Of a stretch of 64,000 bases of DNA, positions 1 through 64,000 are shown piece after piece. The stretch is from an uncultured Clostridia bacterium (lineage in GTDB: Bacteria; Bacillota; Clostridia; TANB77; CAG-508). The translations under genes and the position numbers were made by a program. Numbering within the stretch: the stretch's first letter is position 1; the number at the start of each line of letters is the position of its first letter. The notes under the pieces were generated by a model. It saw only the letters and a list, made by a program, of their open reading frames with translations. It had not been told where the DNA came from and made no database searches. The stretch covers positions 4,613-68,612 of the forward strand of contig CAKOXK010000002.1 of assembly GCA_934130085.1 (NCBI GenBank), given 5' to 3'.

Positions 1-1217
1 AATTCTGCTGACATAGCACAAGCCTTTTCAAAGAAGTATATTAGTTCACCAATACTTTTTGCAGTTAAATCTTTTATATTAATTTTAATGTTTGGAACCT
101 CTCCTGCAACGTGTGCTTTTATTGTTCCTTCCATTGCCTTTTGATTAATATATGATAGTTTTTTTCCAACTAAATAATTCAAATTGTCTAAATTATCTTC
201 ATCATTATTTATTGTTATGTCTGTTTCACTGTTTTCAAATGATAATACTGTTTCAAACATTATTCTTGAGCCATCTTGTATGAATTGTCCTAAAGAATGC
301 AAATCCGTTGTAAATTCTGCTCCAGCTGGAAATATTCCTTTATGTTCTTTTCCTTCACTCTCTCCAAAAAGCTGTTTCCACCATTCTATAAAATAATGCA
401 TTCTTGGTTCATAACTCTCTAACATTTCTACTGATTTTCCGCTCTCATATAATAAGTTTCTTAATACTGCATATTGATAACATTTATTATATTCTAATGA
501 ACTATCAGAGTACTTATCTTCCCCAATCATCGCACCTTCAATTAATTCATCAATGTCAACTCCTGATACTGCGATTGGCAATAATCCGACTGGAGTTAGT
601 ACGGAAAATCTTCCTCCTACATCATCTGGTATTACAAATGTTTCATAGTTTTCAGCATTAGAAAGTGCCTTTAAAGCTCCCTTTTTCTTGTCTGTTGTGA
701 CATATATTCTTTTTCTGGCTTCTTCAATACCATATTTTCCTTCTATTATTTCTCTAAAAATTCTAAATGCAATTGCAGGCTCTGTTGTCGTTCCTGATTT
801 TGATATAACGTTGATACTAAAGTCTTTCCCTTCTATTAAATGAATTACATCATTTATATAGTTTGCACTTAAGTTATTACCTACAAATACTACTCTTGTT
901 TTGCCTTCATCTGTTATGTAAAATGATTGATGTAATGCGTCAATTACGGCTCTTGCACCTAGATATGATCCTCCAATTCCAATTACTAATAGTATATCAG
1001 AATCTTTTTTTATTTTATCTGCAGCTTTTTTTATTCTATTGTATTCTTCTGTTTCTCTGTATTTACTTGGCAAATGAATCCAGCCACAGAATTGGCCCTC
1101 ATTATCTTCTGCCTTTACTAATAACTCATTGTTTATTTCTTCAACTACATCTGAATGCTCGAAGATTTCTTCTTTTGAAAATCCAGCATTCTCAAAATCG
1201 GCTCTTAAATTTGACAT
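1..1217 (-). CDS. pgi: glucose-6-phosphate isomerase (3' end beyond window start; start codon ATG at complement 1215-1217)
   Basis: Manual translation of the minus strand gives MSNLRADFENAGFSKEEIF...LVIGIGGSYLGARAV...ISKSGTTTEP...GGRFSVLTPVGLLP, which are typical bacterial PGI motifs. No stop is reached before the window edge, so the ORF track does not list it. Confidence 0.85.
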   Translation of the reverse strand, partial: MSNLRADFENAGFSKEEIFEHSDVVEEINNELLVKAEDNEGQFCGWIHLPSKYRETEEYNRIKKAADKIKKDSDILLVIGIGGSYLGARAVIDALHQSFYITDEGKTRVVFVGNNLSANYINDVIHLIEGKDFSINVISKSGTTTEPAIAFRIFREIIEGKYGIEEARKRIYVTTDKKKGALKALSNAENYETFVIPDDVGGRFSVLTPVGLLPIAVSGVDIDELIEGAMIGEDKYSDSSLEYNKCYQYAVLRNLLYESGKSVEMLESYEPRMHYFIEWWKQLFGESEGKEHKGIFPAGAEFTTDLHSLGQFIQDGSRIMFETVLSFENSETDITINNDEDNLDNLNYLVGKKLSYINQKAMEGTIKAHVAGEVPNIKINIKDLTAKSIGELIYFFEKACAMSAE

Positions 1218-1410
1218 ACTTTTTCCCTTGTAAAATTTTATTTAGGTTTTATGCTCATAATTTTTCATTCTATTTTGTTTTAATTTAATTTTATTTTGTC
1301 ATTTATTTATTTTCTCACGTTTCTTTTATTTCTAATAAGAAAAATTAAAACTTTTATTTATGTGTAAACCTATAAAACACTCTTTTATTAATTTTGATGT
1401 TGTTTACTAA

Positions 1411-2382
1411 TTATTTCATTAAATATTCTGGATGAGATGTATACCAGTCTATTGTTTTTATTATTCCGTCTTCAAATTTTGTTTTAGGAAGCCATCCTAG
1501 CTCTGAATGTATTTTGCTTGGGTCTATTGCATATCTATAATCATGTCCTTTTCTGTCTGTTACATGTTCAATTAATGTTTCTGGTTTATTTAAATGTTTT
1601 AATATTAGTTTAACAATTTCAATATTTCTTTTTTCGTTATGACCACCTATGTTATATCTTTCTCCTTTTTTTCCATTATGGAGTACTAAATCAATTGCCT
1701 CACAGTGATCTTCAACATAAAGCCAATCTCTTATATTTAATCCCTCTCCATAAACTGGGAGTTTCTTATCTTGTAATGCTAATGATATAATATGTGGAAT
1801 TAACTTTTCATAATGTTGATATGGTCCATAATTATTTGAGCAATTTGTAACACTTACATTCATATTATAAGTTTTAGCATAAGCAAGTGCTATTAAATCA
1901 GAACTTGCTTTTGATGCAGAATATGGACTGTTTGGCTTAATTGGTGACGTTTCTGTAAAATATCCTTCCTCCTTTAATGAGCCATACACTTCATCTGTTG
2001 ATATATGAACAAATTTGTTCTCAGAACCCTCTTTCCATATTTGACGTGCTGCCTCAAGTAAGGTATGTGTGCCTATGACATTTGTGTGTGTAAAAATAAA
2101 TGGATTTTTTATTGAGTTATCAACATGTGATTCTGCAGCAAAATGAACAATTGCATCAATATTATATTTTTCAAGTGTTTTCTTTACAAATTCGAAATCA
2201 CATATATCACCTTTTATAAAAGTAATCTTGTCTTTTATTTTATCAAGATTATTTAGATTTCCAGCATAAGTTAACTTATCATACACATATAAGTTGTATT
2301 TACCATCATATTTTTTCACCATAAGTTCTGCAAAATTTGCTCCTATAAATCCAGCAGCTCCTGTAATTAATATATTCTTCAT
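1411..2382 (-). CDS. rfbB: dTDP-glucose 4,6-dehydratase
   Basis: N-terminal GAAGFIG Rossmann motif and HISTDEVYG; the size (323 aa) and context with rfbACD fit. An AAGGA RBS lies 8 nt upstream of the ATG. Confidence 0.9.
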   Translation of the reverse strand: MKNILITGAAGFIGANFAELMVKKYDGKYNLYVYDKLTYAGNLNNLDKIKDKITFIKGDICDFEFVKKTLEKYNIDAIVHFAAESHVDNSIKNPFIFTHTNVIGTHTLLEAARQIWKEGSENKFVHISTDEVYGSLKEEGYFTETSPIKPNSPYSASKASSDLIALAYAKTYNMNVSVTNCSNNYGPYQHYEKLIPHIISLALQDKKLPVYGEGLNIRDWLYVEDHCEAIDLVLHNGKKGERYNIGGHNEKRNIEIVKLILKHLNKPETLIEHVTDRKGHDYRYAIDPSKIHSELGWLPKTKFEDGIIKTIDWYTSHPEYLMK

Positions 2383-2559
2383 TTTACTATCCTTAATATT
2401 TATTTAGGTTTAAAGTAGCCTATAACTTTTATTTTGTCAATTGATAATTTATTGCATTTTTATTTTTCAGTTCTTATACATAGATTCTAAAAATGCTTTT
2501 CGTTTTATATTTTATTTTTCATTTCTTATATTTTATATTTTATATTTTATATTTTGTTT

Positions 2560-3150
2560 TTATTTTTTTTCAATCCTATACTCTTGAAACAATCCTTCAC
2601 TTCTTAATTCATTTAAAGTTGGCCATTTCGAATCTTTTTCTGATGTTAAATACTCCTGTATTCCATCGATTTTTGGCCATTTAATGTTTATTTCTTTATC
2701 ATTCCACATTACTCCACCTTCAGATTCATGATCATATATATTATCTACCTTATAGCAAAATTCTGCAATATCTGATAGTACTAAAAAGCCATGTGCAAAT
2801 CCTCTTGGTATATAAAACATTTTTTTATTTTCTTCTGATAAAATTACACCTTCCCATTTTCCATAGGTTTCACTATTTGGTCTTAGGTCCACTGCAACAT
2901 CAAATACTTCTCCTTTAATGCATCTTACAATTTTAGCCTGTGAATGGTTCTTTTGAAAATGTAATCCTCTTAGAACGCCTTTTTTTGAACGTGATTGGTT
3001 ATCTTGTACAAACTCACCATTTATTCCAATTTCTTTGAAGTCTGACTTTTCATAAGTTTCCATAAAATATCCTCTTTCATCTCCAAATACTGTTGGTTCG
3101 ATTATATAAACACCATTTATTTTTGTATCAATTCTTTTAAATTTTCCCAT
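2560..3150 (-). CDS. rfbC: dTDP-4-dehydrorhamnose 3,5-epimerase (start probably the internal Met, MGKFKRID...)
   Basis: Cupin-type RmlC sequence (IIEPTVFGDERGYF...LRGLHFQ...HGF). The ORF track begins 5 codons earlier. Confidence 0.88.
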   Translation of the reverse strand: MGKFKRIDTKINGVYIIEPTVFGDERGYFMETYEKSDFKEIGINGEFVQDNQSRSKKGVLRGLHFQKNHSQAKIVRCIKGEVFDVAVDLRPNSETYGKWEGVILSEENKKMFYIPRGFAHGFLVLSDIAEFCYKVDNIYDHESEGGVMWNDKEINIKWPKIDGIQEYLTSEKDSKWPTLNELRSEGLFQEYRIEKK

Positions 3151-3200
3151 AATCTTTTCATGCATATTGCCTTACAGGCCTAGCATAACCTCCTTTATTA

Positions 3201-4082
3201 TTAGTAATTGTCTTCTACTAAATCTTTTAGAAATACTCCATAATCATTCTTTTTTAATGTTTCAGCTAAAATTGATATTTGTTTTTTATCAATCCATCCA
3301 TTTTCAAATGCAATTTCTTCTGGTGCACATATTTGCAGTCCTTGTCTTTTTTCTATTGTTTGTACAAAACTTGCTGTTTCTAATAGAGCATCATGTGTTC
3401 CTGTATCAAACCAAGCCATACCTCTTCCTAATTTTTCAACCTTTAATTTGTGATTTTTCATATAAACCTCATTTATTGAAGTTATTTCAAGTTCTCCTCT
3501 TGCTGATGGTTTAATTTCCTTTGCAATTTGAACAACATCATTTGTATAAAAGTATAGTCCTGGAACCGCAAAGTCTGACTTTGGGCTTTCTGGTTTTTCT
3601 TCTATTGAAATAGCATTACCTTCTTTATCCATCTCAACAACTCCATATCTTCTTGGATCTTTTACCCTATAGCCAAATATTGTCGATTCGTCTTCTCTAT
3701 TGCTAGCTCGAATTAAAATATCTTTTAAATTTCCTCCATAGAACATATTGTCCCCTAATATCATGGCAACATTTGAATCTTTTATAAAATCTTCTGCAAT
3801 TATAAAAGCTTCAGCTAGTCCTCTTGGCTTTTCCTGAATTTTATACTCTAAATTAATTCCCCATTTTGAACCATCGCCTAATAGTTCCTTAAACATTTGC
3901 TGATCTCTTGGAGTAGTTATTATCAAAATATCTCTAATCTTCGCTTCCATTAAAACATATAATGGATAATATATCATTGGTTTATCATAAACTGGCATTA
4001 TTTGTTTAGATATAGCAAGTGTTAGTGGGTAAAGTCTTGTTCCTGATCCACCTGCTAATATTATACCTTTTCTATCTTTCAT
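3201..4082 (-). CDS. rfbA: glucose-1-phosphate thymidylyltransferase
   Basis: The [16 protein letters not shown] nucleotidyltransferase signature; 293 aa; AAGGA RBS. Confidence 0.92.
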
Positions 4083-4111
4083 ATCTAATCCTTCTTTTCT
4101 TACTTATATGT

Positions 4112-4951
4112 TTAATTTTCCGTCTCTAAGTATCTTTCTAACGCATTTTCGTATGTTGGTATTGTTATTCCATTTTTCAATAATTTATCTTTTGACATTT
4201 GAGAATTCTTCGGTCTCTTAGCAGGACTATTAAATGTTTCACTACTAACTGGTATGACTTTACATTTTATTCCTTTAAGTTCATATATACCTTTTGTAAA
4301 ATCATACCATGTTGTAAATCCTATATTAGTTGCATTATAAACTCCAAATGGTATTCTTTTTATAATTGCTTGATGAATTATACTTGCTAAGTCAACTGCG
4401 TAAGTTGGTGAGCCGTGTTGATCATTTACAACAGTTACTTCATTTCTCGTTTTTGAAGCTTCTATCATTGTTCTAACAAAATTATGACCTTCGCCATAAA
4501 GCCATGCGGTTCTAAATATGTAATATTTTTTGCATTCCGCTTCTACAAATTTTTCCCCTTCAAGTTTTGTGGTTCCATATACTGCTTGTGGATGTTTTTC
4601 ATCATCTTCATCATAACATTCATTTATTGGCTTCGAACCACCAAAAACATAGTCTGTTGAGATGTGTACCAAAATTGCATCATTTATTTTGCTTGCAATT
4701 GCTAGATTCTTTGGACCAATCGCATTTATCTTATAAGCCAAATCTTCTTCTGTCTCCGCTTTATCAACAGCAGTATATCCTGCGCAATTTATTATAAGTT
4801 CTGGCTTTTTCTTTGAAACATATTCTTTTACAGCTTCTAAGTCTGTAATATCTAAATCTTTAACATCTGTTAAAATTAATTCATCTTCTCTAAATTCATT
4901 TCTAACTGCTTTTGCAAGCATTCCATTAGCACCTGTTATTAAAATTTTCAT
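4112..4951 (-). CDS. rfbD: dTDP-4-dehydrorhamnose reductase (start taken at the internal MKILITG; the ORF-track start at 5041 would add an atypical 30-aa K-rich extension)
   Basis: MKILITGANGMLAK Rossmann N-terminus and the length of RmlD-family proteins. The start is ambiguous and no strong RBS is seen for either candidate. Confidence 0.8.
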   Translation of the reverse strand: MKILITGANGMLAKAVRNEFREDELILTDVKDLDITDLEAVKEYVSKKKPELIINCAGYTAVDKAETEEDLAYKINAIGPKNLAIASKINDAILVHISTDYVFGGSKPINECYDEDDEKHPQAVYGTTKLEGEKFVEAECKKYYIFRTAWLYGEGHNFVRTMIEASKTRNEVTVVNDQHGSPTYAVDLASIIHQAIIKRIPFGVYNATNIGFTTWYDFTKGIYELKGIKCKVIPVSSETFNSPAKRPKNSQMSKDKLLKNGITIPTYENALERYLETEN

Positions 4952-5125
4952 ACATTCACAGTGATTTTTTATCACATTCTCCTCTCTAAATAATTCTTTG
5001 TTCTTATTCTTTTTTGATGGTCTTATTCTTTTCTTTACCATTTACGCTACTTGTTATTACATTTATACAACTTGTTATTATTAATTTTTATACTTGATGT
5101 ATTTATTGTCATATATTTCTCTGTT

Positions 5126-6595
5126 TTATTTTGCATTTTCATTTGCTCTTTTTTTCTTGCCTTTTGCTATCTTCTTTACAAGATCAAATAAATATTCAAA
5201 TGAATCAATTTTTAGCATTTTTGAGCCCCATATATATACAATCATTCCAACTATTACCTGTATTATAAAAGACATTATTGTTGGTAATTTTATTAGCCCT
5301 ACCCAATATACAATTACACCCATAATCAAAGCCAATATTATGCTTGGCAAAATATCTTTTATTTGTTCTATATAGCTATAGCCTAATAGCTTTTTATTTG
5401 GCCATGAATTAATTAATTGACTAATTAATCCACTCACTAATAAGCTTAATGCCATTGCCATTGGACTTATTCTCATTGTTAATAACAATAAGATTATACC
5501 TACTATCTTTTTTATAATTTCCATTTTTAAAAACAAATCGCTTCTACCCATTGATTTTATTGCATTTAAGTTGGCTGTATGTATTGGATAAAACATATAT
5601 GTTATACAGAATATACATAAGTAAGGTACACATTCCATCCATTTTTCAGTTAATAGAAGTTTAACAACATTGTTTGATGTAAATGCTAGTCCCATCATTA
5701 ATGGAGCCATAATATAAATACTTGTTTTTATAGCCCTTCTTGTCATGTCTCTAACACGTTCTTTATTCTCTTGTTCATTTGACATTGTAGGCAATAATAC
5801 ACTATCAATTGATGTATTTATATTTGTTACTATTATATTAGGAAACTGTTTTCCTCTATTATAGTATGCTAATTCAGACGATGAATACAACTTTCCAATT
5901 ATCAATTGACGAACATTTTCATAAGTTGTGTCAATTAGTGATGAAACAAGAAGCTTCCATCCGTATGAAAATAATCCCTTTAACCTTTTAAAAGAAAATT
6001 TTAATTTTGGTCTCCATTTAACAGTAATCCATAAAACTATTGTATCAACTGTCAAGTTAAATAATTGTTGTGTAACTAATGCCCAAACTCCAAATCCTTT
6101 TAATGCCATAGCAATTCCAATTATTGCAGCTCCTATTGTTCCTGCTAATGTTGCGAAAAAGAATTTTTTAAATATTAATTTTCTTGATACATAAGCCTGT
6201 TGTACATTTTTTACTCCTGATATAATTATTGTTAAGCTTAATACTCTTATGAGTGCTATTAATGATTGATCTTTATAAAAATTAGCAATGATCGGTGCAC
6301 ATAAAAACACCAACAAGTATAATATTAAACATGAAAATAGGTTTGTATAAAATACCGTTGAAAAATCTATATCGTCAGCATCTTTTTTTTGAATAAGTGC
6401 ATTTCCAAGTCCGCTATCCACAAAAACTTGCAAAATATTTGTAAATACCGTTATTAAAGCTATTGTACCATAAGCTTCCGGAGCTAATATTCTTGCAAGT
6501 ACAATTGATACTATAAAAGATACAATTTGCGCTCCACATCTTTCTGCAAATCTCCATATTATGTTTGAAAAAACATTTTGTTTTGTATTTTCCAT
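5126..6595 (-). CDS. polysaccharide flippase, Wzx-like (MOP superfamily), 489 aa
   Basis: A multi-pass membrane protein with the N-terminal pattern typical of Wzx/polysaccharide biosynthesis proteins (FSNIIWRFAERCGAQIVSFIVSIVLARIL...). It lies in a glycan locus. Confidence 0.75.
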   Translation of the reverse strand: MENTKQNVFSNIIWRFAERCGAQIVSFIVSIVLARILAPEAYGTIALITVFTNILQVFVDSGLGNALIQKKDADDIDFSTVFYTNLFSCLILYLLVFLCAPIIANFYKDQSLIALIRVLSLTIIISGVKNVQQAYVSRKLIFKKFFFATLAGTIGAAIIGIAMALKGFGVWALVTQQLFNLTVDTIVLWITVKWRPKLKFSFKRLKGLFSYGWKLLVSSLIDTTYENVRQLIIGKLYSSSELAYYNRGKQFPNIIVTNINTSIDSVLLPTMSNEQENKERVRDMTRRAIKTSIYIMAPLMMGLAFTSNNVVKLLLTEKWMECVPYLCIFCITYMFYPIHTANLNAIKSMGRSDLFLKMEIIKKIVGIILLLLTMRISPMAMALSLLVSGLISQLINSWPNKKLLGYSYIEQIKDILPSIILALIMGVIVYWVGLIKLPTIMSFIIQVIVGMIVYIWGSKMLKIDSFEYLFDLVKKIAKGKKKRANENAK

Positions 6596-6620
6596 TGTTT
6601 ATCCTTTTCGTTGTTACAAA

Positions 6621-7724
6621 TTATTTATTTAAAATGATATCGCAAATTCTATTTGCATCCTCTTCAGAAAGTCCTGCATACATTGGTATTGTTAAAACAT
6701 TTTCTGAAATCTTCTTTGCAATTGGTGTTTCATTTACATCAAATTGACCTTTATAGCAGTCAAAAGCTGATGTTATTGGATAAAAATACTTTCTAGCAAA
6801 TATGTTCTCTTTTGCAAGTTTCTCAGCTATCTCATCTCTGCTCTTTCCAAATTTTTCTTTATCAAATACTACTGGATAATATGCAAAGTTAGGTTTTACA
6901 TTCTTTTGCGTTTTAGATATTTTAATTCCTTCAACATTCTGTAATCTTTTTGTATATATTTCATAAACTTTTTTTCTTTTTTCAATCTCTTCATCTAAAT
7001 GTCTTAGATTGCATAATCCCATTGCTGCCTGAAACTCATTCATTTTTGAATTAATTCCAACATCAATTACATGTTCTTGATCTATTATTCCAAAATTTTT
7101 ATAACTATCAAATTCGCTTTTTAGACCTAAATCATTATATACTAGAGCTCCCCCCTCTATTGTATTAAATACTTTAGTTGCATGAAAGCTAAACATTGAA
7201 ACATCTCCAAAGCTTCCTATTCCTTTTCCATCTATCTCTACTCCAAAAACATGTGCAGCATCATAAATAACTTTTAAATTATGCTTTTTTGCAATTTCTT
7301 CTATTCTTTTTACATCACAAGCATGCCCATAAACATGTACTGGAACTATGGCTGTTGTTTTTGGCGTAATCTTTTCTTCTATTTTATCTACGTCAATCGT
7401 GTAATCATCTTCATTTATATCACAAAATACAGGTTTTAGTCCATTTTGAACTATTGCATGTGTTGTTGATGCAAATGTAAATGGAGTAGTTATTACTTCA
7501 CCTGTTAAATTCATTTTATGTATAGCTGTATATAATGCAAGATGTCCATTATTAAACAATGATATGTTTTTAACCTTTAGCTTTTCACATAATTCTTTTT
7601 CAAGTTCTTGATGCTTCACTCCCATATTTGTAAGCCATCTAGTTTCAAATATATCTTTAATTTCTTCTTCATATTCTTCAAGTGTTGGCATTGAAGATCT
7701 TGTTACCATTATTTTGTCACTCAT
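6621..7724 (-). CDS. DegT/DnrJ/EryC1/StrS-family PLP-dependent sugar aminotransferase (WecE-like)
   Basis: 367 aa with the fold-I aminotransferase pattern, and a neighbour of rfb genes. It could make a dTDP-4-amino-4,6-dideoxyhexose. Confidence 0.8.
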   Translation of the reverse strand: MSDKIMVTRSSMPTLEEYEEEIKDIFETRWLTNMGVKHQELEKELCEKLKVKNISLFNNGHLALYTAIHKMNLTGEVITTPFTFASTTHAIVQNGLKPVFCDINEDDYTIDVDKIEEKITPKTTAIVPVHVYGHACDVKRIEEIAKKHNLKVIYDAAHVFGVEIDGKGIGSFGDVSMFSFHATKVFNTIEGGALVYNDLGLKSEFDSYKNFGIIDQEHVIDVGINSKMNEFQAAMGLCNLRHLDEEIEKRKKVYEIYTKRLQNVEGIKISKTQKNVKPNFAYYPVVFDKEKFGKSRDEIAEKLAKENIFARKYFYPITSAFDCYKGQFDVNETPIAKKISENVLTIPMYAGLSEEDANRICDIILNK

Positions 7725-7725
7725 A

Positions 7726-8727
7726 TTATCTTCCTCTTAATTCTAAAAATCTATCTACTTCCATTTCCTTTTTGTAATCCTCTAGTAGTTCTCTTATTCC
7801 ATATTTGGGTTCATAACCCAATTCTTCTTTTGCGTTGGTTACATCTAATGCAAATCCACCACTGTTCTTCTTTTCAGGGCAATATACAATCTTAGACTTA
7901 TTATTTTCATTTGAAAAAACATCTACTATTGTTCTTACTTTTTCCTCTAAAGTTACAGGTTTTCCTGTTCCAATATTATAAAAACCATTTTCTCTATCAA
8001 CCTCAATTGCTTTGCATAATTCCTGGCTGAAATCATACACATGAACCATATCAGTTGAATAGTTTGGATCTCCCCAAATTTCAAGAGGCTCTCCTTTTAT
8101 TGCCATATCAATCATTTTATAAATTGGCCTTAATGTTTTCACTCCATTTGGATAATAATATTGATATGGACTGTAACTATATATTGTTGGAAGTCTAAAT
8201 ACAAAGTATTTGATACCATATTCCGCATAATAATGTTTTAAAAATTCTATTGCAGTATTTTTAGTTATTACATACAAAGCATGATCTCCTTTATAGCTAA
8301 AACATGGCTTTGTATCAGGCTTTGCCATTTCATTATTCTTTATTGCTAATGATATATCAAATACTGTTGTTGTATATAATACTCTGTCAGCTTTTACATT
8401 TTTTGCATATTCTAGTACATTAAATGCACCTATTATATTTGATTGTATATATTTTTCTGGTTGGTATCCATCCATATATGATGGTATTTGTGCTGCAAGT
8501 AATACAATTGCATATACATTGTCTTTTGGTAATTTTTCAAAATCTTCTTTCTTACTTATATCAACACTAATATATTTAACTCCATGCTTTTCAAAAAAAT
8601 CTGTTTTTCTTCTACCTGAAGCAATTATTTCATACTCATCGTTGTTAAAATACTCAATAGCATATTTTGTAAAATAGCTTCCTACATTTCCTGTAGCTCC
8701 AAATATAATTATTTTCTTTCTATTCAT
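7726..8727 (-). CDS. NAD-dependent epimerase/dehydratase (extended SDR)
   Basis: IIIFGATGNVGSY Rossmann motif; 333 aa. Confidence 0.7.
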   Translation of the reverse strand: MNRKKIIIFGATGNVGSYFTKYAIEYFNNDEYEIIASGRRKTDFFEKHGVKYISVDISKKEDFEKLPKDNVYAIVLLAAQIPSYMDGYQPEKYIQSNIIGAFNVLEYAKNVKADRVLYTTTVFDISLAIKNNEMAKPDTKPCFSYKGDHALYVITKNTAIEFLKHYYAEYGIKYFVFRLPTIYSYSPYQYYYPNGVKTLRPIYKMIDMAIKGEPLEIWGDPNYSTDMVHVYDFSQELCKAIEVDRENGFYNIGTGKPVTLEEKVRTIVDVFSNENNKSKIVYCPEKKNSGGFALDVTNAKEELGYEPKYGIRELLEDYKKEMEVDRFLELRGR

Positions 8728-9682
8728 AACATGACTCCTTTATAATATTAATTATTCTCTTCATTTCCTCTAAACCATATCTTTGGTCAGATGGTATTAC
8801 CACAATGTTTTTAGCAAAATCGCATGCTTGTATGCTTTTATTCTCTTCAATTACATTTGGCCAAAGCGTTGGCGTAAATATATTTTTATCAATCATGAAT
8901 TTTCTTAAATTTTCTCCATCTTTAATATATAATGGATAAGAATATGCGCCTTCTATATTTTCTAATTTTAGTTTGTTAATACATTTTAAATTATCATTTA
9001 AGAATTTAAAGTTTTTACTTCTTTTTTCTTTTATTTTATTATAATCAAATGCTCCTAATATCATTTTTGTTGCTTTTGACATCTTCATTAAAGGAAGATT
9101 GTTAAGCAATTCTTCGTTTTTTCTGTAATCAGCAAAAAAATCTTGTGGAGTTTTTTCTAGTCTTCCTAATACATAATTATATCTTCTATTTGATTCATCA
9201 GTATCCAAGCCTTCTTCTTCATCTTTTTCCATTCTTTTATCTGTATAGAGGTATGCCCCATCAGTTACACCAAAAAATTTTCTACATGAATAAATTGTAT
9301 CAACTTTTTCAACATTATTTTGAAAGAAAGCTTGTACATTATCAATTATGATGTTTTTATATTTTTCTTTTAGCTTTAATATAGTTTCATTACTAATTGT
9401 TCCAAAATAATTTACAATATACAAATATTCATCGCTTTTTAGGCTTTTATTAAAAATAGGTAGAAAGTTTGTTCCAATTTCATAGTATTCTCTTTCGCAA
9501 TATTTTTCAATAAAATTTATTGAATCACACATATAGTATGGCGTATAAATTTTTTTAATATTTCTGCTTCTTACGATATATAGCAAGGCATTTCGTGCAC
9601 TATTAAGTTCAATTGCCCCCTTATGATATGGGTTGTTAATTAAACTCTCTAGTTCAAAATAACCTCCAATGCATTTTTCCAT
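8720..9682 (-). CDS. hypothetical protein in glycan locus (family not recognised; overlaps upstream and downstream genes, so co-translated)
   Basis: 320-aa ORF with consistent codon usage and an 8-nt overlap with the downstream SDR gene. A weak, uncertain impression of a WbqC-like sugar-modification protein. Confidence 0.5.
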   Translation of the reverse strand: MEKCIGGYFELESLINNPYHKGAIELNSARNALLYIVRSRNIKKIYTPYYMCDSINFIEKYCEREYYEIGTNFLPIFNKSLKSDEYLYIVNYFGTISNETILKLKEKYKNIIIDNVQAFFQNNVEKVDTIYSCRKFFGVTDGAYLYTDKRMEKDEEEGLDTDESNRRYNYVLGRLEKTPQDFFADYRKNEELLNNLPLMKMSKATKMILGAFDYNKIKEKRSKNFKFLNDNLKCINKLKLENIEGAYSYPLYIKDGENLRKFMIDKNIFTPTLWPNVIEENKSIQACDFAKNIVVIPSDQRYGLEEMKRIINIIKESCYE

Positions 9683-9703
9683 ATTAACCTACCTTGTATT
9701 TTA

Positions 9704-10903
9704 TTATGATAAAATAACTTTTACATATTCTTCTTGACTTTCAATTACTCTTTTTAGTTCTTCTTGATTTTTGAATCTCAAGACCAAAGTTCCTATCGCT
9801 TCATTTGCCCCTGCAAATCCTCCAACCTTTGTGCCTTCTTTAACCCACAAATCTTTCTCCACGATATTATCACTAATTTTCTCTGATGTCCATAATTCTT
9901 TGAATGTTCCTTCTTTTTCACTATGTAAAATTATCTCTGCAAAATTTTCTTTTATTTCCTCTTGCTTCAAATCTATTAATGGTTCTCCTATTGCTGCTCT
10001 AACAACTTCATCAATCAAGTCAATATTTGTCATATATCTAATCATTTCTGATAATCTATTTCCACCACCTCTTGGAGAACATTCCATAATATAGGCTTTC
10101 CCATTTGTACATTCTCTTGTTTCGATATTATATATTGAACTTTTCATATTAAGCAATTTTAATAATCTTTGTATTTCATTTTTTAATTCTTCTTGATGTT
10201 TTTTTGAAATTGTTGCTGGAAAAGTATAAGCAGCAGGTGTATATGGATTTTCGCACTTTTCATCAAACTTTTGAGCAGAAAAAGAAACAAACTTAAGCTC
10301 TCCATTGATTGAAAAACTATCACAATCTGATGAATCATTTACCTTCTCTAGAAAATCTTCAATTATAAATTCATTACAATGTGAGTATTTGAGAGCATAC
10401 TCTATTGCTTCTTTTAAGTTTTCCTTTTTTGAAACTTTTGTTACTCCTTTGCTTCCAGCAGAATCTGTAGGTTTAACAATTACAGGCCAATTGAACATTT
10501 CTGTTTCTTTTAGTGCTTCATCTATATTTGTATATTGCTTTGCAACTGGAACATTAAAATTATTTTCTGTTAAAAATTTTCTAAACTTTCCTTTATTTTG
10601 TAAAATTTCAATAGACTCTAAAGGTCCTGATGTAGGAAGATTCATCTTCTCAGCAACATAAGCAGCAGTTACAACTCCTGGATCACATGCAAATGAAAGA
10701 ATTCCATCAATCTTTCTTTTTCTAGCCTCTTCTAAAACCTTTTCTTTTTCAAGAATGCTTACATTTACGTATTCATCAGAATACTTATGTGCTATATTAT
10801 CTGGTAAATAGTCACAAGTAATTACATATACTCCCATTTTATGAGCAGTTTCTATTACTGGAACTAAATATCTCATTCCACCTAGTAGCATTAACTTTTT
10901 CAT
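9704..10903 (-). CDS. ATP-grasp domain protein (carboxylate-amine ligase-like)
   Basis: A pre-ATP-grasp plus ATP-grasp arrangement: ...FRKFLTENNFNVPVAKQY...WPVIVKPTDSAGSKGV...; 399 aa. Confidence 0.7.
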   Translation of the reverse strand: MKKLMLLGGMRYLVPVIETAHKMGVYVITCDYLPDNIAHKYSDEYVNVSILEKEKVLEEARKRKIDGILSFACDPGVVTAAYVAEKMNLPTSGPLESIEILQNKGKFRKFLTENNFNVPVAKQYTNIDEALKETEMFNWPVIVKPTDSAGSKGVTKVSKKENLKEAIEYALKYSHCNEFIIEDFLEKVNDSSDCDSFSINGELKFVSFSAQKFDEKCENPYTPAAYTFPATISKKHQEELKNEIQRLLKLLNMKSSIYNIETRECTNGKAYIMECSPRGGGNRLSEMIRYMTNIDLIDEVVRAAIGEPLIDLKQEEIKENFAEIILHSEKEGTFKELWTSEKISDNIVEKDLWVKEGTKVGGFAGANEAIGTLVLRFKNQEELKRVIESQEEYVKVILS

Positions 10904-10930
10904 ATTATTCTCCTTCCACAGATTTCAAGA

Positions 10931-12001
10931 TTATTTGATATTCTCAAATATTTCTCTCCATTGTTCATCCCATTTGCTTTCTTTTTTCTCAATATTGTCA
11001 TAATTTTGCTTTTTATATTTTACATCAAATCTAAATAAATCTTCATAACTTGTTTTGCTAAGATCCTTTATGTCAAATACCATTAAGTTATTTTTCTCAT
11101 ATTCTTTCCACATAGATGTATTACTTCTTAAATAGATTTTCTTTCCAATCTTTAACAGTGCATTTATGTTTCCCATTGCCTGTTGTCTATTATTATTAAA
11201 AATTCCGACCGAACATTTTGAAAGTAACTCTAGATAGTCATCATAATTCATAAACTCTGTTATTGGTTCAAATTTATTTTTAAAAATTTCTTTTCCCTTT
11301 TTTATAACCTCATCTTTGTATTTTTCATCACCATAAGAAAGTGGGCAAATAATTTTTAAGTCTTCATCTTTTAGATGCTTTAACATTTCAAAGGCTTCTA
11401 GATGACAATTTTCTTTAGTGGCTGAGTTTCCTACTATTATTGTTTTTTCTGTATTTTCATTGTCAAAGTTTAAATACTTTTTAAATTTTTGCTCTCTTCT
11501 TGGATCTGCAGGCATAACACCAACATAATGTTTAACCTTGTTAGGAAAAATCTTGGATAATTCATCATAATCATTTTCAACAAGGTTAATTATCCCATTA
11601 CATCTTTTAATTATGGAATGTTGCATACTTTTACTTAACTGCATTTTACTTAATTTTTTTACATTTCGATATCCATAAAAATCTGCACCCCAAAACTGAA
11701 GATATGTTTTTCTTAAATATGTATTTTTCCAGAAAAAAATATATTTAGCTATGTCAAAGACTCCTGTTACTATTATCTTGTCGCTTTTTTTAGCCATTTC
11801 TAAAATATCTTTTTTTAATAGTTCATTATCTTTTTTCAAGTGTATAATTTTGCAATCTTTATTTTCGTCCATAAGATCAACATCATATTTACCTGGCCTT
11901 ATTATAAATGTATGATCATATTCAGAAAAATTAAGACCCATGTAATTAATATAACCTGACAAGAATTTATCATTATAAATAATATGCAATACTTTCATCA
12001 A
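10931..12001 (-). CDS. WecF-like TDP-Fuc4NAc:lipid II transferase family (GT56) glycosyltransferase
   Basis: The motif QFWGADFYG matches the WecF HIWGADLYE block. The N-terminal KVLHII..NDKF is also WecF-like. Confidence 0.55.
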   Translation of the reverse strand: MMKVLHIIYNDKFLSGYINYMGLNFSEYDHTFIIRPGKYDVDLMDENKDCKIIHLKKDNELLKKDILEMAKKSDKIIVTGVFDIAKYIFFWKNTYLRKTYLQFWGADFYGYRNVKKLSKMQLSKSMQHSIIKRCNGIINLVENDYDELSKIFPNKVKHYVGVMPADPRREQKFKKYLNFDNENTEKTIIVGNSATKENCHLEAFEMLKHLKDEDLKIICPLSYGDEKYKDEVIKKGKEIFKNKFEPITEFMNYDDYLELLSKCSVGIFNNNRQQAMGNINALLKIGKKIYLRSNTSMWKEYEKNNLMVFDIKDLSKTSYEDLFRFDVKYKKQNYDNIEKKESKWDEQWREIFENIK

Positions 12002-12125
12002 AACTAACCTTAAATTATAATTTAACCTTTCTTTTTTAATGATTTGTAATATTTTTTTATCTAATACACATTGCCTAATATTTCAAGATCCAATATCCAA
12101 TATTCAATATTTAATATTCAATAAT

Positions 12126-12980
12126 CTACTTATAAACAAAAATGTACTTAAACATTCGTAATAAATTTCTTATAGAAAAATGCGTATTAAGTCCCTTGAA
12201 TAAATATTTAATATATTTTTCTTTGTTCTTCTTTTTTAATGCTGCATACGCTATATATACATTTGCGAGTGCCTTTTTGTCATTTTGTAAATCTTCTTGG
12301 TACTTCTTCATTATAATGTTGTACGCATCAATTCCCCTTTTTGGATTTTTAGTTATGCTTTCTTTTTGACAGTATTGTTTAAACAACATTTCATTTAAGT
12401 AATAAATGTTATAGCTTTTTAAAAATCTTAAGGCAAAGTCCCAATCTTGAAATCTTGGCATGCTGTTATCAAACATAACATTTTTTACACATTCACTTTT
12501 CGCAACTATTACAGGCGTAGACACACAATTTTTCTCAAGAACCTCATTAAATGTAAGTAATCTGCTTTTATTTATGTTATCAGGTATAGTTCCTATTATT
12601 TTATTGGTCTCTTCATCAATTTGCGCGGTTTTGCAAATGCACATATCAAAATTTCCGTGTTCTAATATTCCAATTTGTCTCTTAAGCTTGTCTTTCTCCC
12701 ATAGATCATCACTATCTTGAAACGCAATATACTCACCTTTTGCTTTTTCGATTCCATAATTTCTCGCAAAACACGCACCACTATTTTTTTCAAGCTTATA
12801 ATAAGAAACTCTTTCATCTTTTATACTTTTTACAACATCTTCTGTATTATCTTTTGAACAGTCATCAACTATTATTATTTCAATATTTTTATATGATTGC
12901 TGCAATAGACTATCAACTGCTCTTTTTATTGTTTTCTCTCTGTTATATGATGGTATTATTATACTCACCAATTTTTCCAT
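12126..12980 (-). CDS. family 2 glycosyltransferase
   Basis: SIIIPSYNREKTIKRAVDSLLQQSY...IIVDDCSKD GT2 signature. Confidence 0.85.
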   Translation of the reverse strand: MEKLVSIIIPSYNREKTIKRAVDSLLQQSYKNIEIIIVDDCSKDNTEDVVKSIKDERVSYYKLEKNSGACFARNYGIEKAKGEYIAFQDSDDLWEKDKLKRQIGILEHGNFDMCICKTAQIDEETNKIIGTIPDNINKSRLLTFNEVLEKNCVSTPVIVAKSECVKNVMFDNSMPRFQDWDFALRFLKSYNIYYLNEMLFKQYCQKESITKNPKRGIDAYNIIMKKYQEDLQNDKKALANVYIAYAALKKKNKEKYIKYLFKGLNTHFSIRNLLRMFKYIFVYK

Positions 12981-14232
12981 TATTTTTTACCTCTTCTAGT
13001 TCTAGATTGTTATTATCTTCATTATTTAATTCATCGTTAACATTATCATCATTATCATTAAGTGGTTCATTTTCATTCTCATTAACCTTGTTTTCTTGAA
13101 GTAAGTCATCACCTTGTTTATTAATACTATTATTCTTATTGTTAAATATACTTTTATATGGGCACGTTTTATCATTTTGTTGATATCCATAATAAATATA
13201 ATTATATGCTCCAAATATTGTAAGCAATGCTATTGCCGTAATTAACTTTTTTTTATTTGTATCACATATTTCAACCATTTCAGGAATTATTAACAAATAT
13301 AGATATGTAAAATAGTATGATATTCTAATTACAAAGTTAAATTGTGTACTTAAAAGCATTAATATATTTCCAAGTATTACAATAAACACTAAGTATTCAT
13401 TAAATTTATCATGTTTTATCAGTTTTTTATAAAATGTAAGCGACCATATTAATAATAATAAATTAAACAACATGTATGATAGCGAAACATCTACCTTATT
13501 TGAATTTATATAGTAATTATATCTGCTATTTAATACATGAATATCATTTATTAGAAAATTTAGTAATGGCTTATATACTATTAAGAATAAAGCAGATACT
13601 ACAAGTATGATAATCTTACAATACTTGGTATTCTTTTTATCAAATATTCCATATATTAAGTATATTAAAGCTCCAATTATTGCTGTCTTATGGATAAGAA
13701 TTGAAACTAATATTATAGCTATACTCTTCGTGTATTTCTTATTTTTTACATATTTTAGACCATATATAATTAAAAGTATTGATATTGTTTGTCTTACAAG
13801 ATTTAATGATTTGTTAAAATAAAATAATAAAAACACAGCGTAGGTAATTGATAAAGGGGCCTTGTCACTATTATCTTTTGCAATTTTATATGCTAGTAAT
13901 GTTATGATAAAATACAATGCAGTCATAAAAACATTGACATTGGCAAATATTTTTGCACAAACAAAAGTAAATAACATATACAAAGGCTCTATATCATACA
14001 TTTTATAAAACGCAGAAAAGTCAGTAGCATTAACTGCATCATTAAAGGCTGGTTCAATATATAATTTTGTATCTGTTCCAACATCAATAGCTCTCATTCC
14101 TGCAAGTAATGCAGGAATAAATATGGCAAGTATTTTTATAGCCACTGCAATATCTTTGTTCTTCTGTTCTAATTTTTCTGCTAATGCTAAGCAAGCAATT
14201 GAAATTGCAAATACTATATAGTATGTTAACAT
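12943..14232 (-). CDS. EpsG/Wzy-type oligosaccharide repeat-unit polymerase with Asn/Asp/Glu-rich C-terminal tail
   Basis: A multi-TM protein (about 10 helices) resembling the EpsG family. The tail NNKNNSINKQGDD...NDNDDNVNDELNNEDNNN is low complexity. Confidence 0.6.
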   Translation of the reverse strand: MLTYYIVFAISIACLALAEKLEQKNKDIAVAIKILAIFIPALLAGMRAIDVGTDTKLYIEPAFNDAVNATDFSAFYKMYDIEPLYMLFTFVCAKIFANVNVFMTALYFIITLLAYKIAKDNSDKAPLSITYAVFLLFYFNKSLNLVRQTISILLIIYGLKYVKNKKYTKSIAIILVSILIHKTAIIGALIYLIYGIFDKKNTKYCKIIILVVSALFLIVYKPLLNFLINDIHVLNSRYNYYINSNKVDVSLSYMLFNLLLLIWSLTFYKKLIKHDKFNEYLVFIVILGNILMLLSTQFNFVIRISYYFTYLYLLIIPEMVEICDTNKKKLITAIALLTIFGAYNYIYYGYQQNDKTCPYKSIFNNKNNSINKQGDDLLQENKVNENENEPLNDNDDNVNDELNNEDNNNLELEEVKNNGKIGEYNNTII

Positions 14233-14957
14233 TTTTCTTCTTTTCTCCTTGCTTTCTTTCTCTTGTTTAGTTCAAAAATAAATTTAATTCTATTTATGAA
14301 CATCTCGTTTAACCCTGTATGATTTAATCCTGTATTGTTATCTCCATGTCTTCTATAATCAATTAATTCATCCTCAACTAACATGTTTTTTCCATAAATA
14401 TCTGACAAAATACCAATCCATTGATCATGCATATTTATATCATCTGGTATAGGTAATATGATTTCTTTAATCTCTTTCGTGAAAGCCATTGTACATCCAA
14501 CGTAGCAATTTTTTATAATATTATGCAATACTCCTGTTTTTGATTTTCTCCATTTAAATGTAGAATAAGGTTCTATTCTTTCCATTTTATCATTTACAAT
14601 TTTAGCATTGTGCATAACAAGTGTTAGCTCTTTGTCTTTATTAAAATATTTTTTTACTGTTTTCACTTTATTTTCCATCCAAACATCATCTTGGTCAGAT
14701 AGAAAAATAATGTCACCTGTTGTATTTCTTATTGCATTCTCGAAATTTTTCTTTATTCCATTTTTAGGTCCCTGTATTAGTTTTATTCTTTTATCTTCAA
14801 AACTTTTTATTATATTTAAAGTATTGTCATTTGAACCATCATCTGAAATTACTAGTTCATCATTTTCAGATAAGTTTTGTAGAATAGATGAAATCTGTTC
14901 ATTTATATATTTTTGTCCATTATATGTTGCCATTGCAACACTAATTTTGTTTTCCAA
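14226..14957 (-). CDS. family 2 glycosyltransferase
   Basis: SVAMATYNGQKYINEQISSIL...ISDDGSND signature. Confidence 0.8.
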   Translation of the reverse strand: MENKISVAMATYNGQKYINEQISSILQNLSENDELVISDDGSNDNTLNIIKSFEDKRIKLIQGPKNGIKKNFENAIRNTTGDIIFLSDQDDVWMENKVKTVKKYFNKDKELTLVMHNAKIVNDKMERIEPYSTFKWRKSKTGVLHNIIKNCYVGCTMAFTKEIKEIILPIPDDINMHDQWIGILSDIYGKNMLVEDELIDYRRHGDNNTGLNHTGLNEMFINRIKFIFELNKRKKARRKEEKC

Positions 14958-15798
14958 TTTTCTTTCCTACTTTCATACCAATATATCTTGAACACATATC
15001 GGGAAAAAATTTTAATATTACTAAGAAATTTCTATCTTTTAAAGCTTCCTTCATAATAAACTTTGCAAGGGATGAACCAGCTTTAGTTGATTTTATATTT
15101 AACTCTGGTTCCATTTTTAGAAATTCTCCGTACGCTTTATATCTATTAAATGTTTGTCTTAAAGTAAATTTATGTGAATGTATTACCTCAGACTCAGCTA
15201 CGTATTTTATTCTATATCCATTGTTTAAAAGCTTATACGCAATGTACATATCTTCATTTGTAGGGAAATTCTTATTATCATAGCCATTTAACTTTACAAA
15301 TACATTCCTTTTTATACATGATGATGCATCTGAAAAAAAGAAAGCATTCATTCCTAAGTCCTTTATATCATTTTTTGTTTTTAGCTTTGATATATTCGGA
15401 TAATTCTTTTGCCTTGTATAATATTCTATTGATGTTTTATCTTTGCAAATTTGTCTACTGTATGTTGCATCAGCTTCATTTTTTTCTATTGGTTTTATTA
15501 ATTCAAACAACCAATTATCTTTTTCAATTTTAATATCTTGTGTGATAAAAACAACTAGATCAGCTTCTGATTTAAAAGCTTCTTCTTCTCTTATTAAGCT
15601 ATGTGAGAATTCTTCCTTGCCTATAATTCTAAATTTACATTTTAATTTTTTTAGTTCATTCTCTATTCCATCTTCTGTATTTGTTACAATATATCTAATA
15701 CTTAGAATACTTACATCTTTTTGCATTTCTAAGGACTTTTGTAAATTCCTTATATATTTTTTTGCATTATACAAAGGACATATTATATCTACTGTCAT
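14941..15798 (-). CDS. glycosyltransferase (GT2-like)
   Basis: N-terminal DIICPLYNAKKYI resembles GT2; 285 aa; overlaps its neighbours. Confidence 0.6.
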   Translation of the reverse strand: MTVDIICPLYNAKKYIRNLQKSLEMQKDVSILSIRYIVTNTEDGIENELKKLKCKFRIIGKEEFSHSLIREEEAFKSEADLVVFITQDIKIEKDNWLFELIKPIEKNEADATYSRQICKDKTSIEYYTRQKNYPNISKLKTKNDIKDLGMNAFFFSDASSCIKRNVFVKLNGYDNKNFPTNEDMYIAYKLLNNGYRIKYVAESEVIHSHKFTLRQTFNRYKAYGEFLKMEPELNIKSTKAGSSLAKFIMKEALKDRNFLVILKFFPDMCSRYIGMKVGKKIGKQN

Positions 15799-15823
15799 AT
15801 TATCTCCATCTCAAGTTTTATTT

Positions 15824-16546
15824 CTATTTGGCACCATCTTTGTTAATTACAACTGTAAATGTTTTAAAGAATATTTTTAAGTCTAGAAGTAATGATTGAT
15901 GTTCTACATAATAAAGCTCCATCTCTTTTCTCTCTTCATAAGTTGTATTGCTTCTGCCATTTACTTGCCAATACCCTGTTAAACCAGGAGTTACACTTAA
16001 AAACTTCTCTTTATCGTTTCCGTAAACGTCTATCTCTCCATCAACTATAGGCCTTGGGCCTATAAGAGTCATTGTTCCATTAAGCAAATTTATCACTTGA
16101 GGTACTTCATCAAGTGAAGTTTCTCTAAGGACTTTCCCCGTTTTAGTTATTCTTGGATCATGTTCTAGTTTTCTATATTTTATAAATTCTTCTTTTTCTT
16201 TTGGATGTTCTTTTAAATACTCCTTGAGTTTTTCATCTGCGCCTACACACATTGATCTATATTTATATATGTAAAAATATCTTCCGTTCTTTCCTATTCT
16301 TTTTTGTTTATAAAATATTGGTCCTTTTTCTTTATTTATAATTTTAAATATCTTAACAATTATGGTCATTGGAACCAATATAATTATTCCAACAAGCCCA
16401 ATTATAATATCTATTAATCTTTTGAAAGTATGATAAACTATGTGTTTTTTTGTTTTTTCGTTAGTAGTTTTTTCGTTTTCTTTTATTATTATTTCTTTAT
16501 TGCTTTTTGGTTTGCTTAATTTCTCTACTTTTTGTTTCACAGCCAT
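15824..16546 (-). CDS. initiating undecaprenyl-phosphate sugar phosphotransferase (bacterial sugar transferase family, WbaP/CpsE C-terminal domain type)
   Basis: KRLIDIIIGLVGIIILVPMTIIV...GPIFYKQKRIGKNGRYFYIYKYRSM...DELPQ is the PF02397-type signature. Confidence 0.85.
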   Translation of the reverse strand: MAVKQKVEKLSKPKSNKEIIIKENEKTTNEKTKKHIVYHTFKRLIDIIIGLVGIIILVPMTIIVKIFKIINKEKGPIFYKQKRIGKNGRYFYIYKYRSMCVGADEKLKEYLKEHPKEKEEFIKYRKLEHDPRITKTGKVLRETSLDEVPQVINLLNGTMTLIGPRPIVDGEIDVYGNDKEKFLSVTPGLTGYWQVNGRSNTTYEERKEMELYYVEHQSLLLDLKIFFKTFTVVINKDGAK

Positions 16547-16562
16547 TCTACTAACTCCCTTC

Positions 16563-17624
16563 TTAATTTTTGTATCCCGTTTTAGCTACAATTTTATCAC
16601 TTATTTCTTTTATTTCATTAGGCAATACGTAATCTTCATTTTCAAAAAGTTCTTTATGCAATTTTATTACATTGCTCTCTAGTGTAACTGGTATTCCATA
16701 CCATCTATCTGTTGTTATTCCTTTTGTTTGATATGGCCATCCAATACTAGTTTCAAAATTTACTTTCATCAAGTTTGGAATCAAACTTATTATTTCATTT
16801 TTTTCTATATTTGTGCTTACTCTTGGAAGTATTTTATTAGCTACATCTATTAATTTTGTAACTCCTAAAGTTTTTGCTTTATAAACCATTGCTTCAACAA
16901 CAGTTCTCATTCTTTCTGCTCTTTTATAATCTCCACCTGCTGTATAACGAATACGTGAATACGCAACTGCCTGAACTCCATTTAAAGTTTGTTTTCCCGC
17001 ACTTGCTACTTTTTTATTGCTACCACCTGAACTTTTAGCTGTTGCATCAATGTAATCATTTAGATATTTTAATTCGTCAGATGTTACATTTATAGTTACT
17101 CCACCAATTGCGTCAACTGCTGCAATTACTGCATCAAAATTAACAGTTAAATACTCTTTTATATTTAAATCTAAGTTCGTATTCAATGCTAATAATGTAT
17201 TTTGTGCGCCACCATACGAATAAGCATGAGTAATTTTATCAAGCTTGGTTTGTCCTTTTTCTTCTAATTGTAAATATGTATCTCTGTATACTGAAAATAA
17301 CTTAACATCATTTGTTTTTTTATTAAAACTTGCAATAATTATGCAATCAGATCTATTTCCTAATCCATAATCATCTGCTCTAGAGTCAATTCCTAGTAAC
17401 GCAATATTTCTATAGTCACTCAAATCCTTCTCGGTCTGCTCATCAATTCCTATTGAATTTTGGTCTATTGTTTCTTTCTTCATTTCTCCTAACATATTAT
17501 TAAAATATGTCCATCCGCCAGCAACTACTGCTCCTACCATAACAATTAACACAATTAATATTATTGATATAACCCTAATTGCTTTCTGAATTCCAGTCAT
17601 TTTCTTTTTATTTTTTTTAGCCAT
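16563..17624 (-). CDS. LytR-CpsA-Psr (LCP) family glycopolymer transferase
   Basis: A single N-terminal TM segment followed by ...NIALLGIDSRADDYGLGNRSDCIIIASFN...SVYRDTY. Confidence 0.8.
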   Translation of the reverse strand: MAKKNKKKMTGIQKAIRVISIILIVLIVMVGAVVAGGWTYFNNMLGEMKKETIDQNSIGIDEQTEKDLSDYRNIALLGIDSRADDYGLGNRSDCIIIASFNKKTNDVKLFSVYRDTYLQLEEKGQTKLDKITHAYSYGGAQNTLLALNTNLDLNIKEYLTVNFDAVIAAVDAIGGVTINVTSDELKYLNDYIDATAKSSGGSNKKVASAGKQTLNGVQAVAYSRIRYTAGGDYKRAERMRTVVEAMVYKAKTLGVTKLIDVANKILPRVSTNIEKNEIISLIPNLMKVNFETSIGWPYQTKGITTDRWYGIPVTLESNVIKLHKELFENEDYVLPNEIKEISDKIVAKTGYKN

Positions 17625-17821
17625 CGTTTACCTCTTTTATGCCTTTATATATTTTTAATTTATAATTCAAAATTTAAAATTTCAATTTAACTTTTGTGTT
17701 TTTTTATTTTTTCATTTTATTTTTACTTTGCCTTTTTTATTTACTTTTTTTTAATTTAGATTTTTTACAATTTTTCATTCTGTTTTTATTTTTGAAGTTT
17801 TTTGTATCTTTTTGTTACTTT

Positions 17822-19180
17822 TTATTTTCCTACTCCTGTTTTCTCAATGATTTTATCGCTTATCTCTTTTACGCTATCAGGAACAACGTAGTTTGATTGA
17901 TTAAATACCTCTTTATGCAATTTTTCAACATTTGTTTCAAGTGTTTTGGCTGGTCCATAAAAATCATTATTAATTGTAACTCCTACAGTTTCATAAGGCC
18001 AACCAAATGATTCCTTTAAATTTAATGATAATGCTTTTGGTATAAGAGCTGTAATATCTCCTTGAGTTAAGTTTGTTTCTACTTTTGGAAGCATATTATT
18101 TAATAATTCATTAATTTGAGAAACGTTCATTTTCTTGATTTTATCTACAACTTTTTCAAGAACGGTTCTCATTCTTTCAGTTCTTTTATAATCTTTTCCA
18201 TCATATCTTATTCTGCAATAAGCAACTGCTTGAATACCATCTAAATTTTGGATTCCTGGTGTTGTTAAATGTTTTGTTTTTCCATCTGTAACTTTTGATA
18301 CATCATCTATATAATTATTAATGTATTTAAGTTCATTTGATGTAATATTTATACTAACTCCATTAACCTCATTTACTAAATCTCTTACAGCATTAAAATC
18401 CACAGTTGCATATTGAGTAATGTTTAAATCTAGATTTTCGTTTATTGTTTTAAGAGTATTTTGCACGCCATCATAATAAGCTTGATTGATTTTGTTTAAT
18501 ATTGTTTTTTCATCTAAGTCCATTTGTACATAAGTATCTCTGTAAATTGACCAAAGAGTGACATCATTAGTTGTATTATTAATACTAGCTATCATTATGC
18601 AATCTGTTCTATAGTCTGTATCATAAGTATCATATCTTGAATCTAAACCAAGTAATGCAATATTGGTATAATCTTTCATTTCATCTTTAGTTGTATCTGA
18701 TATTCCTACACTATTCTTATCTATCTCTTTGTAATTCATTTTTGAAAGTTTACTTTTTAAAAAGCCCATTCCAGCACATCCAGCTGCAATTATAATTACT
18801 ATAATTATGATTATAATAATTCCAATCACCTTTAATGCTTTATGCTTTGGTCTTGTATAATCTTCATACTTTAAGCCATACTTGTTTTTTCTTTTTTTAG
18901 TAAGCCTCTCTGTATCAATGTCTTTTTCACAATCACTTTCTAGTTTTTTCTCAGACACTTTTTCTTTATAGTTATTATCTCTTTTATAATTGTCATCATG
19001 ATGAATACTTTGCTCTTCTATTACTGAATAAGCTCTTTTTTTATAAGCTATTCTTTTATTTTCTATATTATCGTTTTCATCATCAATTTTTAACTTATAT
19101 TTATCTTCTCTTTCTCTATTTATTTTATTTTTTTTATCTTTTATATCATCATTATTATCTTTATATCTTTTTCCTGACAT
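17822..19180 (-). CDS. LCP family protein with a cytoplasmic K/D/E/N-rich N-terminal extension of about 120 aa
   Basis: The LCP core (NIALLGLDSR...DCIMIASINN...SIYRDTY) lies after a poly-Ile TM segment. Confidence 0.8.
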   Translation of the reverse strand: MSGKRYKDNNDDIKDKKNKINREREDKYKLKIDDENDNIENKRIAYKKRAYSVIEEQSIHHDDNYKRDNNYKEKVSEKKLESDCEKDIDTERLTKKRKNKYGLKYEDYTRPKHKALKVIGIIIIIIIVIIIAAGCAGMGFLKSKLSKMNYKEIDKNSVGISDTTKDEMKDYTNIALLGLDSRYDTYDTDYRTDCIMIASINNTTNDVTLWSIYRDTYVQMDLDEKTILNKINQAYYDGVQNTLKTINENLDLNITQYATVDFNAVRDLVNEVNGVSINITSNELKYINNYIDDVSKVTDGKTKHLTTPGIQNLDGIQAVAYCRIRYDGKDYKRTERMRTVLEKVVDKIKKMNVSQINELLNNMLPKVETNLTQGDITALIPKALSLNLKESFGWPYETVGVTINNDFYGPAKTLETNVEKLHKEVFNQSNYVVPDSVKEISDKIIEKTGVGK

Positions 19181-19212
19181 TATTGTTACTCCATACGTAA
19201 ATTTTAGCTAAT

Positions 19213-19239
19213 TTTATAACATATTAACCCTTTTGTAAA
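19213..19239 (-). promoter_or_regulatory. candidate sigma-A promoter for the polysaccharide operon (TTTACA-N15-TGtTATAAA extended -10)
   Basis: Sequence match on the minus strand upstream of the LCP gene at 19180. Confidence 0.3.
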
Positions 19240-19359
19240 GACATTCTAATAAAACAAAATAAGTTTTAATTACTAGAATGCATTTAACTTTCTGGTTTGA
19301 CAAAGTTTTAATTCCATAAAAAATTATAAAAGAATTTAGTCACAAATTTATTATACAAA

Positions 19360-19497
19360 ACAGGACTTAATATCATATTGTTTAAAACGACGCGTTAGCA
19401 ACCAAGCGAAGCGCAAATGTTTCTTTCTTCCGAAAGTTAATTTTGACGAAGAAAGAAATGAACAAGTCATTGAAAAAATTTATGATATTAAATCCTG
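19360..19497. repeat. copy 1 of a ~140-bp palindromic repeat element (outer ~31-bp inverted arms, GC-rich core GCGTTAGCAACCAAGCGAAGCGCAA, inner 11-bp hairpin with AGTTAATTTTGAC loop)
   Basis: Direct comparison with 28439-28576 and 46494-46635. Confidence 0.85.
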
Positions 19498-19530
19498 TTC
19501 TGTACAAATCAAATTAATTTTTTCTCTATA

Positions 19531-19566
19531 CAAAAAAAGAGCTTTAATTTTTACATTAAAACTCTT
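19531..19566 (-). terminator. Rho-independent terminator of the dnaK operon
   Basis: A 13-bp stem (AAAGAGCTTTAAT/ATTAAAACTCTTT, 1 mismatch) followed on the minus strand by a 7-U run. Confidence 0.55.
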
Positions 19567-19596
19567 TTAAATATTTAACTTTTTTACCCAAATATT

Positions 19597-20777
19597 TTAA
19601 CCAAATATTCCTTTTTTCTTAATCGGAGGTTGCTCATTCATTGTTTTAGCAAGCTCTACAAACAATTCTCTTTGCTCTTTCGTCAAGCGTTTTGGTGTCT
19701 GAACTTGTACAGTAAATACAAGATCTCCATAAGAATTGTAGTTAAGTTTTTTGAAGCCTTCTCCTTTTAGTGTAAATCTGGTTCCTGTTTGTGTTCCTTC
19801 TGGTATTTGGAAATTTACACTTTCTCCTGTAACTTTTGGAACTTCAATGTTAGCACCCAAGGTAGCTTGAGTTATTGTGATTGGAATTGTACATTCTACA
19901 TCGTTTTCATTTCTTGTAAAAATTTTGCTTTCTTTTACTTTTATATCAATGTAAATGTCTCCATTTTCACCGCCATTTTTACCTGGCTCACCTTTACCTT
20001 GCAATCTTAATGTTTGGCCATCTTGAATTCCTGCTGGAATTTGTACTTTTATTGTTATATTCTTTCTAATTGTACCTTTTCCATAACAATCATTACATGG
20101 ATCTTCTATTACTTTTCCAGTTCCTCTACAATGATCGCAAGTTCCGGTTGTCTGAATTGCAAATCCCCCAAGCGATTGCGTCTTTCTTACTTGACCAGTT
20201 CCGTGGCACACACTACATGTTTCAATTTTAGTTCCTGGTTTTGCACCTGAACCATTACATGTACTACATATTACGTTTTTTGATATAGTAAATTCTTTTT
20301 CGCATCCTGTAAACGACTCTTCAAATGATATTGTCATATTAGTTTTTAGGTCATTGCCTTTTTGAGGGCTATTAGGAGATCTTCTAGTTGTTCTTCTAGT
20401 TGCTCCTCCAAATATAGATGAAACAAAATCATCCACTACATCATCAAATCCACCAAAACCTGATGTTTGATATGTGTATGTACCATTTCCAAACCCTCCA
20501 AAACCGGAGCCGAAACCACCGAAGCCTGAGCCTGAAGCTCCATATCCGGCTTGCGATGGATCTGCTGTTCCGAATTGATCATACATTTTTCTTTTATTTT
20601 CATCAGATAATACAGAGTAAGCTTCTCCAAGTTCTTTGAACTTTTCTTCCGCTTCTTTTCTGTTATCAGGGTTTGCATCAGGGTGCCATTTTTTTGCTAG
20701 CTTTCTGTATGCTTTTTTTATTTCATCTTCTGATGCATTTTTGTCAACCCCTAATACCTCATAGTAGTTTTTTGCCA

Positions 20778-20778
<1 letters not shown>
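19597..20778 (-). CDS. dnaJ: molecular chaperone DnaJ
   Basis: J-domain (YYEVLGV...[14 protein letters not shown]), G/F region and four CxxCxGxG zinc-finger repeats. Confidence 0.95.
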
Positions 20779-22685
<1,907 letters not shown>

Positions 22686-22752
22686 TTATTTTTTATTATA
22701 ATCTTTTCCTTTTGTTGTTGTTTCTTACTTTGCCTTTTCATTTTTGCTATAT

Positions 22753-23292
22753 TTAATTTGCTACTACAACTAATGAATGACGTAGCACCTTATCACCAAT
22801 CATATAGCCTTTTCTATATTCTTCTTTTATTATTTTTTCACCAAGCTTCTCATCAACTACAGATGAAACAGCTTCATGTAATGATGGATCAAATTTTTGT
22901 CCAACCGTTTCAATTTCTTTAACACCATTTGCAGTTAATACATCTTTGAATTGATTTAGACACATTTGAATTCCTTTTTTATATTCCTCATCTTCTGTTT
23001 TTGCTTCTGATGCCTTTTCAAGATTATCAATTATAGGAAGCAATTTTATTATTACATCTCCCATAACTGAATTATAAAGATTTGTTCTTTCTTTATCACT
23101 TCTTTTTTTAAAATTTTCAAATTCAGCCATTAACCTTTTTATTCTATCATCTTGTTCATCTATAATGTTTTTTTGTTCTGATATTTTATCATTTAATGCT
23201 TGAATTTCTTCTTTCCCATCCAACTTCTTTTCTTCTGGTGCATTTTGCTTTGTTTCTAATTTTTCATTTGTTTTTTCATTTTCATGTTCCAT
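22753..23292 (-). CDS. grpE: nucleotide exchange factor GrpE
   Basis: 179 aa with a coiled-coil N-terminus and the GrpE C-terminal domain; positioned between hrcA and dnaK. Confidence 0.9.
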   Translation of the reverse strand: MEHENEKTNEKLETKQNAPEEKKLDGKEEIQALNDKISEQKNIIDEQDDRIKRLMAEFENFKKRSDKERTNLYNSVMGDVIIKLLPIIDNLEKASEAKTEDEEYKKGIQMCLNQFKDVLTANGVKEIETVGQKFDPSLHEAVSSVVDEKLGEKIIKEEYRKGYMIGDKVLRHSLVVVAN

Positions 23293-23318
23293 TTATCTTT
23301 ATCACTCCCTTCTCATAA

Positions 23319-24350
23319 TTACTTTTTATTATTGTTGTCATCCAGTAAATTCTTATTAAGCTCTTCATTTATGTACTTTAATACTGAAATGACTTTTGAA
23401 TAATCCATTCTAGTAGGCCCTAAAATACCTATTGTACCTAGATCTTTGCCTTGAACCTTATTTTTAAAAGTTATCAGACTAAAATCATTAAGTCCACTAA
23501 TCTCGTTTCCAATATATATATTAAAATCATCATCACTGTCAAGTAAATCAAAAATTAAATCTTGCTTATCAAGTAAGCTTAAAAACTTTTTTGCAAGCTC
23601 ATTACTCTTGAATTCGGGATTATCAAGTGCTTGATCTGCACCTTTCAAATACATTTTAGATTCATCATTTAAAACCCTAGTTATTTGATTAACAATAGGT
23701 TTTATAACATCTAACCTATAATTCATTTCATTCATAATGTACTGTTCCATTGGAACATCAATTGATGATAAAAGTTTTCCTTTTAACTTATTATTAAATA
23801 AAATTGAGATTGTATCAACTTGCTCTTGAGTAATATCTTTATCAAACTTTATAATTGTCTCCTTAATCGTTCCCATTTCAGTTAAAATAACTGCCATTAG
23901 CATTCTAGAGCCAAGAAGTACAAACTTTATCTCCTGAATCCTTTGCTTAGCCGCATTAGGTTCAATTGCAATTGTAGTATAATGAGTAACCTCTGAAATA
24001 GTATTTGTTGCAATTTTTGTAAGCTCTTCCATTTCATTAACTTTGCTCTGCAATTTAGAATTTATGTACATTATTTCATTTAAATTAAGATCTTTTTCAT
24101 TAAGCAATTTATCAACATAAAATCTATAGCCTTTGTTCGAAGGAACTCTTCCACTTGATGTATGAGTCTTCTCAAGGAAACCGTCTTTTTCAAGTTCGGC
24201 CATATCATTTCTAACCGTTGCACTACTACAATTTAGTCCATATTTTGTTATGATGCTATTAGAACTAACTGGTTCAATAGTATCAATATATTCATTTACT
24301 ATCGCTTGTAAGATTCTTTTCTTACGATTATCTAATTCCAATATTATCAC
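23319..24350 (-). CDS. hrcA: heat-inducible transcription repressor HrcA (GTG start at 24350; alternative TTG three codons later with a GGGGTGA RBS)
   Basis: Winged-helix N-terminus (EPVSSNSIITKYGLNCSSATVRNDM), 343 aa, with CIRCE operators upstream. Confidence 0.85.
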   Translation of the reverse strand: MIILELDNRKKRILQAIVNEYIDTIEPVSSNSIITKYGLNCSSATVRNDMAELEKDGFLEKTHTSSGRVPSNKGYRFYVDKLLNEKDLNLNEIMYINSKLQSKVNEMEELTKIATNTISEVTHYTTIAIEPNAAKQRIQEIKFVLLGSRMLMAVILTEMGTIKETIIKFDKDITQEQVDTISILFNNKLKGKLLSSIDVPMEQYIMNEMNYRLDVIKPIVNQITRVLNDESKMYLKGADQALDNPEFKSNELAKKFLSLLDKQDLIFDLLDSDDDFNIYIGNEISGLNDFSLITFKNKVQGKDLGTIGILGPTRMDYSKVISVLKYINEELNKNLLDDNNNKK

Positions 24351-24356
24351 CCCATA

Positions 24357-24383
24357 TTAGCACTCTTTTATTATGTTTGCTAA
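24357..24383 (-). promoter_or_regulatory. CIRCE operator (TTAGCAAAC-N9-GAGTGCTAA on the minus strand)
   Basis: A 9-N9-9 inverted repeat matching the TTAGCACTC-N9-GAGTGCTAA consensus with 2 mismatches, immediately upstream of hrcA. Confidence 0.75.
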
Positions 24384-24391
24384 CTTTCTAT

Positions 24392-24420
24392 ATATTATAA
24401 CCAAAATTAGCAAAAGTCAA
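24392..24420 (-). promoter_or_regulatory. candidate sigma-A promoter of the dnaK operon (TTGACT, about 15-17-nt spacer, TATAAT/TAATAT)
   Basis: -35 and -10 hexamers on the minus strand between the two CIRCE-like repeats. Confidence 0.45.
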
Positions 24421-24433
24421 TAGAGATTGCTAA
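24407..24433 (-). promoter_or_regulatory. second, degenerate CIRCE-like inverted repeat overlapping the -35 region (TTAGCAATC-N9-TTTTGCTAA)
   Basis: 9-N9-9 geometry with 4 mismatches to consensus. Confidence 0.4.
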
Positions 24434-24558
24434 TTTTTATGTGAAAATTTTGTGAAAACAAGAATAAAAAATATATATTATATTACTTTTAAAATTCCGC
24501 TTAAACATCACATAAATTACAAAGAATATATGTAGCCAAAATATAAAGAAACATAAAA

Positions 24559-24611
24559 TGAAGTGAACCATCCTTGTTAGATTTTTTGTCTAGCAAGAAG
24601 GGTTCACTTCA
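24559..24611 (-). terminator. putative intrinsic terminator downstream of the PPIase gene
   Basis: A 10-bp perfect stem (GAAGTGAACC/GGTTCACTTC) with extended imperfect pairing and a U-rich tail on the minus strand. Confidence 0.45.
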
Positions 24612-24643
24612 AAATATATCTTTCTATTTATTCACATTAAATT

Positions 24644-25693
24644 TTACATACCACTTGAACCATAGTATTTACTCATCATATATGAATAATAATCAAATGG
24701 AGTTACAGTTTTTGGTGCACCATAATCTATTCCATAAGTTTCTACTCTAATTGATTTTATAACTGGTGGATCTACTGGTTTATCATCTGTTTTTCCATCA
24801 TCGCTTGAAGAATCACTTGATGATGTATCAGAACTTCTTTTTTCAACCTCAACATTAGATATTTTATCAACTACATCCATTCCCTCTGTAACTCTACCAA
24901 ATGCTGCATAAGAACCATCCAAGTTTGATTTATCTTCTGTTGTTATGAAGAATTGACATGATGCTGTATTATATCCTTTTTTTATAAGAGTTGATGAACC
25001 TTGTGATGAGTAATCTGATCTTGCCATTGAAATAGTTCCTCTTTTATGTTTTAGTGTGTTTTGTGTGTATCCGTTTAATACAAATTCTCCCTCAATATCA
25101 TATTTATCACTTGAAGATGAACTTGATGATGTAGAATTTGTTGTATTATTTTCACCTGATGTACTATTACTTACTTCATTTGTTGTATTTGAATTGTTTT
25201 CAGATGTTTTGTCATTTTTCAAATCAGTAAGCTTCGCTGATCCTGTTCCATCACCATTAGGATCTCCACCTTGTATCATGAAATCAGGTATCGTTCTATG
25301 AAATGTTAATCCATCATAAAATCCATTATTAGCCAATTTAACAAAGTTCGATACCGTATTTGGTGCATATTCTGGGTATAGCTCAACCTTTATCGTTCCG
25401 AAATTCTCTACTTCTATTGTTGCCAATGGATTTTGTGCTTTAAAGTTAACTTTTTTAACTATTGTATTTAATACATAAGCACACATTCCTAGAACAACGA
25501 TTATTGCAATTACAACAGCCGTCAATTTTATTTTTCCATAAGATCTTTTATTTGATTTATTTTCTTCAATTTTCTTTCCATTTAAATCTTCAGTTTTTTC
25601 TTGTTCGTTGTTTACAGTACTTACATCACTATTTAATTTCTCTTCTTTAATATTCTTTTCTTCTTTTATAGCCTTCTTGTTATTTTTTTTCAT
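24644..25693 (-). CDS. cyclophilin-type peptidyl-prolyl cis-trans isomerase, membrane-anchored, with an inserted S/N/T-rich low-complexity segment
   Basis: FHRTIPDFMIQGGDPNGDGTGS and GRVTEGMDVVDKI cyclophilin motifs; N-terminal TM segment. Confidence 0.8.
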   Translation of the reverse strand: MKKNNKKAIKEEKNIKEEKLNSDVSTVNNEQEKTEDLNGKKIEENKSNKRSYGKIKLTAVVIAIIVVLGMCAYVLNTIVKKVNFKAQNPLATIEVENFGTIKVELYPEYAPNTVSNFVKLANNGFYDGLTFHRTIPDFMIQGGDPNGDGTGSAKLTDLKNDKTSENNSNTTNEVSNSTSGENNTTNSTSSSSSSSDKYDIEGEFVLNGYTQNTLKHKRGTISMARSDYSSQGSSTLIKKGYNTASCQFFITTEDKSNLDGSYAAFGRVTEGMDVVDKISNVEVEKRSSDTSSSDSSSDDGKTDDKPVDPPVIKSIRVETYGIDYGAPKTVTPFDYYSYMMSKYYGSSGM

Positions 25694-25781
25694 TTTTTGT
25701 CCTTTCCATAATACGTATAGTTTATTTTAATTAAGTCATTAATAAAGTTAGAGATGTTTTATTTATATTAGAATAACCAAT

Positions 25782-26846
25782 TTATACAATCATTCTATCA
25801 AATACAAATTGTTCTTGCATTCTTTTTAATGTTTGCACAATTGTTTTTGCTCTTACTTCTCCTATTCCATCAACTTCATCAAGTTCTGTTATATCTGATA
25901 ATAGAAGTTTTTGGAACGATTTATATTTTTTAACTAGATTATCAACTATGTAACTAGGAACTCTTGGTACTTTATTAAGTATTCTGTAGCCCCTTGTATA
26001 TACAGTTGTTTCTGCAAAATCTGATACTTCTTTTCTTCCTAATATATTAGCAATTGTCTGCTCTTTGAGCAATTCTTCATACTTTAAAGAGTGAATTGCT
26101 TTTGCAATTTTCTCCTCTTCTTTTAAACTATCGCTATTCTCTCTGGCATAATCTTTGATTATCAGCCTTTCTTCATTTTCAACTCCATCAGTCAACTCAT
26201 CAAGCTGCATTTTTAGAAGTCTACCCTCAATCCCAAGTTCTGCAATTGATTTTTGTACCTCTTCTGCTATTCTTATAAGCATTTCAGAGCGTTGTATTGC
26301 ACTTATTACAATATCAAGTGTAACAATATCATTAAATTCATATTCTGTTAATATATTAATTTTATTGTCAAATACCTTTCTGTATTTTTCAACAGTCTGT
26401 AAAGCCTGATTAGACTTAGACATTACCTTTGACGTATCTTCTAGTACATACCTCAAATCTTTTTGGTATATAGTGATGATTCCTCTACGCTGAGATATAC
26501 TTATTACAATATTTCCAGTCTGCTTTGCAACTCTTTCTGCTGTTCTATGCCTTGTACCTGTTTCAACTGTTGTAATATTAAAATCAGGTATCAATTGAGC
26601 ATTCGCGTACAAAATTTGTTTTAAATCATCACTTAATATAATCGCTCCGTCCATTTTAGCAAGCTCATACAATCTTGCAGGTGTAAATTCAACATTTACG
26701 AAAAAACCTCCATCAACAATATTTTCAATTTCTTTAATATTGCCGATTACGATCAAACCACCAGTTTTGGCTTTAAGTATATTATCAAGACCTTCCCTAA
26801 TAGGGGTACCTGGTGCGATCATTTTTAAAATATCAACAAGTTCCAT
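25782..26846 (-). CDS. disA: DNA integrity scanning protein DisA (diadenylate cyclase)
   Basis: ILKMIAPGTPIREGLDNILKAKTGGLIVIG DAC domain plus a C-terminal HhH; adjacent to radA as in Bacillus. Confidence 0.85.
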   Translation of the reverse strand: MELVDILKMIAPGTPIREGLDNILKAKTGGLIVIGNIKEIENIVDGGFFVNVEFTPARLYELAKMDGAIILSDDLKQILYANAQLIPDFNITTVETGTRHRTAERVAKQTGNIVISISQRRGIITIYQKDLRYVLEDTSKVMSKSNQALQTVEKYRKVFDNKINILTEYEFNDIVTLDIVISAIQRSEMLIRIAEEVQKSIAELGIEGRLLKMQLDELTDGVENEERLIIKDYARENSDSLKEEEKIAKAIHSLKYEELLKEQTIANILGRKEVSDFAETTVYTRGYRILNKVPRVPSYIVDNLVKKYKSFQKLLLSDITELDEVDGIGEVRAKTIVQTLKRMQEQFVFDRMIV

Positions 26847-27035
26847 TTTTCACTCCTAATAATAAGTGTTTTACCTTAATTTATATTATTTAATATTTGT
26901 TATGATGTTATTTTACAATATTATTAAGTAGCATTTTAAATAATACATTCTAACCAACAGCAATTAAGCTTAGTTTAATAACAAGAAAATAATCATTTTA
27001 TTAAGTAATAAACAACATAAATTATTTAGCTTTTG

Positions 27036-28406
27036 TTAAATTCCAATAGCCTTAAGCGCTTCGTTAATATTTCTGACCCCTATTATATCTAATTTGTATG
27101 TATCTTTCAATAGTTTTTTGTTATTTTGTGGTATAATAACTCTTTTTATGCCAAGCCTCTCGCATTCTTTAAGCCTTTTATCGATCAAATTAACAGACCT
27201 AATCTCACCAGTCAATCCTACCTCCCCCATTATGGCAGTATCTTTTGGAATATATATACTCTTAAAACTTGAAGCCATAACAAGAGCAATTCCAAGATCC
27301 ACAGCCGGTTCGGTAAGTTTCATGCCACTAACTACATTCAAATATACATCTTGATTACTTAAAGATAGCCTTGCCCTTTTCTCAAGAACCGCAATAAGTA
27401 GCGATATTTTATTAAAATCCACCCCATTACCTGTCCTTTTTGGAATACCATATACAGTTGTAGTAGTCAAAGCCTGAAGTTCAACAAGCAAAGCCCTCGT
27501 TCCCTCTAAAGAGCAAACAATGGCAGCCCCTGGCACCTTTTCCTCATCTTCCGAAATAAGAACTGATGAAGGATTAGTAACTTCACACATTCCCTCATTT
27601 CTCATCTCAAACATACCAACTTCATTAGTAGAACCAAACCTATTTTTAACACCTCTTAAAATTCTATATGAAAAATATCTCTCACCCTCTAAATAAAGAA
27701 CAGTATCAACCATGTGTTCCAAAACTCTAGGACCAGCAATATTTCCATCCTTTGTAACATGACCAATAATTATTGTAGTAATTTGATTTTGTTTACAGCA
27801 CTTCATTATTCTTGACGTAATCTCTCTAACCTGGCTAACTGTACCCGGAGCAGAAGAAATCTCATTAGAAAACATAGTTTGAATAGAATCAATTACAACC
27901 AATTCGGGTCTCATACTAAGAACATGACCCTCAATCTCATCAATATCAGTCTCACCCAAAAACATAATAGCATCATTCTTAATATTAAGTCTATCAGCCC
28001 TTAGTTTAACCTGCTCCGCAGACTCCTCACCTGAAACATAAAGAACCTTTCTACCCTCATCTTTATTTGCAATCTTATCACAAAGTTGCAATATCAAAGT
28101 AGACTTACCAATACCAGGCTCGCCACCAATCAAAACCAAAGAGCCCTTAACAATTCCACCTCCAAGAACTCTATCAAGCTCTGAATAACCAGTCTTCCTT
28201 CTAATCTCCTCTTTACCTTCAACAGAGTTCAAAATCAAAGGTTTCGAAGCTTCACTTTGCAAAATCTTTTCGCCAGCCTTTGAAACTTTGCTAACCTTCT
28301 CCTCATAAAAAGAATTCCACGCATTACAAGCTGGGCACTTACCCAGCCATTTAGGAGATTCATATCCACATTCACTACAAACAAAAATTGTACTACTCTT
28401 TGCCAT
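27036..28406 (-). CDS. radA: DNA repair protein RadA/Sms
   Basis: N-terminal C4 zinc finger (CSECGYESPKWLGKCPACNAW), Walker A (GGEPGIGKST) and a Lon-like C-terminus. Confidence 0.95.
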   Translation of the reverse strand: MAKSSTIFVCSECGYESPKWLGKCPACNAWNSFYEEKVSKVSKAGEKILQSEASKPLILNSVEGKEEIRRKTGYSELDRVLGGGIVKGSLVLIGGEPGIGKSTLILQLCDKIANKDEGRKVLYVSGEESAEQVKLRADRLNIKNDAIMFLGETDIDEIEGHVLSMRPELVVIDSIQTMFSNEISSAPGTVSQVREITSRIMKCCKQNQITTIIIGHVTKDGNIAGPRVLEHMVDTVLYLEGERYFSYRILRGVKNRFGSTNEVGMFEMRNEGMCEVTNPSSVLISEDEEKVPGAAIVCSLEGTRALLVELQALTTTTVYGIPKRTGNGVDFNKISLLIAVLEKRARLSLSNQDVYLNVVSGMKLTEPAVDLGIALVMASSFKSIYIPKDTAIMGEVGLTGEIRSVNLIDKRLKECERLGIKRVIIPQNNKKLLKDTYKLDIIGVRNINEALKAIGI

Positions 28407-28438
28407 AATATCCTTTCTAAATATATAAAATATCTGAA

Positions 28439-28576
28439 TAATTAATAATATATTGTTTTTTTTTATGCCGCGTAGCGATCAAGCGAAGCGCGAATGTTTC
28501 TTTCTTCTTACAGTTAATTTTGACTAATGAAGAAAGAAACGAACAAGGCATGAAAAAACAATATATTATTAATTAT
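28439..28576. repeat. copy 2 of the ~140-bp palindromic repeat element
   Basis: Outer arms ATAATTAATAATATATTGTTTTTT...GGCATG/CATGCC...; core GCGTAGCGATCAAGCGAAGCGCGAATGTTTCTTTCTTC...GAAGAAAGAAACGAACA. Confidence 0.85.
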
Positions 28577-28629
28577 AAACCATATTATTTGAAATGCCTC
28601 GTAGCGAATTCGAAATGCCATAAGAGATC

Positions 28630-30600
28630 TTATTTCTCTTGCATCTCACTAAGCAATTTAATAAACATCGCATGTGACCATTCTAACCCAATTACCCATT
28701 TTTCTTTTAAATCAGAATTTACTTGTTCTGCAAGTAATCCAAGTTCAGTTGCACTGTTTACAACAAATCTTAAACATTCATTTGCTTCTCTTTCATTGCC
28801 AACTTTTAGATAGTATAGTCCCATCCAGCATGTTGCTATTATCCAAGGATTTTTACCGCCCATGTAACTGTCATTTTGAAATCTTAAGTATCCGCCTAAG
28901 TATGTTCTCAATGTCATGTTAATTTGTTCAACTGTGTTTCTTATAACTTTTTCATCAGGCTCAAATACTTCAAATGGTATAACTGCACCTATTATGCTTA
29001 TATCTGTTAATCTGTCTGTTGTATTTCTTACTAAAACCTTCTTTTTCTTATCATATAAGTTATCCATTATATATTTTTTTATGTTTCTCATTAAGCTTTC
29101 GTATCTTGCTTTTGCTAAGATTATATCATCTTGTTTTAATCTGTTGTTTGTAAAATTTTCTGATAATTCATTATATATTGACATCATTGCTTTGAATGCC
29201 CCATATATTGCAGAAAGTGAATATAGATGCACTCCTTCGTTCATTTCCCATAAATCATACGACTTATGTTTGTATACTTCGTCTCTATCTTTTGAATTGT
29301 ATTCTTTTTGAAGTTCTATTTTTACTAAATCTTCTTTTTCTTCTATTCCTAAAACATTGTTTATGTATTTTTCAAGAAAATCTGTTGCTTTTTCAAGCAT
29401 TTTTAAGTTGTCTTTTAAAAATTTTGTATCTTTCTTTCCATTCTTTTTGCATTCAAATTTATAAAATTCGTATGCTTCAAATACTACTATTGCTGTTTCA
29501 TCTACCTGATATCCCCAGCATGGTGCAAGGCTTCCATCTGTGAAGAATCTTTGTTCCCACATTCCGTTTTTACTTTGTGTTTTCTTTAAAAATACCTCAT
29601 AGTATTTTTTGCATAAATCATCGAATCCTAATTTGTTTATTGCATCATATATCATTATGCAATCCCTTGGCCAGCTGTATGAATATCTTCCACTTTTGTC
29701 TCTTTCTTCATCAACTTCTAATGATGCAGAGATTGCTCCTGTTTTTTCATTTATCAAAAGTGGCATATACAAAATTGTTCTCTTGTATATTTTTAATAAT
29801 TCATTTTTGAACTTGTTTCCTTCTTCTGCTTTTAATTTTAATGTATCATGCTTTTCAAGAAATCTTCTCCAATAGTTTTCTACCTTTGCTATTTCTTTTT
29901 GGACATTTATTTTTCTAAGTTCGTTTATTTCTTCTTCTAGATTTGCTAAGCCTTCTTCATACTTTATGTACATAATAACATCAAATTCTGTTTCTTCTCC
30001 TGGTTTTAGAACTCCTAAGTCATAACTCGTTGCTGAATCCGGACTCATTCCAATATAGTCTTTATCATTTATTGAGCCTGTTTGAATATTCTTTTCTACG
30101 TTATTAAGTTGATGATTTAACATTTTTTGATTTGCCATTATTGCAAATACAAAGTTATGGCTATATTGTACCAGTGTATCATCTAAAATCATTCCACCTG
30201 CCATATCATTAAATGATGATATTACCTTTGAATTGATTAAAAAATTTATATTTAGATCTATGTTATTTTTGTTTTTTATTACATATCTTTTTATTATTAC
30301 ATCTTTTGATGTCATTACACAATCTGTCTGTTTTACTTTAAAATTGAAATATGTATTTTCTATCTCGGTGTTTAATACATTTGTATCTTCTGTATAATAT
30401 TGTTTATATTTATTGTTTACATCTTCATGTAAATAAATAATATTTGAATCATTAATTTTTAGACCAACATGGAAAAAATCTGCATACTGTCTGTAATCTG
30501 GGAATGGATAATATAAACGTAAAAGTTCTCCATGCTTGCTAAAGCTTGCTGTTACATTTTTGTTTCCTATAAAGGCATCGTTATAAAATTTTTTATTCAT
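28630..30600 (-). CDS. glycoside hydrolase family 15-like protein (glucoamylase/trehalase-related)
   Basis: SWPRD and DLWEMNEGVHLY blocks resemble the GH15 catalytic DLWEE motif; 656 aa. Confidence 0.5.
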   Translation of the reverse strand: MNKKFYNDAFIGNKNVTASFSKHGELLRLYYPFPDYRQYADFFHVGLKINDSNIIYLHEDVNNKYKQYYTEDTNVLNTEIENTYFNFKVKQTDCVMTSKDVIIKRYVIKNKNNIDLNINFLINSKVISSFNDMAGGMILDDTLVQYSHNFVFAIMANQKMLNHQLNNVEKNIQTGSINDKDYIGMSPDSATSYDLGVLKPGEETEFDVIMYIKYEEGLANLEEEINELRKINVQKEIAKVENYWRRFLEKHDTLKLKAEEGNKFKNELLKIYKRTILYMPLLINEKTGAISASLEVDEERDKSGRYSYSWPRDCIMIYDAINKLGFDDLCKKYYEVFLKKTQSKNGMWEQRFFTDGSLAPCWGYQVDETAIVVFEAYEFYKFECKKNGKKDTKFLKDNLKMLEKATDFLEKYINNVLGIEEKEDLVKIELQKEYNSKDRDEVYKHKSYDLWEMNEGVHLYSLSAIYGAFKAMMSIYNELSENFTNNRLKQDDIILAKARYESLMRNIKKYIMDNLYDKKKKVLVRNTTDRLTDISIIGAVIPFEVFEPDEKVIRNTVEQINMTLRTYLGGYLRFQNDSYMGGKNPWIIATCWMGLYYLKVGNEREANECLRFVVNSATELGLLAEQVNSDLKEKWVIGLEWSHAMFIKLLSEMQEK

Positions 30601-31088
30601 TAATTATTTTCTCCTATGTTTTCAATTTTACTTATCCAGATGTTTCTTATTGCTCCGTCTGCATAAAAGGCTGCACTTGAGTATGAGTCACTTTTTGTTT
30701 GATTTGCAAAATATGCTTTGTATGTTGCTGTATCATCTAGCTTTCCTTCAATATCTTCAGCTTTACATTCTTCACCTTCAAGTCTTATTGTTATTTTCTC
30801 ACCGTTATCTCCCACATTAGTGTTTGATGAAATTACAACCCTCATAAGCATTTGAACTTCTTTTTTTGACATTTTATCTCTCATGTATTGTTTTATTGTT
30901 AGATTGTTTGTAGTAATTGATTGACTTTCTGTTGAAATTCCTGCCTTAGTTTCTGATAATGAATTTAAAAATTCCATACTATTATCGTTATTTTTTACTA
31001 TGTAAATTATTACGCCTATTACTCCAAAAATAAGTACAAATATAACAATGTAGCTTAGTATACTTTCATCTTTTCCATCGTTATTCAT
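30600..31088 (-). CDS. hypothetical small membrane protein
   Basis: 162 aa with a single TM segment; translationally coupled to the upstream gene. Confidence 0.4.
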   Translation of the reverse strand: MNNDGKDESILSYIVIFVLIFGVIGVIIYIVKNNDNSMEFLNSLSETKAGISTESQSITTNNLTIKQYMRDKMSKKEVQMLMRVVISSNTNVGDNGEKITIRLEGEECKAEDIEGKLDDTATYKAYFANQTKSDSYSSAAFYADGAIRNIWISKIENIGENN

Positions 31089-31111
31089 ATCACTTTTCTC
31101 CTTTGTTTATT

Positions 31112-32776
31112 CTATTCTTTTCCCATAATTTGAACTATTTGTTTTCTTAAGTCATTTACTCTATTATTTAACTTTGCCATATCTTCATCAGAGCTTGTAG
31201 AAAGTCTAATATCTTCTTTTAAAGAATGACGCATATCTTCAAGTTCAATTTCAAGTTTTTGCATTTTTTCCATCAATTCGATCTTATTAATTTCTTTTGC
31301 TTGTGGATTTGTATATCTTTGTTCCATTTTGAATGCATTCTCATCAAGTATAAATTCTTGACCATATTCTGGTATTTCAATATCAATATTAGGTGCTTGT
31401 TCTTTAATTTTCTCTTTTAATACTACTTGCGAATCTTCTTCTCCATGAATTAAGAAGATATGTTTTGGCATTCTATCTTTAAATGAGCAAACGTAGTTTA
31501 CTAATCCTTGTTGATCTGCATGTCCTGAAAAACCTTCTATATATTCTACTCTTGCATTTACTTGAAATTCTTCTCCTAGTATTCTAACTCTTTTTTCTCC
31601 ATCTGCAATTCTTCTTCCTAGAGTTCCTGGTGCTTGGTATCCTACAAATAATATTGTACTTTTTGGATTCCAAATATTATGTTTTAAATGATGTTTGATT
31701 CTTCCAACATCACACATACCACTTGCTGATATAATTATGCAAGGTTCATTTGATTCATTTAATGCTTTAGATTCTTCTACACTTTGTGTAAATCTTAGTC
31801 CTGGAAAGTCAAGTGGATTATCTCCTCTTTTTATGAACTTTTGAATTTCTTCATCAAATAAATTCATGTTCTTTCTAAAAACTTCAGTTGCAGACACAGC
31901 AAGTGGACTATCAACATAAACCGGTGTTCTCATTAAATTCTTATATTCTTCTTGAAATTTTTCATCATCTTTATGCTGATCTTTTATTTTATTTAGTTCA
32001 TATAAGATTTCTTGAGTTCTTCCAACTGCAAATGATGGTATTACAACCGTTCCACCATTATCAATTGTTTCTGATACTATATCAAGAAACATTGATGCCT
32101 TTTCATTATTTCTTATATGCAATCTATTTCCATAGGTTGATTCCATTATTAAATAATCTGCACTGTCTATCATTGTTGGACTTGCTAATAGTGGAATATC
32201 ATTGTTTCCAATATCTCCACTAAATACTATCTTCTGTTGCTTTCCATTCTCTGTTATCCAAACTTCAATCATTGCAGAACCAAGCATGTGTCCCGCATCA
32301 TTAAATCTTACAGTTATTCCCTCAGATAAATCAATTAATGTATCATACTTTTCAGGCACAAAAAGTTTTGTACATTCTAACGCATCTTTTGCAGTATATA
32401 ATGGCTCAACCATAACTTTTTGACCTTGTCTTTTTCTCTTCTTGTTTTTTATTTCTGTTTCAGTTTCTTGAATGTGACCAGAATCAGGTAACATTATCTC
32501 GCACAAATCACATGTGGCTTTTGTAGCATAAATTGGGTTACTGTATCCTTCTTTATACAATTTAGGAATTCTTCCTGAATGATCAATATGCGCATGTGTT
32601 AAAAGCATAAAATCTATACTTTTTACATCAAATGCAAAAGGTTTTTCATTTAAAAGCTCCTCTTTTACAGATCCTTGATGTAATCCACAGTCTACAAGAA
32701 ATTTTTTTCCTGCAGCCTCTACTAAGTAGTTAGAACCTGTTACCTCTTTTGTTGCACCTAAAAACGTTATTTTCAT
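31112..32776 (-). CDS. beta-CASP family metallo-beta-lactamase-fold ribonuclease
   Basis: MKITFLGATKEVTGS...LVDCG, HAHIDHSG MBL motif, 554 aa, C-terminal coiled-coil; resembles the TTHA0252/RNase J-like family. Confidence 0.7.
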   Translation of the reverse strand: MKITFLGATKEVTGSNYLVEAAGKKFLVDCGLHQGSVKEELLNEKPFAFDVKSIDFMLLTHAHIDHSGRIPKLYKEGYSNPIYATKATCDLCEIMLPDSGHIQETETEIKNKKRKRQGQKVMVEPLYTAKDALECTKLFVPEKYDTLIDLSEGITVRFNDAGHMLGSAMIEVWITENGKQQKIVFSGDIGNNDIPLLASPTMIDSADYLIMESTYGNRLHIRNNEKASMFLDIVSETIDNGGTVVIPSFAVGRTQEILYELNKIKDQHKDDEKFQEEYKNLMRTPVYVDSPLAVSATEVFRKNMNLFDEEIQKFIKRGDNPLDFPGLRFTQSVEESKALNESNEPCIIISASGMCDVGRIKHHLKHNIWNPKSTILFVGYQAPGTLGRRIADGEKRVRILGEEFQVNARVEYIEGFSGHADQQGLVNYVCSFKDRMPKHIFLIHGEEDSQVVLKEKIKEQAPNIDIEIPEYGQEFILDENAFKMEQRYTNPQAKEINKIELMEKMQKLEIELEDMRHSLKEDIRLSTSSDEDMAKLNNRVNDLRKQIVQIMGKE

Positions 32777-32893
32777 TTGTACTCCTTATATATAAAATTT
32801 GGAATTTTAGGCTTCCTTAAACCGTTATCATGTGTTTAAATTTACTTATTAAATAATTTATTGTTTTATTTTATTTGATAAAAAAGCTTTTGC

Positions 32894-34369
32894 CTATAAT
32901 CTTTCAAAAATTCTTGTTCTCTTTGATTTTCTTATTTCAATATTCGAACCCTCTGGCAATATTACATTGTATCTTTTCTCTAACATATCCGTATCAAATA
33001 ATTCTACATTTATTCTGTTCTCTTCTGCTGAGAGCTTAATGTATAGATTTTCAAGTGATACTACTTGTGATGTAAATATTCCTCTTAAAAGTCTATAATC
33101 TAAAGAATCATTATTAGATACTGGGGCAATTACATGACATTTAATTGCCTTAGGTATTGCTTTTTCTTCTAATTCATATAAATTCATTTTGCAATTTGGT
33201 ACATAATTTAAATACCTTAATTCATATATAATGTCAAGCATTGCTCTTTTATCTGTAACATTTTCTATCTTTTTTTCGAACATCTTTATGAATTCTTTTT
33301 GTAATTTTGATATATCAGTTTTTTCTTCATAAAATTTTATTTCATATTGAAGTCTGTCTTTTTCTTTTACATACTCATTTGGATTTAACATTCGGTTTAA
33401 TTTTTCAATTTCACTCAAAATGCCTACCCTTTGTTTTTGTACTAATTCTTCATAATGACTTACACTAAACACCTTTTTTTCATCAGGAAGCTTGCTATTA
33501 TATTCCATGTATTCTTTTTTTAGAAGTTGCTGATTACTCAAAGTTTCGTCTATTCTCTTAATCTGTGTAAGTAAATTTCTTTTATTTTCAGCAATTTCAA
33601 TAACATATTCAGATTGATGCTTCATCTTTTCAAATAATTTTTTATCATCTGACAATTTCTTTAGTATTTCTTCATTTTTTGTTTTATCATAAGACATATA
33701 AAATTGCACTGCCACTCTTTTTAGTTCTTCAAAAAATTCACTCGAAACATTATTTTTAATTTCTTCAACTGTTATGTTATCAACAAACTCGTATCCTAAT
33801 AAGTATGATAAGAATATATAGATTATGTTGCATTCTGTGCTTTCAATCTCATGTCCTTCAATTGACCATGTCCAGCCATTAAAATCTCTAATTACTTCTG
33901 ATTTTGAAATGCATTTTCCAATATTTACTGCCGTTATTATTGCCTGCTCTTCAATTGAATATGTACTTTTCAACGGTTGAATTGCTGCTTTTGAAATTCC
34001 ATATAATAATGTTTTTTCATTTGGATAAGAAATAACATTTTTTTGCATTTCGTTTTTCGCACTCTCCATCATTATTTTGCATTTATTTTCCTTGAGTTCT
34101 TTTTCTAATTCTGATTTTGGAGTTGCAATCATTATATTCTTACAATTACATTCTACTTCTCTTGTTAGTTCATCAAAAAACTCTTCTCTTGACGGAACTT
34201 GCCTTTTTACAATTTCATAATTATCGTAACTATCATCAATTCTGTAACACATTCCTAATAAAAGATTTTCTGATTCTTGAGAAAAGTTCTTTGTTTCTGC
34301 AATATTAGCAAGTTCTTCTTTATAATCTTTTGATAAAAACTTTCTTTTCAAAGCTTTCTCCTTTTTCAT
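32894..34369 (-). CDS. hypothetical coiled-coil protein, in operon with ftsK (4-nt gap)
   Basis: 491-aa ORF; no recognised family. Confidence 0.5.
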   Translation of the reverse strand: MKKEKALKRKFLSKDYKEELANIAETKNFSQESENLLLGMCYRIDDSYDNYEIVKRQVPSREEFFDELTREVECNCKNIMIATPKSELEKELKENKCKIMMESAKNEMQKNVISYPNEKTLLYGISKAAIQPLKSTYSIEEQAIITAVNIGKCISKSEVIRDFNGWTWSIEGHEIESTECNIIYIFLSYLLGYEFVDNITVEEIKNNVSSEFFEELKRVAVQFYMSYDKTKNEEILKKLSDDKKLFEKMKHQSEYVIEIAENKRNLLTQIKRIDETLSNQQLLKKEYMEYNSKLPDEKKVFSVSHYEELVQKQRVGILSEIEKLNRMLNPNEYVKEKDRLQYEIKFYEEKTDISKLQKEFIKMFEKKIENVTDKRAMLDIIYELRYLNYVPNCKMNLYELEEKAIPKAIKCHVIAPVSNNDSLDYRLLRGIFTSQVVSLENLYIKLSAEENRINVELFDTDMLEKRYNVILPEGSNIEIRKSKRTRIFERL

Positions 34370-34372
34370 AAT

Positions 34373-36940
34373 TTATGATTCAGATTGTTCGTTCTCTTCT
34401 TCATTCAAATCTTGATTAACATTTTCGGCATTCATTCTTTGAGATTTTGGCATTGTTTTTAATTCTTGCCATCTTTGCTTTGGCATTAATACCTCTCTTG
34501 GTTTGCTTCCTTGGTAACCGGAAATTATGCCTCTTTCTTCCATTTGATCTATTATTCTTCCTGCTCTTGCATAACCAACCTTAAATCTACGTTGAATAAA
34601 TGATGTAGATGCTTGCTGAGTTTCAACAACGAGATCAATTGCCTCTTCAATCAATGGATCCTCTTGATTATCATCATCATCTGCATTTTGAGAAACTTGT
34701 TCAGGTTCTGTTGACTTATCAATTTTCTCCATTATATTTGTATCATATATCATATCTCCATCTTTTCTAATAAATTTAACTATATTTTCAACTTCTTTAT
34801 CAGAAACAAACGCACCTTGAATTCTTGTAGGCTTTGGTGCTCCGGATGGATAGAATAACATATCACCTTTTCCTAAAAGCTTTTCAGCTCCAGCTCCATC
34901 TAATATTGTTCGTGAATCAACTTGTGATGAAACTGCAAATGCAATTCTTGAAGGAATATTTGCCTTAATTATACCTGTAATTACATCTACAGATGGTCTT
35001 TGTGTTGCAATTACTAAGTGCATTCCAGCAGCTCTTGCCATTTGAGCAAGTCTACAAATTGCATCTTCAACTTCTTTTGCTGCAACCATCATTAAATCAG
35101 CAAGCTCATCTATAATTATTACAATCTGTGGTAGCTTAAGCTCTCCCTCTTTTTCAGCAAGCTCATTATATCCTTTAATATCTCTTACTTTTTTATTCGC
35201 AAATAAGCTGTATCTGTTAACCATTTCCTGAACAGCCCATTGTAAAGCCCCTGCTGCTTTTTTTGGATCAGTTACAACTGGAATTAGCAAATGAGGAATA
35301 CCATTATAGACTGATAGTTCAACAACCTTAGGGTCTATCATAAGCAATTTAACCTCACTAGGTTTTGCTTTGTAGATTATACTTGTAATCATTGTATTGA
35401 TACAAACTGATTTACCAGAACCAGTACTACCTGCAATTAAAAGATGGGGCATTTTAGCAATATCTGTTGTAATACATTCACCTGCTACATCTTTTCCTAA
35501 TGCAAATGTAAGCTTTGATTTACCTTCTTTAAATGCATCTGATTCAATTATTTCGCGAAGTGAAACAATTGATTTTGATTTATTAGGAACCTCAATTCCA
35601 ACTGTATGTTTTCCTGGAATTGGAGCTTCAATTCTAATTGTTTCAGCCTCTAGGCTTAATGCAATATCATCAGATAAGTTAGCAATCTTGCTAACTCTTA
35701 CTCCCTCTGCTGGAGCAAGTTCGTATCTTGTAATAGCAGGTCCGACTGAGACATTTTCGACTTTAGCTGATACACCAAAACTGTACAAAGTTTTTCTTAA
35801 TTTTTCTGCTGTAGCAAGTAATGCTTTTCTGCTATTTCCTTCATTTTCATTCTCTGGAACTTGAAGCAACTCTATAGGAGGAAATTCGTAATGCTGTTCT
35901 TCTTCTTTCATCGCATGCTCAAGTTGTAAAACCTCTTGAGTTTTAGCTTCTTTTGCAACTTCTTTTCTAGCAAATAACCCATCATCACCTTGTTCTCTTG
36001 CATTTTCTTCTCTTGAAGTTTTTTTATTACCCATGTTGACATTAGTACTATTTGCATTACTCTGGCCTCCAATATTTTCATTAGTGCCATCTGTAATTTT
36101 ATAATCTTTTGCTTTTATTAGTCTATTTATACCTCTTGCATTTGAAAAATTAGGAACATCTAAGCCATCATTTGCATGGTCATACCTTGGAGAATCTTGC
36201 AAATTAATCGTAATCTGCTCATCAAGATTTTGTTCTTCTTTTTTAGCATTCTTTGCTCTTTCTCTTTCCTCTTTTTCTCTTAATCTTCTCTCACGAGCAG
36301 TTTCTTTAGGTTCTACTTCTATATCTTGAGATACTGCATTTTTTTGAATAACACTTCTTCGATCTTTCTTTAACTTAGCTCTAGCATTTTTTCTCTCCTC
36401 CATTTTATCAAGAGAGTTAGAAATTGCCTCCTCTGGATGAAGTCCTAAAATGAATACAGCAAGAATAATTGAAACTCCAACGCACGTTATAATAGTAGCT
36501 GAAAGTCCAATAACCTTATAAAGCATACCTGCTATAGCTGTTCCTAAAACTCCTCCTCCCATATCTCTTGAACCTAGATCATAAGCTCTAGAAAGAAGTT
36601 CTTCTTTTGTAACATTTGGATTTATATCTCCAGTTGAAATCCTGTAGCAGGAAAATGTTGCATCAATCAAAATCAAAATTATTACAAACATAACTATTTT
36701 TTTGGGATAGTATTTTGTATCTTTTTCATGCGCAGTATATAGAGCCATGAAGAACAAACCTATTGGAATAAAATACTTTATAAAACCAAGTACTCCTCCA
36801 AGTGCCAAACTTAGTGCATTGCCCCATGAACCCTCTTTAAAATAAATTAACACAGCTGAAACAATAGAAATCACTATTAAAGTTGTTACTGTTATATTTA
36901 AATTTTTTATTTCTTGCTTCTTTCTTCTACCCCTTGGCAT
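34373..36940 (-). CDS. ftsK: DNA translocase FtsK/SpoIIIE
   Basis: N-terminal TM helices, a Walker A motor domain ([10 protein letters not shown]) and a C-terminal gamma winged-helix domain. Confidence 0.9.
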
Positions 36941-37172
36941 GAAAAACCTCCTAAACTTTTGTGTATGTACAATTGTTTGTATTATATATTAAGTTCATTG
37001 TAAAATCAATTAAAAAATGATATCTTTATCTATTTTTTAATATATACCTTTATTTGAAAAATTTATATTAAATTTTAATGACAAATTTTTGTTTTAAACT
37101 CTTATTTTCAAGCCACTATTCTGTTTATTTATCCTAGTCATTTGATTTATTTTATTCTCGTATTTTTAGCTT

Positions 37173-39023
37173 TTATTTTAAATGTAAAATAACTCCCGCA
37201 TTTAAATTTTGAATTAGTTCTTCGTTTTTTAAGCCTAATGATTCCTTTACTTCTTTTATAATCGCTTCTCTGTCGTAACCCTCATTGCAAATTAATAAAA
37301 TACCGTTTTCAATATCCTTACCATCGAATACTTTTTTAATATTTTCTTCATTTGCATTTCTAAGTCTCATTATGTATGAATTATCAATTTTAGTAAATAA
37401 GTAAATATCATCTAAAAATCTATTATTATTCTCATTAAAAACATATAGAGCTGGTACATCAGATATTTCTTCTACCCTTTCAGCAACATTATTCATTCTT
37501 TTAAAAGTAAAATCTAATTGCTTGCCTGTAAAAATTGGAGAAATAGTTGTAAACGTAAATATTAAAACTAATGCAATACTTGATACTGTACTAGGATTTA
37601 TAGAATTTCTTTTTTTGTGATTAATATTTGTATGGCTATCACGACTGCAATTCTCTGCTACCTTTTCCAAAACAAAGTTTGTGATATATATAATAAAAAT
37701 CATGGTAACAGAAATTATAGGCATCATGTATCTAAGTTCTTTGTATGGTGTAATTTTAGCAACTAATACAAAATACACGATCATAGGAAATAAAATTAAC
37801 TTTATTAATTTATTTACCTTCACACTAAAGTCAACAGTATCAATATTAGTATTAATATTAGTATTAGTCTTTGTGTTCATGTTTGTATTTATATTAATGT
37901 TATTTTTGTAATTTTTACTTTTCTGTCTAATAATTGCTAATAAGCTTATAATTGAAATTGCAATTTCTATCTTGCCAAATAAATTCTTTCCTAAAATTCC
38001 AAGATAGATTATAATATCTTTTCCCAAGGCTTTAAAATCAATAAAATTGCCTGTTGCTCCTACTCCTCTGTATCCATTAAAAATATGATTTATTGAATAC
38101 GGAAAAATAGCAAGTGATATTCCCGCAGCAACTACAAAAGTAGAAATATATTTTATAAGATTTTTGTATTCCTTATTTTTTATATATTTTATAACGAAAA
38201 TTATGAAAAGCACTCCAATATAAATCAACGTGTAATAATGAGTTAATGAGCTTAAAACCGTAGCTATAAGTACGGTGATTAAATCTTTAAACTCTAGCTC
38301 TTTTTTCTCATACAAGTTCATGTGAATATATGTTGAAATAAGCACAAACAAATTTGCAAGTTCATACATTCTTATATATGCACTCGTATCTAATGCCCCT
38401 AAGCAAAGTCCTGTAAAAAGCAATGTTAAAAGTGCTTTTTTATTATCTTTAAATAGCTTCTTTGCAATTAAAAATATAAAAACACTCGAAAAAGCATAAA
38501 TAATCATATTTAAAATAAGTCCAGACCATTTTGAAAAATTCCCCACAGTAAATAGGGATGCAATTCTAAGTAGCAAGTAAAATAATGGTGGATGAACATC
38601 ATTTTTTTGATTTTCATAAACTGGTTTAAAATTTGAGACTTCATCATTCCCAATTTCGAAATAATCTTTATAATAATCTTTTGAATGCCATGTATCATAA
38701 AAATCAGAATTATTGGTTATTTCTATTTTATTATAATTCATTAAGCCATAAGAATAAGCTTCATCCATGTGAAAATATTCTTTTCTATAGCCAACAAATA
38801 CTCTCACTGCAATTTGCAGTAAAACAATTACAATAAATAAAATTACAGTTAATCTCTTGCTAAAATCTTTTGTAGAAATGCTTTTTATATTTGTTCTATG
38901 TTTTGCATTAGAATCTTGCATGCTAAATTCCTTGTTATTAAAACTTTTTCTATTTTGCCTTCTATTATAAGGTTCTTTTTCTTCCAAAATATTGTTACTA
39001 GATGTTTCTTTGTTCATATACAT
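37173..39023 (-). CDS. GT-C-fold membrane glycosyltransferase-like protein (ArnT/PMT-like), putative
   Basis: 616 aa with more than 10 predicted TM helices and HMDEAYSYG in the first loop; internal NINTN low-complexity segment. Confidence 0.4.
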   Translation of the reverse strand: MYMNKETSSNNILEEKEPYNRRQNRKSFNNKEFSMQDSNAKHRTNIKSISTKDFSKRLTVILFIVIVLLQIAVRVFVGYRKEYFHMDEAYSYGLMNYNKIEITNNSDFYDTWHSKDYYKDYFEIGNDEVSNFKPVYENQKNDVHPPLFYLLLRIASLFTVGNFSKWSGLILNMIIYAFSSVFIFLIAKKLFKDNKKALLTLLFTGLCLGALDTSAYIRMYELANLFVLISTYIHMNLYEKKELEFKDLITVLIATVLSSLTHYYTLIYIGVLFIIFVIKYIKNKEYKNLIKYISTFVVAAGISLAIFPYSINHIFNGYRGVGATGNFIDFKALGKDIIIYLGILGKNLFGKIEIAISIISLLAIIRQKSKNYKNNININTNMNTKTNTNINTNIDTVDFSVKVNKLIKLILFPMIVYFVLVAKITPYKELRYMMPIISVTMIFIIYITNFVLEKVAENCSRDSHTNINHKKRNSINPSTVSSIALVLIFTFTTISPIFTGKQLDFTFKRMNNVAERVEEISDVPALYVFNENNNRFLDDIYLFTKIDNSYIMRLRNANEENIKKVFDGKDIENGILLICNEGYDREAIIKEVKESLGLKNEELIQNLNAGVILHLK

Positions 39024-39045
39024 ATATCCTTTTCATTTATATATT

Positions 39046-39125
39046 CTTTTATTTATCTGCTTTTTATTTATACGTTTTTTATTTGTCCGTTTCTTATTTG
39101 TATGTTTTTTATTTGTGTTTTTTAG
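39046..39125. repeat. degenerate 14-15-bp tandem repeat (TTTTTATTTGTNCG-like, about 5 units) just upstream of the GT-C gene
   Basis: Visible by direct inspection. Confidence 0.6.
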
Positions 39126-39425
39126 TTAACTTCGTCTTTATTTTTTCTATTTTCATGTAAGAATTTTACAATATTTTTATCTAAAAGTCTATACATTTTA
39201 TAAATCGTATCTTTTTTTACTTAAAAAAAATACATTGTTTTTTTCTTTACATTTTACAAAACATTGAAAAACAATATAATATTAAGTCTTTTCTGTTAAT
39301 GAAATATTTATCATTTTTACCATTGTGTAGAAAAAGAAAGAACTAAATTGTTCTTTCTTCTTTAACTCTTATTATTACTTTCTTTGCATTTATTATCTCT
39401 TAACTTGTTAGCAATTTCTTGCATA

Positions 39426-41594
39426 CTAACCAGGCTCAGATATCTCATATTTGCTCATCCAGTAACCTGGTAACTCAACACCTGCAAAAGTAAATGCTTC
39501 AGGTACTTTATATATATGGTTTTCGTCTTCATGATTTGTAACATCCTTTGTTATAAAGTTAATGTCATATCCATTAGTACTTTTATCTATTTTATATTCA
39601 TATCTTGGTATCCACACCCAATATGCAATCTTGCCATTTGCTTTAGTTACAATGTTTGCCCATTTTCTTTGAGCATAATCATACCAATTTTGAGGTGCTG
39701 GTTGTGAAATTGGTATATCACTATGTTCTGTTCCATCATCATCCCAGTAAACATAATATGTGTTTTCTTTATCAAGATTATCTAAATTAACTTGTATTTT
39801 CTTTGATGATACGTTCTTTCTTCCTAACGGTATATTATCTTTCATTACACAAACATCATGATCTTTTGTTGAATCTATTCCAGTTATATTGCATGGCAAA
39901 ACGCCTGTAAATTTAAGATCTCCATCAATATATACTCTGTAGTCTTTTCCCTCTTCTTGGTTGTTTACTGAAACCGTTAGATTATTGTTGCAATCATAGC
40001 CTGTTGCGATTTCTTCTGCAGTATCTTTGGTCTCTGATATTTCATATTTGCTTATCCAATAACCTGATAATTCAACTCCCTTAAACGTAAATGCATCTGG
40101 TACTTTGTATATACTATTCTGACTGTTGCTATTAGTGAAATTTTTTGATACAAGTTCTAGACTTAGCCCTTCTTTTTGTGATGGCTCCATTTTATATCTA
40201 TAACGAGGAATCCATACCCAGAAAGTTACCATATTATTGGTCACAGTTACTATATTAGCATATTGTTTTTTACCATAGTTATACCAATTATCTGGAGCAG
40301 GACCTTTATCAATTCTGTTACCAATTTGCATATTTTCACCGTTCTCATCAAATGTTACATAATATGTGGCTTCTGGAGCCAAATTGCTTAAATCAACTAT
40401 CACCTTTTTTGTTGTAACCTGATTTCGTGCTATTATCTTACCATTTTTGGTTACACATATATCATATTTCTTATTTTCCTTTAGTCCGGTAATATCATGT
40501 GGTAAGCTCCCTTTATAATTTTCTATTCCATCTAGATAAACAGTGTAGTCTCCATTCTCCGTGTCATCACAATTTACAGTTATAAAATTAATATCAGTTC
40601 CAAGAGCTAATTGTGGTGAACCATTTTCGCAAACCTCATATTTGCTCATCCAGTAGCCTGCTAATTCCTGATTTGCAAATGTGAATGCTTCTGGTACTTG
40701 ATAATTTGAAGCAAGGCTTTCTGTTGTTCCATCTTCTTTTTTATATTCATTGGTTGTACTTATAAATCTTGCATCTACAGTTTGATCCGACTTAGTTATG
40801 TATGAATACCTTGGTATCCATACCCAATATGCAACCTGATTTCCTGTTACCGTTACTATATTTGCATACTTTTTCTGACTGCTACTATAATCATACCAAT
40901 CTGCTGGAGTATCTACCCTATCAATTCTGCCTGCTATACTTTGATTTCCGTTCTCATCATACGTTACATAGTATGTAGATGTAGGTTCCATATTTGATAA
41001 ATCTGGGGTTTGCATGAATACATCTCCAACTTTTTTGTAAGTTGTGCTTTCTGGAGTTTTATCACCTATATCTGTTTTTCCTCCATCATCTGAATCTTGT
41101 CCTTTGTTATCATCATCCTTACTGTCATCGCCACCATTTTTATCAACAAAATCTTGCCAGCTGTCATAGCTCCACACTGGAATATTTGCTTCAAAACACC
41201 ATTTAACACGTTTTTTATTGTTTGTATAAAAATAATATGTCTTGTTATTTTGAATGATTACTTCCTTTTCATAGTCGCTTTTTATTTCAGGTATAATCTT
41301 TTTTATTTTATCTTGCCCTACTAATCCAACACTTATTGTAAAATCAGGATTTTCAATTTGCTCCCCAGAAACATACATAGTTGCCTCTTCCATATATTTT
41401 TTCATCTGACTTACAAAAGCTGTTTTCTTGGTTCTTTCCAGTAAACCATTTTCACTAAAAACAGTAGCTATTGCAACGCCTGCAATAATTAGTAAAACTA
41501 TAATTGTAACTACAAGTGCTATTAAAGTTATACCATGGTTTTCCAAGCTGTTATTTTTATGTTTTAATTCAGGCTTTAACTTTTGTTTTTGCAT
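39426..41594 (-). CDS. type IV pilin-like (prepilin-type N-terminus) surface protein with three tandem ~200-aa repeat units; start overlaps the 3' end of the DGR RT gene
   Basis: N-terminus ...ENHGITLIALVVTIIVLLIIAGVAIA. The three repeats each end in GYWMSKYE(V/I) and contain WVWIPRY. The repeats are also visible at the DNA level (about 600-bp period). Confidence 0.6.
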   Translation of the reverse strand: MQKQKLKPELKHKNNSLENHGITLIALVVTIIVLLIIAGVAIATVFSENGLLERTKKTAFVSQMKKYMEEATMYVSGEQIENPDFTISVGLVGQDKIKKIIPEIKSDYEKEVIIQNNKTYYFYTNNKKRVKWCFEANIPVWSYDSWQDFVDKNGGDDSKDDDNKGQDSDDGGKTDIGDKTPESTTYKKVGDVFMQTPDLSNMEPTSTYYVTYDENGNQSIAGRIDRVDTPADWYDYSSSQKKYANIVTVTGNQVAYWVWIPRYSYITKSDQTVDARFISTTNEYKKEDGTTESLASNYQVPEAFTFANQELAGYWMSKYEVCENGSPQLALGTDINFITVNCDDTENGDYTVYLDGIENYKGSLPHDITGLKENKKYDICVTKNGKIIARNQVTTKKVIVDLSNLAPEATYYVTFDENGENMQIGNRIDKGPAPDNWYNYGKKQYANIVTVTNNMVTFWVWIPRYRYKMEPSQKEGLSLELVSKNFTNSNSQNSIYKVPDAFTFKGVELSGYWISKYEISETKDTAEEIATGYDCNNNLTVSVNNQEEGKDYRVYIDGDLKFTGVLPCNITGIDSTKDHDVCVMKDNIPLGRKNVSSKKIQVNLDNLDKENTYYVYWDDDGTEHSDIPISQPAPQNWYDYAQRKWANIVTKANGKIAYWVWIPRYEYKIDKSTNGYDINFITKDVTNHEDENHIYKVPEAFTFAGVELPGYWMSKYEISEPG

Positions 41595-42655
41595 TTTCCC
41601 TCCCCGTCTAATGGTTCTTCCTTATTTTCTCTATATATCCATTCACATTTGTCTATTACATTATCTATCAATTTTCTTGAGCTTGCATGAGAAGCATGAC
41701 CTATCCATGCATTTAAGCTTGCACTAACTTTAGTAATATTAAAATCTTTGTTTTTAAATTTTTGATTCCATTTTTTTATTTTTCTATAAATCTTTTTCTT
41801 ATTGCCTTTTAAAATTTTAATATGATTATCTTTTATTTTATATCCACAAAACTTCACACCTTGAGTATTTTTAAAATAATTAGTTTTTTCATTTAGTTCG
41901 AGTTCTAAGTTTTCTTTTAAATAATGTTCTAACTTATTTTTTACATCTTTGCATTCTTCTTTGTTATTCAATAATAATATAAAGTCATCCATGTACCTTA
42001 TATAGTACTTTACTTTTAACTTTTCCTTTACGTAGTGATCAAGCTGATTTAAATAGATATTTGCAAAAAATTGTGAAGTATAATTGCCTATTGGAATGCC
42101 CTTTTTGCTAGTAGTTCTTTGGTAAATGATATTTTTTGTAAATTTTAATAATTTCTTATCTTTTATATATCTTGATAAAATATTGTATAAAATTGATTTA
42201 TCTATGCTGTAGAAAAATTTTCTTATGTCGCATTTTAAAATGTAATAATCTTTATTTTTGTTATACATCTTTTTCATGTAATTTAATAATTGAATTATTG
42301 CTTTATGCACTCCTCTTCCTTCTATGCAAGCATAAGTATCACTTATAAACTTCGGAAGAAAAATTGGCTTTATAAATTCTTCTACATACCATTGATGCAT
42401 TACTCTATCTCTAAATGGTAGTGCCCAAATTATTCTCTCTTTTGGTTCATAGATTTTAAATTTTCTATAGCTTCCAATTACATATCTATCTTTGTAAATA
42501 TCTAATAGCATACTAGTAATGTTAGTTGCTAAGTTCATTTTGAATAAAACTACTTCTTTGTTTTCATGTTTTTCTTTTGAAGCTCTCTTATATGCTTTTA
42601 ACATTTTATCAAATTTAATCTTTTCTTCAAAAATATTACCTATCCTCTTTGGCAA
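41576..42655 (-). CDS. diversity-generating retroelement reverse transcriptase
   Basis: RT motifs including IPIGNYTSQFFANIYLNQLD (the DGR-specific IGxxxSQ) and RYMDDFILL (YMDD). No maturase or endonuclease domains. Adjacent avd and TR/VR. Confidence 0.88.
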   Translation of the reverse strand: MPKRIGNIFEEKIKFDKMLKAYKRASKEKHENKEVVLFKMNLATNITSMLLDIYKDRYVIGSYRKFKIYEPKERIIWALPFRDRVMHQWYVEEFIKPIFLPKFISDTYACIEGRGVHKAIIQLLNYMKKMYNKNKDYYILKCDIRKFFYSIDKSILYNILSRYIKDKKLLKFTKNIIYQRTTSKKGIPIGNYTSQFFANIYLNQLDHYVKEKLKVKYYIRYMDDFILLLNNKEECKDVKNKLEHYLKENLELELNEKTNYFKNTQGVKFCGYKIKDNHIKILKGNKKKIYRKIKKWNQKFKNKDFNITKVSASLNAWIGHASHASSRKLIDNVIDKCEWIYRENKEEPLDGEGKCKNKS

Positions 42656-42999
42656 CTTTTTATCCAGCCTCCTACCATCTTTCCTATTTCTTCAATTTGT
42701 GCATTCCAGTTCATATAGTTTTTATTTGTTATATATTTATATTCGTATGAAAGTCTAACCATTGTTTTTATTACATAGAGTTCTATATCAATTTCATTCA
42801 AGTATCTTACCTTTCTTTCTATGTCTGCTTCTTTCCAAGCCCAGATTACCTTTCTTAAAATATTATATAGTTCGTTTTTTATATCTGTACATAAATCGAA
42901 CCTTTCACTTTTAGGAAACTTTTGTAATAAGTTTTTTGAATAAAATATTAAATTGTTTATTTTTTCATAAATTATTAATCTATTATCTTTTTTAGGCAT
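42640..42999 (-). CDS. avd: accessory variability determinant (Avd, four-helix-bundle protein)
   Basis: 119 aa, basic and helical; resembles the Avd family. A 16-nt overlap with the RT gene implies translational coupling. Confidence 0.7.
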   Translation of the reverse strand: MPKKDNRLIIYEKINNLIFYSKNLLQKFPKSERFDLCTDIKNELYNILRKVIWAWKEADIERKVRYLNEIDIELYVIKTMVRLSYEYKYITNKNYMNWNAQIEEIGKMVGGWIKSCQRG

Positions 43000-43150
43000 T
43001 TAAAATTTTGAAACATCTCGCTTTCGTTTTTATTACTTGTAATTTGTTTCTTTAATGTTTTACCTGTTAAGGAAGGTGCTATACTTCTTTTGTACTTGTA
43101 CTTTTAGTCGAAAGGTTCCATGAAACCTTCCCCTCTTAAATTTATACAAG

Positions 43151-43290
43151 AGTCCCGAGCCAACACACAACACCGCACGAGACGAATTGTTACTGTTACT
43201 ATTACCATTGTTGTTATTATAGCCAAAGAGCGCATTGTTGCTACGTTTGAATACAGGGTTGCCAGAAGTAACAAAATTAGCGTTGGACGA
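43151..43290 (-). other. DGR template repeat (TR), 140 bp, intergenic between the target gene and avd
   Basis: 128/140 identity to 43473-43612. All 12 mismatches are at TR adenines on the coding (minus) strand. The TR is Asn-codon (AAC/AAT) rich in the target frame. Confidence 0.9.
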
Positions 43291-43468
43291 CAGTATAGTA
43301 CCTATGTTTTTAATTTATATTTTTTGAATATTTTATTAATATTATTTTTTGTTTTTTGTTTGTCTATTTTATGTATTTCAATTTATTCTTTATTATTATT
43401 TGTTTTTTTCATTTGTACTTTCGCAATTTATATTTTTTCGTCAATTGTTTTAAGTTCAAAGGGCAGAC

Positions 43469-44131
43469 TTAAAGTCCCGAGCCAACACACAACACCGCAC
43501 GAGACGAATCGCTACTGCTACTAACACCATTGTCGTTATTATAGCCAAAGAGCGCATTGTAGCTACGTTTGAATACAGGGCCGCCAGAAGTAACAAAACC
43601 AGCGCTGGACGAGCTTTTCCAGTTTTTGGTTTCTAGCGTAGCATCTCCTCTTTTTGCTACCTCTCCTGTATATATATTAACATATCTGCTATCTGCATTT
43701 TTCAATTTTGACATATAATCATTTGATGTATTGTAAATACCTGCTACATATTCGTATGTCCCATCTGCCATTTGAAAAATTCCTGTTGCATTGCCTGTTG
43801 TTGAAGCATCTGACCTACCTGATGGAGCACTTCCATAAGGTGATGCTGCAAGCATTGCTGCTGCTCCCCATTCAGTATTCTTAGCCATGTGTACATCAAC
43901 TCCATTATTGCTTGAATCTAAATAAGTGGTGCTATCTAATTGAGCTTTTTTACCTAGTGTTCCTCCTTCAACTTCCATTTGCCTTATTTTTACAAAGAAA
44001 TCATTTGCTGTTGTATTCTTTAAACTAGTTACCCCAGGTCTTGATTGAACCGCCGCATTTACTTTTCCTGTTAACATGAAAGCAGTTAAAATTCCAACAG
44101 TAAAAACTATTGCTGACTTTTTTATTTTCAT
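43469..44131 (-). CDS. DGR target protein: small secreted variable protein (220 aa, SPase-I-type signal peptide, C-terminal variable region)
   Basis: Signal peptide MKIKKSAIVFTVGILTAFMLTGKVNA; the last ~46 codons are the VR, homologous to the TR through the stop codon. Confidence 0.85.
   Translation of the reverse strand: MKIKKSAIVFTVGILTAFMLTGKVNAAVQSRPGVTSLKNTTANDFFVKIRQMEVEGGTLGKKAQLDSTTYLDSSNNGVDVHMAKNTEWGAAAMLAASPYGSAPSGRSDASTTGNATGIFQMADGTYEYVAGIYNTSNDYMSKLKNADSRYVNIYTGEVAKRGDATLETKNWKSSSSAGFVTSGGPVFKRSYNALFGYNNDNGVSSSSDSSRAVLCVGSGL
43473..43612 (-). other. DGR variable repeat (VR) at the 3' end of the target gene
   Basis: See the TR entry. Substitutions are at AAY codon positions 1 and 2 (for example TR AAT to VR GAT, AAC to AGC/GAC/TAC/GGC). 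Confidence 0.9.
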
Positions 44132-44164
44132 TTGTTCTTCCTTTCCTTTTACTTTTACTTTTTT

Positions 44165-44200
44165 ATCATTAAGTTATCCTAAAGTAAGTAACTTAATGAT
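44165..44200. promoter_or_regulatory. perfect 36-bp palindrome (12-bp arms ATCATTAAGTTA/TAACTTAATGAT, 12-nt spacer) 34 bp upstream of the DGR target start; the left member of a 30-bp inverted repeat pair
   Basis: Direct inspection; the partner lies at 44356-44385. Confidence 0.7.
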
Positions 44201-44310
44201 AAAAATAAATTAGCTAAAGTTCACCAAAATGCAGTATTCCGTAAGAATTATTCTAATGTAGTAAGACTTATTTTTAATGTTACATGTATATTACGCAAGT
44301 ACGAAAAAAG

Positions 44311-44339
44311 TTGAAATTTTGCCTATTTTATAGTATTTT
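44311..44339 (+). promoter_or_regulatory. candidate sigma-A promoter (TTGAAA-N17-TATTTT) inside the IR-bracketed segment, currently facing the + strand gene at 44604
   Basis: Hexamer match and spacing only. Confidence 0.3.
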
Positions 44340-44355
44340 ATACATATAGTTAGTT

Positions 44356-44385
44356 ATCATTAAGTTACTTACTTTAGGATAACTT
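44356..44385. repeat. right member of the 30-bp perfect inverted repeat (reverse complement of 44171-44200)
   Basis: ATCATTAAGTTACTTACTTTAGGATAACTT equals the reverse complement of AAGTTATCCTAAAGTAAGTAACTTAATGAT. Confidence 0.8.
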
Positions 44386-44603
44386 TTACCTTTTTTAAAC
44401 AATAAACTGTATTTTCTATTTTTTGTTCTTAAGCACTAAACAATAATATTTAGTGTTTTTATTTTTGTTTTTTCTTTTATCTTTTCCAAACTATTTTTCA
44501 TTTTTACTATATTAATTTTAAGTAACACCATTTGTTTTCATACATACTATATAATGTGAATAATTATTAATTTTTTAATAATAATATAACTATTGGAGGA
44601 ATT

Positions 44604-45461
44604 ATGGTTGCTTTTTCAGTGAAGGACTCTGATAAAAAAGTTATATATTTACTTTATGATTACTTATGCCAAATTGAATGGATTGATGTAGATTTTGAGA
44701 AACATTTTTCTAAAGGATTTTATGTAGTTGTTTTTAAATATAAAGGTTCAGATTTTAATGAGTTTTTGGACAATTTTTCTTATGTTATTGCATCTTTTAT
44801 TTTAAGATATTATGAGCATTTAATTGTTAAATATTTGATTAATACTGATTATTGTTATTTTGAGAAGAATGAAAAATTAGTTATCGAGCAAGAATTTGGA
44901 CTTTTAAATAAGCCCAATATAGTAAAGTCTAATAGGAAGCTTATTTGTAAATTGACTAAAAGTTATGCAATGCAGAATAGTTTTTTTGTTTTTAGAGGTT
45001 TTATTTGCTTTGCATTATCTGATTATATTTCTGTTCTAAAAGAACTTGTTCAAGAGTCTGTTAATCAATTTATTATTGATAAAGAGTATTTGAGGTTTGT
45101 AGATATGCTAAGAGATTATATTAGAAACAGCGTTTGTAAAACGTCAACAATTCATCTATTATATTTAAATAACATTGCTTACTTAATTGATGATGATGGC
45201 AAGGATATTGCCCTTGATGATTTTTCAAGAACCTTCGTTTCTGATATTTCTTTTTCAAAAAACGACTATGTTTTAAATACCTTGGTAGGAATGGCTCCAA
45301 GTAAAGTTGTTATTCATTTGCTTTCTCCAGCTGACCAGTTCATTAGAACAATTCAATTAATTTTTGAAAATAGAGCAATACTTTGCACCTCATGTGATAT
45401 TTGTGAGAATTACAAAAAAAGCTTAGAAAAAATTAAAGATTCAGGAAAGTGCAATAATTAA
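44604..45461 (+). CDS. hypothetical protein (285 aa; a possible but weak resemblance to the sporulation protein YtxC family)
   Basis: GGAGG RBS 8 nt upstream of the ATG; consistent codon usage. Confidence 0.5.
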   Translation: MVAFSVKDSDKKVIYLLYDYLCQIEWIDVDFEKHFSKGFYVVVFKYKGSDFNEFLDNFSYVIASFILRYYEHLIVKYLINTDYCYFEKNEKLVIEQEFGLLNKPNIVKSNRKLICKLTKSYAMQNSFFVFRGFICFALSDYISVLKELVQESVNQFIIDKEYLRFVDMLRDYIRNSVCKTSTIHLLYLNNIAYLIDDDGKDIALDDFSRTFVSDISFSKNDYVLNTLVGMAPSKVVIHLLSPADQFIRTIQLIFENRAILCTSCDICENYKKSLEKIKDSGKCNN

Positions 45462-45631
45462 ATTATCAAAATAATCTTTATTATAGTAATAAAAGTTACT
45501 AAATAATGATGGAAATTTTAAAAAATGTAATAATGTTAATTATTGCATTTTATTTTCTTTATGTTATATAATTAAATTATAAATTTTCAAACATACAACG
45601 CAGCATTTAGAAGAAATAGAAAGGAATTTAT

Positions 45632-46408
45632 ATGATAGCTTTAGTTACTGGGGCTTCCTCAGGTATTGGAAAAGATATTGCAGTGGAGCTTGCCAAAAAA
45701 GGATATGATATTATTGCAGTTGCAAGAAATGAAGATAAATTAATTGAATTAAAAACATATATTGAAAGTAGTATTCCTAATAGACGTGTTTTTGTAAAAA
45801 TATGTGATTTAAGTATATCTGATAATTGCATAAAGCTTCATGATGATATTTTTAATGATTTCGGTACAATTGATGTTCTTATTAATAATGCAGGATTTGG
45901 AACTTGCGGCAAGTTTACTGATACTTCACTTGATAAAGAAATAAATATGATTGATACCAATATAAAAGCTCTTCATATTTTGATGAAACTTTTTTTACAG
46001 GATATGTGCAAAGTTAATTACGGCTATATAATGAATGTTGCATCTATTGCAGGTTTTATGCCTGGTCCTTTAATGGCCACATATTATTCTTCAAAAGCGT
46101 ATGTTGTTAGGCTCACCGAAAGTGTACGTGAGGAGCTATTTATGGAAGGTTCAAAAGTTAAAGTTTCAGCTCTTTGTCCAGGCCCTGTAAAAACCAATTT
46201 TAACAAGGTTGCAAATGTTAAATTTAGTGTACCTGGTCAAAATAGTCCTTTTGTTGCAAAATACGCTGTATTTAAAATGTTCTTAAATAGAACTCTTATA
46301 TTTCCAAGCTTTTTTATATGGATATATAGATTGTTATGCAAGATTTTACCTGATAAAATTTCAGCATTTATAAATTATTTTATGCAAAAAAGAAAAATTG
46401 TACGTTAA
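45632..46408 (+). CDS. short-chain dehydrogenase/reductase family oxidoreductase
   Basis: ALVTGASSGIGKDIA Rossmann motif, NNAG, YxxxK. Confidence 0.8.
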   Translation: MIALVTGASSGIGKDIAVELAKKGYDIIAVARNEDKLIELKTYIESSIPNRRVFVKICDLSISDNCIKLHDDIFNDFGTIDVLINNAGFGTCGKFTDTSLDKEINMIDTNIKALHILMKLFLQDMCKVNYGYIMNVASIAGFMPGPLMATYYSSKAYVVRLTESVREELFMEGSKVKVSALCPGPVKTNFNKVANVKFSVPGQNSPFVAKYAVFKMFLNRTLIFPSFFIWIYRLLCKILPDKISAFINYFMQKRKIVR

Positions 46409-46493
46409 GTTAACAAGAATAAGCCTTAAAGAATATTTCATTTTTCAGTAAATAGAAAAGCTCTATAACTTTCTTCATTATACAAAATATAGA

Positions 46494-46635
46494 AGAAATC
46501 GAAAGATATATTGTTTTTCAATTTTGCGTTAGCGATCAAGCGAAGCGCGAATGTTTCTTTCTTCCTAAAGTTAATCTTGACTAGTGAAGAAAGAAACGAA
46601 CAAAAAATTGAAAAACAATATATCTTTCGATTTCT
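46494..46635. repeat. copy 3 of the ~140-bp palindromic repeat element, between convergent SDR and rplQ genes
   Basis: Perfect 32-bp outer inverted arms AGAAATCGAAAGATATATTGTTTTTCAATTTT / AAAATTGAAAAACAATATATCTTTCGATTTCT; the core is identical to copy 2 except at 2-3 positions. Confidence 0.85.
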
Positions 46636-46674
46636 TTAATTAATTATAATTATTAATAAATTATAATTATACAA

Positions 46675-47196
46675 TTAAACAAGTTTTAATATAACTGTTT
46701 CAGCTGCGTCTCCTCTGCGTTGTCCTTTTTTAATTATTTGTGTATATCCACCAACTCTTGATTGATATCTTGGTGCTATAACATTAAATAATTTATCTGT
46801 TAAGTCGATGTTAACTCCATCTTCATCCTTAACTTTATTTAAACTTGCTATCATTTTTCTTCTAGCATTTAATCTTGAAGGTTTATCTTTTTGTCTCTTC
46901 TCTGTTTTATTTTCTTTAACTACTTTTAAGAATTCTTTACCGTTTTTGCTTTTAACTAATTCAGTTTCTTTGTTTCCTTTGCTATCAAGTTTTGCTTTTA
47001 CTACTTTAGCATCAACTTCTTCAAAATTATCTTTTTCTTTAACTGCAAGTGCTATTAGACTATCTGCTAATGATTTAACTTCTTTAGCTCTAGCTTCAGT
47101 TGTTTCAATTTGTTCATGCCAAATTAAGTCTGTAGTTAAATTTTTAAGAATAGCCATACGTGCATCAGTTGGTCTTCCTAACTTTCTATTTGCCAT
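46675..47196 (-). CDS. rplQ: 50S ribosomal protein L17 (173 aa, with a charged internal insertion/extension)
   Basis: N-terminus MANRKLGRPTDARMAILKNLTTDLIWHEQIETTEARAKE is L17. Confidence 0.9.
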   Translation of the reverse strand: MANRKLGRPTDARMAILKNLTTDLIWHEQIETTEARAKEVKSLADSLIALAVKEKDNFEEVDAKVVKAKLDSKGNKETELVKSKNGKEFLKVVKENKTEKRQKDKPSRLNARRKMIASLNKVKDEDGVNIDLTDKLFNVIAPRYQSRVGGYTQIIKKGQRRGDAAETVILKLV

Positions 47197-47327
47197 TTTA
47201 GTTTCCTTTCTAAAGATTTTTATTAATTATTGGAATATTTAAATATTTAAGATATTTAATCAAATTAAATTAGTTAATCTATTTAAATATTCAACAAATT
47301 AATATTTGAATTTTAAAAATCCTTTAA

Positions 47328-48275
47328 TTATTCTTCTTCTTTTCTTAGGTCAAATCCCATATCATGTAATTTTGCAATTACTTCATCAAGTGATTTTTTA
47401 CCTAAGTTTTTAACTTTCATCATATCATTTTCTGTTTTATTTGTTAAATCTTCAACAGTTGATATACCCGATCTCTTTAAACAGTTAAATGATCTAACTG
47501 ATAATTCAAGTTCTTCAATTGGTTTTTCAAGCATTTTTTCTTTCTTGTTTTCTTCTTTTTCAACCATTATTTGTGTATTCTTAGCTGTTTCTGATAAATC
47601 AACAAATAATTTTAAATGTTCTGATAATACTTTTGCTGCTAAGCTTAATGCTTCATAAGGCTCTAAACTTCCGTCTGTCCATATTTCCATTGTAAGTTTA
47701 TCATAATCTACCATTTGTCCAACTCTAGTATTTTCAACAGAGTAATTTACCTTTTTTACTGGTGTATAAATTGAATCTATTGAGATAACTCCAATTGGTT
47801 GATTTGGTGTTTTATTTTTTTCTGCGGTATTATATCCTCTACCCATATCAGCAACTAAATCTATATGTAGGCTTCCACCTTTAGATACTGTAGCAATGTG
47901 TAGATCTGGATTAAGTATTTCTACTGTTCCATCTGTAATGATATCTCCAGCCTTTACTTCGCCTTCACCCTTAAAGTCAATTCTTAATGATTTTTCTTCG
48001 TTTTTATCAAGCTTTAGTCTAACCATTTTTAGGTTAAGTATTATTTCTGGTACATCTTCTACAACGTTTGGTATTGTTGTAAATTCATGCTCAGCACCGT
48101 CAATCTTTACACTCTTGATTGCACATCCAGGTAAAGAAGAAAGTAATATTCTTCTTAATGAATTACCAATTGTTATACCATAACCTCTTTCTAATGGCTC
48201 GCAAACGAATTTACCATATCTTTTAACTTTATCGATTTCTAGACATTTGATATTTGGCTTTTCAAATTCTATCAT
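47328..48275 (-). CDS. rpoA: DNA-directed RNA polymerase alpha subunit
   Basis: 315 aa with N-terminal and C-terminal alpha domains; lies between rpsD and rplQ. Confidence 0.95.
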
Positions 48276-48328
48276 TTTTACCTCCTAATAATTACGAGAA
48301 CGAATCTCACTATACAAATTATAAAACA

Positions 48329-48955
48329 TTATTTAGAATATAATTCAACGATTAAGTGTTCCTCAACTGGTAAATCAATATCTTCTCTAGCAGCTAATCT
48401 AACTACTTTTCCGCTTAATTTTGCTGCGTCTTTTTCTAGCCATGTTGGAACTGGTCTTGCTTCGTTAGCTTCAACTGAAGCTTTGATTGTTCCATTATCT
48501 TTTTTAATTTCTCTAACAGAAATAACATCTCCTGCTTTTACTAAGTATGATGGAATGTTAACCTTTCTTCCATTTACATCAAAAGCTGCATGTGTTACAA
48601 GCATTCTAGCTTGTGTTCTTGAACTTGCAAATCCTAATCTATAAACTACATTATCTAATCTGCTTTCTAGGATTGATAGTAATTTATCACCTGTTTTTTC
48701 TTTAGAATTTGCTGCCATTTCGAAGTATTTTCTAAATTGCTTTTCTCCAACACCATAATATGCTTTTGTTTTTTGCTTTTCTCTTAATTGTGTACCATAT
48801 TCAGAAAGCTTTGCTTTCTTTTGACCATTTTGACCTGGAGCATAATTTCTTCTATTTATGCTACATTTATCAGAATAGCATCTTTCGCCTTTTAAGAAAA
48901 GTTTTTGTCCTTCTCTACGGCAGATACGGCACATTTCGTCCTTATATCTAGACAT
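48329..48955 (-). CDS. rpsD: 30S ribosomal protein S4
   Basis: [26 protein letters not shown] zinc-finger-type S4 N-terminus. Confidence 0.95.
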
Positions 48956-48981
48956 TTTATATTTCCTCCATTTCTTTCAAA

Positions 48982-49377
48982 CTATACTCTTCTTCTTTTT
49001 GGTGGTCTGCATCCATTATGAGGGATTGGAGTAACATCTTTAATTGATGTGATTTCTAATCCTGCTGTTTGTAATGATCTGATTGCAGATTCACGACCAG
49101 CACCTGGTCCTTTAACATAAACTTCAACAGTTTTTAATCCATGTTCCATAGCTGCTTTTGCTGCTGTTTCAGCAACTTCTCCAGCTGCAAATGGTGTGCT
49201 CTTTCTAGAACCTTTAAAACCAAGTCCGCCAGCACTAGCCCATGATAAAACGTTTCCTTGAACATCAGAAATTGTAACTATTGTATTGTTAAAGCTTGAA
49301 TGAATATGAGCTTTTCCGCTTTCAATATTCTTGCTAACTTTTCTTCTAGTTGTTTTCTTTGCGACAGTCTTTGCCAT
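48982..49377 (-). CDS. rpsK: 30S ribosomal protein S11
   Basis: 131 aa; S11 signature. Confidence 0.95.
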
Positions 49378-49394
49378 TATTTTATTCTCCTTCC

Positions 49395-49766
49395 TTATTT
49401 ATCAGCCTTGCTCTTGCTAACCAACTTACGTGGTCCTTTTCTAGTACGAGCATTTGTTTTTGTTCTTTGTCCTCTAACTGGAAGACCTCTCTTATGTCTT
49501 GTTCCTCTGTAGCATCCCATTTCAACTAATTGTTTAATGTTAAGAGCTACTTCTCTTCTTAAATCACCTTCAACAACATAGTCAGACATAGCTTTTCTTA
49601 TTGCTTGTTCTTGTTCTGCTGTTAAATCTTTTACTCTTGTATCTGGATTAACTCCAGCTTCTTTAAGAATTTTTTGAGATGTTTTTAAACCTATACCATA
49701 AATGTATGTAAGTCCTATCTCTACCCTTTTTTCTTTTGGTAGTTCAACTCCTGCTAAACGAGCCAT
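49395..49766 (-). CDS. rpsM: 30S ribosomal protein S13
   Basis: [26 protein letters not shown]. Confidence 0.95.
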
Positions 49767-50012
49767 TTTTCATTCCTTTCTGAGATTTTTTACCTCTTTA
49801 TATGTAATATTTTTTGCTTTTTGTTTTATCAATAAATAATAAAGGTGAAATGCATTAAAATAAAATATAGATAATTTAATAAGAAAGGTTTTAATCAAAT
49901 TATTATATTTTAAATTAATCTTTAAATTTGTTGATAAATAAATATATATAAACGTAAAATCTAAAATCAGCCGCTCACTAGACTTTACGTTAATACCTAA
50001 ATTAAAATGTAA

Positions 50013-50126
50013 TTATCCTTGTCTTTGTTTATGCTTTGGGTTTGAGCATATAACTCTAACAACACCTTTTCTTTTGATAACTTTGCATTTTTCGCACATA
50101 GGCTTTACTGATGGTCTAACCTTCAT
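50013..50126 (-). CDS. rpmJ: 50S ribosomal protein L36 (37 aa; not in the ORF track)
   Basis: Manual translation gives [37 protein letters not shown]. Confidence 0.9.
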
Positions 50127-50253
50127 TTCACTTGCACCTCCTATTTTATTCTAATGTATGATATGTGAAGTCAAGCGTAAGATTTTTACACCTCACTTCA
50201 CCTATCAACATTAGTGATTTATATTTTTTATTAAAAACATTTTAGAAATTTAA

Positions 50254-50472
50254 TTACTTTGCTCTCCAAGTAATTCTACCTTTTGTTAAATCATAAGGTG
50301 ATAATTCTAATTTTACTTTATCGCCTGGAAGAATTTTGATGTAATTCATTCTCAATTTTCCAGAGATATGAGCCAAAACTTCATGTCCATTTTGTAATTT
50401 AACTTTAAATAGAGTATTAGGTAATGCTTCTGATACAACACCCTCAACCTCTATTACATCTTCTTTAGACAT
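50254..50472 (-). CDS. infA: translation initiation factor IF-1
   Basis: 72-aa S1-like protein: [13 protein letters not shown]... Confidence 0.95.
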
Positions 50473-50544
50473 ACGTCCTCCTTAAGTAATTAGTTTGCAT
50501 AATGCATTATTTTGTTGCAATAGCTATTATATTATATAATAATA

Positions 50545-51315
50545 TTATTCTAATGTCAATATTTCTGGTTCTTTTTCTGTAATTAAAATCGTATTTTCAT
50601 AGTGTGCTGATAGACTTTCATCATAAGTCCAGATAGACCATCCATCATCACCCTCACATATTTCTCTTGATCCTGCAACAACCATTGGTTCAATTGCAAG
50701 TGTCATTCCCGGCTCTAATCTTATACCTCTTCCGGCTTTTCCATAGTTTGGAATTCCTGGATCTTCGTGCATTTCTCTTCCGATACCGTGACCTTCAAAT
50801 TCTCTTATTACATTAAATCCATTTTTTTCAACATAAGCTTGTATTGCGTGGCTAATATCTCCTAAACGGTTTCCTTTTTTTGCAAACTTTATGCCCTCAA
50901 AAAAAGCTTGCTTTGTAACTTCTACAAGTCTTTTAGCTTCGGGAGTTGTTTCACCTACGATGAAGGTTCTGCAACAATCACCGTTGAATCCATCTTTATA
51001 AGCAACAAGATCACAGCTTATAATATCTCCTTCTCTTAGAACTACCCTTGATGAAGGAATTCCATGTATAATATTATCATTAACAGATGCACAAATTGAT
51101 GCTGGAAAATCAGGTACACCTTTCATTCCACTTGGATATCCTTTTTCTGCTGGTATTGCGCCATTTTCCTTCATTGTTTCTTCTGCTATTCTATCTAGCT
51201 CAAGAGTTGTTACTCCAGGTTTAATTGCTCTTTCAATGGCCTTTTGTGCTAAGTTTGCAACTCTGCAAGCCTCTCTCATTTTTTCAATTTCTGATTTCGA
51301 CTTTATAGTTACCAT
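50545..51315 (-). CDS. map: type I methionine aminopeptidase
   Basis: 256 aa with pita-bread metal ligands (D...D...H...E...E pattern). Confidence 0.92.
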   Translation of the reverse strand: MVTIKSKSEIEKMREACRVANLAQKAIERAIKPGVTTLELDRIAEETMKENGAIPAEKGYPSGMKGVPDFPASICASVNDNIIHGIPSSRVVLREGDIISCDLVAYKDGFNGDCCRTFIVGETTPEAKRLVEVTKQAFFEGIKFAKKGNRLGDISHAIQAYVEKNGFNVIREFEGHGIGREMHEDPGIPNYGKAGRGIRLEPGMTLAIEPMVVAGSREICEGDDGWSIWTYDESLSAHYENTILITEKEPEILTLE

Positions 51316-51493
51316 TTGTTTTGCCTTTCTATAATATAATGTTTTGAAAGATTTTCATTTGCCATTTATTTCAAATGTAAATTACTCATCATTCAAAACA
51401 TAATTATTTGTAATTTTTTAAATATTTATTATCATTTATAATACTTTTAATCCTTAGTTACTTATTGTTTAATACTTGTATTAAGTATTCGAT

Positions 51494-51563
51494 ATTTAGT
51501 ATTTAATATTTAATATTTAATATTTAATATTTGATATTTGATATTTAGTATTTGATATTAAAT
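51494..51563. repeat. ten tandem 7-bp units ATTT(A/G)(A/G)T in the adk-map intergenic region
   Basis: Direct inspection: atttagt atttaat x4 atttgat x2 atttagt atttgat attaaat. Confidence 0.8.
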
Positions 51564-51610
51564 TCTCATTTTTTAATTCTGAGTGTTTAACATTAATATT
51601 GCATTTAGTT

Positions 51611-52276
51611 TTATTTTAAATGCTCTTCAATTTTTGCAATTGATTTTGCTGTTGTATCTTCCTTAGTTGTAGCTGAATATATGTTTATATCAACTGACTC
51701 TAATAAATTTTCATTTTTGTAGTATTCAATTAAAGGTGCTGTATTTTTATAATATACTTCTAGTCTTTGTTTAATTGTTTCTGGATTATCATCTTTTCTT
51801 TTTACTAGAGTACTACCACATTTATCACATATTCCTTCAACCTTTGGAGGCATAAATATTGTATTATATGATGCTCCGCATTCTTTATTTGGGCATATAA
51901 TTCTACTTGATGTTCTTTTAATTATATCTTCATCTGGAACACATAGGTTAATAACAGTAGTTACTTGCTTACCTTTTTCATTAAGATATTTTTTAAGTGA
52001 CTCTGCTTGGTTTATTGTTCTTGGAAATCCATCAAGTAAAGCTCCTCCTTCTAAACCATCAAGTGTTTTTTCACACATTGCAATTGTTATCTCATCTGGA
52101 ACTAGTTGGCCTTTTGATATATATTCTTCTGCTTTCTTGCCAAGTTCAGTATGATTTTTCATCTCATTTCTGAAAATATCACCTGTTGCAACATGTGCTA
52201 AATTGTAGTGTTTGCATATTTCTGCACCTATTGTACCTTTTCCTGTACCAGGCGCTCCTAACATAATTATATACAT
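51611..52276 (-). CDS. adk: adenylate kinase (start at MYIIMLGAPG; the ORF-track start 12 codons upstream is less likely)
   Basis: P-loop GAPGTGKGT, a LID domain with a Cys4 zinc knuckle (CPNKECGASY...CDKCGS). Confidence 0.9.
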   Translation of the reverse strand: MYIIMLGAPGTGKGTIGAEICKHYNLAHVATGDIFRNEMKNHTELGKKAEEYISKGQLVPDEITIAMCEKTLDGLEGGALLDGFPRTINQAESLKKYLNEKGKQVTTVINLCVPDEDIIKRTSSRIICPNKECGASYNTIFMPPKVEGICDKCGSTLVKRKDDNPETIKQRLEVYYKNTAPLIEYYKNENLLESVDINIYSATTKEDTTAKSIAKIEEHLK

Positions 52277-52357
52277 ATTAAAAAATCCTTTCTTTTGTTT
52301 TAGAAAATTCAAAAGAGCCTCTTTATGCTTTCGCTTTAAGTTGGCTCTTTTCTAATA

Positions 52358-53686
52358 TTATTTTTCCAAAAATCCTTTATAGTGTTTCATTACTAATAAT
52401 GATTGTAATTGTTGACTTAATTCAATTGCAACTCCTACAACAATTAATACTGATGATCCACCAAATGCTGTATTTAGTCCTGTAAATCTTGCGAACATTG
52501 GAATAATAGCAATAGCTGCTAAGAAAATACCACCAAATAATGTAACTTTTGAAAGTACACTTGAAAGATACTCTGCTGTAGGTCTTCCTGCTCTTATTCC
52601 TGGAATAAATCCACCATTTTGTTTAATATTATTTGCAACTTCAGCTGGGTTAAATGTAGCATACGTATAAAAATATGTAAATCCAATTATTAGTAGCAAA
52701 TAGATTGCTGCATTAATTATAGTATATTGCCATCCAACGTTTGATGATGATGTTGCAATAGATAAATTATATAAAACTCTTAATAAGCCCGAATGTGTTT
52801 CAATATCTTTTACAAATATTTCAATACACATTGCTGGGAATGTCATGAAAGACGAAGCAAAAATTATTGGCATAACACTTGCCATTGCTGGCTTAATTGG
52901 TATATGTGTATTTTGTGCTCCAACCATTCTTCTTCCAACAACTTTTTTAGAATATTGAACTGGTACTCTTCTTTCTGCTAATTGTACTAATATAACACCA
53001 ACTACAAGAATTAATACCCCAACAATAATTAATATTGCAGTAATTAATCCTTTTGTTGAAAAACTTCCGGCATCATCTTTTATTAATCCAAAAATTTGAA
53101 TTAATGCTGATGGTAAGCTTGAAACAATACCTGCAAAAATTAGCATTGATATACCATTTCCAATTCCTTTTGTAGTGATTTTATCTCCTAGCCACATAAG
53201 TAGTGATGTTCCTGCAACAAGTGCAGCAATTATTACAATTGCAGCTAGTACTCCTGTATCAACAAATATTCCGCTAGCTTTATATGAGAAATATACACCT
53301 AAAGCTTCTATTAAAGCTAATATCAAAGAAATTATTTTTGTAATTCTATCAATCTTTTTACGACCTTCTTCTCCACCTTCTTTTGTTAATCTTTCAAGTG
53401 AAGGAATTACCATAGCCATCAATTGTACAACAATTGATGCCGTAATATATGGCGTGATTGACATTGCAAATATTGATAGTCTTGAAAAAGCTCCTCCTGA
53501 TACTATGTTAATTAAACCTGTAATTCCATTTGTATATTGTGACATGGTGTCATTTAACGTTCCAATGTTAACCATTGGAACAGTTATATAACATCCTAAT
53601 CTGAATATTACAAGAAGAAGTAAGGTATATAACATCTTCTTTCTGATTTCAGGAGTTTTTAGTGCGTTTTTAATTGTTTTAAACAA
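52358..53686 (-). CDS. secY: preprotein translocase subunit SecY
   Basis: 442 aa, 10 TM segments, conserved SecY blocks. Confidence 0.95.
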   Translation of the reverse strand: MFKTIKNALKTPEIRKKMLYTLLLLVIFRLGCYITVPMVNIGTLNDTMSQYTNGITGLINIVSGGAFSRLSIFAMSITPYITASIVVQLMAMVIPSLERLTKEGGEEGRKKIDRITKIISLILALIEALGVYFSYKASGIFVDTGVLAAIVIIAALVAGTSLLMWLGDKITTKGIGNGISMLIFAGIVSSLPSALIQIFGLIKDDAGSFSTKGLITAILIIVGVLILVVGVILVQLAERRVPVQYSKKVVGRRMVGAQNTHIPIKPAMASVMPIIFASSFMTFPAMCIEIFVKDIETHSGLLRVLYNLSIATSSSNVGWQYTIINAAIYLLLIIGFTYFYTYATFNPAEVANNIKQNGGFIPGIRAGRPTAEYLSSVLSKVTLFGGIFLAAIAIIPMFARFTGLNTAFGGSSVLIVVGVAIELSQQLQSLLVMKHYKGFLEK

Positions 53687-53687
53687 A

Positions 53688-54125
53688 CTAAATCACCTCT
53701 GTCTTTCCGCCTAAGGCTTCAATTTGTTCTTTTGCAGCCTTTGTGAATTTTACAGCTTTAACAGTTAGTTTCTTTTCAAGTTTTCCAGTTGCAAGTACAA
53801 CGATACCATCATTTGCTTTTGCAATTATTCCATCTTTTATTAGGCTTTCAGCGTCAACTACTGCACTTGTTGAATGGTTTAACATTGTTAGAGTTACTTC
53901 AGTATAATTCTTTGCAAATTTACTGTTGTTGAATCCTCTTTTTGGTAATCTTCTATATAATGGTGTTTGACCACCTTCGAATCCACGTCTAACTCCGCCA
54001 CCTGATCTGGCTTTTTGACCCTTATGTCCTCTTCCAGATGTTTTTCCAAGACCTGAACCAATTCCACGTCCAACTCTTGTTCTTTTTGTTTTCTTATCTG
54101 CTGGTTTTAATTCATCTAGTTTCAT
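53688..54125 (-). CDS. rplO: 50S ribosomal protein L15
   Basis: MKLDELKPA...[24 protein letters not shown]. Confidence 0.95.
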
Positions 54126-54166
54126 TTATGGATTACACCTCCTCGTCATATTATTTTATTAAATTA

Positions 54167-54670
54167 TTATTTAAGGTCTTCTACTTTAAGTCCTCTCTTT
54201 TTAGCAACTTGTTCAATTGTTTCCATGTTCTTCAATCCTTCTAATGTTGCGTAAACAACGTTTCTTGGATTGTTTGTTCCTAGAACCTTAGTTCTAACAT
54301 CTCTATATCCTGCAAGTTCTAATACAGGTCTTACACTTCCTCCAGTAATAAGTCCAGTACCTTCTTCAGCAGGTTTTAACATAACGCTTGCACTTCCAAA
54401 TTTTCCAACATACTCGTGTGGAACTGTTGTTCCAACGATTGGAACCTCGATTAAATTTTTCTTTGCATCTTCAATTGCTTTCTTTATTGCATCTGGAACT
54501 TCTGCAGCTTTTCCGTTTCCAACACCTACATGTCCTGCTCCGTCGCCAACTACAACTACAGCACTAAATCTAAAAGTTCTACCGCCCTTAACAACTTTTG
54601 CAACTCTGTTAATTGCAACAACTTTTTCATTTAATCCATCATTTTCTTGTTTTTCACGTCTATCTTGCAC
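54167..54670 (-). CDS. rpsE: 30S ribosomal protein S5
   Basis: [21 protein letters not shown]. Confidence 0.95.
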
Positions 54671-54691
54671 TTTTTGTTTCCCTCCTTTTTT

Positions 54692-55051
54692 TTAAAATTT
54701 AAGTCCGCCTTCTCTTGCGCTCTCAGCTAATTCTTTGATAACTCCGTGATATAGGTAACCACTTCTATCAAATACTACATTTGTTATCTTCTTCTCTATA
54801 GCTCTTGATGCTATTAATTTTCCAACTTCTTGAGCTGCAACTTTATTAGCATGTTTTTCTTTAACTTCTTTATCAAGTGTTGATGCAGAAACTAAAGTAA
54901 CACCTTTAACATCATCAATGATTTGAGCATATATTCCTGTATTTGATCTAAAAACACATAGTCTTGGGCATTCTGCTGTTCCAGAAATCTTATTACGAAC
55001 TCTAGCATGTCTTCTTGCTCTTTCAAATTTTCTATTTGTCTTTGAAATCAT
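54692..55051 (-). CDS. rplR: 50S ribosomal protein L18
   Basis: 119 aa; L18 signature. Confidence 0.95.
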
Positions 55052-55087
55052 TTTATTCTCCTTTCTTAAGCTTTAAAAGTTTAATTT

Positions 55088-55621
55088 TTATTTCTTACCT
55101 GTTTTACCTTCTTTACGTCTAATATGTTCTTCAACATATTTTATTCCTTTACCCTTGTAAACCTCAGGTGGTCTCTTTGATCTAACTACTGCTGCAGTTT
55201 GACCAACAGCCTCTTTGCTAATTCCTCTAACAATTATTGTGTTAGCATCTGGAACCTCAAAAGTTATTCCTTCTGGTGCTTCCATAATTACTTGATGTGA
55301 ATATCCTAAATTCATAACTAAGTTTGTACCTTGTTTTTGTGCTCTATATCCAACACCATTTATTTGAAGTGTTCTTGTAAATTCTTTTTCAACACCCTCA
55401 ATCATGTTGCTTATTAATGTTCTTGTTAAGCCATGTAGATTTCCATTTTGTTCGTTGTCAATTGAAACGATAACTTCATTTCCTTCTACTTTTACATTTA
55501 CAGCTTCATTTAGGTCTCTTTCAAGAGTTCCTTTTGGGCCTTTAACAGTTATATGATTTTTATCAATTGTAACTGTAACGCCTGCTGGAATTGCAACTGG
55601 CTTCTTTCCAATTCTAGACAT
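55088..55621 (-). CDS. rplF: 50S ribosomal protein L6
   Basis: MSRIGKKPVAIPAGVTV. Confidence 0.95.
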   Translation of the reverse strand: MSRIGKKPVAIPAGVTVTIDKNHITVKGPKGTLERDLNEAVNVKVEGNEVIVSIDNEQNGNLHGLTRTLISNMIEGVEKEFTRTLQINGVGYRAQKQGTNLVMNLGYSHQVIMEAPEGITFEVPDANTIIVRGISKEAVGQTAAVVRSKRPPEVYKGKGIKYVEEHIRRKEGKTGKK

Positions 55622-55724
55622 TTTGGGTTATCCTCCTTCTTATAATATTCAAAAATGCTATGCATTTCTTTTCAATTTTTATCTTTATAATACAATTTTG
55701 CAATCAATAAATTGATTTAATATA

Positions 55725-56123
55725 TTACCAGATATATGCTAGGACTTCTCCTCCTAGGTTATCTTTTCTAGCTTCTTTGTCTGTTTTAATTCCTTTTGAT
55801 GTAGAAATTAAAGCAATTCCTAATCCATTAAGAACTTGTGGAAGTTCATCTTTAGAAGCATATATACGTAAACCTGGCTTTGATATTCTCTTTAAACCAG
55901 ATATAACTCTTTTTCCGTTTTCATCATATTTTAAAGTAATTCTGATGATTCCTTGTTTTTCATCTTTTATTTCTTCAAAAGACTTTATGTATCCTTCATT
56001 TACAAGAATTTGTGCAATTGCTCTTTTCATGTTTGATGCAGGTACATCAACTGTTTGATGTTTTGATGTGTTTGCATTTCTGATTCTTGTAAGCATATCA
56101 GCTATAGGATCTGTTATATTCAT
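55725..56123 (-). CDS. rpsH: 30S ribosomal protein S8
   Basis: [17 protein letters not shown]. Confidence 0.95.
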
Positions 56124-56147
56124 TTGCTTTCCCTCCTTTTTTATTTA

Positions 56148-56333
56148 TTACCAGCTTGCCTTCTTAACTCCTGGAATTTCACCTTTATGAGCTAATTCTC
56201 TGAAGCATTCACGGCATACGCCATATTTTCTAATATAAGCATGTGGTCTTCCGCAAATTTTGCATCTGTTATATTCTCTTGTTTTATATTTTTGTACTTT
56301 TTGTTGTTTAACTTTTAAAGATTTCTTAGCCAT
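56148..56333 (-). CDS. rpsZ: 30S ribosomal protein S14 type Z (zinc-binding, 61 aa)
   Basis: [22 protein letters not shown]. Confidence 0.95.
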
Positions 56334-56358
56334 TGCTCCTTTTTTCCTCCTTCATTAA

Positions 56359-56898
56359 TTATTTTTTGAAAGGCATTCCAAGAAGAGTTAATAGCTCTTT
56401 TGCCTCTTCATCAGTCTTTGCTGTAGTAACAAAGATTATATCCATTCCTCTAATTTTATCGATTTTATCATATTCGATTTCTGGGAAAATTAATTGCTCT
56501 TTTATACCCATTGAGTAATTTCCTCTTCCATCAAAAGCATCTCCTGATACTCCTCTAAAATCTCTAACTCTTGGTAATGCTACATTGAATAGTTTGTAAG
56601 CAAAATCATACATTTTTCCTTTTCTTAATGTAACTTTTACACCAATATTAACTCCTGCTCTAATTTTGAATGCAGCTATAGCTTTTTTAGCTTTAGTTAC
56701 AACTGGTTTTTGACCTGTTATTGCAGTTATATCTTTTACAGCTCCTTCTAATGATTTTGGATTTTCTTTTATATCACCTAAACCAACATTTAGAACGATT
56801 TTATCTAGCTTTGGAACTTCCATTATAGATTTATATCCAAATTTTTTCATCATTGCTGGAACTATCTCTTTTTCATATTGTTCTCTTAATATTTCCAT
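56359..56898 (-). CDS. rplE: 50S ribosomal protein L5
   Basis: 179 aa; L5 signature. Confidence 0.95.
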
Positions 56899-56926
56899 AA
56901 GTCTAAATAGACCTCCTTTCCTTCAA

Positions 56927-57247
56927 TTATTTGTTTAACTCTGCTCCACAACTCTTGCAAATACGAACTTTTTTGTCTCCTTCAACTTTGTAACCAACTC
57001 TTACTGCTTTATTGCATTTTGGGCATATTACTTGAAGCTTACTTGCATTTACTGGATGCTCAGATGCTATAATTCCGCCTGTTTCTCCTGCTTTCTTAGG
57101 CTTTGTTGCTTTTTTTCTGATATTTACATCTTTAACAACTACTTTGTTTGACTTTGGTAAAACAGTTAAAACTTCACCTGTTTTTCCTTTATCATTTCCA
57201 GATAATACTTTTACAGTATCTCCTTTTCTAAGTTTCATATTTTTCAC
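56927..57247 (-). CDS. rplX: 50S ribosomal protein L24
   Basis: KGDTVKVLSGNDKGKTGEV KOW motif. Confidence 0.95.
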   Translation of the reverse strand: MKNMKLRKGDTVKVLSGNDKGKTGEVLTVLPKSNKVVVKDVNIRKKATKPKKAGETGGIIASEHPVNASKLQVICPKCNKAVRVGYKVEGDKKVRICKSCGAELNK

Positions 57248-57274
57248 CTCTTTCTTTGAAAAGATTGTTATTTA

Positions 57275-57643
57275 TTATAATACTTCTGGTGCTAATGATA
57301 GAATTTTCATATATTCTTTATCTCTTAGCTCTCTTGCTACTGGTCCAAATATACGTGTTCCAGTTGGTGTTTTATCATCTTTTATAATAACAGCTGCATT
57401 TTCATCAAATCTAACTACTGTTCCGTCAGCTCTTTGAATAGGCTTTTTAGTTCTAACAACTACTGCTTTAACTACTTGACCTTTTTTTACAACTCCACCT
57501 GGTGTTGCTGTTTTAACTGATGCAACTATTACGTCTCCTACCTTGGCATATTTTCTATAAGAACCACCAAGGCATCTGATACACATAATTTCTTTTGCTC
57601 CTGTGTTATCAGCTACTTTTAGTATAGTTTGTTGCTGTACCAT
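57275..57643 (-). CDS. rplN: 50S ribosomal protein L14
   Basis: [17 protein letters not shown]. Confidence 0.95.
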
Positions 57644-57680
57644 AGTAAAATTCCTCCTTCTTTTTGGTTATATCTTTAAA

Positions 57681-57941
57681 CTATTTTATAATTGCCTTTT
57701 CAGTTATTTCAACAACTCTCCATCTTTTATCTTTTGATAAAGGTCTTGTTTCCATAACTTTAACTGTATCACCAATTTGGCATTGATTCTCACCGTCATG
57801 AGCCTTTAGTTTGTATGTTGACTTTTTGATTTTTCCATAAATTTTGTCCATTTTTCTTGTTTCAACTGCAACAACAACTGTTTTATCCATTTTGTTCGAT
57901 ACAACTTTGCCGATCATAGTTTTACGAAGATTTCTTTCCAT
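57681..57941 (-). CDS. rpsQ: 30S ribosomal protein S17
   Basis: [24 protein letters not shown]. Confidence 0.95.
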
Positions 57942-57995
57942 TACTTAGGTATCTCCTTTCTTAAATTCTTAATAATTCTAACATTCATAGTTTAA

Positions 57996-58199
57996 TTATT
58001 TTGCTTCTTCTTGAAGCTTTCTTTGTGTTAAAACTGTATTTATTCTTGCAATGTCTTTCTTTACTTCTTTGATTTTCATAGGATTATCTAATCCATTTGT
58101 TGCTAAACTAAATCTTAGTTTAAATAACTCTTGTTTTAATTCTCCTAATTCTTTCTCTAAGTCAGGTGAAGACATTTCCTTAATCTTATTTATCTTCAT
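57996..58199 (-). CDS. rpmC: 50S ribosomal protein L29 (ATG at complement 58197-58199 after a GGTGGTGA RBS; the ORF-track GTG start 4 codons upstream is unlikely)
   Basis: [30 protein letters not shown]. Confidence 0.9.
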
Positions 58200-58632
58200 C
58201 TTTATCACCACCTATTTCAGTTTCTTCTTTTTTAATAAATTTTGACTTAACAGATAGTTTTGAACCAGCTAGTCTAAGAGCTTCTCTGGCAACATCTTCT
58301 GATACGCCACCCATCTCAAACATAACTCTTCCTGGTTTTACATTGGCTACCCAATATTCAACATTACCCTTTCCTTTACCCATACGAGTTCCGATAGGTT
58401 TTGCTGTAACTGGTTTGTCAGGGAAGATTTTAATCCAAACTTTTCCGCCTCTTTTAATATATCTTGTCATAGCAACACGGGCTGCTTCTATTTGGTTTGA
58501 TGTGATTTGACCAAGCTCTAATGCTTGTAAACCATATTGACCTTCATATACTTTATTTCCTCTTGTTGCCTTTCCTCTGTTTCTACCTTTTTGTTGTTTT
58601 CTAAACTTAGTCTTTTTTGGCATTAATGGCAT
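58186..58632 (-). CDS. rplP: 50S ribosomal protein L16
   Basis: [16 protein letters not shown]; GGAGGAG RBS 7 nt upstream. Confidence 0.95.
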
Positions 58633-59296
58633 GATTATCTCCTCCTTCCATTACTTTTTGTTTTCTTTCTGGAAGAACTTCGCCTTTATATATCCAAACT
58701 TTAACACCAACTTTTCCATAAGTTGTATTTGCTTCTGCAAATCCATAATCAATATCAGCTCTTAAAGTTTGAAGAGGAACTGTACCTTCTTTGTAGAATT
58801 CAGTTCTTGCCATATCAGCTCCGCCTAATCTACCAGAGCATGCTGCTTTAATACCTAAAGCTCCTGCTTTCATTGCTTTTTGCATACATTGTTTCATTGC
58901 ACGTCTGAATGAAATTCTTCTTTCTAGTTGTCCTGCAATATTTTCTGCAACTAGTTGAGCATTTGTATCAACATCTTTAACCTCAACTATGTTTAGGTTA
59001 ACTTGTTTGTTAATCATCTTCTCTAATTCTTGTTTTAAGCTTTCAGCTAAGTTTCCACCTTTTCCTATTACAAGGCCAGGTTTAGCTGTGTAAACATTTA
59101 CTTTAACAAATTTAGATGTTCTTTCAATTTCAATTTTTGAAATACCACTAACATATAACTTTTTCTTTATATACTCACGAATTTTATGGTCTTCTACTAC
59201 GTATTCTCCAAAATGTTTTTTATCAGCATACCATTTAGAATTCCAGTCGTTTATTACACCAACTCTAAATCCGCGTGGATCAATTTTTTGTCCCAT
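58607..59296 (-). CDS. rpsC: 30S ribosomal protein S3
   Basis: [14 protein letters not shown]...KH domain. Confidence 0.95.
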
Positions 59297-59302
59297 CTTA
59301 GA

Positions 59303-59854
59303 TTAGTCCTCCTTTTCTTTTAATACGATTGTTGTGTTGCTTGTTCTTTTTCTAATTCTAACTGCTGAACCCTTTGCTGCTGGTCTAATTCTCTTTAATG
59401 TAGGTCCTTGGTTTGAATAAATTTCAGCAATATATAATTTGCTGTGATTCATTTGATTGTTGTTTTCAGCATTTGCTATTGCAGATTTTAATAATTTTGT
59501 TAAAACATCTGCTCCAGCTTTTGGAGTAAATTGTAATATTGCCATTGCTTCATCAACATTTTTTCCTCTAATTAAATTTGCAACTATTGCTACTTTTCTA
59601 CTTGATATTCTCTCATATTTAACAGTAGCTTTTGCAACTAATTCTTCTTTATTTTCTTTTTCAACTTTAACAGCTTTTTTTGTTTCTACTGTTTTCTTTT
59701 CAACAGTTTTAGCTGTTTTAACTGAAGATTTTGCAGTTTCTGTTTTCTTTGCTGCAGTTTCTTTCTTTGTTGTTTGTGCTTTCTTTTCTGTAGCTTTTAC
59801 ATCTTTTTTAGTTTCTGTTTTAGCTATAGTCTTCTTTTCTTTCTCGTCTGCCAC
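59303..59854 (-). CDS. rplV: 50S ribosomal protein L22 with a Lys/Ala/Thr/Glu-rich N-terminal extension of about 70 aa
   Basis: The L22 core (ERISSRKVAIVANLIRGKNVDEAMAILQF) is preceded by MADEKEKKTIAKTETKKDVKATEKK... The ORF begins 29 nt after the rpsS stop, so the extension appears genuine. Confidence 0.88.
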   Translation of the reverse strand: MADEKEKKTIAKTETKKDVKATEKKAQTTKKETAAKKTETAKSSVKTAKTVEKKTVETKKAVKVEKENKEELVAKATVKYERISSRKVAIVANLIRGKNVDEAMAILQFTPKAGADVLTKLLKSAIANAENNNQMNHSKLYIAEIYSNQGPTLKRIRPAAKGSAVRIRKRTSNTTIVLKEKED

Positions 59855-59883
59855 AATAAAGTCCTCCTTTTCTCAAATTTCAA

Positions 59884-60165
59884 TTATTTCTTATCTGTTC
59901 CTGTTTTGCTTCCAGCATGACCTTTGAATGTTCTTGTTGGAGCAAATTCACCTAATTTATGTCCAATCATCTCTTCTGTAATATAAATTGGAACATGTTT
60001 TCTTCCGTCATGAACAGCTATTGTATGGCCAACCATTTGTGGATATATTGTAGAAGCTCTTGACCATGTTTTGATAACTTCTTTAGTTCCACTTTCATTC
60101 ATTGCATCAATTCTCTTTAATAACTTTGGCTCAATGAATGGCATTTTTTTGCTTGATCTTGACAT
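59884..60165 (-). CDS. rpsS: 30S ribosomal protein S19
   Basis: [19 protein letters not shown]. Confidence 0.95.
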
Positions 60166-60182
60166 ATTTTTCTCCTTTCAAA

Positions 60183-61010
60183 TTACTTTCTACGTTTTGT
60201 AATTAATCTATTAGATTTTTTATGTTTTGCTCTTGTCTTGTATCCAAGTGCTGGTTTGCCCCAAGGTGTCATTGGACCTGCGTGTCCTACTGGAGCCTTT
60301 CCTTCACCACCACCATGCGGGTGATCGTTAGGGTTCATAGCAGAACCTCTGACTTCTGGGCGTTTGCCTAAATGTCTTGTTTTTCCTGCTTTACCTAATT
60401 TAATATTTTCATGATCTTCATTTCCTACTACACCTATTGTAGCTTTGCAATTAGCTAAAACTAATCTCATTTCACCTGATGGTAATCTTAAATGAGCATA
60501 TTTTCCTTCTTTAGCCATTAATTGAGCTGATTGACCTGCAACTCTAACAAGTTTTGCACCTTGCATTGGGTTGATTTCAATATTATGAATTAATGTACCA
60601 ACTGGAATATTCTCAATTTTCATGCAGTTACCTGGTTTAATATCTGCTTTATCAGCTGATATTACTTTATCATTAACCTTTAGTCCCTTTGGAGCTATGA
60701 TATATGATAATGTACCATCTTCATATTTAATTAATGCTATGTTAGCTGATCTGTTTGGATCATATTCGATTCCAACAACTGTAGCTGGCATATCAACTTT
60801 GTTTCTTTTGAAATCAATTATTCTGTATTTTTGTCTGTTTCCGCCACCTTGATGTCTAACTGTAATTTTTCCATAAGAATTTCTTCCTGATTTTTGTTTC
60901 TTTACAGCTAATAATGACTTTTCTGGAGTTTTCTTTGTAATTTCTGAAAAATCAGAAACAGTCATGTTTCTAAGTGATGGAGTAATTGGTCTAAATTTCT
61001 TTGTTCCCAT
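60183..61010 (-). CDS. rplB: 50S ribosomal protein L2
   Basis: 275 aa; L2 signature [15 protein letters not shown]. Confidence 0.95.
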
Positions 61011-61107
61011 TTTAAAAATCTCCTTCTTTATAATAAGTGATAAATTTTCCTGTTCACTTTACAGATATTTTTTATTATCCGAGTTCTTTCTCGATAAATT
61101 CTAAATT

Positions 61108-61448
61108 CTATTGAATTCCTTCAATTGAATCTTTGTATTTCTTTGAAACTTTTGTTTCTTTTCCACCTTTAGCTAGGTATTTTTGATCAGCTGGGTTTCT
61201 ATCTATTGTAACAATTGCTTTTTTCCAATCTGATGTTTTTCCAATGTTTCTTCCAACTCTCTTTTCTTTTCCTTTTACGCTAATTGTGTTTACATTTAAA
61301 ACTTTTACATCAAATAGCTTTTCGCAAGCTCTTTTGATATCTACCTTTGTAGCTTTTTTATTAACTTTAAAGGTATACTTTCCTAATTGTACTTGATCAT
61401 TACTCTTCTCTGTAACAATAGGTTTGATAATTACTTCTTCTGGTAACA

Positions 61449-61449
<1 letters not shown>
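61108..61449 (-). CDS. rplW: 50S ribosomal protein L23
   Basis: AGGAGGTG RBS 8 nt upstream; ...IIKPIVTEKS. Confidence 0.92.
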
Positions 61450-62072
<623 letters not shown>

Positions 62073-62089
62073 CCGTTTTTCCTCCTTCC

Positions 62090-62719
62090 TTATGCTTTTA
62101 CGCTTGATTTAATTTTTAATATTGATTTCTTAGCACCAGGAACACTGCCTTTAACTAAGATTACATTTTTATCTAAATCAACTTTTACTACTTCAAGATT
62201 TTGGATTGTAACTGTTTCAACACCCATGTGTCCTGGTAAGTTCTTTCCTTTGAATACTCTACCTGGTGTTGATGTTGGTCCCATTGAACCTGGTCTTCTG
62301 TGATACATTGAACCATGTCCCATAGGTCCTCTTGATTGACCATGACGTTTAATAACACCTTGGAATCCTTTACCTTTTGAAGTACCTTGAATATCTACTT
62401 TATCTCCAGCTTGGAAAACGTCAGCCTTTAATTCATCACCAACTTTTATTCCTTCAACTGAATCTAATCTAAACTCTCTTAAATATTTCTTAGGTTGTAG
62501 TTTAGCTTTTGTAAATTTACCTAACTCTGGTTTTGTTAATTTGCTTTCTTTAACATCTTGAAAGCCTAATTGAACAGCTGTGTAACCATCTTGATCAGCA
62601 GTCTTAACTTGTGTAACTGTGCATGGTCCAACTTCAATTGCTGTTACTGGGATAACTCTTCCCTTTTCGTCGAAAATCTGTGTCATACCGATTTTCTTTC
62701 CGATTAATGCTTTGTTCAT
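62090..62719 (-). CDS. rplC: 50S ribosomal protein L3
   Basis: [26 protein letters not shown]. Confidence 0.95.
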
Positions 62720-62933
62720 TTTTCCTCCTATTGGCTAACCTTTTTATTTCTATATATGTAGATAAGTTAGCTTGGCTTTTTTAGAATTACATCATAAACT
62801 CTTATATTAACTTATATTGATTTTTTGATTTTCTTAGTTTTGTTTTATTTTACAATATTTTGCTTGAATATAATTCTAAAGATATTTGCAATCTGCATTC
62901 TGCATTTAAATTAAATTTAATTTGCAAACATTA

Positions 62934-63284
62934 TTATAATTTGATTTCTATATCAACACCTGCTGGTAATTCAATTTTCATTAAACTATCAACTGTTTTT
63001 TGAGTTGGATATAAAATATCAATAACTCTTTTATGAGTTCTAAGCTCAAATTGTTCTCTTGAATCTTTGTGCTTGTGTGGAGAACGTAAGATTGTTACAA
63101 TTTCCTTCTCAGTTGGAAGTGGAATAGGTCCTGAAACTTTAGCTCCTGTTCTTTTAGCAGTATCTACTATCTTCTCAGCAGACTGTTCTAAAACTACATG
63201 ATCATAAGCCTTAAGTCTTATTCTGATCTTCTCACTTTTTGCAGTTGTTGCAACTTTGTTTTCAGCATTCTTTTTTGTTGCCAT
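62934..63284 (-). CDS. rpsJ: 30S ribosomal protein S10 (18-aa N-terminal extension; AAGGAGGG RBS supports this start)
   Basis: [30 protein letters not shown]. Confidence 0.93.
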
Positions 63285-63531
63285 TTGTTTTCCCTCCTTA
63301 AAAATTTTGTTTTTCGGGGTCGGAAGTTATAAACGCACCCTGGTGTTTCATTTATTACCATTAAAAAAGCCAAGAAATTGCATGATAATCCTTGGGCATA
63401 AGTGCTATAATATTTATAAAACTTGCCGCCTGGTCTAAGCCATGACATACTCCATAGAAGTTCCCTCCATCACCTAAATAAAGGTGTGTAGCCACATTCT
63501 ACTTCAACGCATTTTGTCAACATGCTATTTT

Positions 63532-63560
63532 ATTATATAGCCAATAAAAGCAAAAGTCAA
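63532..63560 (-). promoter_or_regulatory. candidate S10-operon sigma-A promoter (TTGACT-N17-TATAAT) about 245 nt upstream of rpsJ, defining a long leader
   Basis: Consensus-like hexamers with ideal spacing on the minus strand. Confidence 0.5.
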
Positions 63561-63620
63561 GTAAAATACCGAAAAATGTATTTTTTCTTTCAAAAGTTAC
63601 GTTTTGATTTTCTTGTTTCT

Positions 63621-64000
63621 TTACTCTGCTTCATCATCTTCTCTGTTAACTATATTAGGTCCAACTATTTTTTCAATTCTTGCTTTTTCTGTTACCGCTA
63701 AGTCATACATCTTTTTGCTCCATGTTGTTTCTTGGTTTTCATAGGATTCTATTATTCCATTTAAATCAAGTAACTCATATCTGTCTTTTGCATTTGTTCC
63801 ATTATCATAATCATATACAGGCGCATATTTTGCATGGTCTATTGATATTCTGTTATTTTTTCCATCTTTTCTTATTTTTATATTTAATATTAAAGTATTT
63901 CTTGTATTAGGAAATGTCTGTGCTGAGAAAAAGTTTCCCATTGAGTAAATAACTACTCCCTCTTTTTTGCTGCCATCATCCATTGTTACTTCTTTCATTT
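63621..64000 (-). CDS. 3' portion of a gene continuing beyond the window end; possibly CapA/PGA-cap-like C-terminus
   Basis: The ORF runs to the window edge. VIYSMGNFFS resembles the CapA-family C-terminal motif; weak. Confidence 0.35.
   Translation of the reverse strand, partial: MKEVTMDDGSKKEGVVIYSMGNFFSAQTFPNTRNTLILNIKIRKDGKNNRISIDHAKYAPVYDYDNGTNAKDRYELLDLNGIIESYENQETTWSKKMYDLAVTEKARIEKIVGPNIVNREDDEAE

Follow-up and report, generated by a model that had tools for sequence, protein, structure and literature searches.

Does the pair of inverted repeats immediately upstream of a DGR target gene bracket a segment that inverts, and would such an inversion set whether the variable protein is made? 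This question is raised by the window, i.e., the whole stretch of 64,000 nucleotides of low-GC (about 29%) chromosomal DNA that was analyzed. An earlier note on this DNA had proposed either an invertible promoter switch or paired operators for a dimeric regulator. The evidence gathered here points to the former: the locus is probably an inverton, i.e., a site-specific inversion switch by which the gene of the DGR variable protein is set to ON or OFF. The features on which the argument is built are listed in Table 1.

Table 1. Features of the switch and of the adjoining DGR locus, in window coordinates.
Feature	Position	Strand	Description
DGR reverse transcriptase (RT)	41576..42655	-	downstream of target
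bAvd accessory protein	42640..42999	-	downstream of target
Rfam RT-14 RNA	43009..43152	-	63.7 bits (gathering score 48.1); between TR and bAvd
TR, DGR template repeat	43151..43290	-	all TR/VR differences at TR adenines
VR	43473..43612	-	C-terminal 140 nt of target gene
DGR target gene	43469..44131	-	220 aa with signal peptide and C-terminal VR; no Pfam family
Full palindrome around site P	44160..44205	.	arms 44160-44176 / 44189-44205
Site P, gene-proximal inverted repeat	44171..44202	.	exact reverse complement of site D
Invertible segment, 151 nt	44203..44353	.	window orientation named OFF: promoter-like block points away from DGR target
Invariant block TTACATGTATATTAC with palindrome TACATGTA	44280..44294	.	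from nine-copy alignment
Promoter-like block TTGAAA-N17-TATTTT	44311..44339	+	preceded by A-tract GAAAAAAG
Site D, gene-distal inverted repeat	44354..44385	.	in gene orientation, AAGTTA-TCCTAAAGTAAG-TAACTTAATGATAA
Terminator-like hairpin AAGCACTAAA-N8-TTTAGTGTTT, then T-run	44431..44480	+	directly outside site D
ytxC (Pfam YtxC)	44604..45461	+	divergent neighbor; promoter-like block points to it in the window

The target gene and its inverted repeats

The gene that follows the repeats is confirmed as a genuine DGR target by a TR and a VR that differ at adenines, together with an RT, bAvd and an RT-14 RNA, the latter being the sole gathering-level Rfam match in the window. The divergent neighbor ytxC is unlikely to be the regulated gene, since a consensus scan finds promoter-like sequences of its own nearer its start, and since it has no linkage to the switch at other loci.

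About 100 small secreted proteins (215-250 aa) from MAGs of gut Clostridia and Bacilli make up the family of the target; they have no Pfam domain, and their invariant residues include D79, H81, M82, N85 and E87. The AF2 model of the target has a pLDDT of 80.7 and shows a weak, non-significant likeness to the folds of C-type lectins, FGE and TaqVP. At least 20 target paralogues are carried by some MAGs, e.g., Lapin-012 bin84. On its downstream side the RT adjoins a 722-aa ORF (39426-41594, - strand) whose N-terminus is prepilin-like (…NHGITLIALVVTIIVLLIIAG…) and which contains three ~200-aa repeats in tandem. This ORF matches neither Pfam nor the TR, and it has a paralogue beside the second target locus described below.

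The repeats had been reported in the earlier note as perfect, 30 bp long and ~155 bp apart. They are indeed 100% complementary, and measure 32 nt with 151 nt between the arms. Their 24-nt core is found in two places in the window only, with 0 matches in 100 shuffles, and the pair is one of three in the window with at least 24 nt, at least 95% complementarity and less than 2 kb between partners.

The two sites differ in what surrounds them. Site P is part of a palindrome that reaches beyond the repeat and consists of perfect 17-nt arms (core TTATCATTAAGTTA) around a 12-nt asymmetric spacer, TCCTAAAGTAAG; the palindrome ends 33 nt before the target ATG (44131), and the target RBS, GGAAAGGAAG, follows just 3' of it at 44146-44137. 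The 12-bp arms noted earlier are the inner part of these longer ones. Site D has one full arm and a second, outer arm that is symmetric over 6 nt only, and its spacer lies in the orientation opposite to that of site P. The site P palindrome is a candidate for a complete recombinase core site. As RNA it is predicted to fold into a stem-loop of -16 to -19 kcal/mol with a z of -4 to -5.

Exact database scans yielded no matches. The 38-nt proximal palindrome has 0 exact matches in the GTDB representative genomes and the 32-nt repeat has 0 exact matches in the JGI metagenomes, both being sets from which the species is absent. No Rfam family was matched in 44100-44620 at a permissive threshold.

Orientation and conservation of the segment among assemblies

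Public contigs were gathered that encode proteins closely similar to the target or to its neighbors; most of the further contigs retrieved by an Avd look-up end at the TR/VR repeat, short of the switch. ENA contig ERZ27287188 k141_884380 (L001) matches the window with 100% identity. At the orthologous ytxC/target/avd/RT locus, the promoter-like block points away from the target in the window/L001 and in contig L089, whereas it points toward the target in contigs L008 and L091, which come from two other samples. The interior of the window's segment is 94% identical to that of L008 and L091 when reverse-complemented only, versus about 60% in forward orientation, while the flanks are collinear and 94-98% identical. 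This collinearity covers the 150 nt beyond the distal repeat and the leader beyond the proximal repeat, the strand switch in the BLAST alignments is confined to 44171-44385, and the breakpoints lie within the repeats. Comparing assemblies, the segment therefore occurs in both orientations between unchanged flanks. Given repeats of 32 nt, a segment of 151 nt, a distance of 33 nt to the ATG and both orientations among assemblies, the locus has the make-up of an inverton. The earlier note had suggested a look for assemblies of either orientation and had predicted that a flip would aim the promoter-like block at the DGR target; both types of assembly exist, and the block faces the target in the second.

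These observations bear directly on the proposal of paired operators, in which the two sites would bind a dimeric regulator, possibly with DNA looping, and the segment would be static. The palindromic arms do resemble a dimer-binding site, and sites ~180 bp apart could loop. Such an arrangement leaves the reversed interior unexplained, and the arm motif, which had been suggested as something to look for elsewhere, is absent from other promoters in the 64 kb: the 14-nt arm has exact matches at three positions, all within the switch element. The operator reading is therefore hardly plausible.

A different explanation accepts the orientation difference and attributes it to rare unprogrammed events, such as RecA-type recombination fixed per lineage, or to assembler mis-joins. 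In its favor, where contigs span the whole segment at the ytxC locus, orientation goes with strain lineage, the two lineages being 2.5-6.5% apart, and three contigs (L002, L090 and L092) are broken inside the repeats, which indicates that assemblers struggle there. Against it, each orientation recurs across independent samples and assemblers, a 125-kb MEGAHIT k141 contig among them, and the final k of these assemblies exceeds the 32 nt of the repeat. L090 also speaks against it: over 3.4 kb this contig matches the OFF contig L089 at 99.97% identity, with an identical variable protein encoded, yet it starts with an ON junction, in which the promoter end of the segment (11 nt) is followed by the repeat and the proximal flank. 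Such a junction points to a recent flip between near-isogenic strains, although the evidence is weak because it consists of 11 nt at the end of a contig with 3.4x coverage. Altogether, we regard rare events or artefacts as quite improbable, and a further argument against them is given below with the sister lineage.

The contig breaks themselves were also considered as proof of mixed orientation. They are compatible with it, but the repeat alone predicts them, and they are not decisive because Logan assemblies use k=31, at which a 32-nt inverted repeat breaks the graph unaided.

A second locus carries the switch as well. There, next to rpsF-ssb-rpsR, lies a paralogue that shares 88% aa identity with the target and has no RT. 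It comes with a VR of its own, what is left of a TR and part of the RT 3' end, and it is preceded by the identical type of repeat pair, an 81%-identical interior and ~100 nt of homologous outer flank. This copy is ON in 9/9 contigs. Its proximal site differs by three substitutions (AAGTTA/TAACTT to AGGCTA/TAGCTT), one compensatory pair and one G·T, which retain the palindrome. In contig L095 the DGR occupies a third context, again with the switch upstream, here OFF. As far as these contigs tell, the switch is tied to the gene and not to the genomic place.

The rpsF-ssb-rpsR locus contains an RT-less, circularly permuted relic of the DGR cassette (L004 1239-5056; also L003, L005-L007, L093, L094 and L107). 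In order, it comprises a paralogue (750 aa) of the 722-aa gene, the switch, the target with VR, a TR-like copy and an RT 3' remnant of ~100 nt. The relic, which was read from separate contigs, is ~80% identical in DNA to window positions 39239-44466.

A mobile origin also has to be weighed: the 215-bp unit could be a MITE-like element with terminal inverted repeats that was inserted either way. Its ~30-nt terminal inverted repeats and its size of ~200 bp are MITE-like, and the window does hold a separate palindromic repeat family in both orientations. Nevertheless, no target-site duplication is seen (the flanks are TTTTATCATT and TTACCTTTTT), no dispersed copies exist in the window, and all copies found elsewhere are attached to a target paralogue or orthologue with ~100 nt of conserved outer flank. 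In addition, the proximal palindrome reaches outside the repeat, and a two-way insertion at identical nucleotide positions is improbable. A MITE-like unit is thus very improbable.

The separate family just mentioned is a palindromic repeat element of ~140 nt, present in two copies (28438-28576 and 46493-46636) with the termini ATATATTGTTTTT / AAAAACAATATAT and the common core AGCGATCAAGCGAAGCGCGAATGTTTCTTTCTTC...GAAGAAAGAAACGAAC. It matches no Rfam family. The copy of L008, between an SDR gene and rplQ, has the opposite orientation relative to those genes, and L096 is without the element there, with an intergenic gap of 78 nt. It is either a MITE-like element or a second invertible element.

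The sister lineage represented by contig L096 allows the conservation of the repeats to be compared with that of their surroundings. Its locus is syntenic, with a target that is 73% identical and neighboring genes that are 73-76% identical in DNA, while ~380 nt around the switch are not alignable to the window by BLAST. A repeat pair is nevertheless present at the same position: 33 nt, 97% complementary and 149 nt apart. The repeat sequence, TTTTCATTAA-GCATAAAGA-TTAATGAAAA, is unlike that of the window, yet TCATTAA arms and a central TAAAG/CTTTA core are common to both. Both L096 sites are full palindromes of the form TTTTCATTAA-N9-TTAATGAAAA, whose 9-nt spacer is inverted between the sites.

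As the L096 pair is kept while its surroundings are unalignable, the two arms co-evolve, which is what a functional pair of recombination sites would predict. That the repeats are perfect or near-perfect within each lineage, with diverged surroundings, argues for selection on the pair, and it likewise speaks against rare unprogrammed events. The L096 sites also bear on the stem-loop of site P, which could be a 5' stabilizer of the ON mRNA or the mere footprint of a two-armed recombinase site; the footprint is favored because both L096 sites are palindromic.

The promoter-like block fares less well in this lineage. Matches are found on both strands of L096, so its orientation state is ambiguous, and a conserved promoter geometry was not accepted for it because an equally good or better promoter-like site lies on the other strand.

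The start of the L096 target is also unusual. Within 6001-6100, a strong RBS, GGAAAGGAG, precedes a 3-codon ORF (ATG TTT ATT TAA), and the conserved target start lies ~55 nt beyond this ORF without an obvious RBS. The gene as called uses an upstream in-frame ATG, which adds 28 residues ahead of the signal peptide. Either a leader peptide or a start that has decayed may explain the 3-codon ORF.

More distant homologues (at most 60% identity; 19 GTDB and 30 metagenome loci) were searched for pairs of at least 18 nt and at least 85% that lie 40-500 nt apart, a setting that recovers the positive controls and misses shorter repeats. No such pair was found upstream of the gene, which indicates the switch is lineage-restricted.

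Segment interior and proposed mechanism

When the nine copies are set to one orientation and aligned, the A-tract with TTGAAA-N17-TATTTT is the best-conserved part of the interior. In the rpsF-type copy the -35 reads CTGAAG, and the block is CTGAAG-N17-TATTAT or TACTAT. The -10 hexamer and the repeat are separated by 14 nt. The consensus scan recovers the promoter-like sequence that the earlier note had seen facing the gene at 44604, a 9/12 match to the consensus, which by itself is no better than chance, given that 10 such sites were found in this AT-rich region versus 10.4 expected. Based on the conservation of the A-tract/-35/-10 block, we take it as the presumed promoter, and the orientation in which it faces the target is named ON. 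A second promoter-like match inside the segment (TTAAAA-16-TAGAAT, - strand, 44277-44250) was not adopted as a promoter because it is not conserved in the other copies.

The alignment also reveals an interior block, TTACATGTATATTAC, that is unchanged in all nine copies, the 81%-identical rpsF type included. It is possibly the binding site of an accessory factor or a regulator.

Outside site D, the terminator-like hairpin is oriented such that it would stop transcripts that exit the switch toward ytxC. At the rpsF locus, a hairpin also lies outside the distal site, as judged by eye.

According to the proposed mechanism, the segment would be bracketed by two 32-nt inverted sites, each with an asymmetric center (core TAAAG/CTTTA) between symmetric arms, and would carry a sigma-70-type promoter at one end. 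A recombinase presumably encoded elsewhere in the genome would pair both sites and invert the segment, presumably reversibly within a clone; arms around an asymmetric spacer would fit a tyrosine recombinase best. In ON, the presumed state of L008 and L091, the promoter would fire across the proximal site, yielding a transcript that starts a few nt before the proximal palindrome and contains, in order, a stable 5' stem-loop, the RBS and the target gene. In OFF, the presumed state of the window, the promoter would point to ytxC, and its transcripts would meet the hairpin and T-run outside the distal site, which may act as a terminator. The target is then probably silent, since nothing but the RBS lies in the 33 nt that separate the proximal site from the ATG.

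Inversion could regulate the gene in another manner, by acting in the 5' leader: a fixed promoter further upstream would be used in both states, and one orientation would create a terminator or a Rho-entry site. The best-studied Clostridioides switches do act after transcription initiation (PMC7446863), the in-segment promoter is a consensus-level match only, and strong hairpins are present at the sites. On the other hand, the consensus scan finds no promoter-like match toward the target outside the distal repeat (44386-44600, - strand), conservation within the segment is highest in the block taken as promoter, and the outer distal hairpin would terminate transcripts that exit the switch, not those that enter it. 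We therefore consider leader-based control unlikely, and an invertible promoter is retained as the working model.

With an invertible promoter, transcription in ON may run on into TR-avd-RT, as terminator prediction gave nothing between the target gene and these elements; a candidate internal promoter, TAGACA-16-TAATAT, is also found between them. The stronger proposal, that the switch gates the whole DGR since the invertible promoter also drives the TR RNA, Avd and RT, is possible but doubtful. If it holds, hypermutation would be phase-variable: ON cells would both express and diversify the protein, and in OFF cells the variant would be silent and frozen. Moreover, two diversified proteins could be displayed independently, because the RT-less paralogue at rpsF owns a copy of the switch.

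Invertons are known, and what is new within the literature searched is the DGR variable protein as gated cargo. No description of a DGR target behind an invertible promoter was found in that literature, which yielded incidental co-mentions only, and the main recent study of gut DGRs makes no mention of invertons or phase variation. DGRs and invertons are the two main routes of programmed surface variation in gut bacteria, and here they would be stacked on one gene, with an ON/OFF switch that would set whether a protein with an RT-rewritten binding site gets made. The regulation of DGR targets and of DGR activity is largely unknown, and this locus offers a concrete regulatory input, which may explain how cells escape the cost of expressing unfit variants. 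The results also extend well-supported invertons to uncultured low-GC Clostridia of the human gut, including Hadza samples.

Recombinase and known switch systems

As the earlier note had suggested, genes for tyrosine or serine recombinases were sought. None is present in the 64-kb window, based on a reading of all ORFs and on regular expressions for the motifs of both families. The other genes of the window comprise cell-envelope polysaccharide genes, dnaK/dnaJ, radA, ftsK and ribosomal-protein operons.

The classical ON/OFF promoter inversions, E. coli fimS and Salmonella hin, control a surface structure. They have their recombinase genes next to the switch (fimB/fimE for fimS) or within it (hin), unlike here, where the 64 kb around the switch hold none. 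The fimS repeats have 9 bp and the hix sites have a 2-bp core.

The invertible promoters of Bacteroides, known from capsular polysaccharide loci and Mpi, are segments of 150-200 bp between inverted repeats of ~20-30 nt. In the PhaseFinder inverton catalogue of Jiang et al. 2019, orientation reportedly varies among gut metagenome samples. The locus studied here resembles these systems in having a promoter-like element on a short segment whose orientation varies among samples, and it differs in phylum, promoter type and repeat sequences. In addition, Bacteroides has a consensus repeat across many loci, whereas the repeat found here is private to the paralogues of the DGR target.

The switches of Clostridioides difficile (flgB, cwpV, cmrRST and pdcB, with RecV as recombinase) share with this locus a low-GC Clostridia host. 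They also share a short segment (154 bp for flgB, 151 here) directly upstream of a surface- or secretion-related gene. In cwpV, regulation proceeds via a leader terminator; this switch and the Rho-dependent flgB both differ from the present one, in which a candidate promoter lies within the segment. The flgB switch has 154 bp between its inverted repeats, acts via Rho in the leader after transcription initiation, and is inverted by RecV, which is encoded elsewhere in the genome (PMC7446863).

At the level of the sites, C. difficile repeats hold degenerate inverted arms around an asymmetric spacer, as do those described here, and each repeat has been modeled as two recombinase-binding arms and an asymmetric spacer that has to match between partner sites (PMC12282940). 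The central asymmetric region is longer in our case, with 12 nt in the window and 9 nt in L096 versus 6 nt in RecV sites; canonical tyrosine-recombinase spacers have 6-8 nt. The published RecV-site motif, AWAGTWNCCNTTW-N6-WAANGGNWACTWT (PMC12282940), has no match in 44160-44385 with up to 3 mismatches, so the present sites represent an inverton architecture outside that motif. The only match in the window, at 40222-40253 (+) with 3 mismatches and inside the 722-aa gene, is probably due to chance, since at least one such match occurred in 7/100 shuffles. As the motif is missing, the likeness to Clostridioides switches that the earlier note had drawn concerns the architecture alone.

A further difference from the C. 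difficile switches is the gene presumably regulated, a DGR variable protein. In this respect it is comparable to DGRs with cis and remote targets, with which it shares adenine changes between TR and VR, bAvd, an RT and an RT-14 RNA. As in DGRs with remote targets, a second VR-bearing paralogue is located at a separate locus.

What the first reader, a model, noticed from the sequence alone, without database searches (positions are those of the whole stretch)
46494..46635. Copy-specific but self-complementary outer arms: covariation or insertion into pre-existing terminator hairpins
The outer ~30-bp inverted arms are perfectly or near-perfectly complementary within each copy but differ between copies in their distal 12-17 bp. 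Copy 1 has CAGGACTTAATATCATA/TATGATATTAAATCCTG, copy 2 has ATAATTAATAAT/ATTATTAATTAT and copy 3 has AGAAATCGAAAG/CTTTCGATTTCT. The proximal ATATATTGTTTTT/AAAAACAATATAT is shared. Two explanations fit: selection for a long helix (compensatory covariation, which argues for a functional RNA/DNA structure), or a ~110-bp mobile element with short TIRs that targets the loop of existing palindromes such as intrinsic terminators. Copy 3 sits exactly between convergent genes (SDR and rplQ), where a bidirectional terminator is expected. Either way the element may now serve as the operon terminator.
Basis: inference. Interest (0 to 1): 0.65.

Follow-up and report, generated by a model that had tools for sequence, protein, structure and literature searches.

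The report
Palindromic repeat element with flipping core
The flagged sequence is one copy of a small non-coding palindromic repeat found in some uncultured gut Clostridia; its hairpin arms change on both sides together and its middle can flip, so it is a new family of a familiar kind of repeat, not an insertion into an old terminator.

Summary
Three same-strand copies of about 140 nt (19361-19497, 28438-28576, 46494-46635) each fold into a long hairpin around a shared core, with arms complementary within a copy.

More strains, species and metagenomes show a repeat family absent from Rfam. It has a conserved core of small hairpins, conserved inner arms of about 20 nt starting at ATAT, and variable outer arms of 8-14 nt.

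Compensatory change is real: 23 of 51 pairs within the species and 40 of 47 family-wide. It is almost purely Watson-Crick. It comes with three inversions of the core at orthologous sites, arm duplications, and core-less or one-armed remnants. This points to DNA-level copying between arms rather than RNA-level selection.

Insertion into pre-existing terminators is not supported. The dnaJ, rplQ (in sister strains and a sister species), PPIase and KAP-NTPase terminators sit intact beside the elements. More distant relatives have only a 38-40-nt terminator spacer between SDR and rplQ. Every "empty" allele still carries arm remnants.

The window strain has lost the rplQ terminator through an 81-nt deletion. 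Copy 3 is therefore the only hairpin left there and may terminate transcription; this is untested.

It is a new member of a known kind, of moderate interest.

The parts
46494..46635 (+). Copy 3 (the finding): complete element between convergent SDR (45632-46408, +) and rplQ (46675-47196, -). The strand given is the sense of the core, GCGTTAGCG...GAACAA.
   Evidence: CM R1 scores 165 bits.
46494..46505 (+). Copy 3 outer 5' arm, AGAAATCGAAAG. It pairs with 46624-46635, CTTTCGATTTCT.
   Evidence: In strains L098, L099 and L101 it changes to AGAAATTAAAAT/ATTTTAATTATT with mirrored changes on the other arm.
46506..46525 (+). Copy 3 inner 5' arm, ATATATTGTTTTTCAATTTT. It pairs with 46604-46623. This is the part of the arms conserved across the family and it begins at ATAT.
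46526..46603 (+). Copy 3 core: hairpin 1 (46526-46548, GCGTTAGCGATCAAGCGAAGCGC), linker GAAT, hairpin 2 (46553-46597, GTTTCTTTCTTC...GAAGAAAGAAAC), and 3' junction GAACAA.
   Evidence: This segment is inverted in L098, L099 and L101.
46604..46635 (+). Copy 3 3' arm: inner part 46604-46623 and outer part 46624-46635.
28438..28576 (+). Copy 2: complete element between a GH15 gene (28630-30600, -) and radA (27036-28406, -). It ends about 30 nt before the radA start codon.
   Evidence: Present in all 7 strains examined.
28577..28607 (+). Copy 2b: truncated second copy abutting copy 2. It keeps the inner 5' arm and the first bases of hairpin 1: AAACCATATTATTTGAAATGCCTCGTAGCGA.
   Evidence: Half-element HMM, E = 0.0011; sequence.
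19361..19497 (+). Copy 1: complete but more diverged element, 3' of the dnaJ terminator and upstream of a LytR_cpsA_psr gene. It is absent, apart from its 5' arm, in strains L084, L086 and L088.
19530..19572 (-). Canonical dnaJ terminator (AAAGAGTTTTAAT...ATTAAAGCTCTTTTTTT on the - strand). It is intact and separate from copy 1.
   Evidence: Sequence. Conserved in strains with and without copy 1.
39229..39292 (+). Copy 6: core-less remnant. Both arms remain (ATACATTGTTTTT ... ACAAAACATTGAAAAACAATATAATATTAAGTC) and about 19 nt stand in place of the core.
   Evidence: 3'-half HMM, E = 5e-5.
24474..24500 (+). Weak remnant (TATATTATATTACTTTTAAAATTCCGC) at the site where strain L083 carries an intact copy 4.
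   Evidence: Alignment. 5'-half HMM gives only E = 0.24, so this is tentative.

Best explanation
Copy 3 belongs to a dispersed, non-coding palindromic repeat family of about 140-190 nt in AT-rich uncultured gut Clostridia related to Clostridium sp. CAG:793, CAG:452 and CAG:508. The family behaves like a MITE.

The unit has three layers: a conserved core with two or three small hairpins; conserved inner arms of about 20 nt that start at ATAT; and outer arms of 8-14 nt that differ between copies.

Copies settled in 3' intergenic DNA, usually just beyond an existing terminator or between convergent genes, and then evolved in place.

The within-copy complementarity of the arms, the outer part included, is kept and probably extended by DNA-level copying of one arm from the other. 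The likely routes are intrastrand template switching at replication or gene conversion between the inverted repeats. The same process flips the core, duplicates arms, and deletes cores to leave one-armed or core-less hairpins.

Shown here: the family, its anatomy, concerted arm change at orthologous sites, inversions, remnants, and intact neighbouring terminators. Inferred: the template-switching mechanism, past transposition, and any terminator or RNase III role.
For: Family and anatomy:
- There are 5 intact sites and 3 remnants in about 85 kb of one species.
- Diverged members occur in 6 other species near rplQ and in 8 JGI metagenome contigs.
- The family alignment shows a conserved core and inner arms with variable outer arms.
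- Three copies from one metagenome (L128, L129, L134) have nearly identical cores and inner arms but unrelated outer arms.

Concerted arm evolution:
- 97.1% of cells are paired and 23 of 51 pairs changed on both sides. No arm pair varies on one side only, and 0 of 500 shuffles reach the observed value.
- Family-wide, 40 of 47 pairs changed on both sides.
- At the orthologous copy-3 site there are 5 compensated arm pairs against 2 core substitutions between strain lineages.

Recombination between arms:
- The core is inverted at copy 3 in L098, L099 and L101.
- An otherwise identical 141-nt copy 5 is inverted in L114, bounded by a 16-nt perfect inverted repeat.
- L146 is inverted relative to L129 and carries nested duplicated arms.

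Decay products:
- A solo 5' arm remains at the copy-1 site in L084, L086 and L088.
- A core-less hairpin in L072 faces an intact copy in L078, with 96% identical flanks.
- Remnants 2b, 6 and the copy-4 site lie in the window.

Precedent: template switching creates, homogenises and expands inverted-repeat arms (PMC8794818, PMC13100816). Correia elements invert and are cut by RNase III (PMC10969869).
Against: - No naive empty site, no target-site duplication and no autonomous element with matching ends were found, so transposition itself is not shown.
- The outermost tips of the arms are the least conserved part. In a transposase-recognised terminal repeat the tips are normally conserved.
- Outside the window species the outer arms often look like bidirectional terminators (A-tract, stem, T-tract), and the element can fill the whole spacer between convergent genes. 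This fits insertion into a terminator loop equally well.
- The core is conserved across species. It includes a GC-GUAA-GC mini-hairpin in the long form and two invariant U-G pairs in one sense. The + sense folds better in 15 of 16 same-species copies. These features hint at an RNA-level constraint that arm-to-arm copying does not explain.
- The family-wide alignment was fitted to the model structure, so its pair counts lean towards that structure.
Confidence: 0.55

Rival explanations
1. A mobile unit of about 110-150 nt, with terminal repeats of about 20 nt starting at ATAT, homes into the apex of pre-existing palindromes, chiefly bidirectional intrinsic terminators. The outer arms are then the host hairpin's stem.
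For: - Identity drops abruptly at ATAT between otherwise near-identical copies (L128, L129, L134; copies 2 and 3).
- Outer arms such as AAATCAGGTTCCA/TGGAACCTGATTT (L129), AAAAGAGTAT/ATACTCTTTTT (L133) and AAAATCCAATA/TATTGGATTTT (L036) resemble the plain terminators of relatives.
- 7 of 13 non-window members with ORFs on both sides lie between convergent ORFs. In L129 the ORFs end only 4 and 7 nt from the element.
- L072 keeps a clean 16-bp hairpin where L078 has the full element.
Against: - In the window species the canonical terminators of dnaJ, PPIase, KAP-NTPase and rplQ are intact and lie beside the elements, not around them. Sister species L147 also keeps the rplQ terminator intact.
- L152 and L002 have only a 38-40-nt terminator spacer whose stem is unrelated to copy 3's arms.
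- The closest relative at the copy-2 site (L090) has a 19-nt spacer with no palindrome.
- Copies 1, 5 and 6 share outer-arm sequence, GAYTTA.
- The 'empty' alleles keep family-specific inner-arm sequence, so they are deletion products and not naive targets.
- Core-less hairpins carrying the arm motif are not common in the window.
Confidence: 0.15
2. The helix is kept by selection on a transcribed structure. Candidates are a long-hairpin bidirectional terminator or 3'-end stabiliser, an RNase III-processed module, or a small RNA released from 3' UTRs.
For: - Strong covariation covers hairpin 2 inside the core as well. Copy 4 has GTTGCAATCTTC/GAAGATTGCAAC where the others have GTTTCTTTCTTC/GAAGAAAGAAAC. 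Family-wide, 10 of 12 pairs of that hairpin changed on both sides.
- The core has conserved unpaired sequence, a GNRA-type GC-GUAA-GC hairpin in the long form, and U-G pairs kept in every same-species copy.
- The + sense is more stable in 15 of 16 copies.
- The location is 3' of genes. The window strain has lost the rplQ terminator. In L098-type strains the element starts about 15 nt after the SDR stop codon.
- Copy 2 must be co-transcribed with radA, because only about 30 nt separate it from the start codon.
Against: - There are almost no G-U intermediates in the arms.
- Orientation flips relative to the neighbouring genes with no other change.
- Decayed and one-armed copies are tolerated.
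- No promoter-like site scores above chance, and the consensus scan finds no terminator.
- No Rfam family matches.
- Most copies lie downstream of a functioning canonical terminator.
Confidence: 0.2
3. The element is a programmed invertible switch (an inverton), flipped by a site-specific recombinase acting on the arms to change expression of a neighbouring gene.
For: There are three inversions at orthologous sites. One is bounded by a 16-nt perfect inverted repeat with no other sequence change.
Against: - No promoter was found inside the element.
- No recombinase gene was seen next to any copy (gene tables).
- Orientation is fixed within strain lineages at copies 2 and 5, apart from one strain.
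- The invertible segment is only about 110 nt.
Confidence: 0.05

Closest known systems
Correia repeat-enclosed elements (CREE/NEMIS) of Neisseria
   Same: Both are small (about 100-200 nt), non-coding and multi-copy. Both have long terminal inverted repeats that fold the whole unit into a hairpin around a core, lie in intergenic DNA near gene ends, and show insertion polymorphism between strains. Inversion of the enclosed core is documented for CREE, and CREE hairpins in transcripts are cut by RNase III (PMC10969869).
   Different: There is no sequence relationship and the host phylum differs. Correia repeats are conserved to their tips and flanked by a TA duplication; here the tips vary and no duplication is seen. 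No promoter or IHF-like site was found here.
Pneumococcal SPRITE, RUP and BOX repeats and other Firmicute intergenic repeats
   Same: They are short dispersed repeats of Firmicutes that form stable hairpins. SPRITE is named for its resemblance to rho-independent terminators (abbreviation list of PMC10969869).
   Different: They are different sequence families. I know of no report, from memory and untested here, of layered arms (conserved inner, copy-specific outer) or of core flipping in these repeats.
REP, BIME and REPIN elements, and IS1397/ISKpn1, which insert into REP loops
   Same: REPINs are hairpin doublets whose arms stay complementary. IS1397-type elements are the known precedent for insertion into the loop of a pre-existing palindrome (from my own knowledge).
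   Different: No GTAG-type REP motif, no RAYT gene and no abundant population of empty palindromes carrying the arm motif were found. The terminators next to the window copies are uninterrupted.
Template-switch evolution of inverted repeats, and 'minute inversions' in hairpin loops
   Same: Replication template switching makes perfect reverse-complement copies. It creates and maintains stems with apparently compensatory changes (PMC8794818) and homogenises and expands inverted-repeat arms (PMC13100816). Flipping of the spacer between short inverted repeats is a classic outcome, known from chloroplast hairpins (from my own knowledge).
   Different: These are general mutational processes, not an element family. 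They explain the behaviour of the arms here but not the conserved core or its spread.

Membership tests
MITE (miniature inverted-repeat transposable element) | Small, non-coding and present in several dispersed copies | tested here: met
   The element is 135-190 nt with no ORF. There are 5 sites and 3 remnants in about 85 kb of one species, and further copies in other species and metagenomes.
MITE (miniature inverted-repeat transposable element) | Terminal inverted repeats conserved between copies, including the tips | tested here: inconclusive
   The inner 20 nt or so of the arms are conserved family-wide, but the outermost 8-14 nt differ between most copies. Copies 1, 5 and 6 do share them.
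MITE (miniature inverted-repeat transposable element) | Direct target-site duplication flanking each copy | tested here: not met
   No consistent direct repeat flanks any of the 5 sites (sequences). The flanking similarity is inverted, not direct. A palindromic AT or ATAT duplication cannot be excluded.
MITE (miniature inverted-repeat transposable element) | Presence/absence polymorphism with a clean empty site | tested here: not met
   Polymorphism exists at copy 1, copy 4 and the first L078 copy (L078:5689-5845, adk-map spacer), but every 'empty' allele keeps arm sequence.
MITE (miniature inverted-repeat transposable element) | A related autonomous insertion sequence with the same ends | not testable with these tools
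   Whole genomes could not be searched. The only transposase seen (UPF0236 family, L102) has unrelated flanks.
Intrinsic (rho-independent) terminator | Short G+C-containing hairpin with a 3-8-nt loop followed by a U-tract | tested here: not met
   The consensus scan finds none at copies 1-3. The hairpin is 142 nt. The tails after the arms are U-rich on both strands but are not a clean U-tract.
Intrinsic (rho-independent) terminator | Sits at the 3' end of a transcription unit, with no other terminator present | tested here: met
   This holds for copy 3 in the window strain only. The rplQ terminator kept by L097-L101 was removed by an 81-nt deletion between ATAATTATAAT repeats. Copies 1, 4 and 5 follow intact terminators.
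Intrinsic (rho-independent) terminator | Stops transcription | not testable with these tools
   This needs Term-seq or a reporter assay.
Any Rfam RNA family | Score at or above the family's gathering threshold | tested here: not met
   The element has no match at the gathering threshold in the window or in 9 loci with family members. Only chance-level matches appear at E up to 10.
Inverton (programmed invertible promoter segment) | Segment between inverted repeats found in both orientations | tested here: met
   Copy 3, copy 5 and the L129/L146 pair each occur in both orientations.
Inverton (programmed invertible promoter segment) | A promoter inside the segment and a linked site-specific recombinase | tested here: not met
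   No promoter-like site scores above chance. No recombinase appears in the gene tables around the copies.
REP/REPIN | REP doublet with a conserved GTAG-type motif and a RAYT transposase in the genome | not tested
   The arms show no such motif on inspection. The presence of RAYT could not be checked without the whole genome.

The most novel reading that the evidence does not exclude
The conserved core may be a functional structured RNA or DNA module that spreads by homing to transcription-termination sites. There it would either enter terminator hairpin loops or build a copy-specific long stem from the flanking sequence by fold-back copying. Flipping of the core would then decide which of two convergent genes carries the sense RNA in its 3' UTR. 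That would be a terminator-associated, invertible mobile RNA module in Firmicutes with no described counterpart.
Probability: 0.12. Interest if true: 0.7.

Novelty: new member of a known kind. Interest (0 to 1): 0.35.

Why it matters
The family gives a clean natural example of how long hairpins stay perfectly paired while their sequence drifts. Orthologous sites in sister strains show mirrored substitutions, flipped cores, duplicated arms and one-armed remnants.

This is a caution for covariation-based RNA discovery: here strong "compensatory" statistics most likely arise without RNA-level selection.

It also adds an undescribed repeat family, absent from Rfam, to a poorly known group of uncultured gut Clostridia. 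The repeat sits at operon ends and in one strain has replaced the terminator of the ribosomal-protein/rpoA operon. It is useful for annotation, strain typing and assembly breakpoints, and as a candidate for testing long-hairpin termination or RNase III processing.

Tried and rejected
- An exact 24-mer of the core found nothing in genome, metagenome or viral collections. The window's species is not in those sets.
- blastn of the core against plasmids and phages gave only chance hits.
- Rfam searches at gathering and at permissive thresholds found no family. The MIR837 and Phe_leader hits only reflect a generic long hairpin.
- nhmmer with 3 copies found no relatives in 80 rplQ loci. Covariance models were needed.
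- I first read the copy-1 empty allele as proof that one arm is made at insertion. I dropped that reading once copies 5 and 6 showed that arm to be family sequence.
- I searched for a naive empty site through flanking proteins: HrcA, RpoA, MinC and SDR homologues. Only filled, decayed or non-orthologous sites turned up.
- The L147 hairpin at the copy-3 position looks by eye like a decayed copy, but the model does not detect it.
- G-U versus A-C mismatch counts do not settle the transcribed strand.
- Resemblances to parS half-sites, the ssoA CS-6 motif (TAGCGA), attC sites, hammerhead or twister ribozymes and retron RNA were considered. I rejected them because the motifs are not conserved across copies or the architecture does not fit.
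- The UPF0236 transposase at the contig end has unrelated flanks.

Full report
**1. The observation**

The window holds three same-strand copies of an element of about 140 nt. They lie at 19361-19497, 28438-28576 and 46494-46635 (family D2; sequences). A 24-mer from the core occurs three times against none expected.

Each copy folds into one long hairpin enclosing two small hairpins. Energies are -37.8, -53.7 and -66.0 kcal/mol, with z-scores of -6.1, -10.7 and -11.9.

The "shared" ATATATTGTTTTT/AAAAACAATATAT is shared only by copies 2 and 3. A further helix segment next to the core also differs in a compensated way: CAATTTT/AAAATTG, ATGCC/GGCAT and GAC/GTC.

**2. Setting**

The window is part of an ENA gut-metagenome contig, ERZ27287188 k141_884380, 125.7 kb. 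The organism is related to uncultured Clostridia such as Clostridium sp. CAG:793, CAG:452 and CAG:508. G+C content is 29.5%.

All three copies lie 3' of minus-strand genes (ORFs):
- Copy 1 follows dnaJ, at the end of hrcA-grpE-dnaK-dnaJ.
- Copy 2 follows a GH15 gene and lies just upstream of radA.
- Copy 3 follows rplQ, which is convergent with an SDR gene.

No Rfam family matches. No similar DNA is found in plasmids or phages.

**3. More copies from sister strains**

Exact-protein look-ups gave the same loci from other samples.

- **Copy 1.** It is present in L082 and L083. In L084, L086 and L088 only its 5' arm remains (TAGGACTTAATATCATATT). The canonical dnaJ terminator is intact in all of them.
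- **Copy 2.** It is present in all seven strains, with small differences. A relative with 86% HrcA identity (L090) has a 19-nt GH15-radA spacer and no palindrome.
- **Copy 4.** Strain L083 carries a fourth copy between a PPIase gene and hrcA. Its hairpin 2 reads GTTGCAATCTTC/GAAGATTGCAAC instead of GTTTCTTTCTTC/GAAGAAAGAAAC, which is three double compensations. The other strains, the window included, have only a weak remnant there.
- **Copy 5.** It lies about 1.8 kb beyond the window end, after the KAP-NTPase terminator and facing a convergent SpoVT gene. It is present in eight strains.
- **Remnants in the window.** These are 28577-28607 (copy 2b), 39229-39292 (copy 6, arms without a core) and, tentatively, 24474-24500.

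**4. The arms change in concert and the core flips**

At the copy-3 site, strains L098, L099 and L101 carry the core in the opposite orientation to the window, L097 and L100. Between these two lineages the arms differ at five base pairs, each changed on both sides. Three are in the outer arm (AGAAATCGAAAG to AGAAATTAAAAT, with mirrored changes opposite). Two are in the inner stem (CAATTTT/AAAATTG to CGCTTTT/AAAAGCG). The 78-nt core differs at only two bases.

At copy 5, strain L114 has an element identical to that of L117 but inverted. The inversion is bounded by the 16-nt perfect repeat AAGATTTAATATCATG. A third inversion separates L129 from its 97%-MinC relative L146, where the arms are also duplicated in a nested fashion.

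Across 13 distinct same-species sequences, 97.1% of cells pair and 23 of 51 pairs changed on both sides. No shuffle reaches these values, and slid controls pair at about 45%. Notably, no arm pair varies on one side only, so G-U intermediates are almost absent.

**5. The wider family**

A covariance model built from these copies found diverged members in six other species among 80 rplQ loci. Six of those seven hits lie just 3' of rplQ, in either orientation. A second model added only two weak hits.

A motif from these members recovered eight more in JGI metagenomes and none in IMG/VR. None matches Rfam.

The family alignment shows:
- a conserved core: CCGCG-TAGCGAnC-AACCGA-AGCGTAA-GCGAAGGGCGAnTG, then one or more variable hairpins, then GCGAC-AyCAAGG;
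- a shorter form in the window species, lacking about 12 nt that include a GC-GUAA-GC mini-hairpin;
- conserved inner arms beginning at ATAT;
- outer arms of 8-14 nt that are copy-specific.

Family-wide, 90% of cells pair and 40 of 47 pairs changed on both sides. That alignment was fitted to the model, so it leans towards the structure.

**6. Testing "insertion into pre-existing terminators"**

Evidence in favour:
- Identity between otherwise near-identical copies drops abruptly at ATAT (L128, L129 and L134).
- Many outer arms outside the window species resemble bidirectional terminators.
- 7 of 13 such members with ORFs on both sides sit between convergent ORFs. In L129 they fill the spacer to within 4 and 7 nt of the ORF ends.
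- L072 has a clean 16-bp hairpin where its 96%-identical relative L078 has the full element.

Evidence against:
- That L072 hairpin still contains the family's inner-arm sequence. It is therefore a core-deletion product, or at least not a naive site.
- The copy-1 "empty" allele likewise keeps family sequence.
- Copies 1, 5 and 6 share outer-arm sequence.
- The canonical terminators of dnaJ, PPIase, KAP-NTPase and rplQ lie intact beside the elements, not around them.

Graded relatives found through SDR homologues show the following:
- L152/L154 (79% SDR identity) and L002 (69%) have a 38-40-nt spacer holding one ordinary bidirectional terminator, unrelated to copy 3's arms.
- L147 (87%) has that kind of terminator intact next to rplQ. 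It also has a separate 82-nt imperfect hairpin at the element's position. The model does not recognise that hairpin.
- Sister strains L097-L101 have an intact rplQ terminator followed by the element.

The element therefore arrived next to the terminator, not inside it.

**7. The terminator idea for the window strain**

The window strain alone has lost the rplQ terminator, through an 81-nt deletion between ATAATTATAAT direct repeats. Copy 3 is then the only strong hairpin after the ribosomal-protein/rpoA operon.

In L098-type strains a 78-nt deletion places the element about 15 nt after the SDR stop codon. Both arm bases are followed by U-rich sequence. The consensus scan nevertheless calls no terminator or promoter there. 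A terminator role is plausible but inferred.

**8. Interpretation**

The most economical account is a MITE-like palindromic repeat family whose arms are homogenised, extended, inverted, duplicated and deleted by DNA-level copying between arms. Template switching is a documented way to create and maintain hairpins with apparently compensatory changes and to expand inverted-repeat arms (PMC8794818, PMC13100816). Inversion and RNase III processing are documented for the analogous Correia elements (PMC10969869).

Several points remain open:
- how the family spreads, since no target duplication, parent element or naive empty site was found;
- why the tips of the arms are the least conserved part;
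- why the core is so well conserved, with RNA-like features and a preferred folding sense.

I put about 0.55 on DNA-level concerted evolution of a repeat element, 0.2 on RNA-level selection, 0.15 on insertion into palindromes and 0.05 on a programmed switch. These readings are not mutually exclusive.

**9. Verdict**

This is a new member of a known kind of element. It is of moderate interest, mainly as a worked example of "covariation" without demonstrated RNA function and as an unannotated repeat at operon ends in uncultured gut Clostridia.

Noticed in passing
window 39426-44131 (- strand): This is a complete diversity-generating retroelement. It comprises bAvd (42640-42999), a reverse transcriptase (41576-42655), a 722-aa repeat protein (39426-41594) and an RT-14 RNA (Rfam RF02921, 43009-43152). 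The template repeat is 43151-43290 and the variable repeat is 43473-43612, at the 3' end of the ORF 43469-44131. All 12 differences between the two repeats fall on adenines of the template copy. The cassette is present in strains L096 and L098 and absent in L097 and L099-L101.
   Followed up: partly
window 46636-46674 compared with L097:11601-11720: The window strain lacks the canonical rplQ terminator (AAAAATCAAAGTA...TACTTTGATTTTTT) that sister strains keep. It was removed by an 81-nt deletion between ATAATTATAAT direct repeats.
   Followed up: yes
window 51479-51590 and 2498-2562: There are AT-rich tandem repeats with a 14-nt period (TATTTAATATTTAA-like), in the adk-map spacer and in another intergenic region. 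In species L078 the adk-map spacer instead holds a copy of the palindromic element.
   Followed up: no
L146:6630-6900: In a 97%-MinC relative of L129 the element sits inside a second, outer pair of arm copies, forming a nested palindrome. Its core is inverted relative to L129.
   Followed up: partly
L147:2064-2145: An 82-nt imperfect AT-rich hairpin lies at the position of copy 3 in a sister species (87% SDR identity), beside an intact rplQ terminator. It could be a decayed copy, but the covariance model does not detect it.
   Followed up: partly
L102:17044-18510 (same contig, beyond window position 1): A UPF0236-family (ISLre2-type) transposase gene lies at the end of the contig. Its flanks show no similarity to the element's arms.
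   Followed up: partly
window about 24360-24440 (upstream of hrcA): Two CIRCE-like operators (TTAGCA...N9...TGCTAA) and a TTGACT...TATAAT promoter lie upstream of hrcA and are conserved in all strains.
   Followed up: no
window 46675-47196: Ribosomal protein L17 is 173 aa long with a lysine/glutamate-rich internal insertion. From my own knowledge that is about 50 residues longer than typical bacterial L17. The insertion is shared by all 80 related species recovered.
   Followed up: no
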